Positions 1 to 64,000 of a stretch of DNA of 64,000 bases are shown here, one piece after another (within the stretch, counting starts at the first letter, position 1; each line of letters starts with the position of its first letter). Under the pieces are notes generated by a model that saw only the letters and a list, made by a program, of their open reading frames with translations, was not told the origin of the DNA and ran no database searches. Source of the stretch: Rhynchobatus australiae (Eukaryota); NCBI GenBank assembly GCA_034780895.1, contig JAUZTB010000127.1, positions 74,213,071 to 74,277,070 on the forward strand, written 5' to 3'. The position numbers and the translations under genes were made by a program.

Positions 1-1149
1 GTATAGTGACAGTCACAGCTATTATGCTTCACTCGTAGATACAGAGACTGGCAGTCAGTGTTACCAACTCTCTCTCTCTCTCCCTTCATCTGTCTGTCTG
101 CACAATTGCCAGCATGTTCCAGTTATAGTCATTTTGATTTTCACTCGCAGCTTTTTGCAGCTGTTTTTTTTCTTTATTTGCAATACTAAGGTTCTCCCAT
201 TCCTTTCCATACAGACTGGGCTGGACTTCATTATCTGTGTCCAACAGGTTCCATCATTAGTTCTATGGCTGGTTATTTTTTACTAATGTAAACATCTGTT
301 GCCTGCTGAGTGGAGCCTTTATTACACAATTCCCATCTGCCCTTACTCCCCTTGAACCGGGCTGAAAGGCTTCAGGGTCGTTGCATTGACAGGTGAGGAC
401 ATAAAAGGGGGAATTTTAGGAATGTTGCTGTGAACGTCTCACTTTACAGAATTCCATAATTATTCTTAGATAATGATTTTACTCCTCTCATTATCCATTT
501 TAATAACCNNNNNNNNNNNNNNNNNNNNNNNNNNNNNNNNNNNNNNNNNNNNNNNNNNNNNNNNNNNNNNNNNNNNNNNNNNNNNNNNNNNNNNNNNNNN
601 NNNNNNNNNNNNNTTGGGGCTGGAATTTAAACTCACACACACTGGCCTGAGATACCGAGGGATGGAGGGGTGTGAGGAGGAGTGGTGGGGGGGGGTGGAG
701 GTGTGGTTTGTCAACATACAGGAAACTGAAAGGCGTGCTAATGGCTTTTTAACCCAGCCATTGCCTGTCCTTTCCTGGTTTCCCTGCCGGTTAACAATAT
801 TGTGTAGTACAGTGGCAAAGCAGATGAAGTCAGTACATCTCCCAGTTGCAAGGTTATGCCAAATATGGAATTTGTTGCATTTTGGAGCTGGAAGCACAAC
901 CAGAAGGAGATAGTAGAATGGAGCTCAGATGTTCAAAAACTACACCTCATTTTGATGATAATATTGTGGACAAGATGAGCTGTGAAGACAATAGAGCTAA
1001 TGAGAGATGCTGCAGTCCCTTGTGTCTCTAATGAGATGCTGTTCCCTGGTGAAGGCAACTGTGAAACAAAAAGACAGAACCAGAGAGTGCCCATTTGATC
1101 AGTACTGGGGTGGGATGTCATGAATGTGGGCTCAGAGGAAAGTAGTTCA

Positions 1150-1460
1150 TGACCTTGGACAAGGTCATATGTGATGTGCATATCACCCCAACCTTCCCTT
1201 CCTGCTATCTCAAACTTTATTCATTACATCAGTTTTTCACCAATGTACCTGAGAGGAACACCACCCTCTGTATCAATCCACCTTCTCATAATGAGGTTGT
1301 CCACCCAGCACTTCCATTCACCTTCACCCCTAGGCACCATCATGCCCACTCACTCAATCCATCTGTATCCCATTGCAGAGTGACAATATTGTCATCACAA
1401 CATGCCCTTCCACCTATTTCTGTACCATCAACAACTTGGATACCTTACATTCTGCCCCCT
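1150..1460 (+). mobile_element. Highly decayed Penelope-like RT fragment
   Basis: ccacccagcacttccattcacc...tctgtatcccattgcagagtgaca resembles the FHPALKFT...VSISGD segment of the element at 36830-36920. Confidence 0.4.
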
Positions 1461-1699
1461 CCTCCAGGTTATTAATATAATGATAAATAATTGAGAGAAA
1501 GAATTGATCACAGGTACTCTACTAGTTACATCCTTCTAACCTGAAAAAGACCCATTTATTCCCAACTCTGTTTTCAATACGATAACCAAATCATCTTCTT
1601 TCACATGGGGACTGACTCCAATTACAAGGGCGCTTTTCCCTGAGACCCATTGCCTTCAATTTTTCCAGGATACCTTGATGCTACACTCAGTCAAATTCT

Positions 1700-2160
1700 A
1701 CCTTGATTTTATGGGAAGTCACTCTAACCTCAACTCTGGAATTCAACTCTTTGGTTAATGTTTAGAACAGGGCTGTGGTGCCAAATAGATCTGGAGAAAC
1801 CCAAACCAGACCATCAATAAGCAGTTTACTATTAACTTCATCTGTCGACAACAAATTCTGTCACTTTGTTGATGACTGACAATAGGCTGATTGGGCAGTT
1901 GACTAGCTGATTGGATTCATCCTGCTTTTTGTGAGCAGGACATATTGGACAATTGTTCACATTCTCAGATTGATGCCAGTGTTATAACTGTACTGCAGTA
2001 GTTTCATCACTACAGCAGAGATGTTTTCTGCTCTCATAGCCTTTGCTCCAGGTAGTTCCCTCAGTTTCTTGATATCATGTGGAGTGAATCAAACTGGTTG
2101 AGGACTAGCTTCTGAGATGGTGGGGATTTCAGGAGGAAGCAGAGATGGATCATCTCTTTC
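1700..2160 (-). mobile_element. Old CR1/L2-group LINE fragment
   Basis: Resembles the reverse complement of the RT-upstream region (PVHKKQD.SN..NY.PISL-type motif at about 1880-1940). Confidence 0.6.
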
Positions 2161-2319
2161 TGTTCTAGAGAGTAGTTTAACGAGGCTCCTTTTTCATGCA
2201 AAGCCTTGGAAGTTGGGGGACCCAGGCTGCAGTATAACAATCCAATTCCAAATCACCTTTCTATCTATCAGGCTCCAAAAATAGAGCTGAATTGAGGCTC
2301 CTTGCAGGAAAAGGCCAAT

Positions 2320-2530
2320 ATGTTTGAAGTGGCTCAGAAGAATTATCTGGATTCCTGGCCATTAATGATCCTTCTACCAATAACACCAAAGCAGATTTCT
2401 GGATATACAAGTTTAAAGTTGCTTGTATATCTTCACTGTGCACAAATTGGCTGGCATATTTCCTGCTTCTTGCCTGTCAAGCTCTTGGGAATATCTGATG
2501 ACATGAAAGGCAGAATATAAATCCAAATGA
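2320..2530 (+). mobile_element. Deu-domain SINE relic (SacSINE1-like)
   Basis: cctggccattaat...caccaaagcagat...ctgtgcacaaattggctg...gaaaggcagaatataaat resembles the remembered Deu-domain and 3' tail. Confidence 0.5.
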
Positions 2531-3089
2531 TTTCTTTTTATGAAGTTAATATTTTTATGTCATGTTACATTCCTTGTATATTTGTCTGAAACCTTTAATT
2601 TCATGATGTTTGATATTGTGGCAAAAAAAAAAGCCTGAGCCTGAAAATGCAGAGGAGGTGAATTGGCTTCAGTTGCTGCTGTAATTAATACACAGTGCTT
2701 CACTGATCTAGTCACAAACTCATTGTAGGTTAGTTCTTATATTCCACAAGAATTCTGACAAGGCATTATAGTACACAAAGATACCATCTTGCTATCTAAA
2801 ATAAAAACTATATGAATAAACACATTAAATATAATCATTTGCAAATGATCTTACATAAGGATTGATGAAGGCGATAATCTCATCTCCACGCAAGGTTAGT
2901 TGGTCAGTTTCAGTTAAACTTCCCCTTTTACCAACATGTTATTAGCACTAACTACAACACCGCAACTTCAATTATTAGGCATATTGGAGCCACTGTAGTG
3001 CCAAATAAATTGTTAAATATCTAGGAAAAATATTACAGCCATTAGTAGTGTAAAGAGCCTCTTGATATTCTGTGAAAGATTATAAAAGT

Positions 3090-3640
3090 AACACCAAATG
3101 TGCAGTGATATATTGTAATAGTTAGCAGACTGTTACTTGCTGTGTACACCGGCAGTTATTNNNNNNNNNNNNNNNNNNNNNNNNNNNNNNNNNNNNNNNN
3201 NNNNNNNNNNNNNNNNNNNNNNNNNNNNNNNNNNNNNNNNNNNNNNNNNNNNNNNNNNNNTACAGTGGTTATCAGTCACCATGCACAATGAGTTATTTTA
3301 GCAGTTGCAATATTGGTTACACATTGTGTGTAATGTGATATCAGAGCACATCCCAGTCTGAGCTACACACTGGAGATAATGAGATATTGCAGCGGTTGCC
3401 AATCTCAGTTATTCCCAATATACAATGAAAGATTGCAGTGAATACCAATCTTAGTTACTCCCCTTGTATAATTCAATATTATAGTATTTATTAGTCTCGG
3501 TTACTCCATGCATACAATGAGATGTTGCAGCAGTTACCCATCTCAGTCACTCCTCATCTACAAAACAATATTACAGCAATTACCCCTGCTATTTACTCCC
3601 CATATGCAATGAGATATGGCAGAAATTATTTGCCTTAATC
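3090..3640. repeat. Degenerate 46-bp minisatellite spanning a gap
   Basis: Unit starts (aatgagatattgcag-like) at 3287, 3332, 3378, 3424, 3470, 3516, 3562 and 3608. Similar sequence lies left of the 3161-3260 gap. Confidence 0.85.
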
Positions 3641-4817
3641 GCACACCTCTGATAAGAAAAATATCTGGGATCTCATTGTTGGCTTCAGAAGACATAGCTA
3701 CATCCTTTGATTGAAGAATTCAGCAAAAAGATCAAACTGCAGGAATTCCTTCAGCAGACCAATTTCACTGAATTTTTATAAGGTCTTCCTACAAAGTGGC
3801 CAGGAGTGGGACAAGGTAACTCGGGTGAGCTGGAGTCTATGTGCATGAATGTTCCAGTTTCAGCTGCTGTCAATTTGAAAAAGCAACAGCAGGTGAATGA
3901 AGATTGAGGACAAAGACTTCTTAAGTCACAATGTTTCTCCTCTTACTGAGGCTGGCCTTTTGTGCAATCCTCTTCCCTTGCTTCACAGTCAGGGGTACTC
4001 AGGGGTCTGGATTCCCCTCTCTAACTTCTTCCCACCTCACTTCCATTCTTCTTCCTCTCGATACACCTCGGGCAGATCTTCCACCCTGAATGCAGCACTA
4101 ACACAGGGTTTACCTGTGTATCCTGGCAGAAGTCCTGGTTTCCAGCACTTGTATCCACCAAGTCATAATGGCATCTTCACCCAGCCTCCACCAGCTTTGG
4201 AGTCCAACGGGCAGTGATCTTCCACTGGTCTCCCATCTCATGGGGTAGAAAATCTGCCTATTGAGCCCACTTAAACCTGGTGAAGCATGAGAGTTCCTAT
4301 TAAAAGGTATGGGCAACCAGCTCCTGGAAGAAAGATGAGTGGTTATGATTTATTATTTATTTGTATTGTATTTTGAATTATATTGATTGATTTTACTGTA
4401 GGATATTGTTTCAGTGCTTCAAATGTAAATTTTTTTAATTATTCATTTTTAGGTGTCTCGAATGATATGGATGTTCATTAATCCGGTAACACTGACAGCT
4501 TTGACAGCCAATGAACCTGGGGGACTGTGGCTCTGTCTCTGGCTGCTTCTGCTAACCCCATGCGTGTGGTGCACTGGGAACCTGGCTCCCAGCAGAAGGT
4601 TGTGCCGAGGGCCAGTATGGTAAAGACAGTGTGTCACAGGGGCAGGCAGCCTGTGAATCTGGGGCAATGGCAGATCTCTCCTCTTCCATCTCACTTCTTG
4701 TAAAACCTGTTGAATCTTTCTTTACCCAGATGAGAGACATTTTTGGTTACTCTTCTTTTGAGAACAGCCAGCTATTGTTGCTCACACAAAGACTCATCAG
4801 GAACTGAAACCCAGTAA

Positions 4818-5540
4818 CGAGTGACGTTGTATCCCGCGCCGGTTGTCTGGCCACTCACAGGCACAGGGTCACACAGCACAGAGATCGGCCCTTCGACCTG
4901 CCACGTCCATGCCACGCTCGGTACTATCTACAATAACTATTTACACAGACCGTTTCTGCTTCACCCTGCCGTGCCCGCACCCTCTTCACATTTCGCCGCC
5001 CAGTTCCAGTCACCCTGCTCTCGGCCGATTGCTGGTGCACCTTTCTTGGTTAGTTGCCCCTCCGTTCGGTCCATCTTTGCTCCCGGTTCACCCTACACGG
5101 TCCGCTGGGCCACTGGCCTTTCAGGTCCGCATGGCTCCAGCCTGCCGTCACCCTTTCACGTCCGCTTGAGCTCCAAAGCCTTCACCCTATCAGGTCCGCT
5201 TGAGCTCCATCCTGCCGGGTCCGCACTGGGTTTGCCAGACCCACTCCGGATCGCCCTGCCGTCTCTGTGTGTCCCCCTGCTGCCCGCTACCTTTATGCCC
5301 TGCGTAGTTCGCTCTGTCTCCTCGGCCTGTTCATGCTTCCCCCAACTTGGTGCGTTGGGTTGTCGCCCCGCGCCTCTTCGCATTTCGCCGTCCACTTCCA
5401 ATCATCCTGCTCTCCCTGCTTCACCCCGCGGCCGGTTACTGTCGTTCAGTTGCCCCTTCACTCTGTCCATCCCTGCTCCTGATGCACTCGACACGGTCCA
5501 CTTGAGCTCCACCCTGCCTCTTCCTCTTCCTTTATAGTCT
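4818..5540. other. CpG-island-like, internally repetitive GC-rich segment
   Basis: Dense CpG against a CpG-poor background. GTCCGC repeats at 5100, 5125, 5160, 5194 and 5219. Duplicated blocks offset by about 395 bp. CR1-type 3' tail at about 4855-4930 (minus). Confidence 0.8.
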
Positions 5541-6189
5541 TGTGCCTAAGGGTACCAGTTTCAATCTTTTAGATATGGGCATTGGAACTTCCAAAATTCT
5601 TATGTTATTGCGGACAAAAGTATCTCCATTGAAGAAAATTGCATTAATATTGTGGGATTTAACTAATGCTGATTTTTGTACCCCATCTCCCCACCTTCCC
5701 TAATTATCACGTGAACTCCCACAAACCAAATTAAAAAAGAAAATAAAGTGACAGATAACATAACAATGGCCTAATATAGAGCTGGTGCACTGCTAACTTG
5801 ATTTTAAAATGTGTCATTTGGGCCATTGCCATGACTGAAAATATTTAATTGAGACAGTTGAGATAAATCAGAAAATTGTGGGTGGATGGCAATGAGAGTG
5901 GATAACAGGGGGACAGAAAGATGGAGAGTAGTGAGGAATAACACAGCAGAGCTCATCGAAAACAAAGAACTCACATTTATATACATCCATGTGATCATTC
6001 AGTTAATATATTATAAGCAAAGTCTGCTGCTGATTTGCACAATTTTCAGTCCACAAGTAATAAATAGTAAGAAAAATCAGGTAATCTGACGAAGGCCATC
6101 GAGCAAACAGAGCAAATTCTGTTTATCTCTCCACAGATCCTGCCGAACCTGCTGTGTATCCAAAAATTTTCAGTTTTATTTTAATTTTC

Positions 6190-7065
6190 AGGTACACTTT
6201 GTTTTGCATGCCACCCACACAGATCATTTCATCACATTAATGCTTTGAGGTAGGACAAGGGAAAAACAATAACAGAATGCAGAATAAAGTGTTAAAGTTA
6301 CAGTGAAGGTGCAGTGCAGACAGACATTAAGGTGCAAGGACATAATGAGGTAGATTGTGAGGTCAAGAGTTCATCTTATTGTACAAGGGGACCATTCAAT
6401 ATTCTTATGACAGTGGAATAGAAGCTGTCCTTAAGCTTTGTGGTATCTGCTTTCAAGCTTTTGTAACTTCTGCCCGATAGGAAGAGCAGAGAATGTCCAG
6501 GGAGGGTGGGGTCGTTGATTATGTTGGCTGCTTTACTGAGGCAGCGGGAAGTATAGACAGTGTCTATGGAGGGGAAGCTGGTTTCTGTGATGTGCTAAGC
6601 TGTGTCCTCATCTCTCTGCAGTTTCTTGCAGTCATGGGCAGAGCAGTTGCCATACCAAGGCATGATGCATCCAGGTCAGATGCTTTCTGTGGGACATCCA
6701 TAAAAATTGGAAGATCAAAGGGGACATGCCAAATTTCCTTAACCTCCTGAGGAAGTAGAGGCTCTGGTGAGCTTTCTTGGTCATGGCATCTTTATGGTTG
6801 GATCAGGACAGGCTATTGGTGATCTTCACTCCTGAGGACTTGAAGCTCTCAACCCTCTCGATCTCAGTACCATTAATGTAACACACTCTTGAAGTTGGCT
6901 TGATTGAAATCACTGGCTATGATGAAGAGGGCCCCATGGAATCCCGTTTCAAAGCTGTTGATCATGGAGTGTAGTTCATTGAGTGCAGGCTTCACATCCA
7001 CCTGGGGTGGGATGTAGACTACCGTCAGGATAGCAGAGGTAAACTCCCAAGCAGTGGCACTTGAA
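6190..7065 (-). mobile_element. Rex1/Babar-like LINE, internally deleted
   Basis: An APE-like part (EFTSAILTVVYIPP...ALNELHS...DFNQAN, about 6890-7060) is joined directly to a C-terminal part (NFYGCPTESI.PGCIMPWYGNCSAHDCKKLQR) and a 3' UTR. Confidence 0.8.
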
Positions 7066-9204
7066 AGATAACTGTTGTCTTCTCTTCATCTTCTTCCGAT
7101 AGTATCATGTGAACTTTTACTTCACTTGTCAAGTTAGCTAGAACTAACCAACTGTGTAACCCTCCCTCTGTAATGCACTGAAGCATCAATCTAGGTGATG
7201 TGCTTAAGTCTCCCAGCCCATCATATGACAGAGAGGAAACAGGCAAGACTGACACCTAGAGACATAGATTAGAAGATAATGGGAAAACCCATTTTGATCC
7301 TGAACATTAAATGCATGTATGACCATTGGTTATATGCAGATTTGGAACTGAATACATGGAGATGAGAACAAGCAGCAATCAATTTTCAGGCACTCATTTA
7401 GCAATGATACCCAAAGGCAAATTTCTTCTCCTTGATGTAATTAATTTCAACATATTAAGAGCCTTTGGTTGAATGTGGCACAGAATATTTGATGTTTGAA
7501 GTAGATGAGTGAGTCTACTTCTAGTTTGCAGCATTGTGTCTAATACTGTCAGCAGCCGCACTCTGATCAGATTGTGGAGAAATGTTCATCAAACAGAGGT
7601 TCATATTAACCATGAATCAATTGGGTTGGCTCTGTGTTTTAAAGTGTATTTACTCCACATTCTCTGCATCAGGTTGACCTGCATTGGCTGGACTTAATTA
7701 TATGAGCCCATTAGTGAGTGTCAAATCTTTCCCTCTCAATTTACTCAGAGGTCAATTTAGAGTTCAGAATGAAAGCCTGAAACTTTTTGTTTTTCTTTAA
7801 TTTTGAAATTGTTTTACTTGGCCAGTGAAATGCCAGAGCACCCTCCCTTATTGGCAGACAGCATGCAGAGGTCAACATTCAGGGCCACTTTGGGGATGAA
7901 AGCCAAGTTACTAAACATAAAGTTATGAAAGAACAGGGACTTCAGTGTAAGAGACTTTTCATTAGGTAAGTAGTCATGAAGAGAAAGGAATTTTTAAAGA
8001 ATTAATAAATTATTTACGTTGAGAGCTTGATTTTAGTTACAAATCATTTCACTTCATGGTATATTTAACTGAACCTTGCCCAAAGAAGGCTGCCATGGTA
8101 AGTTATTGCATGGTCAGCCTCTCTTTAAGATGATATTAAAGGAAGATTAAGATGAAGTTTCCATTTTCTCTTTTTCCCCATCTCCCTCATTGTTACTCTC
8201 ACTGCAGCCCAGAAATCATGGAAAATGTTATTAATGGACAAACAATGAATGTGAACATATGCTATTTCTCTGCGGATTTTAATTCCTGTGAAATAAAAGT
8301 TTGTATTAAAATTGTGGAGAGATACCATTCAAACACATTTCAAGTGTCCTCATTAATTTACGAAAGGTAATTTCTAATCTTGCACATTTGTTGCTATCCC
8401 TGCCTTTCATTCCCTGCTGTTCCCACCAATCGAATTGAACATGCTGGGATTTTCTCTGACTTCACTTCCATTCAAGATAAACATAAATCCTGCATATATC
8501 AACTGATATTTTGCCAAAGTTTCAGCAGGAGATCAGGAAATCCTATCTCACCATGCTTGCTGAAAATTTCCTTGGAGACTCTTGATTAGTTGCCATAACA
8601 TTGCCAGATGATGTTTGGAAGCTCCATGGGACATAACTGGGATTTTCGCCAATGTTACACCAAAGCTGTGCAAGGAATAAACCAATAGAAGCTTCTGTTG
8701 TCCATTTTCATTTGCTCTGACTTCTTCTTTCACTGAGCCTTTAATTTGCTTTATGTGTTTTCTTATGTTTCTGTCACTTCCTCTTTCTGATACCTGCCCT
8801 ATTTTTAGTTAATTTTGGGGACTATTTCCCAAACAGTCTTTGCAGGAAGTGTCAAAGTTCTGTAATCATGGTGTCTTTGAACAGGTCTGCTAGGTTGAGC
8901 CGACACTACCATCTTGTCCTTCAGTAATTTTTCAAACTCCTTACAAGAACATGACAGGAATCCATATCCTGAAGCAGGTGTTGCTGTCCAATTGTTTTAT
9001 AACCGAATGAATGGGGAACTAGGAGCCACAGTGCCAATTCAAAGATACATGCATTCTCCCCTCAAGTTTGAATTATACTTGCACAAGATCCACAGAAAAG
9101 GATGGAAGTAACGTTCATAATGGCTAAATCCACACATTCAATCTGTTGGTACATTTCCAAAAGAGTATTACCTTGGTCAATGCTCCTGGAAATTGCTCTT
9201 GCCA

Positions 9205-9360
9205 AGTCATTGGGTGTATCTGAGGCAGAGGTTGATAGATTCCTGACTGGTAAGGGGGTTAAGGGTTATGGGGAAAAGATGGGAGAATGGGGTTGAAAAG
9301 AAAAATCACTCATAATTGAATGGCGAAGCAGACTCGATGGGCAGAATGGTCTTGTGGTCT
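9205..9360 (+). mobile_element. CR1 LINE 3' end fragment
   Basis: gcagaggttgatagattc...aagggttatggggaaaag...gaatggcgaagcagactcgatgggc is a typical CR1 3' UTR. Confidence 0.75.
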
Positions 9361-12300
9361 TTTTTTGCCATTGCTTACTTTAAACAAAAAATGTGCAGTC
9401 CCACATATTCTTTGTCTTCTTTGCATCTTTATTAGTTAAGATCAAATTTCATTGCATTATTTCCTAAACGTTTAATAAGATTATTGTCTCACGCACCTTG
9501 CTTTTTTGAGAAATATGAAACAGTTAGCAATCTTTAAATAACTATTATCAAATTGACATTAATTGTACTTCTTCACACAACCAAGAGTACACTCAGCATT
9601 TAGTGCAAAGTGGCAAGGAATACCTGATGGCTTAGATAATTTAAATATCCAGATTGTTACGATATTGATGGGTTTCATTTCTAATCTGTGATGAAATAAA
9701 TAAAATTATCCACAGGACTCTGAGCTTTGGGAGGTCAATCAACAGAATACATCCCGGCTGTGATGTCACCTACCCTTGAATGTGCTGTGCCAGCTAACAA
9801 ATGAAAAAAAAATTCCAGAGATATAGCAGGCCTCTTGCAGTTATATTCTAAAATAAATCTGTGCCTTGCTGAAATGAAGGAAAAAATTTTGTGAATATAC
9901 ATTTATTCACTTTGGCAAAGATGATGTATATGTATCATTTCTTGACATCAGCTTAACTGGTAATCAGGAGCCACTAATGCACTTGGCCACTCTGCCTAAA
10001 TCACAGATGGTCTTTATCCCAGTCACTTATCTGCCTTTGATGTTAAATTCTGATGAATATTTCATCCTCAGGCATTTTGTCAAATCCTTTCTCTATCTCT
10101 ATAGCATGAACACCATCCTTCATCTCAATGGAAATGGTCTCTGGAGAGGGATCTGAACTTCAATTTTTTTTGTGAAACTTCAACAAGCCTTCCTCGATAA
10201 TCTGAGGGTAACGTGCATCCTTAGAGGAACATTCTTAAATACAAAATCCTTTTTTTCGTAAAATGAATCCCTTTCCCTTACATTTTTCTGTGACATCTCT
10301 TGAAGGTGGTGACTTTTGCTGGGGCATGAGTCCCACAAGTGACAACCCTCTGACATTTTGACCAAGTGACAATTCTTTACATGTAGTAAGTGAGTGTTCG
10401 TAGCGAGCTCTACAACTGATATCAATTCTGTTTTTACCCTGCATCCATAGCAATACAATTTCGGCTATGTAATCAGGAGCAGGAATCCTGGCCAATTTAT
10501 CTACTTTCCATCCCAGGAGTCATGGATGACATCAAATAATTCAAAATAGGCAGTTTTAGTGGGTTAATTTCAATGCTATGCCCTCTGGTAGACTGAGCAC
10601 TTAACATTTATAATTAGCATGAAAGCGTCACCATTAATGGGAGAGGGAGTGATAAATGATTGGGAAATTGTTGCTGGAGAATCCAGTCAGTAGGCAATTG
10701 AGTCCATAACCTGTGCTCCTGTTCAATCAAGTCCTACTGCTCTCACCTTCTGCAAACACTCACATAATTGAATCCAAGTTTCAGCATCCAAATCCCACCA
10801 TCCCAGAGAGTACCATTGTGTGGGACGTAAACACGGAATGGTCACAAATGAGGTTTTTTATCAAGAACCTTGAGAATAAGAGACATTTTCTACTGGAAAA
10901 AGATGAAAATACCTGATAAAGGGACATAACAATAAAACAAAAAGCAACAGATGCCTGGATCCAAAATGGTGAAGTTCCTTCTCTTACCATCCTTTCCTCC
11001 TTTAAGCCCTCAAAATCTTCATCAAGTTTTTGGTTTGCCCTAACAACAGTTTACATGACTCAGTTTTGAACTTTCTTTGATAATGCTCCTATGAACTGCC
11101 TTGGGACATTTTACTTCATTAAAGTGTTTTGCTCTTATTGATTATTCACAATGGTCAGCAAGGAGTTTTAAAAACCGTTTCGTTTAAAGTTGTTAAAAGA
11201 AGGATTACAATTTCTTTTAAAATGGGTAGCTAAAATGCAGGTTTGCCTGTCACCAAACATTGTTTAAGTAGGCTTAAAGTTGAATTCTAAGGTTGCTTGA
11301 TAAACAGGAATATTAAAGGTGAGCAACAGAAGTGGAAGAGACAAGATAGGCCAAATAATCAGTTCTTATGCTGTAATAATCTGTAATTGAAGGAACCAGC
11401 TGGTATTATAGTCAGAATTTGTTTAATTCAGCAGCTATTTAACAACAATTACTTGTACTTATGTCTGCCTAGAAACTGAGTGGAGCTTGTTCAGACTTGT
11501 TAACTGCTGGTTTGCAGCAGCCAGTGAATACTGTGTTCAATGAACTGCTGCAGCAATGATCTGTAGCACGAGGCCCAAGGAACAATGTGCCAGTAAACAG
11601 GCCTTAAACCAAGAAAGGCCTTTCCTTGTGAAAAGGGACCAAGGGGTGGTGATAGGCTAGGGTATAGGAAGGGGGCTTGTCAGCTGAGATCAGAATGGCG
11701 GAGGGGGATCATACAGCAGGAATCAGAAGATCAGTAGTCTGGGATCAAGGTGGGTGAATTGGATTGGAGAGGATTTGATAGGGCTATGGGAGTCAGGTCA
11801 GGAGGTTAGTAAAGGTTTGGGCCTGGAAGCTGATCGTTTTGAGTGGATGGAGGTGATTGGCAGCTCGGTAGTTGGGGGAGACAGTTGGTATCAGGCTCAA
11901 AGGATGTGAGGCTAAGATTCAAAGATAGAGTAGGTTGATACACCCCTAACTGTGATACCATTTTCCATGTAAAGAGCATCAGCCTGAAAATTAGTTAGGA
12001 TTTCAATGCAGTGCACAAAAAGTTCAGATTGTGTCCATATGGACCGTGAAAGGTTCTTGACTTTGTCTTTCAACTAGAGATTGCATTCTGATTTTTGTAA
12101 AACTGAATTGAAGAACTGATGATACAACTCTATTACCAGTGATAAAGTTGAGATTATAATTAAGATTATGATAAAACTTAATAAAAAATTACAAGTCTTG
12201 TCAAAACATTAAAACAATTGTGCTTAAGTGTCATTTTTTCCAATTGGTACAGATACACAAGGTACAGTATGCCTGATGACAATATGGTCTAGCCAGCCCT

Positions 12301-12549
12301 AATGAACATCCATTTTGCAAACACCATTCACCATAGTGACTCACATAATTATTGCCTCACCCTTCTAGGAAATCAAAACAAATCACACTGGCCTGGTTTG
12401 GTTCCTTCCCCAACAATAGCACCTGAGCCTCAGGTTCAGTAGCATCCTGGTTATCACAAGGATTTCATGATTCCTGCTTCTTCCACTCCACTAAGAGATC
12501 CTCTTCCTGGAATATTAACTGCGCTTCTCCTCCTCTGATGTCACCTTAT

Positions 12550-12775
12550 TTGGTAATTGATAATTGATTTATTATTGTCACATGTACCGAGATACAGTGA
12601 AAAGCTTTTGTTTGTGTGCCATCCAGACAGTTCATTCCAGACAGAAGGACGTGGAGTAGTACAAAAGGAATAAAAAACAGAATGTAGAATATAGTGTTTG
12701 AAAATGCATTGCAGGTAGACAGGTGAAGTGCAAGGGGCATGACGAGGTAGATGGAGAGATCAATAGTTCATCTTG
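12550..12775 (-). mobile_element. Rex1-like LINE 3' tail
   Basis: ttattattgtcacatgtaccgagatacagtgaaaagc...gtgcaaggggcatgacgaggtagat is homologous to 6200-6380. Confidence 0.65.
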
Positions 12776-15700
12776 CTGTGCACTCCTGGCAGTTTCTGTT
12801 TTTAGTTTGATGTTTATGCACTATATTTTGTTCTTGTTTTTCTCTATGCTTTCAATCTCCAGTCTTGCATTTTAGCTATTAACATAAGAATAAAATGCAC
12901 TGTATATTCAACTTCTAATCTCGCTGTTCGCCCCTTAACTCTGTGGCACCAATTTTCATTGTGGTGCAGATGAAGGTCTGTCTGCTCTGCATGAGAAAGA
13001 ACCATTAATACTGTCAACTGGCAGATCCATCAGCACACTGTGTAAATACAGCAATCTCCATCTCAGAACTGCTCAGATGATTGATTTTTCTTTCTTCAGC
13101 TTGTAATGGCCTTTAAAAAAAAAAGTAGCTGTCATTATCACTCTAATATATAGTGGTTTGATTGCTGGATGAGTGTTTCCACAGTCAGGCACTGAGGGTG
13201 AATGAACCAGCATTCCTCAATTCATCATCTAAATTACAGCAAGCACTGAGCTGGCACACTGCAGTTCAAGCCTATGGTTTAGCAACTGTTCCAGCAATTA
13301 TCTACACAGCTATGTAATTGCGCTGATCAAGTTGATTCTTTTTAAAGGTGCCAAGTCATCACTGAATTACTTTCCCTCTTCTACACATAGTGAGGAATGA
13401 AAGAAGCCTTTATAAATATATCAAGAGTTTTTTTTTAATTGGGACAACCATTCTGTAGACTAGTTCCAGCGAAACTGAATGGGGAGGTCTTTAATCCAGC
13501 GAAACTGCATATGCAAGAACAGTAACAAGAGTTGGGGAGGAGCTTGGCGGCAGGAGTTAAAATATTCTACATTGTATATGATTAGGAAGCATTTTGGTCT
13601 ATTTGAACTCTGTACTTGGTGTTTGATCATCCTGAGGGTGAGAGGGATTTTACCTATTCAAACTTTACTCAAAGGGAATAAATGGCCAGGCCATTACTGA
13701 AGGAGTGAGAGCTGGTGGTAGAATACCCAGAACATGGAGAACAAGAAATAACCCGTAGGCAGAGGGACAAAGGGTACATTTCAGGTGCTACGACTGGAGA
13801 AGATAGATTTTGCCATTGAATCATATTGCATGGAAACAGGATATTCAGCCTACCGAGTCCACACCAACCATCAAACACCCATTCAAACTAATCCTTTACT
13901 AATCCCATTTTATTCTCCCTTCATTGCCATCAACTGCCCACCCATCTCCAAATTACTCTTATCCAGCTTTCTGCAAAGGCTTCATTTTCTGAGTAGTTGA
14001 GTTTCCCTCATGATCATTTTGGCAATACCACCTTCCAGGACTATGCTCACTTTGTCTTCAATTGACAATAATAATAATAATTTTGCTTCAAATGTCCCTG
14101 CTGTAGTTTCTTTCCTGCTCAACCCTCCACAGGATACTAAGTCTCTGGAATGCAGGCCATTGTTTGTCAGCAGATCTGAGGTATTTTTCCTAAGTGATAT
14201 AGCAAATCAATTGGATCTGCTGAACTATATCCCCACCTGATACCCACAAACACTTCTGAGCAGAGGTCACAGGGCAGTATTCACGAGTGTCAAACTTTAT
14301 TCTATATCTTAGAGGTACTGAGGCCAACTGTGGATGACAGATGGATTGCTAGGATCTTCAGGATCCATGTGACTCAGTGCCATGCTAACCTGCGACTAGA
14401 AGTAGGGTGGAACTGTTGTACTCTCTGGATATTCTATAGGAAATGCAAGGCAGGAATTCTGATTCTCTGCCCCTGGCACAGAACCCCCTGGATAGTGTGA
14501 GGCATGGTTTGGTCTACACTGTTATCCTGCCCCTAACCCACGTTCACAGAAAAATGGAACCTTGCATCACTGTTCTTATGAAGCAATTTCTTTTACAATA
14601 TTGTCCCAGATTTTGAATTTAGGTCAATTGCGTTTTCAGTTTCACTAAATTAGAACAGTGGCATGGTGAAGATCTTGCCATTAGACAGTTAATTACTCCT
14701 AGTCCGCAGACAAACATTACGGGACATTACTGCCAACACTAGGCCGACATAAAAGGCAGCTTTGTCTTCCCCATTCCTTCATGTCAGTGCAGGTAGCTTG
14801 CTTCACTGTTAACAGAACAAAGCAGGAGGTTAATCATAACTGAAGGGACATTGCTGCTGCAAACTCAACCTTTTAATCTTAACTAAGCCATTCATGAAAG
14901 CTGGATGTCATTTCTCTGCCTAACTTTTGTGTTTGTGTGATGAGTTTAATGTTCAGTCTTCGTGGTCTGGGTGAGATTGGACACTATTTCTTTCACACAC
15001 AATAATTAAATCTTCTTCAAACAGGTGTGAGATAAGGTGTACCCAAGCTGAAGTCCAAATCACACCGTCTTTTGTTCCCTAAGCCAAGCAATATGATACT
15101 GTAAATAACTCTAATAGATGGAGGTGAGAGGAAGCCTTCCACAGTGGTATTGTCCAAAGAGTGTGCAGCTCAAATCATGGCTTAGTCCAGTCCTACTGGA
15201 CAATAGGCTTCAGAAAGAGTCAGTTTTTCTAATTATCTCAAAGCAATCTCTCTCAAATTACAATTTATAAGGGAAACCTGTGTTCTTGTTGTTTACTCTC
15301 CACAGCACAAATCCAGGCAAAGAGTCAGGACTCATAATGTGAGGCTAATAGTTACACCTTTTTTGTTTTTATTTGGTTTCTAATGAATTAGAGATGGGCA
15401 AGTTTGGCTGTGGTGCATTAAATTGCTTGCAATGTCACTTGACTATGATTCCACTGACCATATGGGATCAGGATGTGGTTCAGTAATCAGTATGGTTTTA
15501 GAGGTGTGTTTATATCAATATGGCTGCATTCCTGGCAGGCAGTGTGTGAGAGGGTGGATAAGAGGCTTGTTGGTGGTAAGGATAGGGAGATTTACTGAAG
15601 ACCACACCTGTCTGGTTGTGGTATGTGATATTGTCCATACACATAATCAGACTTGACACACTAGCAATCTGTTGGAGGAAATGGTGGAGTATGTGTTAAC

Positions 15701-16735
15701 TATTTGTACCTGACACCTGACACCCTCCATCATAACCTGAATTGGGAATGCTCTATTCCTTTATGTGGCAAAGCAGGATGTTGTGTAGGCAGGTTTCTCA
15801 ATAACTTGAACAAATACAGCATAGGCAATTAATATTCAAATTAATTTAAAAAATCTTGTGTGTTATGTATGTGATAAGTTGAATGTACACATTACAGGAA
15901 AAGAAATACTTACATTTTTCAAATTCACTACAAACCAATCAAAAGGAACAATGACCCTAAAGTTTTTTGTCAGATGTGTCCAAAGTTCTTCGCATACGGT
16001 TATAGTGACATTTAAATACAGTAGACTTGAAATGGAAAGTAGCCACTGTGTCTGACTCACCATGAGGAGGAGCTTAGCTCACACAGACCAAGAAATTCAA
16101 ACACATTGAGCTGAAAATGCACCTTAGGCTGGGTGAAACACAATTACAACCAGTTCTGGAAAGTTGATTCATAGTGTAGAGCCAAATTGGGACACACAAA
16201 CATTATTCCAGGAAAGTAGAAATTAAATATAATGTTTTCCTCCTCGCTAATGGTATTGACAGGCCTTCCAGCCACCAGTCTCTCTCTACAATAGGCCCAT
16301 GCCCAGNNNNNNNNNNNNNNNNNNNNNNNNNNNNNNNNNNNNNNNNNNNNNNNNNNNNNNNNNNNNNNNNNNNNNNNNNNNNNNNNNNNNNNNNNNNNNN
16401 NNNNNNCATGCCCAGATCCCCTCCCACTCCAATTACCTCTGTCCCCAACAGTCCGGCATTGGTCATCTGATTCTCCACTGAGCACCATCCTCTGCTGGCT
16501 CCAATGTTGCACCATTCTTGGTTCCCATCATCTGATGGCTGATAGCCCCTCCGAGGCCCCTCTGATGACAAACCCAACCGACATACCTTCCATGGTCAAA
16601 TCGAGCCTCGATCTGCCCTCTCTGCCCCCGCACCACCTGTCCCCAAACCAACCTTGGTCCTGGAAAACTGGGGATGATGGATGGATCAGGGACAGAGAAT
16701 CTCTGCACACAAGGAAACAGTTAACGAACAACTGT

Positions 16736-16736
<1 letters not shown>

Positions 16737-16776
<40 letters not shown>
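16737..16776. repeat. (CT)20 microsatellite
   Basis: Perfect dinucleotide run. Confidence 0.97.
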
Positions 16777-16779
<3 letters not shown>

Positions 16780-17284
16780 GTATCCTTCCCTTTTCAAAGG
16801 GCTTCCTCCCATTTCTGTGTGTCCTTTGCAACCTTGAGCCCAAGCCAATTCCAGACTTCTCCAAGCCTACAGCTGGTTTGAATAAGAACGTAAGGGTAAG
16901 GAGTGCAAATGAATATACTCTGATCCCAGATCAGGATCACAACTTCCACAAAAAGATAAACAATCTGAATATTACAAACTCTCTTAACCCCTTCAATGCT
17001 GAAATACTTTGCTTCTTAAAAAGTAAACAAAATTATCATTATCATCTGCACTCAATTACNNNNNNNNNNNNNNNNNNNNNNNNNNNNNNNNNNNNNNNNN
17101 NNNNNNNNNNNNNNNNNNNNNNNNNNNNNNNNNNNNNNNNNNNNNNNNNNNNNNNNNNNTAAATACTGTAAACTCTACATAATGCATATCACTCATAAAC
17201 TGTGATTCTTGCAATCAAATTACATGTCAGAAGTTGTATTTATAAATGAAGAGTAATATTATATGCTGTGAATGGAAAACATGT

Positions 17285-17850
17285 AATAAAACATTTTTTG
17301 GCAAGAACTCAAGAAGATTTCAGGTCTAAGATTCTTCATCAGAACTGGAAAAGTAAGAAGACAAGAGAGTTTTAAGTTGCAGAGAGGGGGAGGAGTGAAG
17401 AGGACAGAGGGAATGTCTGTGATGGTGCAGACCAAAATTTTCAAGGTTAACAGTTACAGTTAANNNNNNNNNNCATCCTTGCTGACTGAATGGAGGTGTT
17501 CTGCAAATCAGTAACACCAATTAATATTTAATTTCTTGAATGTAGAGGAGACCACATCATGGGCATTGAGTCCTATAAATTAGTGTAAGTGAATTGCTGC
17601 TTCAGCTGAAGAGATTAATTCAGTTCCTGGATAGTGGGGATGTAAAAGGGCAGGTATTTCATCTGCTGCAGTTGCACGGAGAAGGATGGTTGGTGAAGAC
17701 GAGAGCAAACCAGGGAGTCTTGGAGGAAACAGACCTTTTAGGAAGCTGAAAGGGGAAATGAGAGAAAGATATTCTGTTGCTGGAATCACCTAATGCTTAG
17801 GGAGTATGGCATCCAGAGCCCCTGTACCTAGGTGGAAGTAGTGTAGGCTA
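17285..17850 (-). mobile_element. Decayed Penelope-like 3' fragment with hammerhead relic
   Basis: Homologous to 35520-36480. Minus strand reads cagttCTGATGAagaatcttagacctGAAA at about 17318-17347. Confidence 0.7.
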
Positions 17851-19849
17851 AAGTAAAACTCAACCTGAAACAACAGAACTCCCTCATGATTTACAAAACT
17901 GCACTGGTAACCAGTAGTGAAAAATTAAGCAAATCTGTTGCTATAGAGCCCAATTTTGCAGCAGTGAGAATTCTAATTCAAAGAAAAGGAATGATATGAA
18001 AGGTTCAACTTTGAAACAAGTTGTTTATTAATTTCTTATCTGCATAATGCAATTATACAGTATATCATATTGATTACTGTTTGTTCAGCAGCATTTATCT
18101 CTTTCAAGCTGGGATACAATTAAAATCAAGAAGATTTATCTATTCTTTTCCCACCCTGAATGATTACAAAGATATCAACCCAAGGCTGACAAGGCTCCAT
18201 TTAAATGTATACATCTATCACTGATGGTGCAATAAAGTCAATTTTTTTTTCATCTCATTCCCAGCTTGGGAAGGAGCAGTGGCTCCCTGCCAGTCCAAAT
18301 CTCCTGAGAACAGGTACAAGTGGTCTGGCACATAAATTTTCAAATTTTATTTTTAGTTTCCTTGAAGATCAGAAGGAGCAGAAGTGCCACTTGGAAACCT
18401 AATGCATGTCCCACCCAGGGTTTTATCCTCTTGCTGACTGCGAGGCTCACAAATCCCCCGAGTCCCAAAGTCCGTTACTTCAGGTGTCTGCTGGTGCTGC
18501 CCTGCATCCCAACATCCTCCTCCGGTTCTCCAGCCAGCAGCTGGTTCTCCGCAGCTTTTGAGCAGGAAACCGATGTGACAAAGGCAGAGCAGATCTGGGA
18601 TCTGGCATCTCCTCAGCCTTGTGCTGCAGGGATCCTGATGGGTTGCCGATCGCCTCAACCTGACTGGGATTTTCTTTTTCAGACTACGCCATTCACGGCA
18701 AAGTTGGGATCTACAGGGAAGGTGGCCTGGTCCAAACAGGTAACATACTCACCTTCCTTCAGAGGGCCATGAGGGGAAGGTGAGCTCCTCTGGGCACTGT
18801 GAAGAAGTTCCACCCTCCCACAACCCTCTTCCCCTTACTAACCTACATGCTGGCAGACTGCCGCAGGACCACCCAGTTTCCTGGAAACTAAGTCATCCTT
18901 CACATCTGCTCCAGGTAGAAGTGGACCAGGGTGTTAGGGGAAACCCATGAGTTAAATTTTTTCTGTGTGTTTCACCTGACCCGATGGAAGTAACATCAAC
19001 ACCAATCCCACCCCCCCCACCCACTCCTGTGACACATCAGCACCATAGAAGGTAGTCGAGTTAGTCTTGATGTGTGCTATAAATAACAGACCACTTGTGA
19101 TGAGGTTGATGGTAATCCATATTCAGGGCTCAGATGCTAATATAAATATCTACATGGCCCTCACTTGATTTAAGATGTCATCCAAATGTTTTGGTCTGTT
19201 CATTGAGATGCCATTGACTGAGCAGCATCCTGAATCCGCTGCATTACGTGCTCTAGGGGTTTGGATATCATCACAAAACATGTAGTTTCAAAAGTTCACC
19301 CATAACCTACAGATCTGGCTGCTTTAGGCTGCCCCGACTTCAGGCTTTCCAGGCAGCAGTGCAGCCATTTGCAAGGGCTCCCCCAGAGCTTCCAGTAAAG
19401 ACGGCAAACATGAGACCTCACACACGCAACATCTAGGTCATTCTGAGTTTAGTCCTTGCACCTCCCACCTACCCTGGCCTCCGGCTTTCAATGTTGTAAA
19501 TATTAGCAAAAGCCTGTTTATAATCTGACTTACCATTTAGAATATTCTTAGAGGTCAAGTGTTTCTTCCCAAAATTGTTTGTGACTCAAAGTGAGCATTT
19601 CTGATGAAGCCAAAAACAAAAAAAAATTCACACAGTCACACAGAATTAATGCACAAATATATCTCAGCTCCTTATGAATGCTCGGTTTTATTTTTAACTC
19701 CCTCATTGAATATTTTCCCATCTGTGCCTGTTAGAAAAAATTCTCTGCTGTTAGCTGAGAGAAACCGCCCATGGAATGGGGGTTGCGTTATCTCCCACAC
19801 ATTATGTTACTAGTGGTGTTGTGGAACAGCTCCAGTAATTACTGCAATG

Positions 19850-20330
19850 AGTGGCACCTTGGCTCAATTAGTAACACTCTCAGTTCAGAGTCTGCAGTTC
19901 AAGGTCCACAATAAGATGTTAGTGCATACTCGACGCTGGAAGTCAGAGCAACAAAAAGTGAGTGCTCTATATTCGAAAGTCTTTTCAAATTTTAAATTGA
20001 ATGTTCCAGTAAATATCAAAAACACATTTTGCTACCAGTGTTAATAAAGAACGTGAGAACTTGCAAGACTGATTGTTGTACTTCTGACCGATTCCAGTGA
20101 CTAGAAAATAACATGTCCNNNNNNNACGTCAAACATCATTCTGAGCTTCTTCTCCAGATTCTTCATCCAAGAAAGCAGCAAGCTCCCCTGATATTCTGAA
20201 CTCCTCTCCTTCCTCAGCTAACACTACAAAAGAATCAACAGACATACATTCATCGCATTGCTGTTTGTGGGCTCTTGCTACAAGCTAAAGCAAAAGAGCA
20301 TTTGTTGCACTGCAGTCATTGAGTGAATAT
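19850..20330 (+). mobile_element. Deu-domain SINE relics (tRNA-like head plus Deu core)
   Basis: tggctcaattagtaacactctc...gttcaag head; cattgctgtttgtgggctcttgct core at about 20255-20280. Confidence 0.5.
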
Positions 20331-20944
20331 CAATGGAACAATCCGATTAAATCTGTGCCCTATAATTCATCTCTGAGGTTGGGTTTTGCACCCCCGGTAG
20401 AGGAACTATTTTCTTTGTTGGAGGAACCCAGGACAAGGGGGTAAATTATCAGAAGTTAGAGCCCCATCCCCGGTAGTGAAAGAAGAAAGCACTTTATAAT
20501 GGAAGAGGTAGTGAAACTGGATGAAAATGTGGATGAAAGGGAAGGTCCTGAGTGGAGGTAAGGAGCAGATCAGTCAATTCCTGACTGTCTGGTGAAATCA
20601 GCTTTAGGCCCCTTATAGACCACTGCTTATCTCCTTCTGCTCCTTCTCTTACGGTGATGAATCATATTGGAGTAGATCTCACAGGCATCTCTCATCCTCC
20701 AAATGTAAGCCCATGGGAATTTAGGGGAAATTCAACCACAAGTAGAATCACAATGAACCAGGATTTGCCTTTGCTCACTCTTGTCTCTTTCTNNNNNNNN
20801 NNNNNNNNNNNNNNNNNNNNNNNNNNNNNNNNNNNNNNNNNNNNNNNNNNNNNNNNNNNNNNNNNNNNNNNNNNNNNNNNNNNNNNNNNNNNNNNNNNNN
20901 NNNNNNNNNNNNNNNNNNNNNNNNNNNNNNNNNNNNNNNNNNNA

Positions 20945-21022
20945 TCCACATACGCACATGCACACACACCCTCACATGCGCACACACGCGCGCATACACA
21001 CACACGCACGCACACACACGCA
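20945..21022. repeat. Imperfect (CA/CG)n alternating purine-pyrimidine microsatellite
   Basis: cacatacgcacatgcacacacac...gcgcacacacgcgcgcatacacacacacgcacgcacacacacgcac, next to a gap. Confidence 0.9.
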
Positions 21023-21444
21023 CCTGGCTGTTTTTTGCAGGTGAAAGGGAAAGTTATAGAACACTCATTGCTCACTCAGCCGATATCAGCTGAACCTGAT
21101 AGGAGATTCTACTGATTTTCAATCAGATGGACCTTCACTGACCAGGGTGGAATTGAGGTTTGGCTTGTCCATGTCCTCAGTTAATTATCAGTAATCCATT
21201 CCCTTAACTTATTCATTGGGTTATAGGTGAAGGTTGAATACTGTAATTTTTGTAATATTTGACTTACTAAGCATTTGACAGTTAATGTATTTAACATCTG
21301 GGAAATGGTTCAGGTCAGCTTTCCAATTATCCACGTGATTTCACCTTTCTTTATACAAGTTTTTCATAAAAACTTCACACTTTCAGATTAATTTCACACT
21401 TTCAGATTGGTTATTCTCATGTTGAACTACTCTTGGTGTTTTAA

Positions 21445-21625
21445 TTTTTCCCTGGGATGTGGGTGGTGTTGGCGGGGCCAACATTACCCATCCTTAACTC
21501 CCCAGAACAAGCAAGAGGAAACGGCTTTTGTGAACCACTGCTGTCTTGTGAAAAAGGTATTCCCCCATTGACATTAAGTAAAGAGATCCAGGATTTCCAC
21601 CAATCTGCGTGTTTATGGATCGTGG
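21445..21625 (-). mobile_element. LINE 3' end fragment (same family as 54640-54890 and 58700-58890)
   Basis: Shared motif gaaccactgc...aaggtattccc...tccaggattt. Confidence 0.6.
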
Positions 21626-22749
21626 TGGAATACATCTCTGCTGCAGCAGACACCCCACCGTGCCTCACAGGTGCCCAGTTTTGAGCTGCTGGACCTATTC
21701 ACAATATATCCCATTCAGCACAGCGGCAGTGCCCCACAGCTCTGTGGAGGGTGTGTTCCATGTGAAGATTACATTGTCTGTCTGAGCCTGCTTCAGAGAA
21801 CAATCTAGCTGGCCTTCTCATCACCAACATGCTACAGATATATCTGTCCATGAGAGTATTGGCAGGAGTGTGCAAAANNNNNNNNNNNNNNNNNNNNNNN
21901 NNNNNNNNTAATTGAGCATCCGCAGCCCTCTGGAGACAATGATCAAAAGTTTTAACTCTCCGATGAAAGAAATTTCCTTTCAAGCAGTCCTAAGTGTCCA
22001 ACTGCTTATCCTGAGACTTTGCCCTCTGGCTGTGGGGTCCCAGGCCTGAGAAACAGCCTCTTAATATCTTGCCTGTCAAATGTCACAGCTCTCCCCATTT
22101 GCTCTCCTACATGAGAGGAACAAACCGAGGATCCTTCCACATTAAGCAGCCCGCTGACATCCACTGCTTACACATGAAGAGGGATCATACATCTGGCTGC
22201 CAGTGCCCACAGAATGAGCTAATGTTACTTCCTACAGGAGAGGAGCGAACAAATTAAAGAAAAATTATCATAAAAGCAAAACTAGATTCGGGTGAATTCT
22301 AACTCTGCTTGACTGCTTTGCAAAGCATTGGTGACAGTGACACATGATCTGTAATCAGTACAGACTGGGCCGATGAAAAGCTGGACTGAATTTCATCAAT
22401 CACCCACCCACCCCCTGTATCGACTTCCTCTAATCCACAAATGGTTGGAATTATAAGAGTATGTCTTTCATATTTCAATGCACAAATGTCACTGCACTCC
22501 CTAAAAGGTTAATGTGACGTGGAGAATTGACTGGACTGTTCAGTCCCCAGATTATGGTTGCTGAAGATACTCTGCTCCAACACTGCTGCGATCTTCGTTG
22601 TTGGGAACGAAGCTGCCTGTCACAGGGAATGCTTCCTGCAATGATTGTGATGCAGAAGCTCCACCTAATGGCAGAGAATGAAATAGCAGTTCAAGGGGAA
22701 ATGAAAAATCAAAGCCTGCAGATGCTGAAAATCTGAAATAATAATCAAA

Positions 22750-22952
22750 GAGTCAGACATCACAGTAACAGGCCCTTCAGCCCACTATGTCTATGCCAGC
22801 CATCTAGTACCCATCTATACTAATTGCATGTACCAGCTCTAAGTCTGAAGGTGCCAGTGCCTTGGCATTTTACGAGCTGATCCAGATACCTTTTAAATGT
22901 TGTGAGAGTACCTGCCTGCACCACCTTCTCAGATTGCAACTACACTCTGGGT
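22750..22952 (-). mobile_element. CR1 LINE 3' end
   Basis: acaggcccttcagccc...gtacccatcta...gtgagagtacctgcc; paralogous to 61405-61615. Confidence 0.7.
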
Positions 22953-22954
22953 GA

Positions 22955-23257
22955 CGGCACAGAAACAGGCCCGTCGGCCCACTGATTTCATACTGACCTT
23001 CAAGCACCCACTTGCACTGATCCAACGCTAATGCCATTTTATTCTCCCCACAGTCCCATCAACTTCCCCAGATTCTGCCACCAGCACACTAGGGGCCAAT
23101 GACCCAACCAACCAACCTGCAAGTCTTTAGGATGTAGAAGGAAAGGAGAGCACCCCGAAGAAACGTAAGCAGTAACAGGGAGAACATGCAAACACCAGAC
23201 AGACAGCAGCGGAGTTCAGGACTGAACCTGATCTCTCAAACTATGAGGCGGCCACTC
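22955..23257 (-). mobile_element. V-SINE (HE1-like)
   Basis: Reverse complement of the V-domain (tgtctggtgtttgcatgttctccc...ttcttcggggtgctc) plus a CR1-derived tail. Confidence 0.8.
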
Positions 23258-24324
23258 AAAGAGAATGCTTGAAACACTCAGCAGGTCAGGCAGATCAATG
23301 GAAGGAGAAACAAAGTTAATGTTTCAGGTCAAACATTGGCATGGGTACAAGGATAAATAAAAAGAGATAGATGATGAGAAAGAGACAACAGAAACTAAAA
23401 AAAAAATAGGGATATGCAGTGAATGCAGAGTGAATGGTGAAATGGACAAAGTTAGGGATCAGACAATTGGGCAGTAATTAATGAGGTCTGTCTGCACCAT
23501 GTGGAATTTTAGTTCACAATCTTTTTGAATGCAGGAATTTCTTATATTGACCTGAAAATATTAGTTTGATGACAGATCTTTGTCCTGCAGCCACAAAACA
23601 TTATCGAAAGTAATATTCTGGATTAACAGCGGCTGGAGCTGGATTCAGCAGTGTCTGTTCTGTTAGAAACTACAAGACCCCTCGGAAGTTCAAATGATGT
23701 GCAAGACACACATTCACACCTGTGGCACAACTTGCATTGATTCCTTATTGGTGATGGGGTTAGCCTGATTTCATACCCACCAACAATTACAACACGTTGA
23801 TACCAATCAGTGTGCAAAGCTGGTGCCTGCCCATGCTGCTATTTTGAAGTCTCGTTTACACATGCACAGCTGAATATGCTGTCAATTGCAGAAAATGCCA
23901 ACCCCACCTCAACAGTGTTAGTAAGGTTGACTAATTGCAGGTTAATTGATGATTGACTTCTTATTGTTGCTGCAATTCCTCAACTATTCAATGATTTCCT
24001 GAGCTTTCATTCAAGTTGCAGATGTTACAGAGAGTGGAGTGATGGATGCTAAAGGATTTTGTCTTGACCAACCGGCTGCTCCCTGATGTGGCAGAATGAG
24101 TGGGTGTTTTCTTTGTAATACCATGCACTTCTGGGAGATTGAGCAGAAGCAGGATAAGCTGCTGGAAGAGGAAGGAAGAGGGCAAGAAGACTCTCAGTAA
24201 TCAGCCACACCGCCCATAGTGCTCAGGCATCAATCCTCCTCCCTGAAGCCCATGGTCGAACAATGTGTCAGATGTCTGACTCCCACTTTAAAATCTACCA
24301 CAGCTATAACCACGACAGGACATG

Positions 24325-24451
24325 ATGACATGACCAAGAAAAGCAGGGCAGTAGACGTGGTTCTTGTGGACTTCAGTAAGGCCTTTGATAAGATTCCACA
24401 CGGAAAACTACTCTGAAAGGTTGGATTGCATGGAATCCAGGGAGAGCTGGC
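24325..24451 (+). mobile_element. CR1 RT fragment
   Basis: AVDVVLVDFSKAFDKIPHG; ends at a gap. Confidence 0.85.
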
Positions 24452-24724
24452 NNNNNNNNNNNNNNNNNNNNNNNNNNNNNNNNNNNNNNNNNNNNNNNNN
24501 NNNNNNNNNNNNNNNNNNNNNNNNNNNNNNNNNNNNNNNNNNNNNNNNNNNGTGTGTCCAGCTGCAGTTCCTGACTGACTGTGTGAAGGAATGCAGCTGG
24601 ACACACTTCCCACAAGTGCTGAGAGTATTATAGATATGGGTTTTAGTGAGGTGGTCATACCTAAGGTACAAGCAGAATGTAATTGGATGACCACCAAGAA
24701 GGAAAATGGAGTAGATAGATAGTA

Positions 24725-25010
24725 AGATATCTTTATTGGTCACATGTACATTGAAACACACAGTGGCATGCATCTTTTTGCTTACAGTGTTCTAGGGACA
24801 GCCTACAAGTGTCACCACATTTCCAGCACCAACATAGCATACCCACAACTTTCTAACCTGCACATCTTTGGAGTGTGGGAGGAAACTGGAGCACCCAGAG
24901 GAAACCCACACAGCCATGGGGAGAACATACAAACTCCTTACAGACAGCGACAGGAATTGAGCCTGGGTTCCTAGTGCTGTAATACTGTTATGCTGCTACA
25001 CTACTGTGCC
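24725..25010 (-). mobile_element. V-SINE (HE1-like)
   Basis: gtgggaggaaactggagcacccagaggaaacccac...gggagaacatacaaactcc is the V-domain; tRNA-like head toward 25010. Confidence 0.85.
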
Positions 25011-25059
25011 TGCCCTATATTTAATACATATACACTACAGATAGTACAGGATTCCCCAA

Positions 25060-26430
25060 GAAAAACTTGGGAACCGTAGGCCAGTAAGTCAAACATCTGT
25101 GGTAGGTAAGTTACTGGAGAGGATTCTGAGGGATAAGATACACAAACATCTAGAAAGATGGGGATTGATTAGGGGTAGGTAGCATAGCTTTGTGCATGGG
25201 AGATCATGTCTTACAAACTTGATTGAGCTTTTTGATGAGGTGACCAAGAAAGTTGATGAGGGCAGGGTGGCAGATGTGGTTAATATGGACTTCGGTAGGG
25301 CCTTTGATAAGGTTCTACAATTCTGGCTAAAAGGTTCTGGCTAATTGGATACACAATTGGCTTGATGGTAGAAAGCAGAGGGTGATGGTGGAAGGTTGTT
25401 TCTTGGACTGGAGGCCCGTGACTAGTGGTGTGTCTCACAGATCAGTAATGGGCCTATTGTTGTTTGTCATCTATATCAACGATTTGGATAAGAATGTACA
25501 GGGCATGGTTAGTAAGTTTTCAGATGACACTAAAATAGGTAGTATAGTGGGCAATGAAGAAGGTTATCAAAAATTACAGAGGGATCTTGATTAGCTGAGT
25601 AAGTGGGCCGAGGAATGATAAATGGAGTTGAATTCGGATAAGTGCGAGGTGTTGCATTTTAGAAAGTCAAATCCAGGTCGGATTTTCACAGTGAATGGCA
25701 GGGCCCTGGGGAGCGTTGTAGAACAGAGGGACCTTGGAGTACTAGTACATGGTTCACTGAAAGTGGAGTCACGGGTAGACAGGGTGGTGCTTTTGGAACG
25801 CTGGCCTTCATAAATCAGGGCGTTGAGTATAAAAGTCAGGAGGTCATGCTGCAGGTGTACAGGATGCTGGTGAGGTCACACTTGGAGTATTGTGTTCAGT
25901 TTTGATCACCCTGCTACAGGAAGTATGTTATTAAACTGGAAAGAGTGCAGAAAAGATTTACAAGGATGTTTCCAGGACTTGGGGAACTGAGTTCTAGGGA
26001 GAGGGTGGACAGGCTAGGACTTTATTCCTTAGAGCATAGGAGACGAAGAGGAGATCTTAGAGAAGCGTATAAAATCATGAGGGGCATAGATAAGGTGAAT
26101 GCACTCAGTCTTTTTCCCAGGGTCAGCGAATCAAGAACGAGAAGGAAAAGGTTTAAGGTGAGAGGGAAAGATTTAATAGGAACTTGAGGGGCAACGCTTT
26201 TACGCAAAGGGTGGTATCTATGTGGAATGAGCTGCCAGAGGAACTGATTGAGGCAGGTACAATAACAATTTTTAAAAAACAGTTGGATAGGTATATGGAT
26301 TGGAAAAGTTGAGAAGGTTATGGGCCAAACGCTGGCAAATGGGACTTGCTTGGATGGGGCATCTTAGTCAACATGGACCAGTTGGGCTGAGAGGCCTGTT
26401 TCCATGCTGTGTAACTCTATGGCTCTATGA
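25060..26430 (+). mobile_element. 5'-truncated CR1 (HER1-like) LINE with RT and 3' UTR
   Basis: WRPVTSGV, LFVIYINDLD, SKFSDDTK, DKCEVLHF, QKRFTRM.PGL, RGDL.E.YKIMRG; multiple stops and frameshifts; ends in a ctatgg/ctatga tail. Confidence 0.95.
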
Positions 26431-27398
26431 CAAGGACTGCATTGACAGTCCCAGTTAAGGTGACTGTAGCAATGATTTTTTTGTACTGGCTTCTTCCACG
26501 GTTTAACTGAAATTTTCACATCTCTCATTAAGGAGGTCACTGGCAATATCTATTCAAGGAGAACCAACTATATGTCATTTTTGTTTACCAAACAGAGAGC
26601 ATGTACGGTAAAGAGTGACACTGGCTGTAGATCTCTTGCTATGTTAGTCCCACATACGGCTTCAGTGTTACTCTGGAAACCAGATGTATTCCACTCAACT
26701 ATTATTCAGCTGTGCATGACCATGGACAGCAAATACAGCACAGGAACAGGCCCTTTAGCCCACATTGTCTGTGCCAATCATGATGCCAATTGAAAACTGC
26801 CATCTGAATGCACATTGTCCATATCCCTCTATTCCGTCTTTTCATTTGTTCGTATCAGCTTCCACCACTGGCAGTGCATTCCAATCATCTACCTCTCTCT
26901 ATGTAAAAATCTTGCCTCACACATCTCCTTTAAACTGTGCTTCTTACACTTTAAACCTACTNNNNNNNNNNNNNNNNNNNNNNNNNNNNNNNNNNNNNNN
27001 NNNNNNNNNNNNNNNNNNNNNNNNNNNNNNNNNNNNNNNNNNNNNNNNNNNNNNNNNNNNNNNNNNNNNNNNNNNNNNNNNNNNNNNNNNNNNNNNNNNN
27101 NNNNNNNNNNNNNNNNNNNNNNNNNNNNNNNNNNNNNNNNNNNNNNNNNNNNNNNNNNNNNNNNNNNNNNNNNNNNNNNNNNNNNNNNNNNNNNNNNNNN
27201 NNNNNNNNNNNNNNNNNNNNNNNNNNNNNNNNNNNNNNNNNNNNNNNNNNNNNNNNNNNNNNNNNNNNNNNNNNNNNNNNNNNNNNNNNNNNNNNNNNNN
27301 NNNNNNNNNNNNNNNNNNNNNNNNNNNNNNNNNNNNNNNNNNNNNNNNNNNNNNNNNNNNNNNNNNNNNNNNNNNNNNNNNNNNNNNNNNNNNNNNNN

Positions 27399-27471
27399 GT
27401 AGTTATTAATAAAGTAGTTTTTAACACTTATACATGTCTCGGTGTGTTTCTGTTGTTGCTGGTACGTAACA
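27399..27471 (+). mobile_element. 3' end of LTR family A
   Basis: Closely matches 32295-32367 (gtagttattaataaa...ggtgtgtttc...gttgctgg) and ends in gtaaCA; the rest lies in the gap. Confidence 0.8.
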
Positions 27472-28176
27472 CTTGCTGTATCATTTGACAATTTTCCTCA
27501 CAATTCACAACTCCACCAATTTTCATGTCATCTACAAACTTACTAATCAGACCACCTGTATTTACATCCAAATCATTTATATAAAAAAAGTCACAAACAT
27601 CCTTGCAGAAAACCACTGGTCACAGATCCCCAGTCAGAGAAACACCCTTCCATCATTACCTTCTGTCTTCTATGACCAAGCCAATTTTGTTATCTAACTT
27701 ACCAACTCACCATAGATCCCATATGACTTAATCTTACAAACCAACCTACCATGAGGGACCTTGTCAAATGTTTTACTGAACTCCATGTAGACAACATCCA
27801 CTGGCCTACCCTCACCAATCATCTTAGTGAGACAGAACCTCCCCCACACAAAGCCATGCTTACTTTCCCTAATGAGTCCATGGCTTTCCAGATGCAAATA
27901 AACCTTGTCCCTCAGAATCTTCTCCAATAATTTCTCTACCACTGATGTAAGGCTCACCAGGCTATAATTTCCTGGCTTGTTCCTGTAGTCCTGCTTAAAC
28001 AAGGAAGCAACATCGGCTTTTATCCAGTCCTGTGGCTTAAGAGGATAGAAAGATCTCTGCCAAGGCCTAACCAATCTCCTTTCCTTGCCTCCCTCAGTAT
28101 CCTGGGATAGATTCTGTCAAACCCCGGGGATTTATCCGCCTTAACATTTCTCAATATACACAACATCTCCTCCTTC

Positions 28177-28744
28177 TGTCATGGTTCAGGATTCTGGTCC
28201 TCAATTTGGTTCCTTTAACACCTTGTTGTATTGCACATGGATTCCATGCTGGACTGTTTGCATAATGACACACACCTGAGTCCCATCAGGGGCCTAGCAT
28301 AAGTACCTGNNNNNNNNNNNNNNNNNNNNNNNNNNNNNNNNNNNNNNNNNNNNNNNNNNNNNNNNNNNNNNNNNNNNNNNNNNNNNNNNNNNNNNNNNNN
28401 NNNNNNNNNATGGATTCCATGCTGGACTGATTACATAATAACACACACCTGAGCCCCATCAGGGGCCTAGCATAAGTACCTGTGTTGCCTGGAACTAGTT
28501 GCCAGAGTATTGGTCTATCTTTGGCTTCTAGTTGCTTAGAGTGGTTTACTCTAGAGCAGTCCTGTGTTCTCTATTCCTTTTTGAAGATCCAGTTTGTGTT
28601 GAGATTCCTACTCAGATCTCTGAGGCAAGAGTCCTTCCAGTTGCTGCCTGTGTTTACCCTGAGGAAGTATCCTGACTCCGGTCTTGTACCAGTGTGCCAC
28701 AGTTGGGTTCTCTGCAAGCTTGCTCTTTACTCAACATTGTGAAT
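28177..28744 (+). mobile_element. LTR-like family B element with 5-bp TSD
   Basis: Starts TGTCATGG; CCTTC is duplicated at 28172-28176 and 28745-28749; inserted in a CR1; paralogous to 33249-33538 and 46666-47055. Confidence 0.8.
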
Positions 28745-29589
28745 CCTTCTTAATATCAACACACCCCTCCCTAATCTCACCATCATCCATGTCCTTCTCC
28801 CTGGTGAATACTGATGCAAAGTGCTCATTAATGACCTCACCCCACTATCTCTGGATCTATGTATAAATTCCCTCCAATGACCTTGAGTGGACCTACTCCT
28901 TTCCTAGCTACGTTCTTGCTCCTAATATACAGATAACATGACCTTAATCCTACTTGCCAAGGACATTCCATGGCCCCTTTTAGTCCTCCTAGTTCCTTGT
29001 TTAAGTTGTTTCCTGCTTCCTTTGTATTCTTCAATCGTTCTGTCTGATTTCAGCTTCCTCGACCTTGCATGTGCTTCCTTTTTCTCTCCACAGCTGTTAT
29101 TTTTAGGTCATATGAATTGTATAATTATATGCAGATTGTATAATTATAGTTAAATTGGGAGTACACAGTCAGAATGACACATCACCAAGCTACCATTACA
29201 ACTTTACTACTCCAGTATACTGTATATGTACAAAAAGTCTTGTGTACCTGGACCAAATGACTACAGGACATTGGCAGCCAATGTTATTAACTTGCTGGAA
29301 AACATCTTTCGAAACAAGATATTCTTAAATATTGGTGGTGTTTCCCAACTGATTGGTTCATTTACTCTCCTTGAGGACTGTAACATTTTAACTGATTGCA
29401 GATTGAATATTCGCATTTCCATATCCAGTAAACTACTTTTTATATAGTAAACTGACTAAATTGTTCTGGCCAGATATTCTAGTAAGCAATGATAAACTAA
29501 ACAAAACCACAAACCATGGTGCATACCTACCATGTGAGGAGATGTCAATGATGCCTCATTAAAATGTTATTATACAAGTGGCCATCATA

Positions 29590-29935
29590 TAGGATGGTGC
29601 AGCTGGTAGAGTTGCTGCCACACAGCTCCTGTGACTCCATTTTCACTTTGACCTCTAGTTCTCACTGTGTGGAGTTTGCTCGTTTTCCCTCTGATTCCCA
29701 CGAGTTTCCCCGGGTGCTCTGGTTTCCTCCCACATCCCTGAGACAAGGGTTAACTGGCTGCTGAGAGTTGCCCCCTCTGTAGGTGGGCGGCAGGAGAACG
29801 AGGAGCTGGGGGAAGATGATGGAATGTGAGAAAGAATAGATTTCAAGGACATAAATAGGAGATTGGGAGACTGATGGGAATGCTGAGAGATGGCATTGAA
29901 TTGATGTATGAATGGCTTCCTTCTCTGTCATAAGA
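29590..29935 (+). mobile_element. V-SINE (HE1-like), near full length
   Basis: tRNA-like head ggtgcagctggtagag, V-domain tgtgtggagtttgc...ccgggtgctctggtttcctcccacatccc, and 3' tail. Confidence 0.85.
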
Positions 29936-31129
29936 ATAAAATGAGAATCCAAATGCGAGATTTTGCTTTTATTGTTCCTTCCACTCAATATATCACTCTT
30001 TTGAATCTCTCTGCATACTTTTACTCTGATGCATGTTTTTAGGGGAACTACACAGTCCACGGAGTTTATATCTGTCTAGGTGTTATCCCGCAACTCCTCC
30101 TACACATCTGCCCTGCCACCCTCACATCTCACTATTCTGCAGTCTAGGTATGTCAACAATCTCATCAGTACCTGGATTGCCAGCAGCAGAGGCTATCTGC
30201 TTGCACAAAGGCTGGGAGGTTCTGATAACCATGGGAGAGGGGTTTGACTGTCATACTATGTAACATTTGAGTGTATGTAAAATTGTTTGGTGCCTCTTTA
30301 AGAATTGTACCATATAACCTACTACTCTCTGTGTAAAAAAATTAACAAAGTCCAACAATTAGGGCAGAATATTCCAGCTAGACTCTCTATCCACCCTGAG
30401 GAGAAAGCGTCTGCTCATGAATCAATGAACTGCTAATGAACAGTCGACAAATGTTGCTTTGTCCTAAACCTTCATTTGTTAGTCCAAATAATTCACTATC
30501 TTCCATTATCTTACTGAGTAAATGAGAAAAAGATACTGACACACACTGGGTGGTCGGAAGTTCAGCTGTTCAGCAATCAGTAAGCAACTCCACTGAGACA
30601 ATCACTTGCCAACTCAAAATGCAGATAAATAGGTCTGTCAGAGGTTCCAGCCAATGACCTTCACTTGATTGTTGTTACCATATGCTACATCAGGTGGCAG
30701 TAGAGATCCATTACTTCAAGGATTGAGTATCAAGAAGAGGCCATAGAGAAACCATGGAGTAGAAAAATTCAGAGTAAATACTAAATAGAGAAGAAGGTAG
30801 TACCTCTTTCACAAACTCACTAATTCACTCAGTCACTCTTTCTCTTTCCCTCTCATTATATCTTGGACAAAAATATATCATTAACATATTACTGCTGTCA
30901 GGACCATGACAATGAAAATGCTGGGAGGCCGATTGCCCTTGTGAAGGAATCTGGAACTAGGGACCATAGTCCCAGAATAAGTGGTGACACATTTAAGATG
31001 GAGATGGGATAAATTTCTTAGCTCAAAGGATCATGAATCTCTGGAATTCTCTACCCCATGAAACTGTAGAGGCTGAAGCATTGAAGACATGCTTATAGAT
31101 CTTATCATGGAATTGGGTACAATTATCCA

Positions 31130-32710
31130 TTATCCCTTCTTCCCAACATACAGGAATCCAAAGAGTACTTCCAGGTGAAGGAGCAATTCACACACACCCT
31201 TCCAATTGGTTGTGATGTATTTGGTACTCTTGATATGATCTCCTCTACATTGGAGAAACCAAGCATAAATTAAGTGACTGTTTTGCAGAATATCTTCACT
31301 CTGTCTGCCTGTCACTTTAAATCTTTGTCCCACTTCCATTCTAACCTCTCCATCTTCAACCTTCTACATTGCTCCAACACAAGCTTAAGGGGCAACACCT
31401 CATCCTCTATCTGGACACCTTGTAGCCCCTGGGATTTGTTATGAACTAGGTTACTATTGGTGAATGTCCCTTTAAGATAGAGCATAGTGGTGTGTGTGTG
31501 TGTATGGCATGGTTTCAACAACAAAAGATAAAGGATGTAATAACATTTTTGAAGCAGTCAGTCAGAGAAAGAGAGAGAGAGAAAAATGGTAACTACGTCT
31601 GTCACTACAATCCATGGATGGATTTTTGGAATAATCTGGTGGAGTCCACTTTGTCATTAACCTGTAGAGGGAAACAGGTGTTTGTGTGGACGGCCACGTC
31701 TCCAATGCCTTTCGGGGTGGCAGATACTTAGGAACCAAGCAGTGGAGTTCACTTTATTGTTGACCTGTAGAAGGAAACAGGTATTTGTGTGGACAGCCAT
31801 GATTTGAGTGCCTTTCGGGGTGGCAGATGCAGTGGAGTTGTCACTGCTGAGTAGATACTGAGGTGTCGTTTGGGTTCCAAAGTGGAACATTTGGATTTCG
31901 TAATTACTCTCTATTTTCCCTCTACGTTTTGTCTTCAGTCAACGGTGGTTGTTGAAGAAGCCTTTGCTCACGTTTCACCTTACAGCTTGCTGAACTGAAC
32001 TTTGAGAATTATTCCTGGACGTGGAGTTTGGGAATTTGCCACACACACACACACAAAAACACGAGTTTGGTTTTTGGGGTTAATGTTTAAGATTTAACAT
32101 TTTTACTTCTAACATTCTAACATTTTTACTTTTATTTTTCTTATTANNNNNNNNNNNNNNNNNNNNNNNNNNNNNNNNNNNNNNNNNNNNNNNNNNNNNN
32201 NNNNNNNNNNNNNNNNNNNNNNNNNNNNNNNNNNNNNNNNNNNNNNACTTCTAACATTCTAACATTTTTACTTTTATTTTTCTTATTATCATAAGTAGTT
32301 ATTAATAAAATAGTTTTTAACACTTATATATGACTTGGTGTGTTTCTTTTGTTGCTGGTTCATGACAGATTCAACAATGAAATCTACAATTTCAGTGTCT
32401 ACCCTTTATTTCTCTCTCCTCAGAAGTAGCTGTACCCTTCAGTTTCTTTTTCTCTTTTTCCCTCTGTCTCGAACTGCCAGTTTTTAAAGTAATCATTATC
32501 CTGACAACTTTGGTCTGCTCCCTCCGACAACATTCCCTCTATTCCTTCCACCCCTCCCCCTACTGCAACTTAAAACATACATGTTTCCTCAATCTTCTGG
32601 TTCTGATGAAGAATCTTTGACCTGAATTGTTACTCTTGCTTCCACTGTTCTTTCTTCATGCTTCTGGCATTTTTGATTTTTGTTTTGGAATTTCAGCACC
32701 TGCAAGTTTT
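31130..32710 (+). mobile_element. Penelope-like 3' fragment (GIY-YIG region and terminal repeat) split by an LTR
   Basis: LYIGETKHKLSDCFAEYLHSV at about 31243-31305. The sequence resumes at 32372 and includes CTGATGA at about 32603. Confidence 0.8.
31437..32367 (+). mobile_element. LTR family A (Gypsy-like), apparently solo, 4-bp TSD
   Basis: Termini TGTTATGAAC...GTTCATGACA (9/10 inverted); GATT duplicated at 31433-31436 and 32368-32371; AATAAA near 32304; internal tandem duplication of about 100 bp at about 31639-31830. Confidence 0.85.
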
Positions 32711-33248
32711 TGCTCCAATAATGAAATATGTTGTTATCCCTTTAAAGCAAACAAACTAAATAGTTTCAAATGATAAATAGAGAAAAGGAATTGAAGACAA
32801 TGGTGAGAGAACCAGTTACAAATAGGAGCATAATTTCTTGTTTCTCTTTCTAGCTGTTTTCTATAATCTCCTGAATAAAGCCTTCAAGATAAAAATTAAA
32901 GAGAAAATTGAACTGCTGGAAATACACAGCATACCAATTATCTGCGCTTAATATTGATCATGTTAATTTGTGGGAGCCTTTCTTCATTGGCTGTGACTCC
33001 TGTAATATCAGCACCCGAGAAGACTTGCTTTTCCAGAATGAATTTTACCCTGTTCTGCAGTCCAGCCATCCAAGACAGAAGTCAATTCTATCTTTGTGTT
33101 TCGTGCAGAGGCTGCAAGAGATTAAAGGAGTAGGGTGCGGTATTTCATNNNNNNNNNNNNNNNNNNNNNNNNNNNNNNNNNNNNNNNNNNNNNNNNNNNN
33201 NNNNNNNNNNNNNNNNNNNNNNNNNNNNNNNNNNNNNNNNNNNNNNNN

Positions 33249-33538
33249 GATTCCATGCTGGACTGATTACATAACGACACACACCTGAGCCCCATCAGGG
33301 GCCTAGCATAAGTACCTGTGTTTCTGCAGCACTAGTTGCTAGAGTATTGTTCTACCTTTGGCTCCTAGTTGTTTAGAGCAGTCCTGTGTTCTCTATTCCT
33401 TTCTGCAGATCTCTGAGGCAAGATTCCTTCCGGTTGCTGCCTGTGTTTTGTCCCGAGGAAGTATCCTGACTCTGGTCTTGTATCGGTGTGCTGCATTTGG
33501 GTTCTCTGTGAGCTTGCTCTTTGCTCAACATCGTGACA
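33249..33538 (+). mobile_element. LTR-like family B, 5' end lost in a gap
   Basis: Homologous to 28410-28744; ends caacatcgTGACA. Confidence 0.8.
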
Positions 33539-35497
33539 AAGATATATTAGGAGTTTGTTTACATGTATGCATCTTATAAGTTTCCTGTCATTCATGGTTC
33601 TGCTATTCCATTTTCAGCAGCCTGATTTTACCATGCTGTCATCACAACATTTTATTTTTAATGTTTATTTTTGGGATGAGGCATCTTTTGAAAGAATTAT
33701 AACAAAAGCAGGTGCTGGACATCTGAAATATGAAAAAAAATGCTGGAAAAACTCAGCCTCTGTCAAGCACCCTCTGTAGATAGAGAAATAGTTAACTAAG
33801 TTTTGAGACCCTTCATCAGAACTGATGCCATTCAAAGGGCCAGCTTTCATTAACTGTCCTCCTCTGGGGAGTAGCAAACTGAGAAACATGGCAGAAATTT
33901 GCTGCAGCTGCTTGGGATGATCCTGTGGCAAGGAAGCTGAGAGTCAATGTGGCCTTGACCTCCATGGAGAGACCAGGTATCAGAACTTAATTGTGGATCT
34001 TCCCACAGAATTTCATTTATCTTTATGAATACAGCCTTGAAAAACATAACCTTGTGAATGCACTGTTCATCCAAGATAGGATGGATATGGTGTCTCTGAA
34101 GATACTGTTGGGGTAGACTCTTCACATGTCTGTGTCTCCTGCCCCAAGATCTGCTCAGAGAAACACTTCTGGTAATTAAGTATTGCCAATCATGTTACTA
34201 CATTGTTACCTATTGAATGAATACACCAGCAGTTAAATTCTGCAAAAATCATTCCTTTTCTTTTTAGACACTTTGCATGTTCTTTTGAAGTCAGTTCATA
34301 AGTTGTCTAGTCAAATATCTCAATGTCAAGAATGCCTCTACAAATTGCAAGAAAAACAACAATCTAGTATGATGTGCTCCAAGCTGAGTCATTGTGTGAA
34401 GCTTAGAGCTCCAGTTCATGTTGGATTCATGAGAAGTGGGTGTTGTACAGATTATGACATCATTAGTTGTGTTAATGATGCAGTGAAAAAATTAAGTGCA
34501 CCAATGTGGATTAAAACGAAAAGTGCTCCATCCAGTTTCACAATTCCACCTAAAAATGTTTGTTAGCATGATCTAGTCCAGAAAAATCAGATCACACTGT
34601 ACAGAATGAGAACAGTACTGCAAGATCCAAGTTCTAGACTAAGGTGTTCTGACCTTTCATAAACTCTTCCACCTTATCCACCTCTCTTTTTTTGCAAAAA
34701 CAAAATCACTTGGATATTCAATGCCTCTCATTAGACCACAACCATCCAATATTCTGCTTGAAAAGAGTGGAGTAATACAACATGCAATAGTCCACCAGTG
34801 ATCTCAGAGGTGTCAAATAATTTTGAAAAAGACCTTTCAGGATTTGCATATTGTCCCAACAGTTAACATCATCAGCATCCATGCACCCATTCAGGAATAG
34901 ATTTGATTATGCACATATCTGGAGTAAAGTGGTTTGGATGCTACCAATAAGATTACTAAAATCCTGAGTGATGACCCCTGAAATGAAATATAGATATATT
35001 TTAAATATGCATTGGTTTAATTTATGACCATCTCCTCTCTCTTGAAGTTTTTAAACTTCTGGTACCATATAATTGTTTGGAATCAGTGCAAAGGTCACCT
35101 CCACCCATATGTTACATCTCTTCAGAATCTTCTTACTTCTCGGACTAAAATCTGCTGCTGTCTTTGCTATAAGTGAGACTCTGCAGATTTGGAAGCTCTG
35201 TACCCTGATGGTAGCACCACTACAAATTCCAGTTGAAAGAAAAGCTTGTCAAACCCTTTCAGTCAATTAAATAGAAGAATTGTATTTGCTTCCCTGAGCT
35301 CCAGAGGTGAGCTTTCGGTAACACCAAGAAACAACCCAAAGTGTTGCATTACAAGTGGTGTGAGCAAGAAAAATCTGAATCAGCTCAAATATATTGCTCA
35401 GTTTGCATTCAAATCATTTATAACATATTATACACTACAGCATTTCCACTGAGAAAGTAATAGAAATCTCACAATTGAAAAAGACAGAAGTAATAAC

Positions 35498-37475
35498 TAG
35501 AGACACATGAGAGACTGCAGATGCTGGAAATCTGGAGCAACAAACACTAAGCACTGGAGGAACTCAGCAGGTCAGGAAGGAAATGAACAGTCGACGTTTC
35601 AGGCCGAGACCCTTCATTAGGACTGGAAAGGAAGAGGGCAGAGGTCAGAATAAAAGGGTTGGGGTGGGGGAGGAGCACAAGCAGACAGGTGATAGGTGAA
35701 TCGAGGTGAGGGGGGAAGGTAGGTAGGTGGGGTTGAAAGGGAGTGATGTGACAAGCTGGGAGGTGATAGCTGAGAGAGGCAAAGGGCTGAAGAAGAAGGA
35801 ATCTGATAGGAGATGACAGTAGGCCATGGAGTGAAGGGAGGGAGGAGGGCAGGTCATGAGGGTGAGGGAGGAGAAAAGGGAGAAGGGGCCACAGGAATGA
35901 GGGAAAACAAAAAGGGGGAGGAGGGAAAACAAAAGGGGGGAGAAGGAAAAACAGGTGAGAATAGTCACCAGAATTTAGAGAAATCAATGTTAATGCCATC
36001 AGATTGGAAACTACCAAGACAGAACGTGAGGTGTTGCTCTTCCAATCTGTGTCTGGCCTCAATGTGGCAGTAGAAGAGGCCAAGGACAGGCATGTCAGTG
36101 TGGGAATGGGAAGTGGAATTAAAATGCCTGGCCTCCAGGAGATCCTGGCTTTTGCGGCAGATGGAATGAAGGTGTTCGGCGAAGCGGTTCCCCCGAACTG
36201 CATCGGGTCTCACCAATGTAAGAGGAAGCCACACCAGGAGCACAGGAGACAATGAGTGACCCTGACGGATTCACACATGAAGCACTGCCTCACCTGGAAG
36301 GACTGTTTCACGCACTGAATAATGGTGAGAGAGGAGGTGTAGGGGCAGGGTGTAACACTTAGCACGGTTGCAGGGTTAAGTGCCTGGAGGGATTAATCGG
36401 TGGGGAGGGACGTGTAGACAAGGGAGTCACAGAGAGAGTGATCCCTGCGGAAAGTGGAGGGGAAGATGTGCCTGGTGGTGGGATCTTGTTGGAGGTGGCA
36501 GAAGTTGCACAGAATAATGTGTTGGATTGGGAGGGTGGTATGTGAGGACAAGGGGAACCCAATCCTTGTTATGTCAGGTAGGGGGGGGATGAGCTGAGGG
36601 CAGACATACTGAAAGTGGAGGAGTTGTGGGTAAGGACTGCATTGATAGTAGTGGAGGGGAAAAGAGGACATCTCGGATGTCCTGGAATGAAAAGCCTCTC
36701 ATGGGAACAGATGTGGCAGAGGCGGAGGAACTGAGCGAAGGGAATAGCATCCTTGCAAGTGACAGGGTGGGAAGAGGTGTAGTCAAGGTAACTGTGGGAG
36801 TCAGTGGGTTTGTAAAAGATGTCAGCAGTTAGTCAGTCTCCAGAGATGGAGACAAAGAGATCAAGACAGGGGAAAGAGGATGGACCATGTAAATTTGAGG
36901 GCAGGGTGGAAGTTGGAGGCAAAGTTGGTGAAATTGATGAGCTCAACATAAGTGCAGTCGTCAATGCAGCGGAGAAAGATTTGGGGAGCATTACTGGTGT
37001 AGGCTTGGAACATGGACTGTCCCATGTAGCCAACAAAAAGGCAGGCATAGCTGGGGCCCATGGCTACACCTTTAGTTTGAAGGAAGTGGGAGGAACTGAA
37101 AGAGAAGTTGTTGAGGGTGAGCACCAGTTCAGCCAGACGGAGGAGGGTGGTGGTGGAGGGGAGCCGGTTAGGTCTGTTGTCAAGAAAGAAGCAGAGAGCC
37201 TTGAGGCCTTCCCGATGGAGATGGAAGTGTACAGGGACTGGACGTCCATGGTGGAAATGAGGCAGCCAGTGCTGGGGAACTGAAAGTTGTTGAAGCGATG
37301 GAGGGCATGCAAAGTGTCACAAATGTAGGTGGGAAGGTACTGGACCAAAGGGGACAAAATGGAGTCAACATATGAGGACACTAGTTCAGTGGGGAAGGAG
37401 CAGGCAGAAACAATTTTGTGTGTGTGTTGCTCCAGATTCCAGCTTCTGTTGCAGCAGAACCTCTCACATCTCCAT
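35498..37475 (-). mobile_element. Penelope-like retroelement, 5'-truncated, frameshifted
   Basis: RT motifs MDVQSLYTSI, FLQTKGVAMGP, FLRCIDD, FHPALKFTWS, LDLFVSI; endonuclease end RFAEHLHS...ARHFNSTSHS...RLEEQHL.F.LGSFQSDGINIDFS; 3' terminal repeat with a hammerhead. Confidence 0.92.
35588..35625 (-). ncRNA. Minimal type I hammerhead ribozyme motif with a mutated core
   Basis: CAGTC-CTAATGA-AGG-gtctcgg-CCT-GAA-AC-GT-C-GACTG: 5-bp stem I, 3-bp stem II, palindromic ACGT stem III, GUC cleavage site. The core reads CUAAUGA instead of CUGAUGA. Confidence 0.8.
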
Positions 37476-37650
37476 AGATGGGAGGCTCATTTGCATGATG
37501 AACTGGGCTGCGTTCACAACGCCCTGCAATTTCTTCTGGTGGAGCAGTTGCCGTACCAAGCTGTGAAGCATCCAGCTGGGATGCTTTCTATGGTACATCT
37601 GTAAAAATTGATGAGGGTCATTTGGCATCATTCCAAATTTCCTTAGCCAT
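37476..37650 (-). mobile_element. Rex1-like LINE fragment
   Basis: NFYRCTIESIPAGCFTAWYGNCS; homologous to 6570-6740. Confidence 0.8.
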
Positions 37651-38439
37651 CCAAATGACATTTTCTAGCCATTTCAATGCTGTTTCTCAATGCTATTTTC
37701 CAGCACTAATCACATATCCTTTGATAGAATCAAAGTTGGAGTTTGTGGTGGATTTGGAATTTGTGACGTTTCTGGATTGTAAATACACTGAGTATGCAGG
37801 GAGGAGAAGGATCAATATCAGCCTGTTGCCTCCTTGGAGTTTGTGGGCTTTCAGATGTGATATTAGGCAGGATTTGTATCAACCTGTGCAGAAACATACA
37901 AATGACGGCATGTTGCTACTTGAAGAAAAGCAGTGATAACAGGGAAAGCTAATTTTGGAGGTAATGCAAAATGAGTTTCGCAATCAACTTTTTAAGATGG
38001 TGTGGGCTGTAAGCAGCTTTCCTGGTAATTGTCAAATGGAATTCTGGTAAGCTCATAGTGGATCAGTCAGTAGCTACTCATGGTTTCACACCAGTCCTCT
38101 GATGGAAGTCAGAGAGGAGACTCCAACCACGTTTCAATCTTCCTTAAACACGTAAACTAAACTGAGGAAATTCAAGTCTGTTCGAGGGTAAACTGAGGTC
38201 AGTCTAATATCAGGCACAAGAAACAGAGTGGATCACTGCTTGGCTTTGGTGCAGGAAGCAGAGGCTGGAATTAAAGAGTAGCCAATCACAGTGGAAGAAG
38301 GTGGGCAGAGGTGAAAGTGTGCTGGCATGTTGTTTGATAAGAAGGTGGCTGACACAAATCAGTACAAGTGGATTAAATCACTATTGTTAGCAACACAACA
38401 GTCCCTGTAAGAAATTCAAGTTATTTTCAACCCTAAGGG

Positions 38440-39045
38440 TAGATAATGGTTTTCCACAGGGATCAGTGTGGGGATCACCAAAATTCACAACTCACTTAAG
38501 CAATTGAGAGTCGGGAATCAAAACCATGATTTCTAAATTTGGAGATGATACTAATTGCTGTGGAGATAGTCCATACAGAGGAGCACTGCAACAAATTGCA
38601 GGAGGACATTAATAAATTTGCAGAATGGGGAAATAGTTGGCAAATGAAGTTCAGCACAGAAAAACAGGGGAGTGCTAAATTTTGGTAGGAAGGATAAACA
38701 AAGGAACCTTGGAGTTCAAATACACCAATCACTAGAAGTTGCACCTGTTAGCAGACCAATGAAAAAACAAACTAAACAGAATGGTTTATTTTCAGATGTG
38801 TAGATTTCAAAAGGCAGCAAGTTATCCCAAGCCTTTTTTGATCTTTGGTTTGGCTACTCTCGAGAATAGTAAAGTCTTGTTGCCATGTATTAAAATACAT
38901 ATAGAGACACCAGAGAGGATGCAGAGAAGATTTACAAGGATACCACTAAAAAATGTGAGGGAAGCCAAAGCAGGAAGGGATGATTGGACAGGGCCTATTA
39001 ACAGAGATCTTAAAAATTATGAAAGGTTCTGACAGAATGGATTCA
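38440..39045 (+). mobile_element. Old CR1 RT fragment
   Basis: GFPQGSV, ISKFGDDT, LQEDINKFAEW, ERMQRRFTR. Confidence 0.8.
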
Positions 39046-39949
39046 GAGGGAGGGCATCCAACTGTGGAGAACAGCACTGCTACATTCATCATTATAGGGA
39101 GACACAAGAGACTGCAGATGCTGGAATCTGGAGCAACACACAAAATGCTGGAGGAACTCAGTGGGTGATGCAACCATGATTATAAAAAGGTAGGCACCAA
39201 AACATTCAGGTCAGTAGAGGAAAAAAAAAACTTCATTTAAGGAGAGACTGGAGAGGGAAGGAAAGAGATTGTCACACTGATAGTTTCAAACAAGGGAAGA
39301 AATAAGGATGCTCGAGTGGAGCATAAATGCCAGAATGGGTTGTATGGGTTGAATGCTGTTCCTTTGTTGTATATTCTAACTAATCCTATGTAACATTTCT
39401 TGTGACAAGGTCTTAAGTCCCAACGATCCTGGGCTTTACAGAGAACCCCATGTGAGCAAGTATGTTGTAAGAAGCCAATGAGTCCATCTCTATTTCACTG
39501 GCCCAAACTCAGAACATTTCTGCCGCTGGGCTCCCTCTGAAGTTTTTTTCACCAACCCCTCCCTTGTGCTGAATTCAGAGGGAGGGACAAAGCAGAAAAA
39601 CACCAGCTCTACATTACTTGCCATCCATACAAAGTATGTTAGTGAGATACAAATGTACAATTGTGTCCATGTGTAATTCCTACAAAATGAGGAGGTTAAC
39701 AAACTTACTGCCTTTAATACAGCAGCATATGAGCAGTGCAATTTTTTTTTCAAATATCAAACAGCACAACCTTTTACACACATACGTAAATGTTCCAGCA
39801 GGAATATTTAGATCCAAAACTTTGGCTGATATCTCATGGCAGACATCACCTGAAACCACCCTCCAGACATCACCTAGCTCCAATTGGATCAAAATACCAA
39901 AATATTGCAACACCAGGAACCTCCATCACAGTGAACACAAAGATCTGAG

Positions 39950-42900
39950 ACTTTAAATCTGAAGCAAGATTTATTAAAATGACCTGTACATTTCTGAGCA
40001 GATTGTTGAGAAAAATATATTTTTAATATACGACAATATAAAAAAACTTCCCATACAAATATTTCTCATTGGGTGCACATATTTCGCAGGAATACAACAT
40101 ATGTACAGTTGGCAACAAAACTCATATGTTTAAATACCTGAGATCAGACGTATTCTCAATATTAAATAGAATCTCTGCCATTAGAAGTTCTTACAGACAT
40201 TCCATTCCCTGAATACTCTCTCACACATACTTCTCACCAATACAATACTCCACTAGCTTCAATATTTATAAAGCAGAACATACATGAACTCTCAGCAAAA
40301 GCATTCCTTATGTCCATTTCTTTCCCTAGATGAGAATACAAATACTGTAATAATGCTGGTATTACACAAACTGTGTGCGGTCTCTGCATTGTTCCCATCT
40401 GTTAACTGCAATAAACAAAATATCACGGAAACTGCACTTGTGACTTCTCACTACACTATCCCAGCTCTCTGCTGAGAACACAGTTCTGTAGAGTTCAGTC
40501 ATGGAATGCCAGCAAAATAAAAAAAACAACTTGCCATTGTCCTTTTTACATAATGCCCTTTGCATTTCTTCATTTTATGGAGGAGTGGTTGGTAACTTCA
40601 GAGTTCTAAAAAGGGACTGGGGCTGAAAAAAGCCATTGTGAGACCCAACATATCATGAAATATGTATGCCAGGCACATGATCACTCAAAGTCATCTGCAT
40701 AAATAGTTTCTAAAATCATTCAATCAAAACTCCAGAACATCTTACCATACTTCTTTGATAGCTGCCTTCCTTTGCCTGACATTTCCATAATTATAGCATT
40801 TTGAAATTCATTGCCACATTACTTCACATTTGTTTAATGCTAACTTAAATGCCTATTCATAGGATGAAGACATTTACTTTGAGAGAAGGTTCAGAGCTTA
40901 TCAGGAGGCTAAAAGTAAATTGTTTACGTTATCACAGTTTCTCATTCGTAGAAATAGCTCTTGTGGCTGTTGCATCTCTAATGTTCTGGGATTGTAAACT
41001 TACAAACCCATCCTCCCCCTTCGAGCCTCCTTTAAATAGTTGGCCTCTCTTTTACTTTGAACCAATTAATTTATCTTCATTGCACTTAAGAGTTCAACTT
41101 ATCTTTCCTGAGGTCTTTTTGATCATCTTCTGGCTCTTAGATGCAAGTTAAGAACAAATAAATTTGGGAACTGCAATAAAGATCTATCAGTCAAGCTCAC
41201 GCTTCTTGTCATTTTGTAACCTGAGGGCCAAGCTAAGGATTTGAACCTGGAGCACATGCACTTGAAGTGAGGGGCAAGTCCAGTGTCTCAATTAACTTGA
41301 CAAACTATTTTGGCTCTGAACAGCTGGATGAGTCTTGGTTTGGTTTAATTGAACTGAAAGTAAAATTTCCAGGTGCTGAAAGGACCAGAGGGGCAATCAC
41401 TGAGGGTAATTATAATGTTTTGTAATTGCCGCCTCATTGAAAGTGATCTCGGCTCAGCAGGATCATAGCCAAGCAACAAGAGTTGCTCTGTCTCAAACCA
41501 GTGCAAAGTTGTTAATACAATGAAAGCGAGGGCACATGATACCCAAAGATGGCAGAATTAACTGGAGTCCATTATGTGTCCTCAATCTCTGCTCTCAAGT
41601 CTTCTGCTACTGAATTTTAATTTAAGCCCCTCACAAAAAGACAAACATTTCAAATTCACTGCCTCTAAGGACTGTGTCTCAGCTTGAATATTAGGTTAAG
41701 CCAAGGAAAAATGCCTCAGTAATTGATTTGTGAAAGAAACATGAAAATTAAATGTGAAGGCAATGCAAGAGAAATAAAATTTCATTGGGGTGGGGAGGGA
41801 GCATATTTTCTTCATTATCTGACAATTGAAATGCAGATGATAAGCCCTTCAAGCACTCAAGTAGCAAATCTCTTCTAGTCCTCAAAAAAAGGTAGCATTA
41901 TAATATTTATTGCAAAAGATCGAACCTTTCAAGGTTCACATAGGAATCACCCTCCTGCTTGAGGCGTTGTCACAGCCAGGCCAGAGCAACATGGAACAAA
42001 CCAGTTACAACAGTGAACTAATCAGTGGTAAAAATAACTAGAAGTATTTACAGGGCGTTTGGAATGGTAGGATTAGAAATCCATTTCAAAATTCCACTCC
42101 TCCAGTCATAATGAAATTTAAAACAAAACAGCAAAATAAATATCTAGAATAGGATAAGTAGTGGCAACAGGAAAATGTCACTGTATTTTGCTATTGGGAT
42201 TGTGAGACAACAAAAACACACCTCTGTGGCCTGCATTAAGATATGGGGTGGGTTGGTCCACCCAAGACTAGCTGAAATAAACAGAAACTGTTGAAGGTAA
42301 CTAAGATGACAAATTTAAAAAGTTAAATCAAAGTAGTAAAATGTAATGAAATGTCAAAGTTCTATCAATGCTCTTCCTTTATGGAAGACATCCAAAAATA
42401 GAGGGATCAGGACAATTTCAAGTCCTGAGGAAAAGTTCTAAAGGACCTTTATTTTCATTGGAGAATGAAGACTCCAATAGTTTCAGGTAATCAAAAAGCT
42501 TAGATAAGCTATTTACCTCCATCTAGTAGGGTGGAGGNNNNNNNNNGGAGGGTGGGTCTACGCAGAGACCCGAGGGAAGGGGTCTTTGAATTTTCCTTAG
42601 TGTTTGGCTTCAGAACTGCAAGGACCTAGAGTTTCATTTGCCTGTTCCATATAGAGTAATAGTATAACCAATGTACAGAAAGAAAAGGGAGACAAATACA
42701 TGAACATATTTTGTACATTTAGAAGTACACAAGTACTATACCTGATACCCTATGTTAAGGTACCATGTCTGGAAAGGTTAAGATAAAATATTAGTGCAGC
42801 ATTCCACAGAAATGGCAAAATCTTATACAAGCTTGAGGTTAAAAATAACCTCAAATAGTTTAAACAGCCAGATTTACTACAGAGAACAGCTTGTGTCACT

Positions 42901-43511
42901 TCAATGGTATACGTCCACAATAAATGCTCGAAACACATTACTCCACTTCAGTTAAGCAACTTTTCACATCGGCCACATCAGACTCTAGCCAACATTTCCC
43001 CACATACACAGTTTAAAAAAAACTCCTGGACATTAAATTCTATATCCCCCTTGCACTTCCTTTTTTCCATTGTTTGACAGCCTCAACTCCATTTCAAGCC
43101 ATTTCCTTTCATTTATAATTTTTTACCAGCCGAATATGTTGCAAGCTACATCACTGTTGGCAGATTTACAACAATTCATACCAAACCAAGTCTGATAACA
43201 AAGTTAGAACAACTTTGAGTTAAAATTAAGATGCTAGTCTTCTTTGTTCCAAATGCATGGGTGCAAGAATTGTCAGCAGTTAAGGGGTGGCAGCTACAGG
43301 AACAGACAACAAAATTCAACCAAGAGTTGGAAATTATTGTAAGAAATGGGTTGGAGGGCCACCTTCTTCTGAACCTGTGTTGCAACGTGTCTAGCTGGTA
43401 TAGGTAGAAGACCAGTCACCATTCAATGACAGCTGCCACAATGCACACTCAAATAAACCATCTTTCTTCCATCTGAAGTGTCAGTTCACTTCAGATTTTG
43501 ATCTTTAATCC
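39950..43511 (-). other. STARD8: Probable long 3' UTR of STARD8 (about 3.5 kb)
   Basis: AT-rich stretch after the stop with no recognisable TE. Minus-strand AATAAA at 42453-42448, 41911-41906 and 39975-39970. Extent is inferred without transcript data. Confidence 0.55.
39970..39975 (-). terminator. Candidate distal polyadenylation signal AATAAA
   Basis: Plus-strand tttatt. A UGUA element lies just upstream and a GU-rich tract (tttgtgttcactgtg) about 30 nt downstream on the minus strand. Confidence 0.5.
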
Positions 43512-43608
43512 TTATGGATTTGATGGCAGAAAGGAGTCCCGTATCCTAGCAACCTCTACAGCACAAAGATATCCTGAGACCTTGTTGTACCATTCAGGAG
43601 TCCTGCCC
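43512..43608 (-). CDS. STARD8: STARD8 terminal coding exon
   Basis: Translated by hand: RGRTPEWYNKVSGYLCAVEVARIRDSFLPSNP*; ttttccag|G acceptor; TAA at 43514-43512. Confidence 0.94.
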
Positions 43609-44681
43609 CTGGAAAATAAATAGGAAAGAAGAATGCAAGAAAGGTTGAGAACAAGGCTATTAGTCCCCTCAAAGTCCATCCCATTGGTACCTTAATTTAC
43701 CCATTATATCATGTCCATCTACATTTCAAATACATCCCTAATGTTTCTCCCACTACAACTCCAATCCGTAGTTTATTCTAAGCAACCAGTATGCTCCAAG
43801 TAAAATAATCCTTGTAAAAGCTGTTTTGAAATTAGCTGCCACTAGTTTATGTCTTCTAGATCTGATTTATGTGGGAGCAATATTCAACAGTACTAATATT
43901 TTGTAAGGAATACTACTTGATCTTTTTCTCCAGGATATTTGCACAGATATTCCACTGCAGTCATGATTGAAAATCAGGAGAATTTCAATCCCAAAATATT
44001 AGGAATGACAAGGACAGCTCCAGATAGCAATTGAACATCACATATTTTGTAGAGCAATCATGACCCAAAGGTACGGTGAACATTTCACAAACTATTTCAG
44101 TTGCATTTACTTGGCACCATTATGGCTAAACAAGTCATCGATTATTTGTAGATTTATACAGTTCAGATTTGGACATCAGAAGACATATTGGATGATGGGC
44201 ATCAGGTCCCATTTGAATCAATAAAGATCTACCACGAAATGAGTCTCTGGCACCTAAGCAGAGTAAAAAACATTGCTCTGCAGGAGAAGGGGTAGGTGTG
44301 CTAAGACTGGGTTTCAGACAAGTACAAGTAGTTTTATTTATCTTCTATTGCTGTACTTGGCCAGAAGTTGTCAATCCAAAAGGCAATACTCCTCATGTTA
44401 ATGAGCAAAAAAATCCAAATGAGAAAAAATTTTTGTAAAACATGCACTTTGTTATCTAACTCAGGGACAGACCTCACACAGACTGCTCATCATTCTTTGA
44501 TATGCAAGGCAATCCCAAAATATTACTTTACTTTATCAAGTAAGCTGGATGAGAACTCCTGAAATTTCGCCAACAATGGTTCTGATTGATAGGTGACCCC
44601 CAGTGCCTAAAACCACCAACCTGCGTGTTCACATTCCTGTAGTTCATGCAGACAAAGGAAGAGAAAGAATGTAACACATAC

Positions 44682-44858
44682 CTTAGGTCAGTTCGGGAGA
44701 TGTATGTGAGCCGGGATCTACCTGAACCACAAGGCTCAACCAAGTACTGCGAGTTCAGTACTACTGCTCTTACACCTCCCTCCAAGTGTACTGAGTCATG
44801 TTCAATAGAGACTGTTACCAGAATGCACAAGTCCTTTAGCAAATCAGCTCGCCAGGTC
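44682..44858 (-). CDS. STARD8: STARD8 coding exon, START domain
   Basis: RTWRADLLKDLCILVTVSIEH...GGVRAVVLNSQYLVEPCGSGRSRLTYISRTDLR; tttcag|G acceptor, AG|GTATGT donor; 177 bp. Confidence 0.96.
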
Positions 44859-45499
44859 CTGAAACAGAAGCAAACAATTAAAATGTAGTGGATTGGGAAC
44901 TGGATATTTAATCCAAGATAATCAGTTCAATTTAATAAAATGAAAGCATCCTCTGTTCACTGATAGCAAGGGACCATATGAATTAAATTTGATGCCATTT
45001 TAGTTCTGTTCTTATTTGGAATCTGGCCTTAACACAAAAATCATATACCTGGTGAATACCTTTAGACAAACAGTGAGGCACATTGTACTTGGACATGAAA
45101 TATTTGTGGACAAGGCAACATCAGTGGAATCAGTACTTAGATAAATAATTATGGTGTAAATAATCAGGATACAGGCTAGATACAGGAAGTGGAATTAGAC
45201 TAAAGACCTCTCTACAGGGCAGCTTCTCTGATTCTGACATTGTTAGAAAAGCAGGTTTGCACTGCAGTTTTTTTTATTGTGCATGATCAGTGGAATGTTC
45301 CAAAGTATGTTTTCAAGTTTTCTGCCATGCTGGGGGTTCGATGAATTGCTCCAAATGGGTTCTGATTTGTAAAGTCTTGATTTTGATTATTTTGTAGATT
45401 TATATATTTCCTCTATGATAATCAATAAGGTGCCAAAGGATATTAAATAGGATTATAACAAATGGGAATGGGGTAAAATACTGACATGAATTGACAACT

Positions 45500-46380
45500 G
45501 AGTACAGAAGCAAAGAGAAAGAACAAATGGGTCATTTTCAGTTGAGAAACTATGATTAGCGGCGTATCACAGGGATCAGTGTAGGGTTCTAGCTGTTCAT
45601 AATCCACATCAATGATTTGGAGATATTAAACTTGCTCCCCTTATTCAAGATTGCTGAGTATGCAAAGCTTGGTGGCAGAGTGATTTCTGAGGTAAACACA
45701 TAAAGACTTCAGGGAGACATCAACAGGCTACCCAAATGGCTGAGGACATGGCACACAGCATATAATGAGAAAAGTAAGATGAGCCACTTCGGTAGAGGAA
45801 AAGATAGAAAAGCACAGTATTATTAAATGGTGCAAGATTGAAAGGTGTTGGTGTCCGTGGCAAATGAGCATCCTCATACATAAATCACTAAAAATCAACA
45901 TCTAACAGCAAGCAATTAGGAAGGTTAAAGACATGTTGGCCTTTAACACAAGAGTAAAGATATCATTCAGAAATTATACAAGGCCTTGGTTAGAGTGCAC
46001 CTGGAAAATTGTATGTAGGTCTGGACTCCTTTAAAAAAGGATACACTTCCAATAGGAGTGCAACAAGGTTTCTTCAGATTGATTCCTGGCATGGGGTGGT
46101 TAGTTCTATGAGGGGAAGTTAAGTAGACAGGGTCTTTGCTGTCATTTTAGGTGATATTGAAGTGTATACAATGCTTACAGTTTTTGACACGTTTTATGCA
46201 GAGATTATTTTCTCCCCCTAGCTGGGATTTAGAATCAAGGGTCAAAATCAGAGGTCAGTTATTCGGGTCTGAGTTGAGAAAAGTCTTTACTCAGAGGCCA
46301 ATGAATGCTATTTAATGAGGTTCAGTCACCGAGTATATTCAGGAGAGGGATTGCTGGATTTTTGGAATCAAAGAATGTGA
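45500..46380 (+). mobile_element. Old CR1 RT/3' fragment in a STARD8 intron (antisense)
   Basis: SGVSQGSV, IHINDL and ALVRVHLE motifs, heavily decayed. Confidence 0.75.
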
Positions 46381-46665
46381 AATAATGAATTCAAAGATTT
46401 CAGATAACCTGTCTTTCCTGTTTGTTTCAGAATTGGCCGGTCTGATGTAAAATCACCATCTCTAAAAGTAACTCTGCTTTTCTCTCTTCACTGATGCAAT
46501 TGAGTACTTCCAGTGTTCTCTTTCACTTCAGATTTCAACTAACTGCTGTGCTATGCACCTTCCAGTTCCATTCTGTCCTCACCATCTCCATGTAGTTACA
46601 GCTCCTCCAGACAGACCAGAAGTAATTAAAAAGCATTTGTCACCTTCTCTTAGAAAGCACCAAAC

Positions 46666-47055
46666 CACCACAGTGTTGAGCAAAGAGCAAGCTCACAGAG
46701 AACCCAAATGCAGCACACTGGTACAGGACTGGAATCAGGATACTCCCTCAGGACAAAACACCAGCAGCAACTGGAAAGAATCTTGCCACAGAGTTCTGAT
46801 TAGGAATCCCAACACAAACTGAATCTTCAAACAGGGACAGAGAACACAGGACTGCTCTAGAGTACAGCACTCTAAACAGCCAGAGGTTGACCAATACTCT
46901 GGCAACTAGTGCTAGAGAAACCCAGGTACTTATGCTAGACCCCTGATGGGGCTCAGGTGTGTGTCATTATGCAATCAGTCCAGCATGGAATCCATGTGCT
47001 GGACAACAAGGCATCTAAGGAGCCAAATCAAGGGCCAGTACTCAGAACCATGACA
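46666..47055 (-). mobile_element. LTR-like family B, gap-free 390-bp copy with 5-bp TSD
   Basis: Starts TGTCATGG on the minus strand; CAAAC is duplicated at 46661-46665 and 47056-47060; flanked by Penelope terminal-repeat relics (about 46385-46545 and 47085-47290). Confidence 0.82.
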
Positions 47056-47857
47056 CAAACAGCATGTGTGTTACCTGCATTCACCTTGGTCTCATTCCCT
47101 TTGTTTTCTCTACCTCTCTCCCTCTTCCTGCAATTTAAAACAAGCTTGTTTTCTCACTTTTCCAGTTCTGATGGAAGGTCACTGATCTTTACTTCTCTCT
47201 CCACACTTGCTGCCTGACTGCTGAGTGTACTTTCACTGTTTTCTGTTTTTATTTCAGGATTCTCAATATCAGCAATTTTTTTTTTGCTTTTTGAGGGTTG
47301 TCAACATGTTTCTAGGTTATGAAAAATTTCAATTACATCACAGTAAAAAAATGTTATGTGAATGAAAATCAACTTAAGCTAGAGTAAAATTATGTAATAG
47401 CTTACCAAGAGAATACTGAACAGAGTAAGCCATTCATATAGCCTGAAGCCCAAATCTAATCATTCATACTCAGAAAAGGACATACAAACACAAACTGTAC
47501 AAACTGCTTTTTCTTGCTGTGGCATGCATTGCAAATTACTCGTTACCACAAAATGAAACTGCTCAATAGTCGTCTTCAACCATTTCCTGTGGCATGTTGA
47601 GCGCAAGTGAAATCGATCCTACACATGCGCTTCAGGAAGTAATGCCTACCAGTCTAAACACTTCAGTTTGTCTTACACAATGTTTCAATTAAAGTTATCC
47701 TTAATTATTATATACAGTATTCAGATGAGGATTCTTCATCAATCACAAGATTCCTCAATTTGGTCAACCATAAATCAGGAGTGGAATCCAATTGCAATGA
47801 AACACATTATTTGGGGTATATAAAATGGCAATTTGCCAATGCATTAACTGGTCATAC

Positions 47858-48075
47858 CTCAGAACAACAAAGTCTCTCCTGGGATGTGGTGCCATGCTGT
47901 CCAGAACATAATGGAAGATATCCGTATTTTTGTCCAAATGTTCCACGATTTTTCCCATCAACACATCATCATCCCAGAGATGTCGCTCTCGGAGCAGACG
48001 GTTTAACACCGAGTTTGGGGGCGCTTCTATTTCAGTCGTTACCTTCCACAAACGAATGGGATATCCATCACCAAC
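47858..48075 (-). CDS. STARD8: STARD8 coding exon, START domain
   Basis: VGDGYPIRLWKVTTEIEAPPNSVLNRLLRERHLWDDD...SMAPHPRRDFVVLR; ctggtag|GTT acceptor, AG|GTATGA donor; 218 bp. Confidence 0.96.
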
Positions 48076-49739
48076 CTACCAGAACAAGGAAAAGCAGATA
48101 AATGTTATGGTCACTGTACTGCTATTACAAATAACCCCTCAAACAAAAGGCATTAATCACATCAGTGAGCGGAGAATATCACTGCAATGTGCTGTTACAC
48201 AAAACAAATTTGGATTTAATCAGATTCAATCTTCTCTAACTTCCTTCTCTCAAAATTTGACTAAGGCTGTCCTCTAAAGAGGCCCAGATTGAGAGACATG
48301 TCTGTTCACTTCCGGCAAAATTGCTCTTCAAATGGAGGACCAGTATTCCCAAAACATGATAATTAATTATTATGAAACAAGTTAAATGAAATACCTTTGC
48401 AGATTGTGATCATCATGTTTAAGGAATTTCCTGGATCTTCCCCATTTGCAAACTAGTAATTGCACTTCTTGAGTAATTCTATGTTTATTTCACTTTCCAT
48501 CCCATTAAACTTATCAAGAATCTCCACTACACTACCCCAAGAGATGTGGAACATTCTTCTCTGATGGACTCATACGCAAGTATATAAGGACACCAGACAG
48601 AAGACATCAATCACATAACTTAGGCAATTAGCAGTTTCTTCCAATGTCTGAAGATAAGCACCAATAATCACATAACTGCAGTGTCAATGATTCTCACCCT
48701 TAGTCTATAGCAGTGGTACAGCAATCAAAATCAATCAGTTGAGTAACATTAATTAAGTAATCGGTAGGTTATATCAATAAATGTCCGTGATGCTTCATTA
48801 CCTAGTCCTGTTAAAAGATGCCCCTGTCACAGAAGCAAGGCACAAGTATTTTGTTGCTCTCTTCCTCAGCATAAAAATTGGGCCTCTTTAAACTTCATTT
48901 TATGGACTTGCCTGTAGTTATGTAGAATTACTAAAAATTGATTCCACTTTTTAAATAAACCTGAGTTATATATTAAGTAGATAAAACTATAATGTAATCT
49001 TTTTTAAAATATTTAACAGAAGTATCATATTTAAATAGGAGAACATCAGAGATTACTATTGTGTTTTGCCTCATGTATACTTATTGCATAGTGTTTATAT
49101 AAATTCAAGAAGCTACTGTTACTAATATGTTGCTGCTCAAGCAATTATGGATTTTAATTGCATTCAATCTTCGCCACCATCATTCATCCATCTATTGCCT
49201 ATGTGCTCCCTCAGTAGACAGGGTCTGCACAGGAAGAGACTCTCTTCAAAAGAGGTTTTGACTGTGAGACTAACTTTTAGACCTTTATTGAAACTCCTCT
49301 TCAAGATGGGATAAATTTCCCGAAAGCATGATGAGTAATCATTATTGAGTAGCTTGGGGATTAGAAATGTTGTGGATATGTGGAAATGGGATAGTTCTGC
49401 TTGGTTGAGGTCCTGCATGCGATCCGCCAGCATCATTACAGTCAGTAGGGACACAGAAAGAGACTGCTCTTTTTAGAATTAAGTATCTGAAGACAATTTT
49501 GCTTTGTTATGGTCAATGATTTTGTCTGAGTTGCACACTCGGAATGTCTGAAATCACCCAATGTCTGCCCAGACAGAATGCCAAGATAAAAAGAAACTGG
49601 AAGTGATTCAAACACTCATTCACACAATGGGATTATCCCAATGAGTAAGAAATGCAGAGTCTGTCATTATTTATTAAACAGACAAAAGCTTTTACTGATG
49701 TCCTGTTTTCTGCTAGTTTTCATGCTATCAATCACTCAT

Positions 49740-49990
49740 CCCATAGCTCAGTGGCATTCATTAGAATCCTCTGCAATATCCAGCAATTATAAATGCTTAT
49801 GACTGGTGATTAAAGACATGTTCTGATATATAGGCATATGGTCCATGCAAGTCCCAGTCTGTGATAGGGTAGTTCTTGCTAGCTACTATTGCTGTGAACT
49901 AGGGAGAGATTAATTTAATCAGCTCCTGCTCCTGATCACTATCCATTGAAACTGGATGAAACTGAATGAGTATGATGCAGAGTGAGTAAA
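49740..49990 (+). mobile_element. Ancient tRNA-SINE relic (LmeSINE1-like)
   Basis: agggagaga...atcagctcctgctcctgatcactatcca. The same motif appears on the minus strand at about 10470-10500 and 61020-61052. Confidence 0.45.
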
Positions 49991-50457
49991 AAATAGAGCA
50001 CTGGACAAAAAAGGGAGAGAATTGAGAAGATAGAAGATTGAGAGAGAAAAAGAACCAGATGATAAATCGGCACTATTCATGCCCCGTAGCACTGTTCCAG
50101 GAGTATTATCTTCTGGTTAATGCTCCAAGTGCCAGCAGGAAGAGAAATGTTAAAAAAAAATCTGATATATTGTAGAAACAGTTCAGAGTGGAATTGATGA
50201 ATGTCCATAAGAAGCAAGCTTTTCTTTTCCATTGGGACTGATAGGCAGCATGGTGGGAGCAGCAGACAGAAAGACAAAAGAAAATGCTGCACACAAGCAC
50301 CTTTTTTTGATTTGCATAGTCTGGAAAAGGTTGTTAAATACACATGGTTATAGATATCTTGAGATTTTTATTCAGTGTGAATTAAAATATGGTTTGATGG
50401 CCCGACACTCGCACAAAGTTTTAAGAAAGCGGGTCCAGTTTGATATTTAATTATGAA

Positions 50458-50557
50458 ATAAAAAACAGAAAATGCTGAAAATACTCAATAGGTCATGCAG
50501 CATCTGTGGAAAGAGAAACAGTTAACATTCAAGCTCTGGAACCTTTCATCAGAACTG
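50458..50557 (-). mobile_element. Penelope terminal-repeat fragment with hammerhead relic
   Basis: CAGTT-CTGATGA-AAG...CTT-GAAT-GTT-AACTG, followed by the common tail tttctctttccacagatgctgc. Confidence 0.7.
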
Positions 50558-50836
50558 AAGGGCAATAGTCATTTTTTAATCATGTTCCTGGAATGGTACC
50601 TCAGATGGAAAGCATGCAAAATAAAGTTACAAATACATACGTAGGCATGTAAAATGTCATATCAAGATTCAAGTGAATGTTCAACTCTCTCTTTTGCAGA
50701 TTGTAAATTCCAATCAGGATGGAGAAGCACTTGACAAACAAGATTTGGCCTGAAATAGCCCAAAATAAAAATTTAATGGACAATTTATATTTGGCAATTA
50801 ATTTCAAGTCTTATCTTGCAAAACTCTATTTAATAC

Positions 50837-51058
50837 CTTTTTGTAAGAAAGCTCTGTGTTCACAGGTCCTACGGTGTTGGTCCAGCCTTTAAACTTCTCT
50901 CCCGCGTTTTTTAATAGAGCCTGGATTGAGTCCTCCATGTGGGCCACATACTCCTTGACCATGCCTCCAGGATGTCTCCTGAAGACCTCCATGGGCAAAG
51001 GCTGAGCATCAGCTGCAATATAGGAGTTCCGAGACTGCACCATTCTAGCGTGGGGGAT
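50837..51058 (-). CDS. STARD8: STARD8 coding exon, RhoGAP-START junction
   Basis: IPHARMVQSRNSYIAAD...IQALLKNAGEKFKGWTNTVGPVNTELSYKK; tcattag|ATC acceptor, AAG|GTATTA donor; 222 bp. Confidence 0.95.
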
Positions 51059-51719
51059 CTAATGAAAAGGAGAACTATTATGTAAAAACAACTTAAATTT
51101 CAGAACCACCTTAGATATTCTTTCAAGTAGAATGATGCTGGTCGCTTCGTTAAGCACTCTAAGTACCCTCTATTTAGAATGCAACCATATTACTCAATAT
51201 CCAACTACAAAACCGGATGAACAAGCAATAAATTCAGTCCAATGTGGTCTTTACTGAATACCGTATCACCCTTTTGTACATTTTTCAATCATAGCAAAAG
51301 GCAAATGAGACACAGGGTCATTCAAAGACAGATACAAATCCTAAAGTTGCGTTCGTGTACATGTAAATGAAAATCAAAAATCTGCAGATGCTGGACATCT
51401 GAAACAGGAACAGAAAGTGCTGTAAAAACTCAGGAGGTCAGGCAGAAACTGTAGAAGGAGAAAAGTTAATGTTTCAGGTCAAAGTTAACTTATCTATAAG
51501 CTGTTTCTCTTCTCACAAATGCTGCCTAATCTGCTAAATTTTTCCACCATATTCTGTTTTCATTGTATATGTAGCACGCAGGGTAAGAGGTAATGAAATC
51601 AGGGTCTTGATTTTAACCCAACCTGCCCTTCAAGAGAGTTCTAATTTTTTCCTTTACCTTCATCAGATTCTTCCCACACCTTCCAACACCCTCCCTTTGC
51701 AAAATGTTCCTAAGCACGT

Positions 51720-52345
51720 CATGGTTATTCCCTGGAACCTGTGAGGATCCATGTGGATGAGGAGGTAAAAAATTTAATACCATTATTCAAGGAGGGTGAG
51801 AGGAAGTGGAGAACTACAGACCAGTTATTCTGGCATCTGCTGTAACAAAGGACTTAAAAAAAAAGGATAAGATTAGGCAGAGTCCACTTTGTTTTATGAA
51901 AAGAAGATCATGTTTGGCAGATCTAATGAGGTATTTTGCTGATATGATTTGGCAGAGTCACTCAGAAGGAACTTGTAGGTGCAGTATTACTGAATTTCCA
52001 AAAGTCATTCGATGTAATGCTACACAAAAGGCCATTAAATCAAAAAGAACCCAAACAGTTAACAGGAACTGAGGATTACTTAACCTGTTTAAAAAAAACC
52101 ACAATATCCTCACTATTGGGTCAATTTGAGATTGGCAAAGTGTTACAAGGGGTGCCACAGCATCAATCCTGTACTCAGATATTTACAATCTGTACTAACA
52201 TCTTAGATGAAAGTACAAGATGTAACATACCCAAATTTCCAGACGATACAAGATGGAAAGTAAACTGTGAGAATGACATGAAAGGAACATATCCAAATTA
52301 ATTGAGTGAACCAGAAGGTGATGGATGAAGTATAAAATGCGATGT
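51720..52345 (+). mobile_element. Old CR1 RT fragment in a STARD8 intron
   Basis: ENYRPVILAS, FMKRRSCL, GVPQ, KFPDDT. Confidence 0.8.
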
Positions 52346-52379
52346 TGTTCAGTTTGATAAAGAGAATAGCAAAACAGAA

Positions 52380-52575
52380 ATGGAGACACAAGAGAATGCA
52401 GATGCTGGATTCTGAGCAAAAATAAAACAACTGCTGGAGGAACTCAGCAGACCGAGCAGCAGGGGGTGGGAAGGAATTGTCAAAGCTTTGGGTCAAGACC
52501 CTGCATTAGGATTGAGAATGGAGGGGGAAAGAGAGGGGCATGGGTGAGACAGGGGCTGGTAGGTGATAGGTGACC
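52380..52575 (-). mobile_element. Penelope terminal-repeat fragment
   Basis: gagacacaagagaatgcagatgctgg...tgctggaggaactcagc, same terminus as 35498-35570 and 39095-39166. Confidence 0.8.
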
Positions 52576-52945
52576 AACAAAGATTTAAGGATAATAGGCA
52601 GAAGGAGCCAATCTTGAGGCTAATATCAGCCATGACCCTGTTGAAAGGTGAAGTAAGCTCAAGGGACTGCATGGGGTATTCTTGCTTCTATGCTCCCTGG
52701 ATGGTAGAACCATAGAAGGAATGAGGCAGCAACTGCAAGAGCCCCTATGTAACCAAAACACACAGCAAGTAGAGTTGCTTAAAACTGCAGTGGAGTTAAT
52801 CATAAAAGGCCTTACTTAAATCACATAAGTCCAGTAAGGTATTCTTTACTAACATCACTTAGTTCATATTTCAAATTATTTATTACTGTCAGCCCTTCAC
52901 TGTTGAAATGCCATGCTCTGAGCCCTAAGATTTGTTTTGAGGTAC

Positions 52946-53060
52946 CTGGAAAAGTTTCTTGCACTCTGTGATCATGTGACCCAATCCTTTGGTTGCCGCC
53001 AGATTCTCGCTGAGGTCCCTCTGATCAGGCTTACTTAGAACACCTCTCCTTCGGATCATC
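52946..53060 (-). CDS. STARD8: STARD8 coding exon, end of RhoGAP (too short for the ORF track)
   Basis: Translated by hand: RMIRRRGVLSKPDQRDLSENLAATKGLGHMITECKKLFQ; ttctag|G acceptor, CAG|GTACCT donor; 115 bp. Confidence 0.95.
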
Positions 53061-54267
53061 CTAGAATAAGGCCAGGAAAAAGGTGAGAATGTTCAGAAAA
53101 CCCAGGCAAACTTACATGAAACATAGAGCACATAAGTAAAACTAAATTATATCAGTTGCACATATGATCACCTAAACACACGTATTCCACTTTTCACATC
53201 TGTGTGTGTATTCAGATGGCCAATGGGGATTCAAGTTGTTTTTCTTTTAATAATTTTCTCTGTGTAGTGGTACAAATGTTATAAATGTTGTTCTGTAATT
53301 CCTAATTTTCTAAATCAATAGCAAGCATGGGAGGGAGGTTAATTTTTAAGTCAATCCACAACCCTAAATAATTTTTTTTAACCTTCTCTCCATTTATCTG
53401 TTTGACTTCCTTTTAATCTCTATTTTCTTTTTCCCCTGCCCATGTCATCGTCTTTCTCCCTGATTACATGAACTTGGTATTAAACTGGAACTAATAACTC
53501 CAGGCAAGGATAATGAAGGTTGTCTTCACCTTGAAGATGACTGAGTGATAAAATAATGTCCCTTTTGATTTTGAGGAACTGGATCTACAGCTATGTCCTG
53601 TGGTCAAAAATCACAATATTATAAACATTGCATATAAATCTAATGATCCATTTCCAGATTTGTCTCATTCATGAGCACTCTCCTTTCTCTATTCTAAGAT
53701 CATGTATTTGAACCCTACTTTAGAACCTGGAATACATGATCTAGGATTGCTCTCCAATGAAGCATTGAATTATTAATTTCAAATACTCCTCTACTTCTCT
53801 ATTGTAAAGTATCCTTTGTGGGTAGCTGCATGTGTAGAAGCCAGCAGCAAGGCGATGACTACTCTCTCAACCTTTAACCAAGCACATTCCAATACATTAA
53901 TTCTCATGACCAAAAGAGAGAGGAGCAAATAAATGCGTAACACACCACATCCCACTTTGGTTCACTCTCCTAAAACTTTAAAATTTTGGAATTCCTTACT
54001 TTCTAAAGGCTTTTAAAATTCTAGTCTGACGTCAGCTAATTACTACTTCTTGATTTATTTTAACTTCATTCTTGTTCTTTACAGTCTTTGGAACCTACAA
54101 GATGCCCTTTGACCCACCGACTGGATTTCTTAATAACCAAGAAAATTCAGTCAAGGGGATTACTGATGATGGCATCACCTTGGTAGCAAGAACATCTTTC
54201 CTTCTGCAGAGCAGCAAGAATATAGCAAGCTACCAACCACAGAGTTCCAGTGAACCATAGAGCTCAC

Positions 54268-54478
54268 CTTGGTGAGGAAGTTTCTTTCTTCAGCACATTG
54301 AGGTGGAATAGCGATGGTGCAAGGCACACGGCCAGGTTTCCAGCAGTCATCTGGTTTTGCTGTACAGATGCAATGTCACTTAGGAAGTACAACAACGACT
54401 GAAGAACCTCACGGTTCTCATCTGGCATCAACACAATGGCAGCCTGAACAGCTTGGAGACGTTGATCCATTGGCACAT
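54268..54478 (-). CDS. STARD8: STARD8 coding exon, RhoGAP
   Basis: YVPMDQRLQAVQAAIVLMPDENREVLQSLLYFLSDIASVQQNQMTAGNLAVCLAPSLFHLNVLKKETSSPR; catcag|AT acceptor, AG|GTGAGC donor; 211 bp. SDIAS and MTAGNL are STARD8-type. Confidence 0.97.
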
Positions 54479-54639
54479 CTGATGAAGGGAAAGAAAGATT
54501 CATACAGGCTGATCTCCACATCCTTATTGCTTTAGCATTTGCAATCAGGACAACTCCATCAAATAATTACTTCCAAATATGGGGTGAAACTACAAGATGA
54601 ACTTCCAAACCCAGTAAGGGTTCCTCTACTGTGGCTCCC

Positions 54640-54890
54640 AAACCCATAACCTCTACTGCTCTGACCTACAATGGCCAGATGTAAGGGAACACCACCACTT
54701 CCAAATTACCCCAAACTGTGCATACTGTCCTGACTAGATAACTAATCACCTTTTCTGTGGCAATTCTGAATCAAAATTGTAGAGCTTCATCATATGCGTT
54801 GTAGCAGTCTCAGATAGAGGCTCACTACTACCCACAAGCAATTAGTGATGGGTCAATGAACAATATCAATGTTTCATGAATGAATAAATA
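54640..54890 (+). mobile_element. LINE 3' end fragment
   Basis: gggaacaccaccacttccaaatt...caagcaattagtgatgg...catgaatgaataaa; complementary to 21445-21625 and 58700-58890. Confidence 0.6.
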
Positions 54891-55004
54891 AATGGGAAAG
54901 TAACTTTCAGAAATCATTGAAATAACTATGAACATCAACTCAAATCCAAGATTGTGTTAATCCTTAGGACACAGAGAATCTCAAAACAATATTCTACACA
55001 TGAA

Positions 55005-55275
55005 TAATGTGGTTAAAGAGCTAATCTGCAAACAAGGATTTCACCTTTGGTGTCATCAATTCACTGGTCTCTGTAGTCATAAACTATGGAACACTAGATA
55101 GCTTTTGGAATTTAAAAACTGGAATTGTATCACTAGAGCATAATGTGATAACCAATGGGGCTGATGCAATGGAATTCTCTTTGTCCATTGGTTGTATGGG
55201 ATGTATGTGAATTGAGTGCAGGATGATCTTAATCCTGTTCCTAGTGGGCATATCCCCACTGTAAAAATTAACACA
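55005..55275 (+). mobile_element. LF-SINE-like relic in a STARD8 intron
   Basis: tttcacct near 55040 and tatgtgaattgagtg...tcttaatcctgttcctagtgggca at about 55204-55250 resemble the remembered LF-SINE consensus. Confidence 0.45.
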
Positions 55276-55556
55276 AGAGTAACAATTATGGAAATCTCAC
55301 AATGATACTGTAGGGACATTGCTACTTCAAAGAAGGGGGAGCTTCCAAGCCAAACACAACACAACTGTGCTGTTACTGGTTCAAATCATCTAAAGGGAAA
55401 GCATTTTATCCAAGCACAGATACCTCCTATCTTGATACAACTCAATTACACAGGGAAAACAGATCTAAGTTTTTCAGAATGCATGGCTTGGATAAGTCAT
55501 TATAGCTAATATTAAGATCAAAGCAGTAAAAGTAGCATTTTCTTTATTGCACTCAC

Positions 55557-55755
55557 ACTGATAGATCTGTAGAAAGGTTTCTGTCAGTTTGCTGGTGAAG
55601 ATAGGTTCTGGAAGGTCTCGGAAATATTGCTTTAACAAGTCTGCTACATCAAACGCTGATTGACCCTGATAATTAACATTGTCAGGATTGTTTTCATTCA
55701 TCTGCCTGAGGACCTGGATTCGCGATTTCACACCTGACTTCCTGAAGATACCAAC
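55557..55755 (-). CDS. STARD8: STARD8 coding exon, RhoGAP arginine finger
   Basis: VGIFRKSGVKSRIQ...DVADLLKQYFRDLPEPIFTSKLTETFLQIYQ; acacag|GTT acceptor, T|GTGAGT donor; 199 bp. Catalytic Arg and the KxYFR motif are intact. Confidence 0.97.
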
Positions 55756-56976
55756 CTGTGTACAACATATTAATGAAGTTAGAGTGCATATTTTTACTCA
55801 AATCAATGTAAACCATCTTTATTGAAGAGAACCTTTGTAAATATACAACACTAGCAGCAAGAAACTGGTCAATGCCTTCACATGCTGGAAGTTCTTTATG
55901 AGGAGGCAATGGGCATCCAAACACTGTTACAGCAAGGACAAGATTGCAAAGGCCCAATGATGCTAGAAAGGTTACCACAGTCTATTTCAGGATTTGTCAC
56001 TGGGAAGAACACAATCTGCAGTCCCTCACCAAAAAAAACAAGGGTTGTGCACTCCTCACCATCCTCTTCAGTGATAGGACCTATGTAGGAGGCATGGATT
56101 AATTTGGAACCTTGACATATCTCAATGAATTAGCTTAATCACATTACCCATGTGATGGGTTGTAATGGTTCACAGCTGGCTATTCTTTTCAATATAATTT
56201 CTCCCAGTTCTTTTTTCTGGTCTTTCCAAATCATTCACCAGCTAGATCCAATTAGGAATGCTCATGAATGACCTTTATCCCAACTTCAGTTTCTATCATT
56301 CAAGACTCAAGCACTGTGAGATTTACAAGACTTATTATTTTTCCTCTGTTTTCCTTCTTCCAAAATTAGCTAATGGCTGATCACTGGCACCTCAAACTCA
56401 ACACATGGGAACACATACCTGCAAACCCAAGCCCAACCCCTCCAAACTGCTACACTATTGCACAGTAACAGTGAACTATCACATATCCATTAAAAAATAC
56501 AAGGTACTGGCATTACAAGCTCATTATTTGTTGGTGCTTATTGAACATGTCTGTGAGATATTACCTCCAACTATTAGTAAACTTCCCAAACTCTTAACAA
56601 TTATTCACATTCTCTTGACAACCTTACAGAAATATGATAAGTCTCCCGGAGACTTAATGTTCTGCTGCTCAATGGTTTATAATATCATTTTGACTAAACA
56701 ACCAGCTTCTATCCAGCAATAAATTATTTTCAGTGGGTATAAAGAGTGAAAATTAATATATTAATAACTCAATCCAGAAGAAATCTCATCACCTGAAGGA
56801 TCACAATCTCTTTACAAACCCTCTATGATTTAGGGATCCCAGTATAAAAACAATGTAATACCTAACAAAGTAGTAGCCAGCTCTGTGTAACTTCTGGAAT
56901 TAACCAGATCTAAAGAGAAAGCATATTGAAAACACTACAACTGGTTCTGGATTTGTAGTAGGACACAGAAACACAC

Positions 56977-57136
56977 CTGGCCCATGCACTGACTACGCAA
57001 GTAGCGCATGGCTTGTTGAATACTTTGAGGTAGCGGCTGCCCTGACCTCTTAACGTTTATTATTGGCGGAACACCAAATACATTTTTGCCTCGGTAATCT
57101 GGTTCCTTGCTTCTTTTCATGAATTTGGGAACACCC
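56977..57136 (-). CDS. STARD8: STARD8 coding exon, start of RhoGAP domain
   Basis: GVPKFMKRSKEPDYRGKNVFGVPPIINVKRSGQPLPQSIQQAMRYLRSQCMGQ; ctgtag|G acceptor, CAG|GTGTGT donor; 160 bp. Confidence 0.96.
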
Positions 57137-59089
57137 CTACAGGAGCAAAAAAAAGCCATACAAATTAATAAAACACCAAAATCCTGTGAACTGGTTAAAG
57201 ACAATAAACCTAATTGCTGACAATATACTCCCTTTTATATTATTTCTTTTCCATTCATTCTTGTTATATGGTCAATGATCTTGATCCTTTAACACATCTC
57301 TCTCTAACATTGCTTCTCAATTTTTTTTCAGCATTTTTATTTCTCTGAAATTCTCATCATAAAGACTGTGTACAAAATGAATTTCAGCAGCAGTTTCGTG
57401 AGGGAGAACATCACATAGCGTTGGATATTTTATTGATTTTCTCCTATCCGCTTTCTGCTCCAGATAGCATAGGTCAGATACCTAGTCAGGCAGAGTTGGG
57501 GCCAAGTAAGGTATATTGGACCATTGACATGGCCTCCAGGTGCCTTTAATATAGCTCCAGCAAGACTGGTGTTTACAGGTGGAAGGGAAAAGTAGAACAC
57601 AGCAGAAGGCCTGTGAGACCCCAAAGTATTAATGGGAGATGAAACATAAATATATCATCTCCCATTGGAAGCCCTCTTATTCTTACACCTGGGGCAGAAT
57701 CTCCAGTTTAAAGAGCGTCCTTGTGCATCTGAGCAAGCCTGGTGTACACACAGATGAAACTTGGAGGCTGTGAGTGTCCCCTCCCACCTCTCTATCATCA
57801 GAGCACAAACCATGCAGTGGAGATTTAGCTCCACCACTTTGTCCGATTTTCCTTTTCGGACACCAAGCAAGAAGAAAACCTGGCAAGGTGCTTAATGCAA
57901 CCTAACCCCACTTGGTGGCCATGACAAAGTTGGATTTCAAGCCCTTCAGCCATCTGATTTCTAGGTTTTGTCCAGTGGTCGTTGGCCAACCCATTCCTTT
58001 CTCACAGGCTGTTTGCCTTTGTTTACAGTGCACCCTTCTGACTGCCTTAACACAAAGAATTTCATTCAAAGCTGTTTCCACCCTTTGTGAGCTTTCAAAC
58101 AATTTAACTCCCCACCTCCCTGATGCTCCCGGCTGCTGCCCTGTTTCCACATTTCCCCCTCTCTCACAGCTGCAATCTGATATAGGCTCTATCCATTCAC
58201 TGAGGAAACCATCTGTAATATTCCAAGGGTCAAAGGCTGTGCTTGGACAGACTCCAGGTCCTGTGGATTCCTGTTATTGTACATTCTTTGCCTGGTTGCA
58301 GTAAATGTGAAGGGACACAATAGCAGGGCACATATCCAATTGGATGCTTTTTATCCTCAAGGAAACATAGGGGATGAATCCTCTCAAATCACCAGGACAC
58401 AGTCCAGTGACATTATGTGTGGCCGGTTCCTGTGAGCACTATGGAGGTTTGAATTATCAAATGCACGAGGAAGGGACTGTTCCAGCAACTTCATAAATAA
58501 TCTGATTTTACTGCCGTTCCGAGACCACAGGTTCAAATTTTACGAAACACCAACGGGTTACTTTGTGGAATAATGAAACATGGAGCAAAGCCCAAGCCCA
58601 TGTCTCTCATACATTTCCTGGAGGTGAGATTCACATCCTAAGTGGATGATGTCTGGCAGCAAAACAGTCAAAGTGATCATCATTCAGAAAGGGATTGATT
58701 CCTATTCTGCATTGAACATGCTGCACTCCTTCCGTTGAAGGCATTCCCACAGCACTTCAGGGAGGGACTTCCAGGATTTAGACACAGTGATGATAAATAA
58801 ACAGGGATATTTTTCCAATTCAGGTTCGACTTGGAGGCGAGCCCGTGGATGATGGTGTTCCCATGATCCTGCTGCCCTTGGTGGTAAATGGCCCTTTCAG
58901 AATAGTCTAAACAAGTATTTGCTTATTACATAAACTACCCAATCCATGAATTAGATTCTCATGTATTTGCTTTCTTCTGTATAAATTATTTAAATCTCTT
59001 CATTAAATCTCTCTGGCTGCCTATTGCTTTGCATATGATTCTTTGAATGATGTACATTAGGTTTCATATAACAATCTCATACAAAGTGT

Positions 59090-59410
59090 CACAGAATAGT
59101 ACAGCGTGGAAACAGGTCTCTTGATTCATTTATTCTATGTTGACTATCAAGCACCCAGTTACACTCATCCTATTTTTATTCTCTGCACATTACCCTCATC
59201 TTCCTCCAGATTCTACCACTCACCTACACTCTATGGGCAATTTTACAAAAGGCTAATTAACCTATCAAATTGCATGTCTTTGGAATGTAGGGGAAACCCA
59301 CATGGTCACAGAGAGAACATGCAAACTGCACACCGACAACACCAGAGTTCAGGACTGAACCCAGGTCACTAGAGTTGTGAGGCAGTAGCTCAAGTAGCTG
59401 TTCCACCATC
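59090..59410 (-). mobile_element. V-SINE (HE1-like) in a STARD8 intron
   Basis: ggaaacccacatggtcacagagagaacatgcaaactgcacacc V-domain; tRNA head toward 59410; CR1-like tail at 59090. Confidence 0.85.
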
Positions 59411-59618
59411 CACCTGACAGCGAGTTTTAGCTGGTGCTTTCCATGGATGCCATACATTTCAATTCTCATTATAGTTATTTGCAAGTCTGACTTAGCCACA
59501 AAAATCAAGCAAGTGTAGGACACTCCAATGTCTCTCTTAGCTGTTGCCTACATTCATAAATCTGTCAGATGCAGTAAATGAGACCTCTGGCCACCATGTC
59601 TGTATCCTAGCTACTGAC

Positions 59619-59792
59619 CAGTTCCAGCCCTGCTTGCTGCGGACAGCATATTTCTCCATGATGGCAGTCAATCGCAGTAGGGAGAATCGCTGCAGGAGGT
59701 TGAGTTGAGCTGCTGACTGTCTGTTGATTTCCATTGAAGCAGAATTCAGGCTGGGGCGGTGAGNNNNNNGGAAACTGTGCCAGCGCAGCTTC
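59619..59792 (-). CDS. STARD8: STARD8 coding exon (RKLRWHSF...KQGWNW)
   Basis: Acceptor tttccttag|G, donor TG|GTCAGT; 174 bp, phase 2 to 2. The six Ns keep the frame and fit the expected QNS. HRPSLNS..EINRQ and KQGW are STARD8-type. Confidence 0.95.
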
Positions 59793-61404
59793 CTAAGGAA
59801 AGAAAATGCAAAGATTAACAAAGGAAGCCAAAGTCTGCAAAAACCAACACCATACAGGGTCAAGGCCAGCATTCCTACACAGATACCATGAAGGACCCCA
59901 GTTTAATTATTCCTGCCAATGACCTTTATCATTACAGCTATATCTTGGAGGGTCACAGACTATGTCACACTAAAGAGTTGCACATTTTCCCATGGCACCT
60001 TAGGCCTCAGTGCAGATTTCCAGAACATCTTTTGGCATTCTTGTAAAGGACTCTAATTTTTTTGCGTTTAAGTTACCATCTGGACAGGCTGTGATCTTAC
60101 TTGTGTGAGCTCCAGCCTGATTTTCTCTCCATCTGACAGACATCCAGCCATCTTCAACAATGCCTGTGATGGAACAGCAGGTCTTTGTTATAATTGATTT
60201 TTGGAGCAATAAAGCATCTGCTATGAATGCCCACCAAACCACAGGGAGTGAGGTACCTTTCTGCTTGGTAATTGACTGCAATATCGGTAAGAGAAGAATG
60301 TGTACCTTAGAGAAAATAAACTTTCTATCTGCACTTTCAGTGTAAGACATGGGAGCACAGTATGTGTCAGAAGAAAATCATAAAGTGCAGGAAATATAGT
60401 AAAGGGTTGCATTGAAGTGTTATGCACCATCTTGTAACAAATGGATTATCATCTGATAATCAATAACATCTGTAGTCTGATGAATGCAAGGGTTATTCTG
60501 TGGAATCTCAATCTTTTGAATAAACATATACTGCAGGACAACACTGCTATAGACTCTTGTCACAGGAAACTACTTGTTAAGATGAAGATGAGATTGAAAA
60601 AAACACTCTTATTCAAAAAGTACCAGTGAACCTTTGAAGCCCACATGCAGGAGAAAAAAAATACAAAACATGAAATGTCATATTTTAATGCAAGGTTGCA
60701 GTTTCTGTTNNNNNNNNNNNNNNNNNNNNNNNNNNNNNNNNNNNNNNNNNNNNNNNNNNNNNNNNNNNNNNNNNNNNNNNNNNNNNNNNNNNNNNNNNNN
60801 NNNNNNNNNTCTGTTCTTGTTTTTATCCTCCTCTCAGCTACCTCCCTGTTCTTCTAGAGCCTCTGATTGTCACTGGGATACCTTGCCCAACTGCATTTTC
60901 GCAAAATTTGAGTACTAAGGGATATAAGACCACTGGGACAGCCAGATAAAATCTGATCTTATCTCCATTCAACATCCACACAGGCAGAGGGTTTCCAAGA
61001 CGCATCAATGGGCCATGACCAGGGATGGGAATCCTGGCTCATTTTCCCTCCCACCATGCCCAATGCAGTGCTGAAATGCTGGGAACAACTGTTATCCCAT
61101 GACTGCTTCCTGTCTAAAACCAGCCAGCTCAGTATTGAGCAGAAGCAAGCCATTTCCAAAGCATTTTTGCAATCATACTTCGCTGAATTACAGTCAGTTA
61201 TATGAATAGTCAGAAGGCAACAAGACTTACATTCATGTAGTACATCATGCATTTCCAACTGCTCCATAAATAGAGGATTACTTTCAGACACACACTGCTA
61301 TTATAAGCCATTTTGCACACAGGAAAATCCCACAAACTAAAGCAAAGTTTTTCTTTGGTGGTGTTTACCTGCTGGGAACACTAGCCAGGACACCCTATCA
61401 AATA

Positions 61405-61615
61405 GTCATAGAGTCATACTACACAGAAAAAGGTCCTTCGGCCCATCATGTCCATGCTGACCATCAAGTACCCATCTCTACAAATTTCATTCACCAGCAC
61501 TTGGTGCATAGCCTTCTATGCCTTGGCAATTCAAATGGTTGCAGATGCTTCTTGTATGTTTGAGTACCTGCCTCCCCACCACATTCTCAGACCATGTGTT
61601 CCAGATTGCAACCAG
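61405..61615 (-). mobile_element. CR1 LINE 3' end in a STARD8 intron
   Basis: gtcatagagtcata...ccttcggccc...gtccatgc terminal motif. Confidence 0.75.
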
Positions 61616-63031
61616 TAAATGCCATGAGATCTTTAATATCAACATGAAGAACCTAAACAGAGCTCGTATTCAACATCTCAACAGAAAGACAACACAAGGT
61701 TGTCAGACTGTAGTAATTTACAGTCACTTGTATTGGGAACCATTTAAGATATATATGGCATATGTGTGTATTAATTCTTGAGCTGCAGTTTGCTGGGGGT
61801 TTCCATACTGAACTGTCGGCATGTATTCCTACTGACTATCAGGAAGATGGGACTTCCACATTCCAAGCACCATCAGCTATTTGTCAGCTGCTCTCCAACA
61901 GCGAGCTCTCATGGCCACAAAAGTGCTGCAGTTCCTCACGAGTCCCATTGCGGTTTCCTGCCTTTGCCTGCTTAGATCTAGTTTAGAAATGCAAGTCCAT
62001 TCATTTAAATGAAGAGGAACATCTGGCTGAAAGGCTCATGGATAAATATAATTTACACATTTCTGTGTTAATTAGGTTTGCTTAAATATTGTTAACTGTT
62101 GAAGTATTGCGTACATTTTCATTTTAGATAATTTGAAGATTTTGTTTGTTATACTGTTTTTCTTATTATTGAATTGACAGTTTCGTATTCACAGATCTTG
62201 CCAGGTTTGACAGCTGGCAAGTTCATGGGCAAGGCTCAGCCAGCTGTCAGTTTTTCTCAGCTGTGTTGTGGACAGAGCTGTGGCTTGTTCATATGAAAGC
62301 ATTGTACCACATGAGGCCTTGCTGGTTTGCCAGGTCTCACCATTTTGAATTGGAATAGCTTCTGCAAGCATGTTCACAAGATAAACCCATAAAAAGTAAG
62401 TCATGTGTCTAAGTGGCAAATGTGGGCAGCTTGCCAGAGGTGAACTAGTTTGATGCTTTATGATGCAATACTTGAAAGGAAGGAAACTCAGGCTGGTTCT
62501 GTTACAGCAGGGAAAACTCCCCTCCAGATTTTCCTTTCTGCTTGCTGAACTAATGTTGTGTAACATCCAGACAGAACAGATGAAATCTATTCCATTTTAA
62601 TACTCGAGCACTATATCATGAGGAGTGTGACAAATGCTACACTGAATTAAGTTCCCTTCAACTGGGGAGCAAGGCGTAGAATTAATTCAACAGTATTTCA
62701 CCAAGTGGTAACTCTTCACACACGAGTTTAATCAGTTAGTCAACTTATTAATGAATATCTCATAACTAACCTTAGGCTCTCCTCATACAATATTCACCAT
62801 ACAATCCAACCAGGAGTGAGTAACTATAGATCTGAAGGAGGGCCAGAGTTTACTGTATTGCACCTATTATAAACTGAGCTAAGATAATCTAAATTATTCC
62901 AAACCAACACCAAGCCACAGCTTGACTGGTTCACAGTTCAATGACAAGCTGTGCTGAATAATAAAGACAGCCTACAAAATGACCTGTGTTTGATATCTGC
63001 AACTATCAACAAAAAGATCAGAAGTCTCTAC

Positions 63032-64000
63032 CTGTTTGGTCTGGTTAATGAAGCCCCTACTCCAGAATCTCTCCGATCCCTCATCTCCATTTCTTCAGGT
63101 TCATTTAGTGAATTCCCAGTACTATCAAAATCACTTGCAGTTGTCCCCACATCAGACATTGAGCGGTCTTCAAAATTCAAACCTTGCAAAGGAAAAACTG
63201 TTTCTCCAGTAGAGTCAGACTCAGTGTCATTATAATCAGTGCACATCATTTTTGACCAACTGTCTACTCTCTGCCGTAATCCATTGACATGCTTCAAAAC
63301 ATCATCTAGTTGTTTAAAGTAGCACTCAGGTCCACCTATGCTATTGTACAGGTGGGTCTCAGGAACATTGTCATAAAAACTCTGCCTGCTGTCCACAGAG
63401 CTACAGGAATCCCTTCGTCCTTGAAACCCCAGTCGCTGAAAATTGTTGCTGCTATCACATGTAGACATTCCAAAGGAGCTGTTTCCTGATCTCCATTTTA
63501 CCAAATGGTTATCAGCACCTGGACACAAGCTTTCTATGGAGAGGGCTTTGGGGAAGGTTCCTAATTTGTGATTTGTTGGGATGCGAACAACACAATCTTC
63601 TTGAGAACACATATTGTCTCTTCTATTATGATTGGAGGTCGTGAAGCCCATTTCATAGTCTTCCAAGTACAGTCCACAATGCTTTGAGCCATGGCTCCTA
63701 GATTTGCCTGAAGAATGTTCTGTACATCCACAATCAGCCAGTGAAGGAATGCCAGATTGAGATAAGTTATTCATCAAGTTCTTGGGGCTCTGGCTCCCAG
63801 TTTTCAGAGGACTGGAGCTCTGTAATGGTTCATTGTATTGCTGTAATACTGTTTTGATACTTTTTGTCTCTTTATTCTTTGAAGCCATTTTGGCTTTGTT
63901 CCGAAGGGTTTTAAACCGAAGGGATTCAATCCGTCTAAGAAAGCTCTTGGTCCGCTGTTTTCTGGGGTTCTCTGTGAAGTCTGGAGTGGTTTGATCTCCA
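63032..64000 (-). CDS. STARD8: STARD8/DLC3-like RhoGAP: large serine-rich linker exon (5' part lies outside the window)
   Basis: Frame is open from the window edge (GDQTTPDFTENPRKQRTKSFLRRIESLR...) through ORF 63028..63888. It carries DLC-family motifs GTFPKALSIESL, SFYDNVP (tensin-binding SIYDNV type), LDDVLKHV (LD-like) and RDRRDSGVGASLTRP. Donor AG|GTAGAG, phase 2. Confidence 0.95.

Follow-up and report, generated by a model that had tools for sequence, protein, structure and literature searches.

The window, i.e. the whole stretch of 64,000 nucleotides analysed here from Rhynchobatus australiae, carries on its minus strand the coding frame of the RhoGAP gene STARD8 (DLC3), which runs through ten exons from 63999 to 43512 and comprises 2541 nt with 847 codons open. 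The 5' exons, among which the N-terminal SAM domain of the family would be expected, lie beyond the window end at position 64000, and the gene is seen from the large linker exon onward. Marks of a pseudogene are absent from the ten exons in the window (9 of 9 introns GT-AG, zero internal stops), and 815 of 846 residues are identical to those of record P0001. The exons and the elements at the 3' end of the gene are as follows:

63032..63999, minus strand: large Ser-rich linker exon, truncated by the window end, with a basic stretch, SFYDNV and LDDVL
59619..59792, minus strand: exon of 174 nt (gene model), with 6 N bases at 59764-59769 and the frame kept
56977..57136, minus strand: exon of 160 nt where the GAP region starts (tblastn/gene model)
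55557..55755, minus strand: RhoGAP exon of 199 nt that contains the invariant stretch GIFRKSG (gene model and alignment)
54268..54478, minus strand: RhoGAP exon of 211 nt (PF00620, E 3.4e-14)
52946..53060, minus strand: RhoGAP exon of 115 nt (tblastn/gene model)
50837..51058, minus strand: exon of 222 nt bridging GAP and START (tblastn/gene model)
47858..48075, minus strand: START exon of 218 nt (PF01852, E 1.3e-13)
44682..44858, minus strand: START exon of 177 nt (PF01852, E 3.9e-10)
43512..43608, minus strand: last coding exon (phase 2, with an AG acceptor), which spans 97 nt as far as the stop and encodes the last START helix and LPSNP
43512..43514, minus strand: TAA stop of STARD8, a derived state where sharks have an Arg codon in the tail; the next base is G (TAA-G)
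43494..43511, minus strand: relic of the PDZ ligand, untranslated, GLKIKI (shark GLETKI), where E>K and T>I are each due to a single transition
43504..43509, minus strand: candidate proximal poly(A) signal, the hexamer ATTAAA, which arose through the E>K drift
43491..43493, minus strand: ancestral TGA at the family stop position, from alignment to shark protein
43486..43497, minus strand: shifted frame NLK-stop, from which the ends of Scyliorhinus (NLN), Chiloscyllium (HLQ) and Stegostoma (HMK) lie within 1, 2 and 2 base changes

Overall, 16 runs of N were counted in the window, one of which falls inside a STARD8 exon (59764-59769) and one in the probable 3' UTR (42538-42546). No neighbouring host gene was detected by a Pfam scan of the 19 longer ORFs outside the STARD8 exons. 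Retroelement remnants were noted at four places: 27697-28116 (minus strand) matches reverse transcriptase weakly (E 0.0098, below the Pfam cut-off), and 25906-26184 (plus), 51800-52298 (plus) and 35968-37486 (minus) resemble LINE or Penelope elements to the eye only, with zero Pfam matches.

The deduced protein contains a RhoGAP followed by a START domain (PF00620 and PF01852 on single exons; match to PDB 2PSO), the same linker-RhoGAP-START layout as in human DLC3/STARD8. Batoid and shark proteins are 93 % identical in the GAP and 87 % in the START domain. Retained in the ray are the GIFRKSG stretch, the Arg of which we take to be the arginine finger, and the basic stretch, SFYDNV and LDDVL of the linker, which presumably bind membrane, tensin and talin, respectively. 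The available part of PMC11253157 is a partial source for these three roles of the motifs in DLC3. At about residues 206-212 of the frame, the linker motif, presumably the one binding tensin, reads SFYDNV in 6/6 batoid sequences vs S(I/V)YDNV in 7/7 sharks. Within the last helix (43608-43515, minus strand), all elasmobranch STARD8 sequences read VSGYL, with Ser in place of the conserved Phe of bony vertebrates, which mostly have (V/A)FGHL there.

The gene had been named STARD8 in an earlier, sequence-only reading of the window, and a tree of 42 sequences agrees: the STARD8 clade received support of 100/100, elasmobranch STARD8 97/97, the batoid group 80/92 and the placement of the window beside P0001 95/87. 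The long branches of P0121, P0138 and P0143 are uncertainly placed in this tree, and the N-terminal part of P0121 fits the GAP region poorly. Identity of the linker exon amounts to 96 % with P0001, 86 % with Mobula, 78-79 % with skates and Narcine, 66-77 % with shark STARD8 and 38 % with shark STARD13. As judged from these sequence comparisons, the gene is the STARD8/DLC3 orthologue, apart from STARD13 and DLC1. By themselves, the tree and the identities would put the sequence among batoids, probably with the myliobatiform rays.

A class I PDZ-binding motif is defined as S/T-x-L/I/V at a free C-terminus. The ray protein ends in S-N-P, with Ser at -2 and Pro at 0, and does not conform to class I. 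On the minus strand, the window encodes DSFLPSNP, a TAA at 43514-43512, GLKIKI and a TGA at 43493-43491, and the codons after the TAA are GGA TTA AAG ATC AAA ATC. This string had been quoted correctly in the sequence-only reading; it begins at 43538, however, 8 nt beyond the end of the span 43491..43530 assigned to it. The idea of an ungapped relic with the TGA at the family stop position held in a tblastn comparison, where the Heterodontus protein P0009 runs across the TAA in an ungapped alignment with 36 identities in 39 residues and ends at the TGA. Among 6512 stops in the six frames of the window, the TAA at 43514-43512 is the only one followed by at least four of six identities to the shark tail and a stop at codon 7; in a simulation of matched composition, the same pattern arose in 6 of 2,000,000 cases. 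Since the TAA itself takes the place of a residue, the ray protein lacks seven residues relative to that of sharks, so that an end "six codons early" describes the six sense codons between the stops, not the loss to the protein. The missing PDZ ligand marks a ligand-less orthologue rather than a non-member of STARD8/DLC3.

Arg-Gly-Leu occupies the stop position and the next two positions in all eight shark STARD8 records among the matches listed, and the tail reads RGLETK(I/L) in 4/4 sharks with an intact tail. The stop thus replaced Arg, and the Leu of the relic predates it. A GAA-to-TAA-type change, as initially supposed, does not fit: Glu is the STARD13 residue at the aligned stop position, vs Arg in shark STARD8. 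From the supposed drift of GPETKI to GLKIKI, E>K (GAG>AAG) and T>I (ACC>ATC) remain, each a single transition; as Leu was already ancestral, only these two of six codons represent drift after the stop. The relic differs from the shark tail by a minimum of 4 base changes, all of them transitions on the path from CGA. The shortest path to TAA takes two changes from CGA or AGA equally, and CGA accounts for 12 of the 65 Arg codons of the STARD8 coding sequence in the window. The layout directly after the stop resembles a poly(A) site, ATTAAA being followed by CA (43480, 43475) and, at about 43459-43436, by a GT-rich run; an ATTAAA-type hexamer would occur in the relic by chance at about 0.024, and the next AATAAA is located at 42453.

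All five full-length batoid STARD8 records among the matches listed end at the ray stop or one residue later. P0001 (PSNP), Mobula (PSNS), Rhinoraja (PPNP) and Narcine (PSNL) share the end residue, and Leucoraja (RNPP) ends one residue later. With the window included, five of six full-length batoid sequences have the identical end residue and none has the family tail, the end point being common to skates, the electric ray and myliobatiform rays; STARD8 of Rhinopristiformes was absent from the matches listed. P0123 (142 aa, from a 960-base contig), probably transcript-derived as three exons are spanned by so short a contig, ends like Leucoraja, for which the contig end could be the cause. In Narcine (P0006), a Pro-to-Leu change has given the truncated protein the end S-N-L, which formally restores a class I PDZ ligand. 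The common batoid end bears out the earlier view of an old loss as opposed to a sequencing error. The split between skates and stingrays is Jurassic or earlier. On the sequences at hand, the simplest history would be one nonsense event in the batoid stem, between the shark-ray and the skate-stingray splits; the former is dated at 306 Ma (252-387) or 261 Ma (193-373), depending on calibration, in the accessible part of PMC3692497.

Among the matches listed, the family tail is retained in 4 of 14 chondrichthyan STARD8 records, namely in four sharks from four orders: Heptranchias with ETKL and Pristiophorus, Cetorhinus and Heterodontus with ETKI. Altered ends occur in Mustelus (EAKI), Scyliorhinus (ETKNLN), Chiloscyllium (GLHLQ) and Stegostoma (GLHMK), and the partial record of Callorhinchus has a divergent, longer end. 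Taken together, about five routes of loss are apparent in the 14 records (nonsense, two frameshifts, Thr>Ala at -2 and a divergent extended end), where those of Scyliorhinus, Mustelus and Callorhinchus are each known from a single species and a predicted protein and may reflect assembly or annotation errors. The odd ends of three of these sharks fit the shifted NLK frame of the window (only 19 and 158 of 8000 tripeptides lie within 1 and 2 changes of it), which points to frameshifts in the same exon and to homology of the DNA past the old stop between ray and sharks; the change in Scyliorhinus is consistent with one extra A in an A run. The truncation is not confined to this genome, and cartilaginous fishes have lost the tail on several occasions, of which it is one.

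That the relic is a former PDZ ligand, as the sequence-only reading proposed, is supported by the outgroups, shark and bony-vertebrate STARD8 carrying the motif. A class I end is present in 91 of 92 bony-vertebrate STARD8 sequences among the matches listed (100 named sequences minus 8 without the last exon; 2 unnamed and 6 STARD13 sequences set aside), the exception being one of two Megalops copies. The tail ends in Ile with the motif kept in 48 of the 91, which indicates that ETKI itself is constrained elsewhere. The paralogue STARD13/DLC2 has the same tail length and ends in GPETKI in 10/10 chondrichthyan species among the matches listed, including Pristis, Mobula, Narcine, Stegostoma, Mustelus and Callorhinchus; overall, ETKI was found in 113 of 118 STARD13 sequences among the matches listed. 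Fisher tests gave p 6e-9 and 0.002, with chondrichthyan STARD8 counted as 5/14 including the S-N-L of Narcine and with relatedness ignored; the STARD8 and STARD13 counts derive from the best 120-150 clusters and their rows are non-independent. Distant representatives (50 of 150 listed, at most 48 % identity) had a class I end in 28 of 29 cases where the match reached the tail, a group thereby selected on the tail, and in 12 of 21 where it stopped short, the latter being the fair count. No mammalian STARD8 was among the matches listed. The probable teleost duplicates Megalops P0025 and Albula P0133 end in EAKV and ETRS, i.e. the motif decays in duplicates as well.

A general decay of STARD8 in cartilaginous fishes was considered and rejected, as the gap in identity between STARD8 and STARD13 is present in bony vertebrates too (START domain, 73 % vs 82 %). 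The asymmetry of the paralogues is therefore not special to cartilaginous fishes.

In the AlphaFold model of the sawshark protein, the last helix ends at residue 515 and the seven residues lost in the ray (523-529) form coil with pLDDT <50. The model is weak (mean pLDDT 47.5, START region mostly 60-90) and describes a shark, not the ray, protein; according to it, all seven lost residues are outside the predicted START fold. A substitute end was sought within the window. A tblastn search with two full proteins revealed no second copy of the last exon, and a search of all six frames with the pattern E-[T/S]-x-[I/L/V]-stop yielded 8 matches, of which the 4 on the minus strand are all in short unrelated frames. 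Thirty sites resembling acceptors were examined from 44681 down to 30000, and none leads into a frame of matching phase with a class I motif at its end. Thus, the check for another terminal exon encoding ETKI/L, suggested along with the sequence-only reading, found none by any of the three approaches, and an alternative terminal exon with a class I end is rejected within the window scan, which covered the stronger acceptors. The stop stands in the context TAA-GGA and not in the leaky UGA CUAG. UAA-G ranks among the strongest terminators and UGA CUAG is the known leaky context according to the available text of bioRxiv 10.1101/2021.04.18.440353, and readthrough of the ray TAA appears unlikely from its sequence context.

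The reading preferred here, with a probability of roughly 70 %, is that of an intact batoid STARD8/DLC3 RhoGAP gene from which an old, fixed nonsense change removed the class I PDZ ligand, the loss being tolerated under relaxed constraint. In the batoid stem, an Arg codon would have turned into a stop; the simplest path would be CGA>TGA>TAA, i.e. two transitions starting at a CpG, with AGA offering an equally short one. The orphaned codons would then have become 3' UTR and drifted by two further transitions. By analogy with the human protein, ray STARD8 would be a folded, active GAP unable to dock on class I PDZ scaffolds, and its placement may depend on the basic stretch and the focal-adhesion motifs instead. 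Tolerance of the loss would reflect a weak constraint on PDZ targeting of STARD8 across cartilaginous fishes, plausibly as STARD13 keeps the same ligand: repeated loss in STARD8 together with full retention in STARD13 argues for relaxed constraint, possibly via redundancy.

The human ligand sets the frame for what the ray may have lost. In the accessible portions of PMC6343526 and PMC11253157, the ligand of human DLC3 is described to bind Scribble and SNX27 and to be needed for junctional or general membrane as well as endomembrane targeting. Human DLC3 possesses this C-terminal PDZ ligand, by which it is said to be distinguished, in contrast to the naturally ligand-less S-N-P end of the ray, and the shark ancestor was mostly Ile-ended, not Leu-ended. 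Loss of Scribble and SNX27 binding in ray STARD8 is inferred by this analogy. Scribble binding may have been weak already before the stop arose, given that the relic and three of four intact sharks end in Ile. Compensation by STARD13 is weakened by a review from the DLC3 laboratory, the available part of which describes human DLC2 as devoid of a class I ligand and of Scribble binding (PMC6343526). Human DLC2 ends in ETKI in PDB 2PSO; this and the 113 of 118 STARD13 sequences with ETKI clash with the statement on DLC2 in the consulted part of that review (PMC6343526). The same partial source gives DLC1 as lacking the motif (PMC6343526). Among fish, the DLC1/STARD12-like sequences P0143, P0147 and P0148 extend no further than the ray end point; the lack of a class I end in DLC1 represents a separate, older loss in another paralogue.

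A bolder extension of the preferred reading, which is possible but rather doubtful, holds that the division of labour among DLC proteins is reversed relative to mammals, with PDZ-scaffold targeting, whose motif occurs even in remote homologues, assigned to STARD13 and the ligand of STARD8 convergently lost at least 4-5 times along differing routes, the two frameshifts leading into one alternative frame. Unlikely, in turn, is an adaptive, convergent untethering, in which loss of the ligand was favoured and STARD8 moved off junctions and endosomes or off scaffolds occupied by STARD13. About five distinct lesions in 14 records next to a nearly invariant helix, and SFYDNV in all 6 batoid sequences vs S(I/V)YDNV in 7/7 sharks, would agree with such selection; relaxed constraint, however, predicts repeated loss equally well, and four sharks from four orders have kept the motif.

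Quite improbable is a stop younger than the batoid ancestor, produced by parallel nonsense changes at one CpG-containing Arg codon across batoid lineages. CGA is one step from TGA and in use at 12 of 65 Arg codons, and Leucoraja ends one residue past Rhinoraja, both of which would suit recurrent stops. Against them stand the end residue shared by five of six full-length batoid sequences, none of which kept the tail, and the time required for the second change to TAA and two drift changes in a group that evolves slowly according to the part of PMC3692497 at hand.

A class II PDZ ligand has the form hydrophobic-x-hydrophobic. Functional readthrough into a minor isoform ending in KIKI, formally such a ligand with Ile at both -2 and 0, would make use of the intact relic frame and TGA and is very improbable: TAA-G is a strong terminator, with UGA CUAG as the leaky context (bioRxiv 10.1101/2021.04.18.440353, available text), each drift change alters an amino acid and the positions affected are the two most conserved ones, and retention of a 21-nt frame needs no selection. 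That the stop stems from faulty sequencing or assembly, or that the gene is a pseudogene copy in decay, is hardly credible. The draft state of the window with 16 N runs, one within an exon, could be adduced in favour, but independent assemblies of four batoid genera end at or beside the same place, the frame is open over ten canonical exons and the GAP residues are conserved.

Turnover of PDZ ligands of this kind is already known; the STARD8 case was not found in print, and the literature search, from which most subscription journals and supplements fell outside, yielded no report on loss of the STARD8 tail in cartilaginous fishes. According to the accessible part of PMC3276551, PDZ ligands were reshaped in evolution by point changes to stop codons and by frameshifts. 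The cases described there are gains (PMC3276551, same part), whereas the ray represents the repeated loss of a deeply conserved ligand within one class and with a readable relic. Drosophila Cv-c, the single DLC orthologue of the fly, keeps the motif, unlike ray STARD8; its PDZ ligand is insufficient for localisation and Cv-c reaches the membrane in scribble mutants (PMC5854602, available part), the latter being a precedent for dispensability of the ligand.

The change is small and concerns one gene, with no phenotype attached. The relic constitutes a short, datable record of the decay of a linear motif in a 3' UTR. As the DLC3 ligand is called essential in human epithelial cells, chondrichthyans that have long lived without it provide a natural comparison for its need and its substitutes, strengthened by sister species with the tail and by the paralogue STARD13 that retains it. 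Should the division of labour indeed be reversed, nature would have knocked out the motif needed for junction targeting in human cells several times over, in rays, carpet sharks and catsharks. An ancient docking tag thus seems to be dispensable in cartilaginous fishes.
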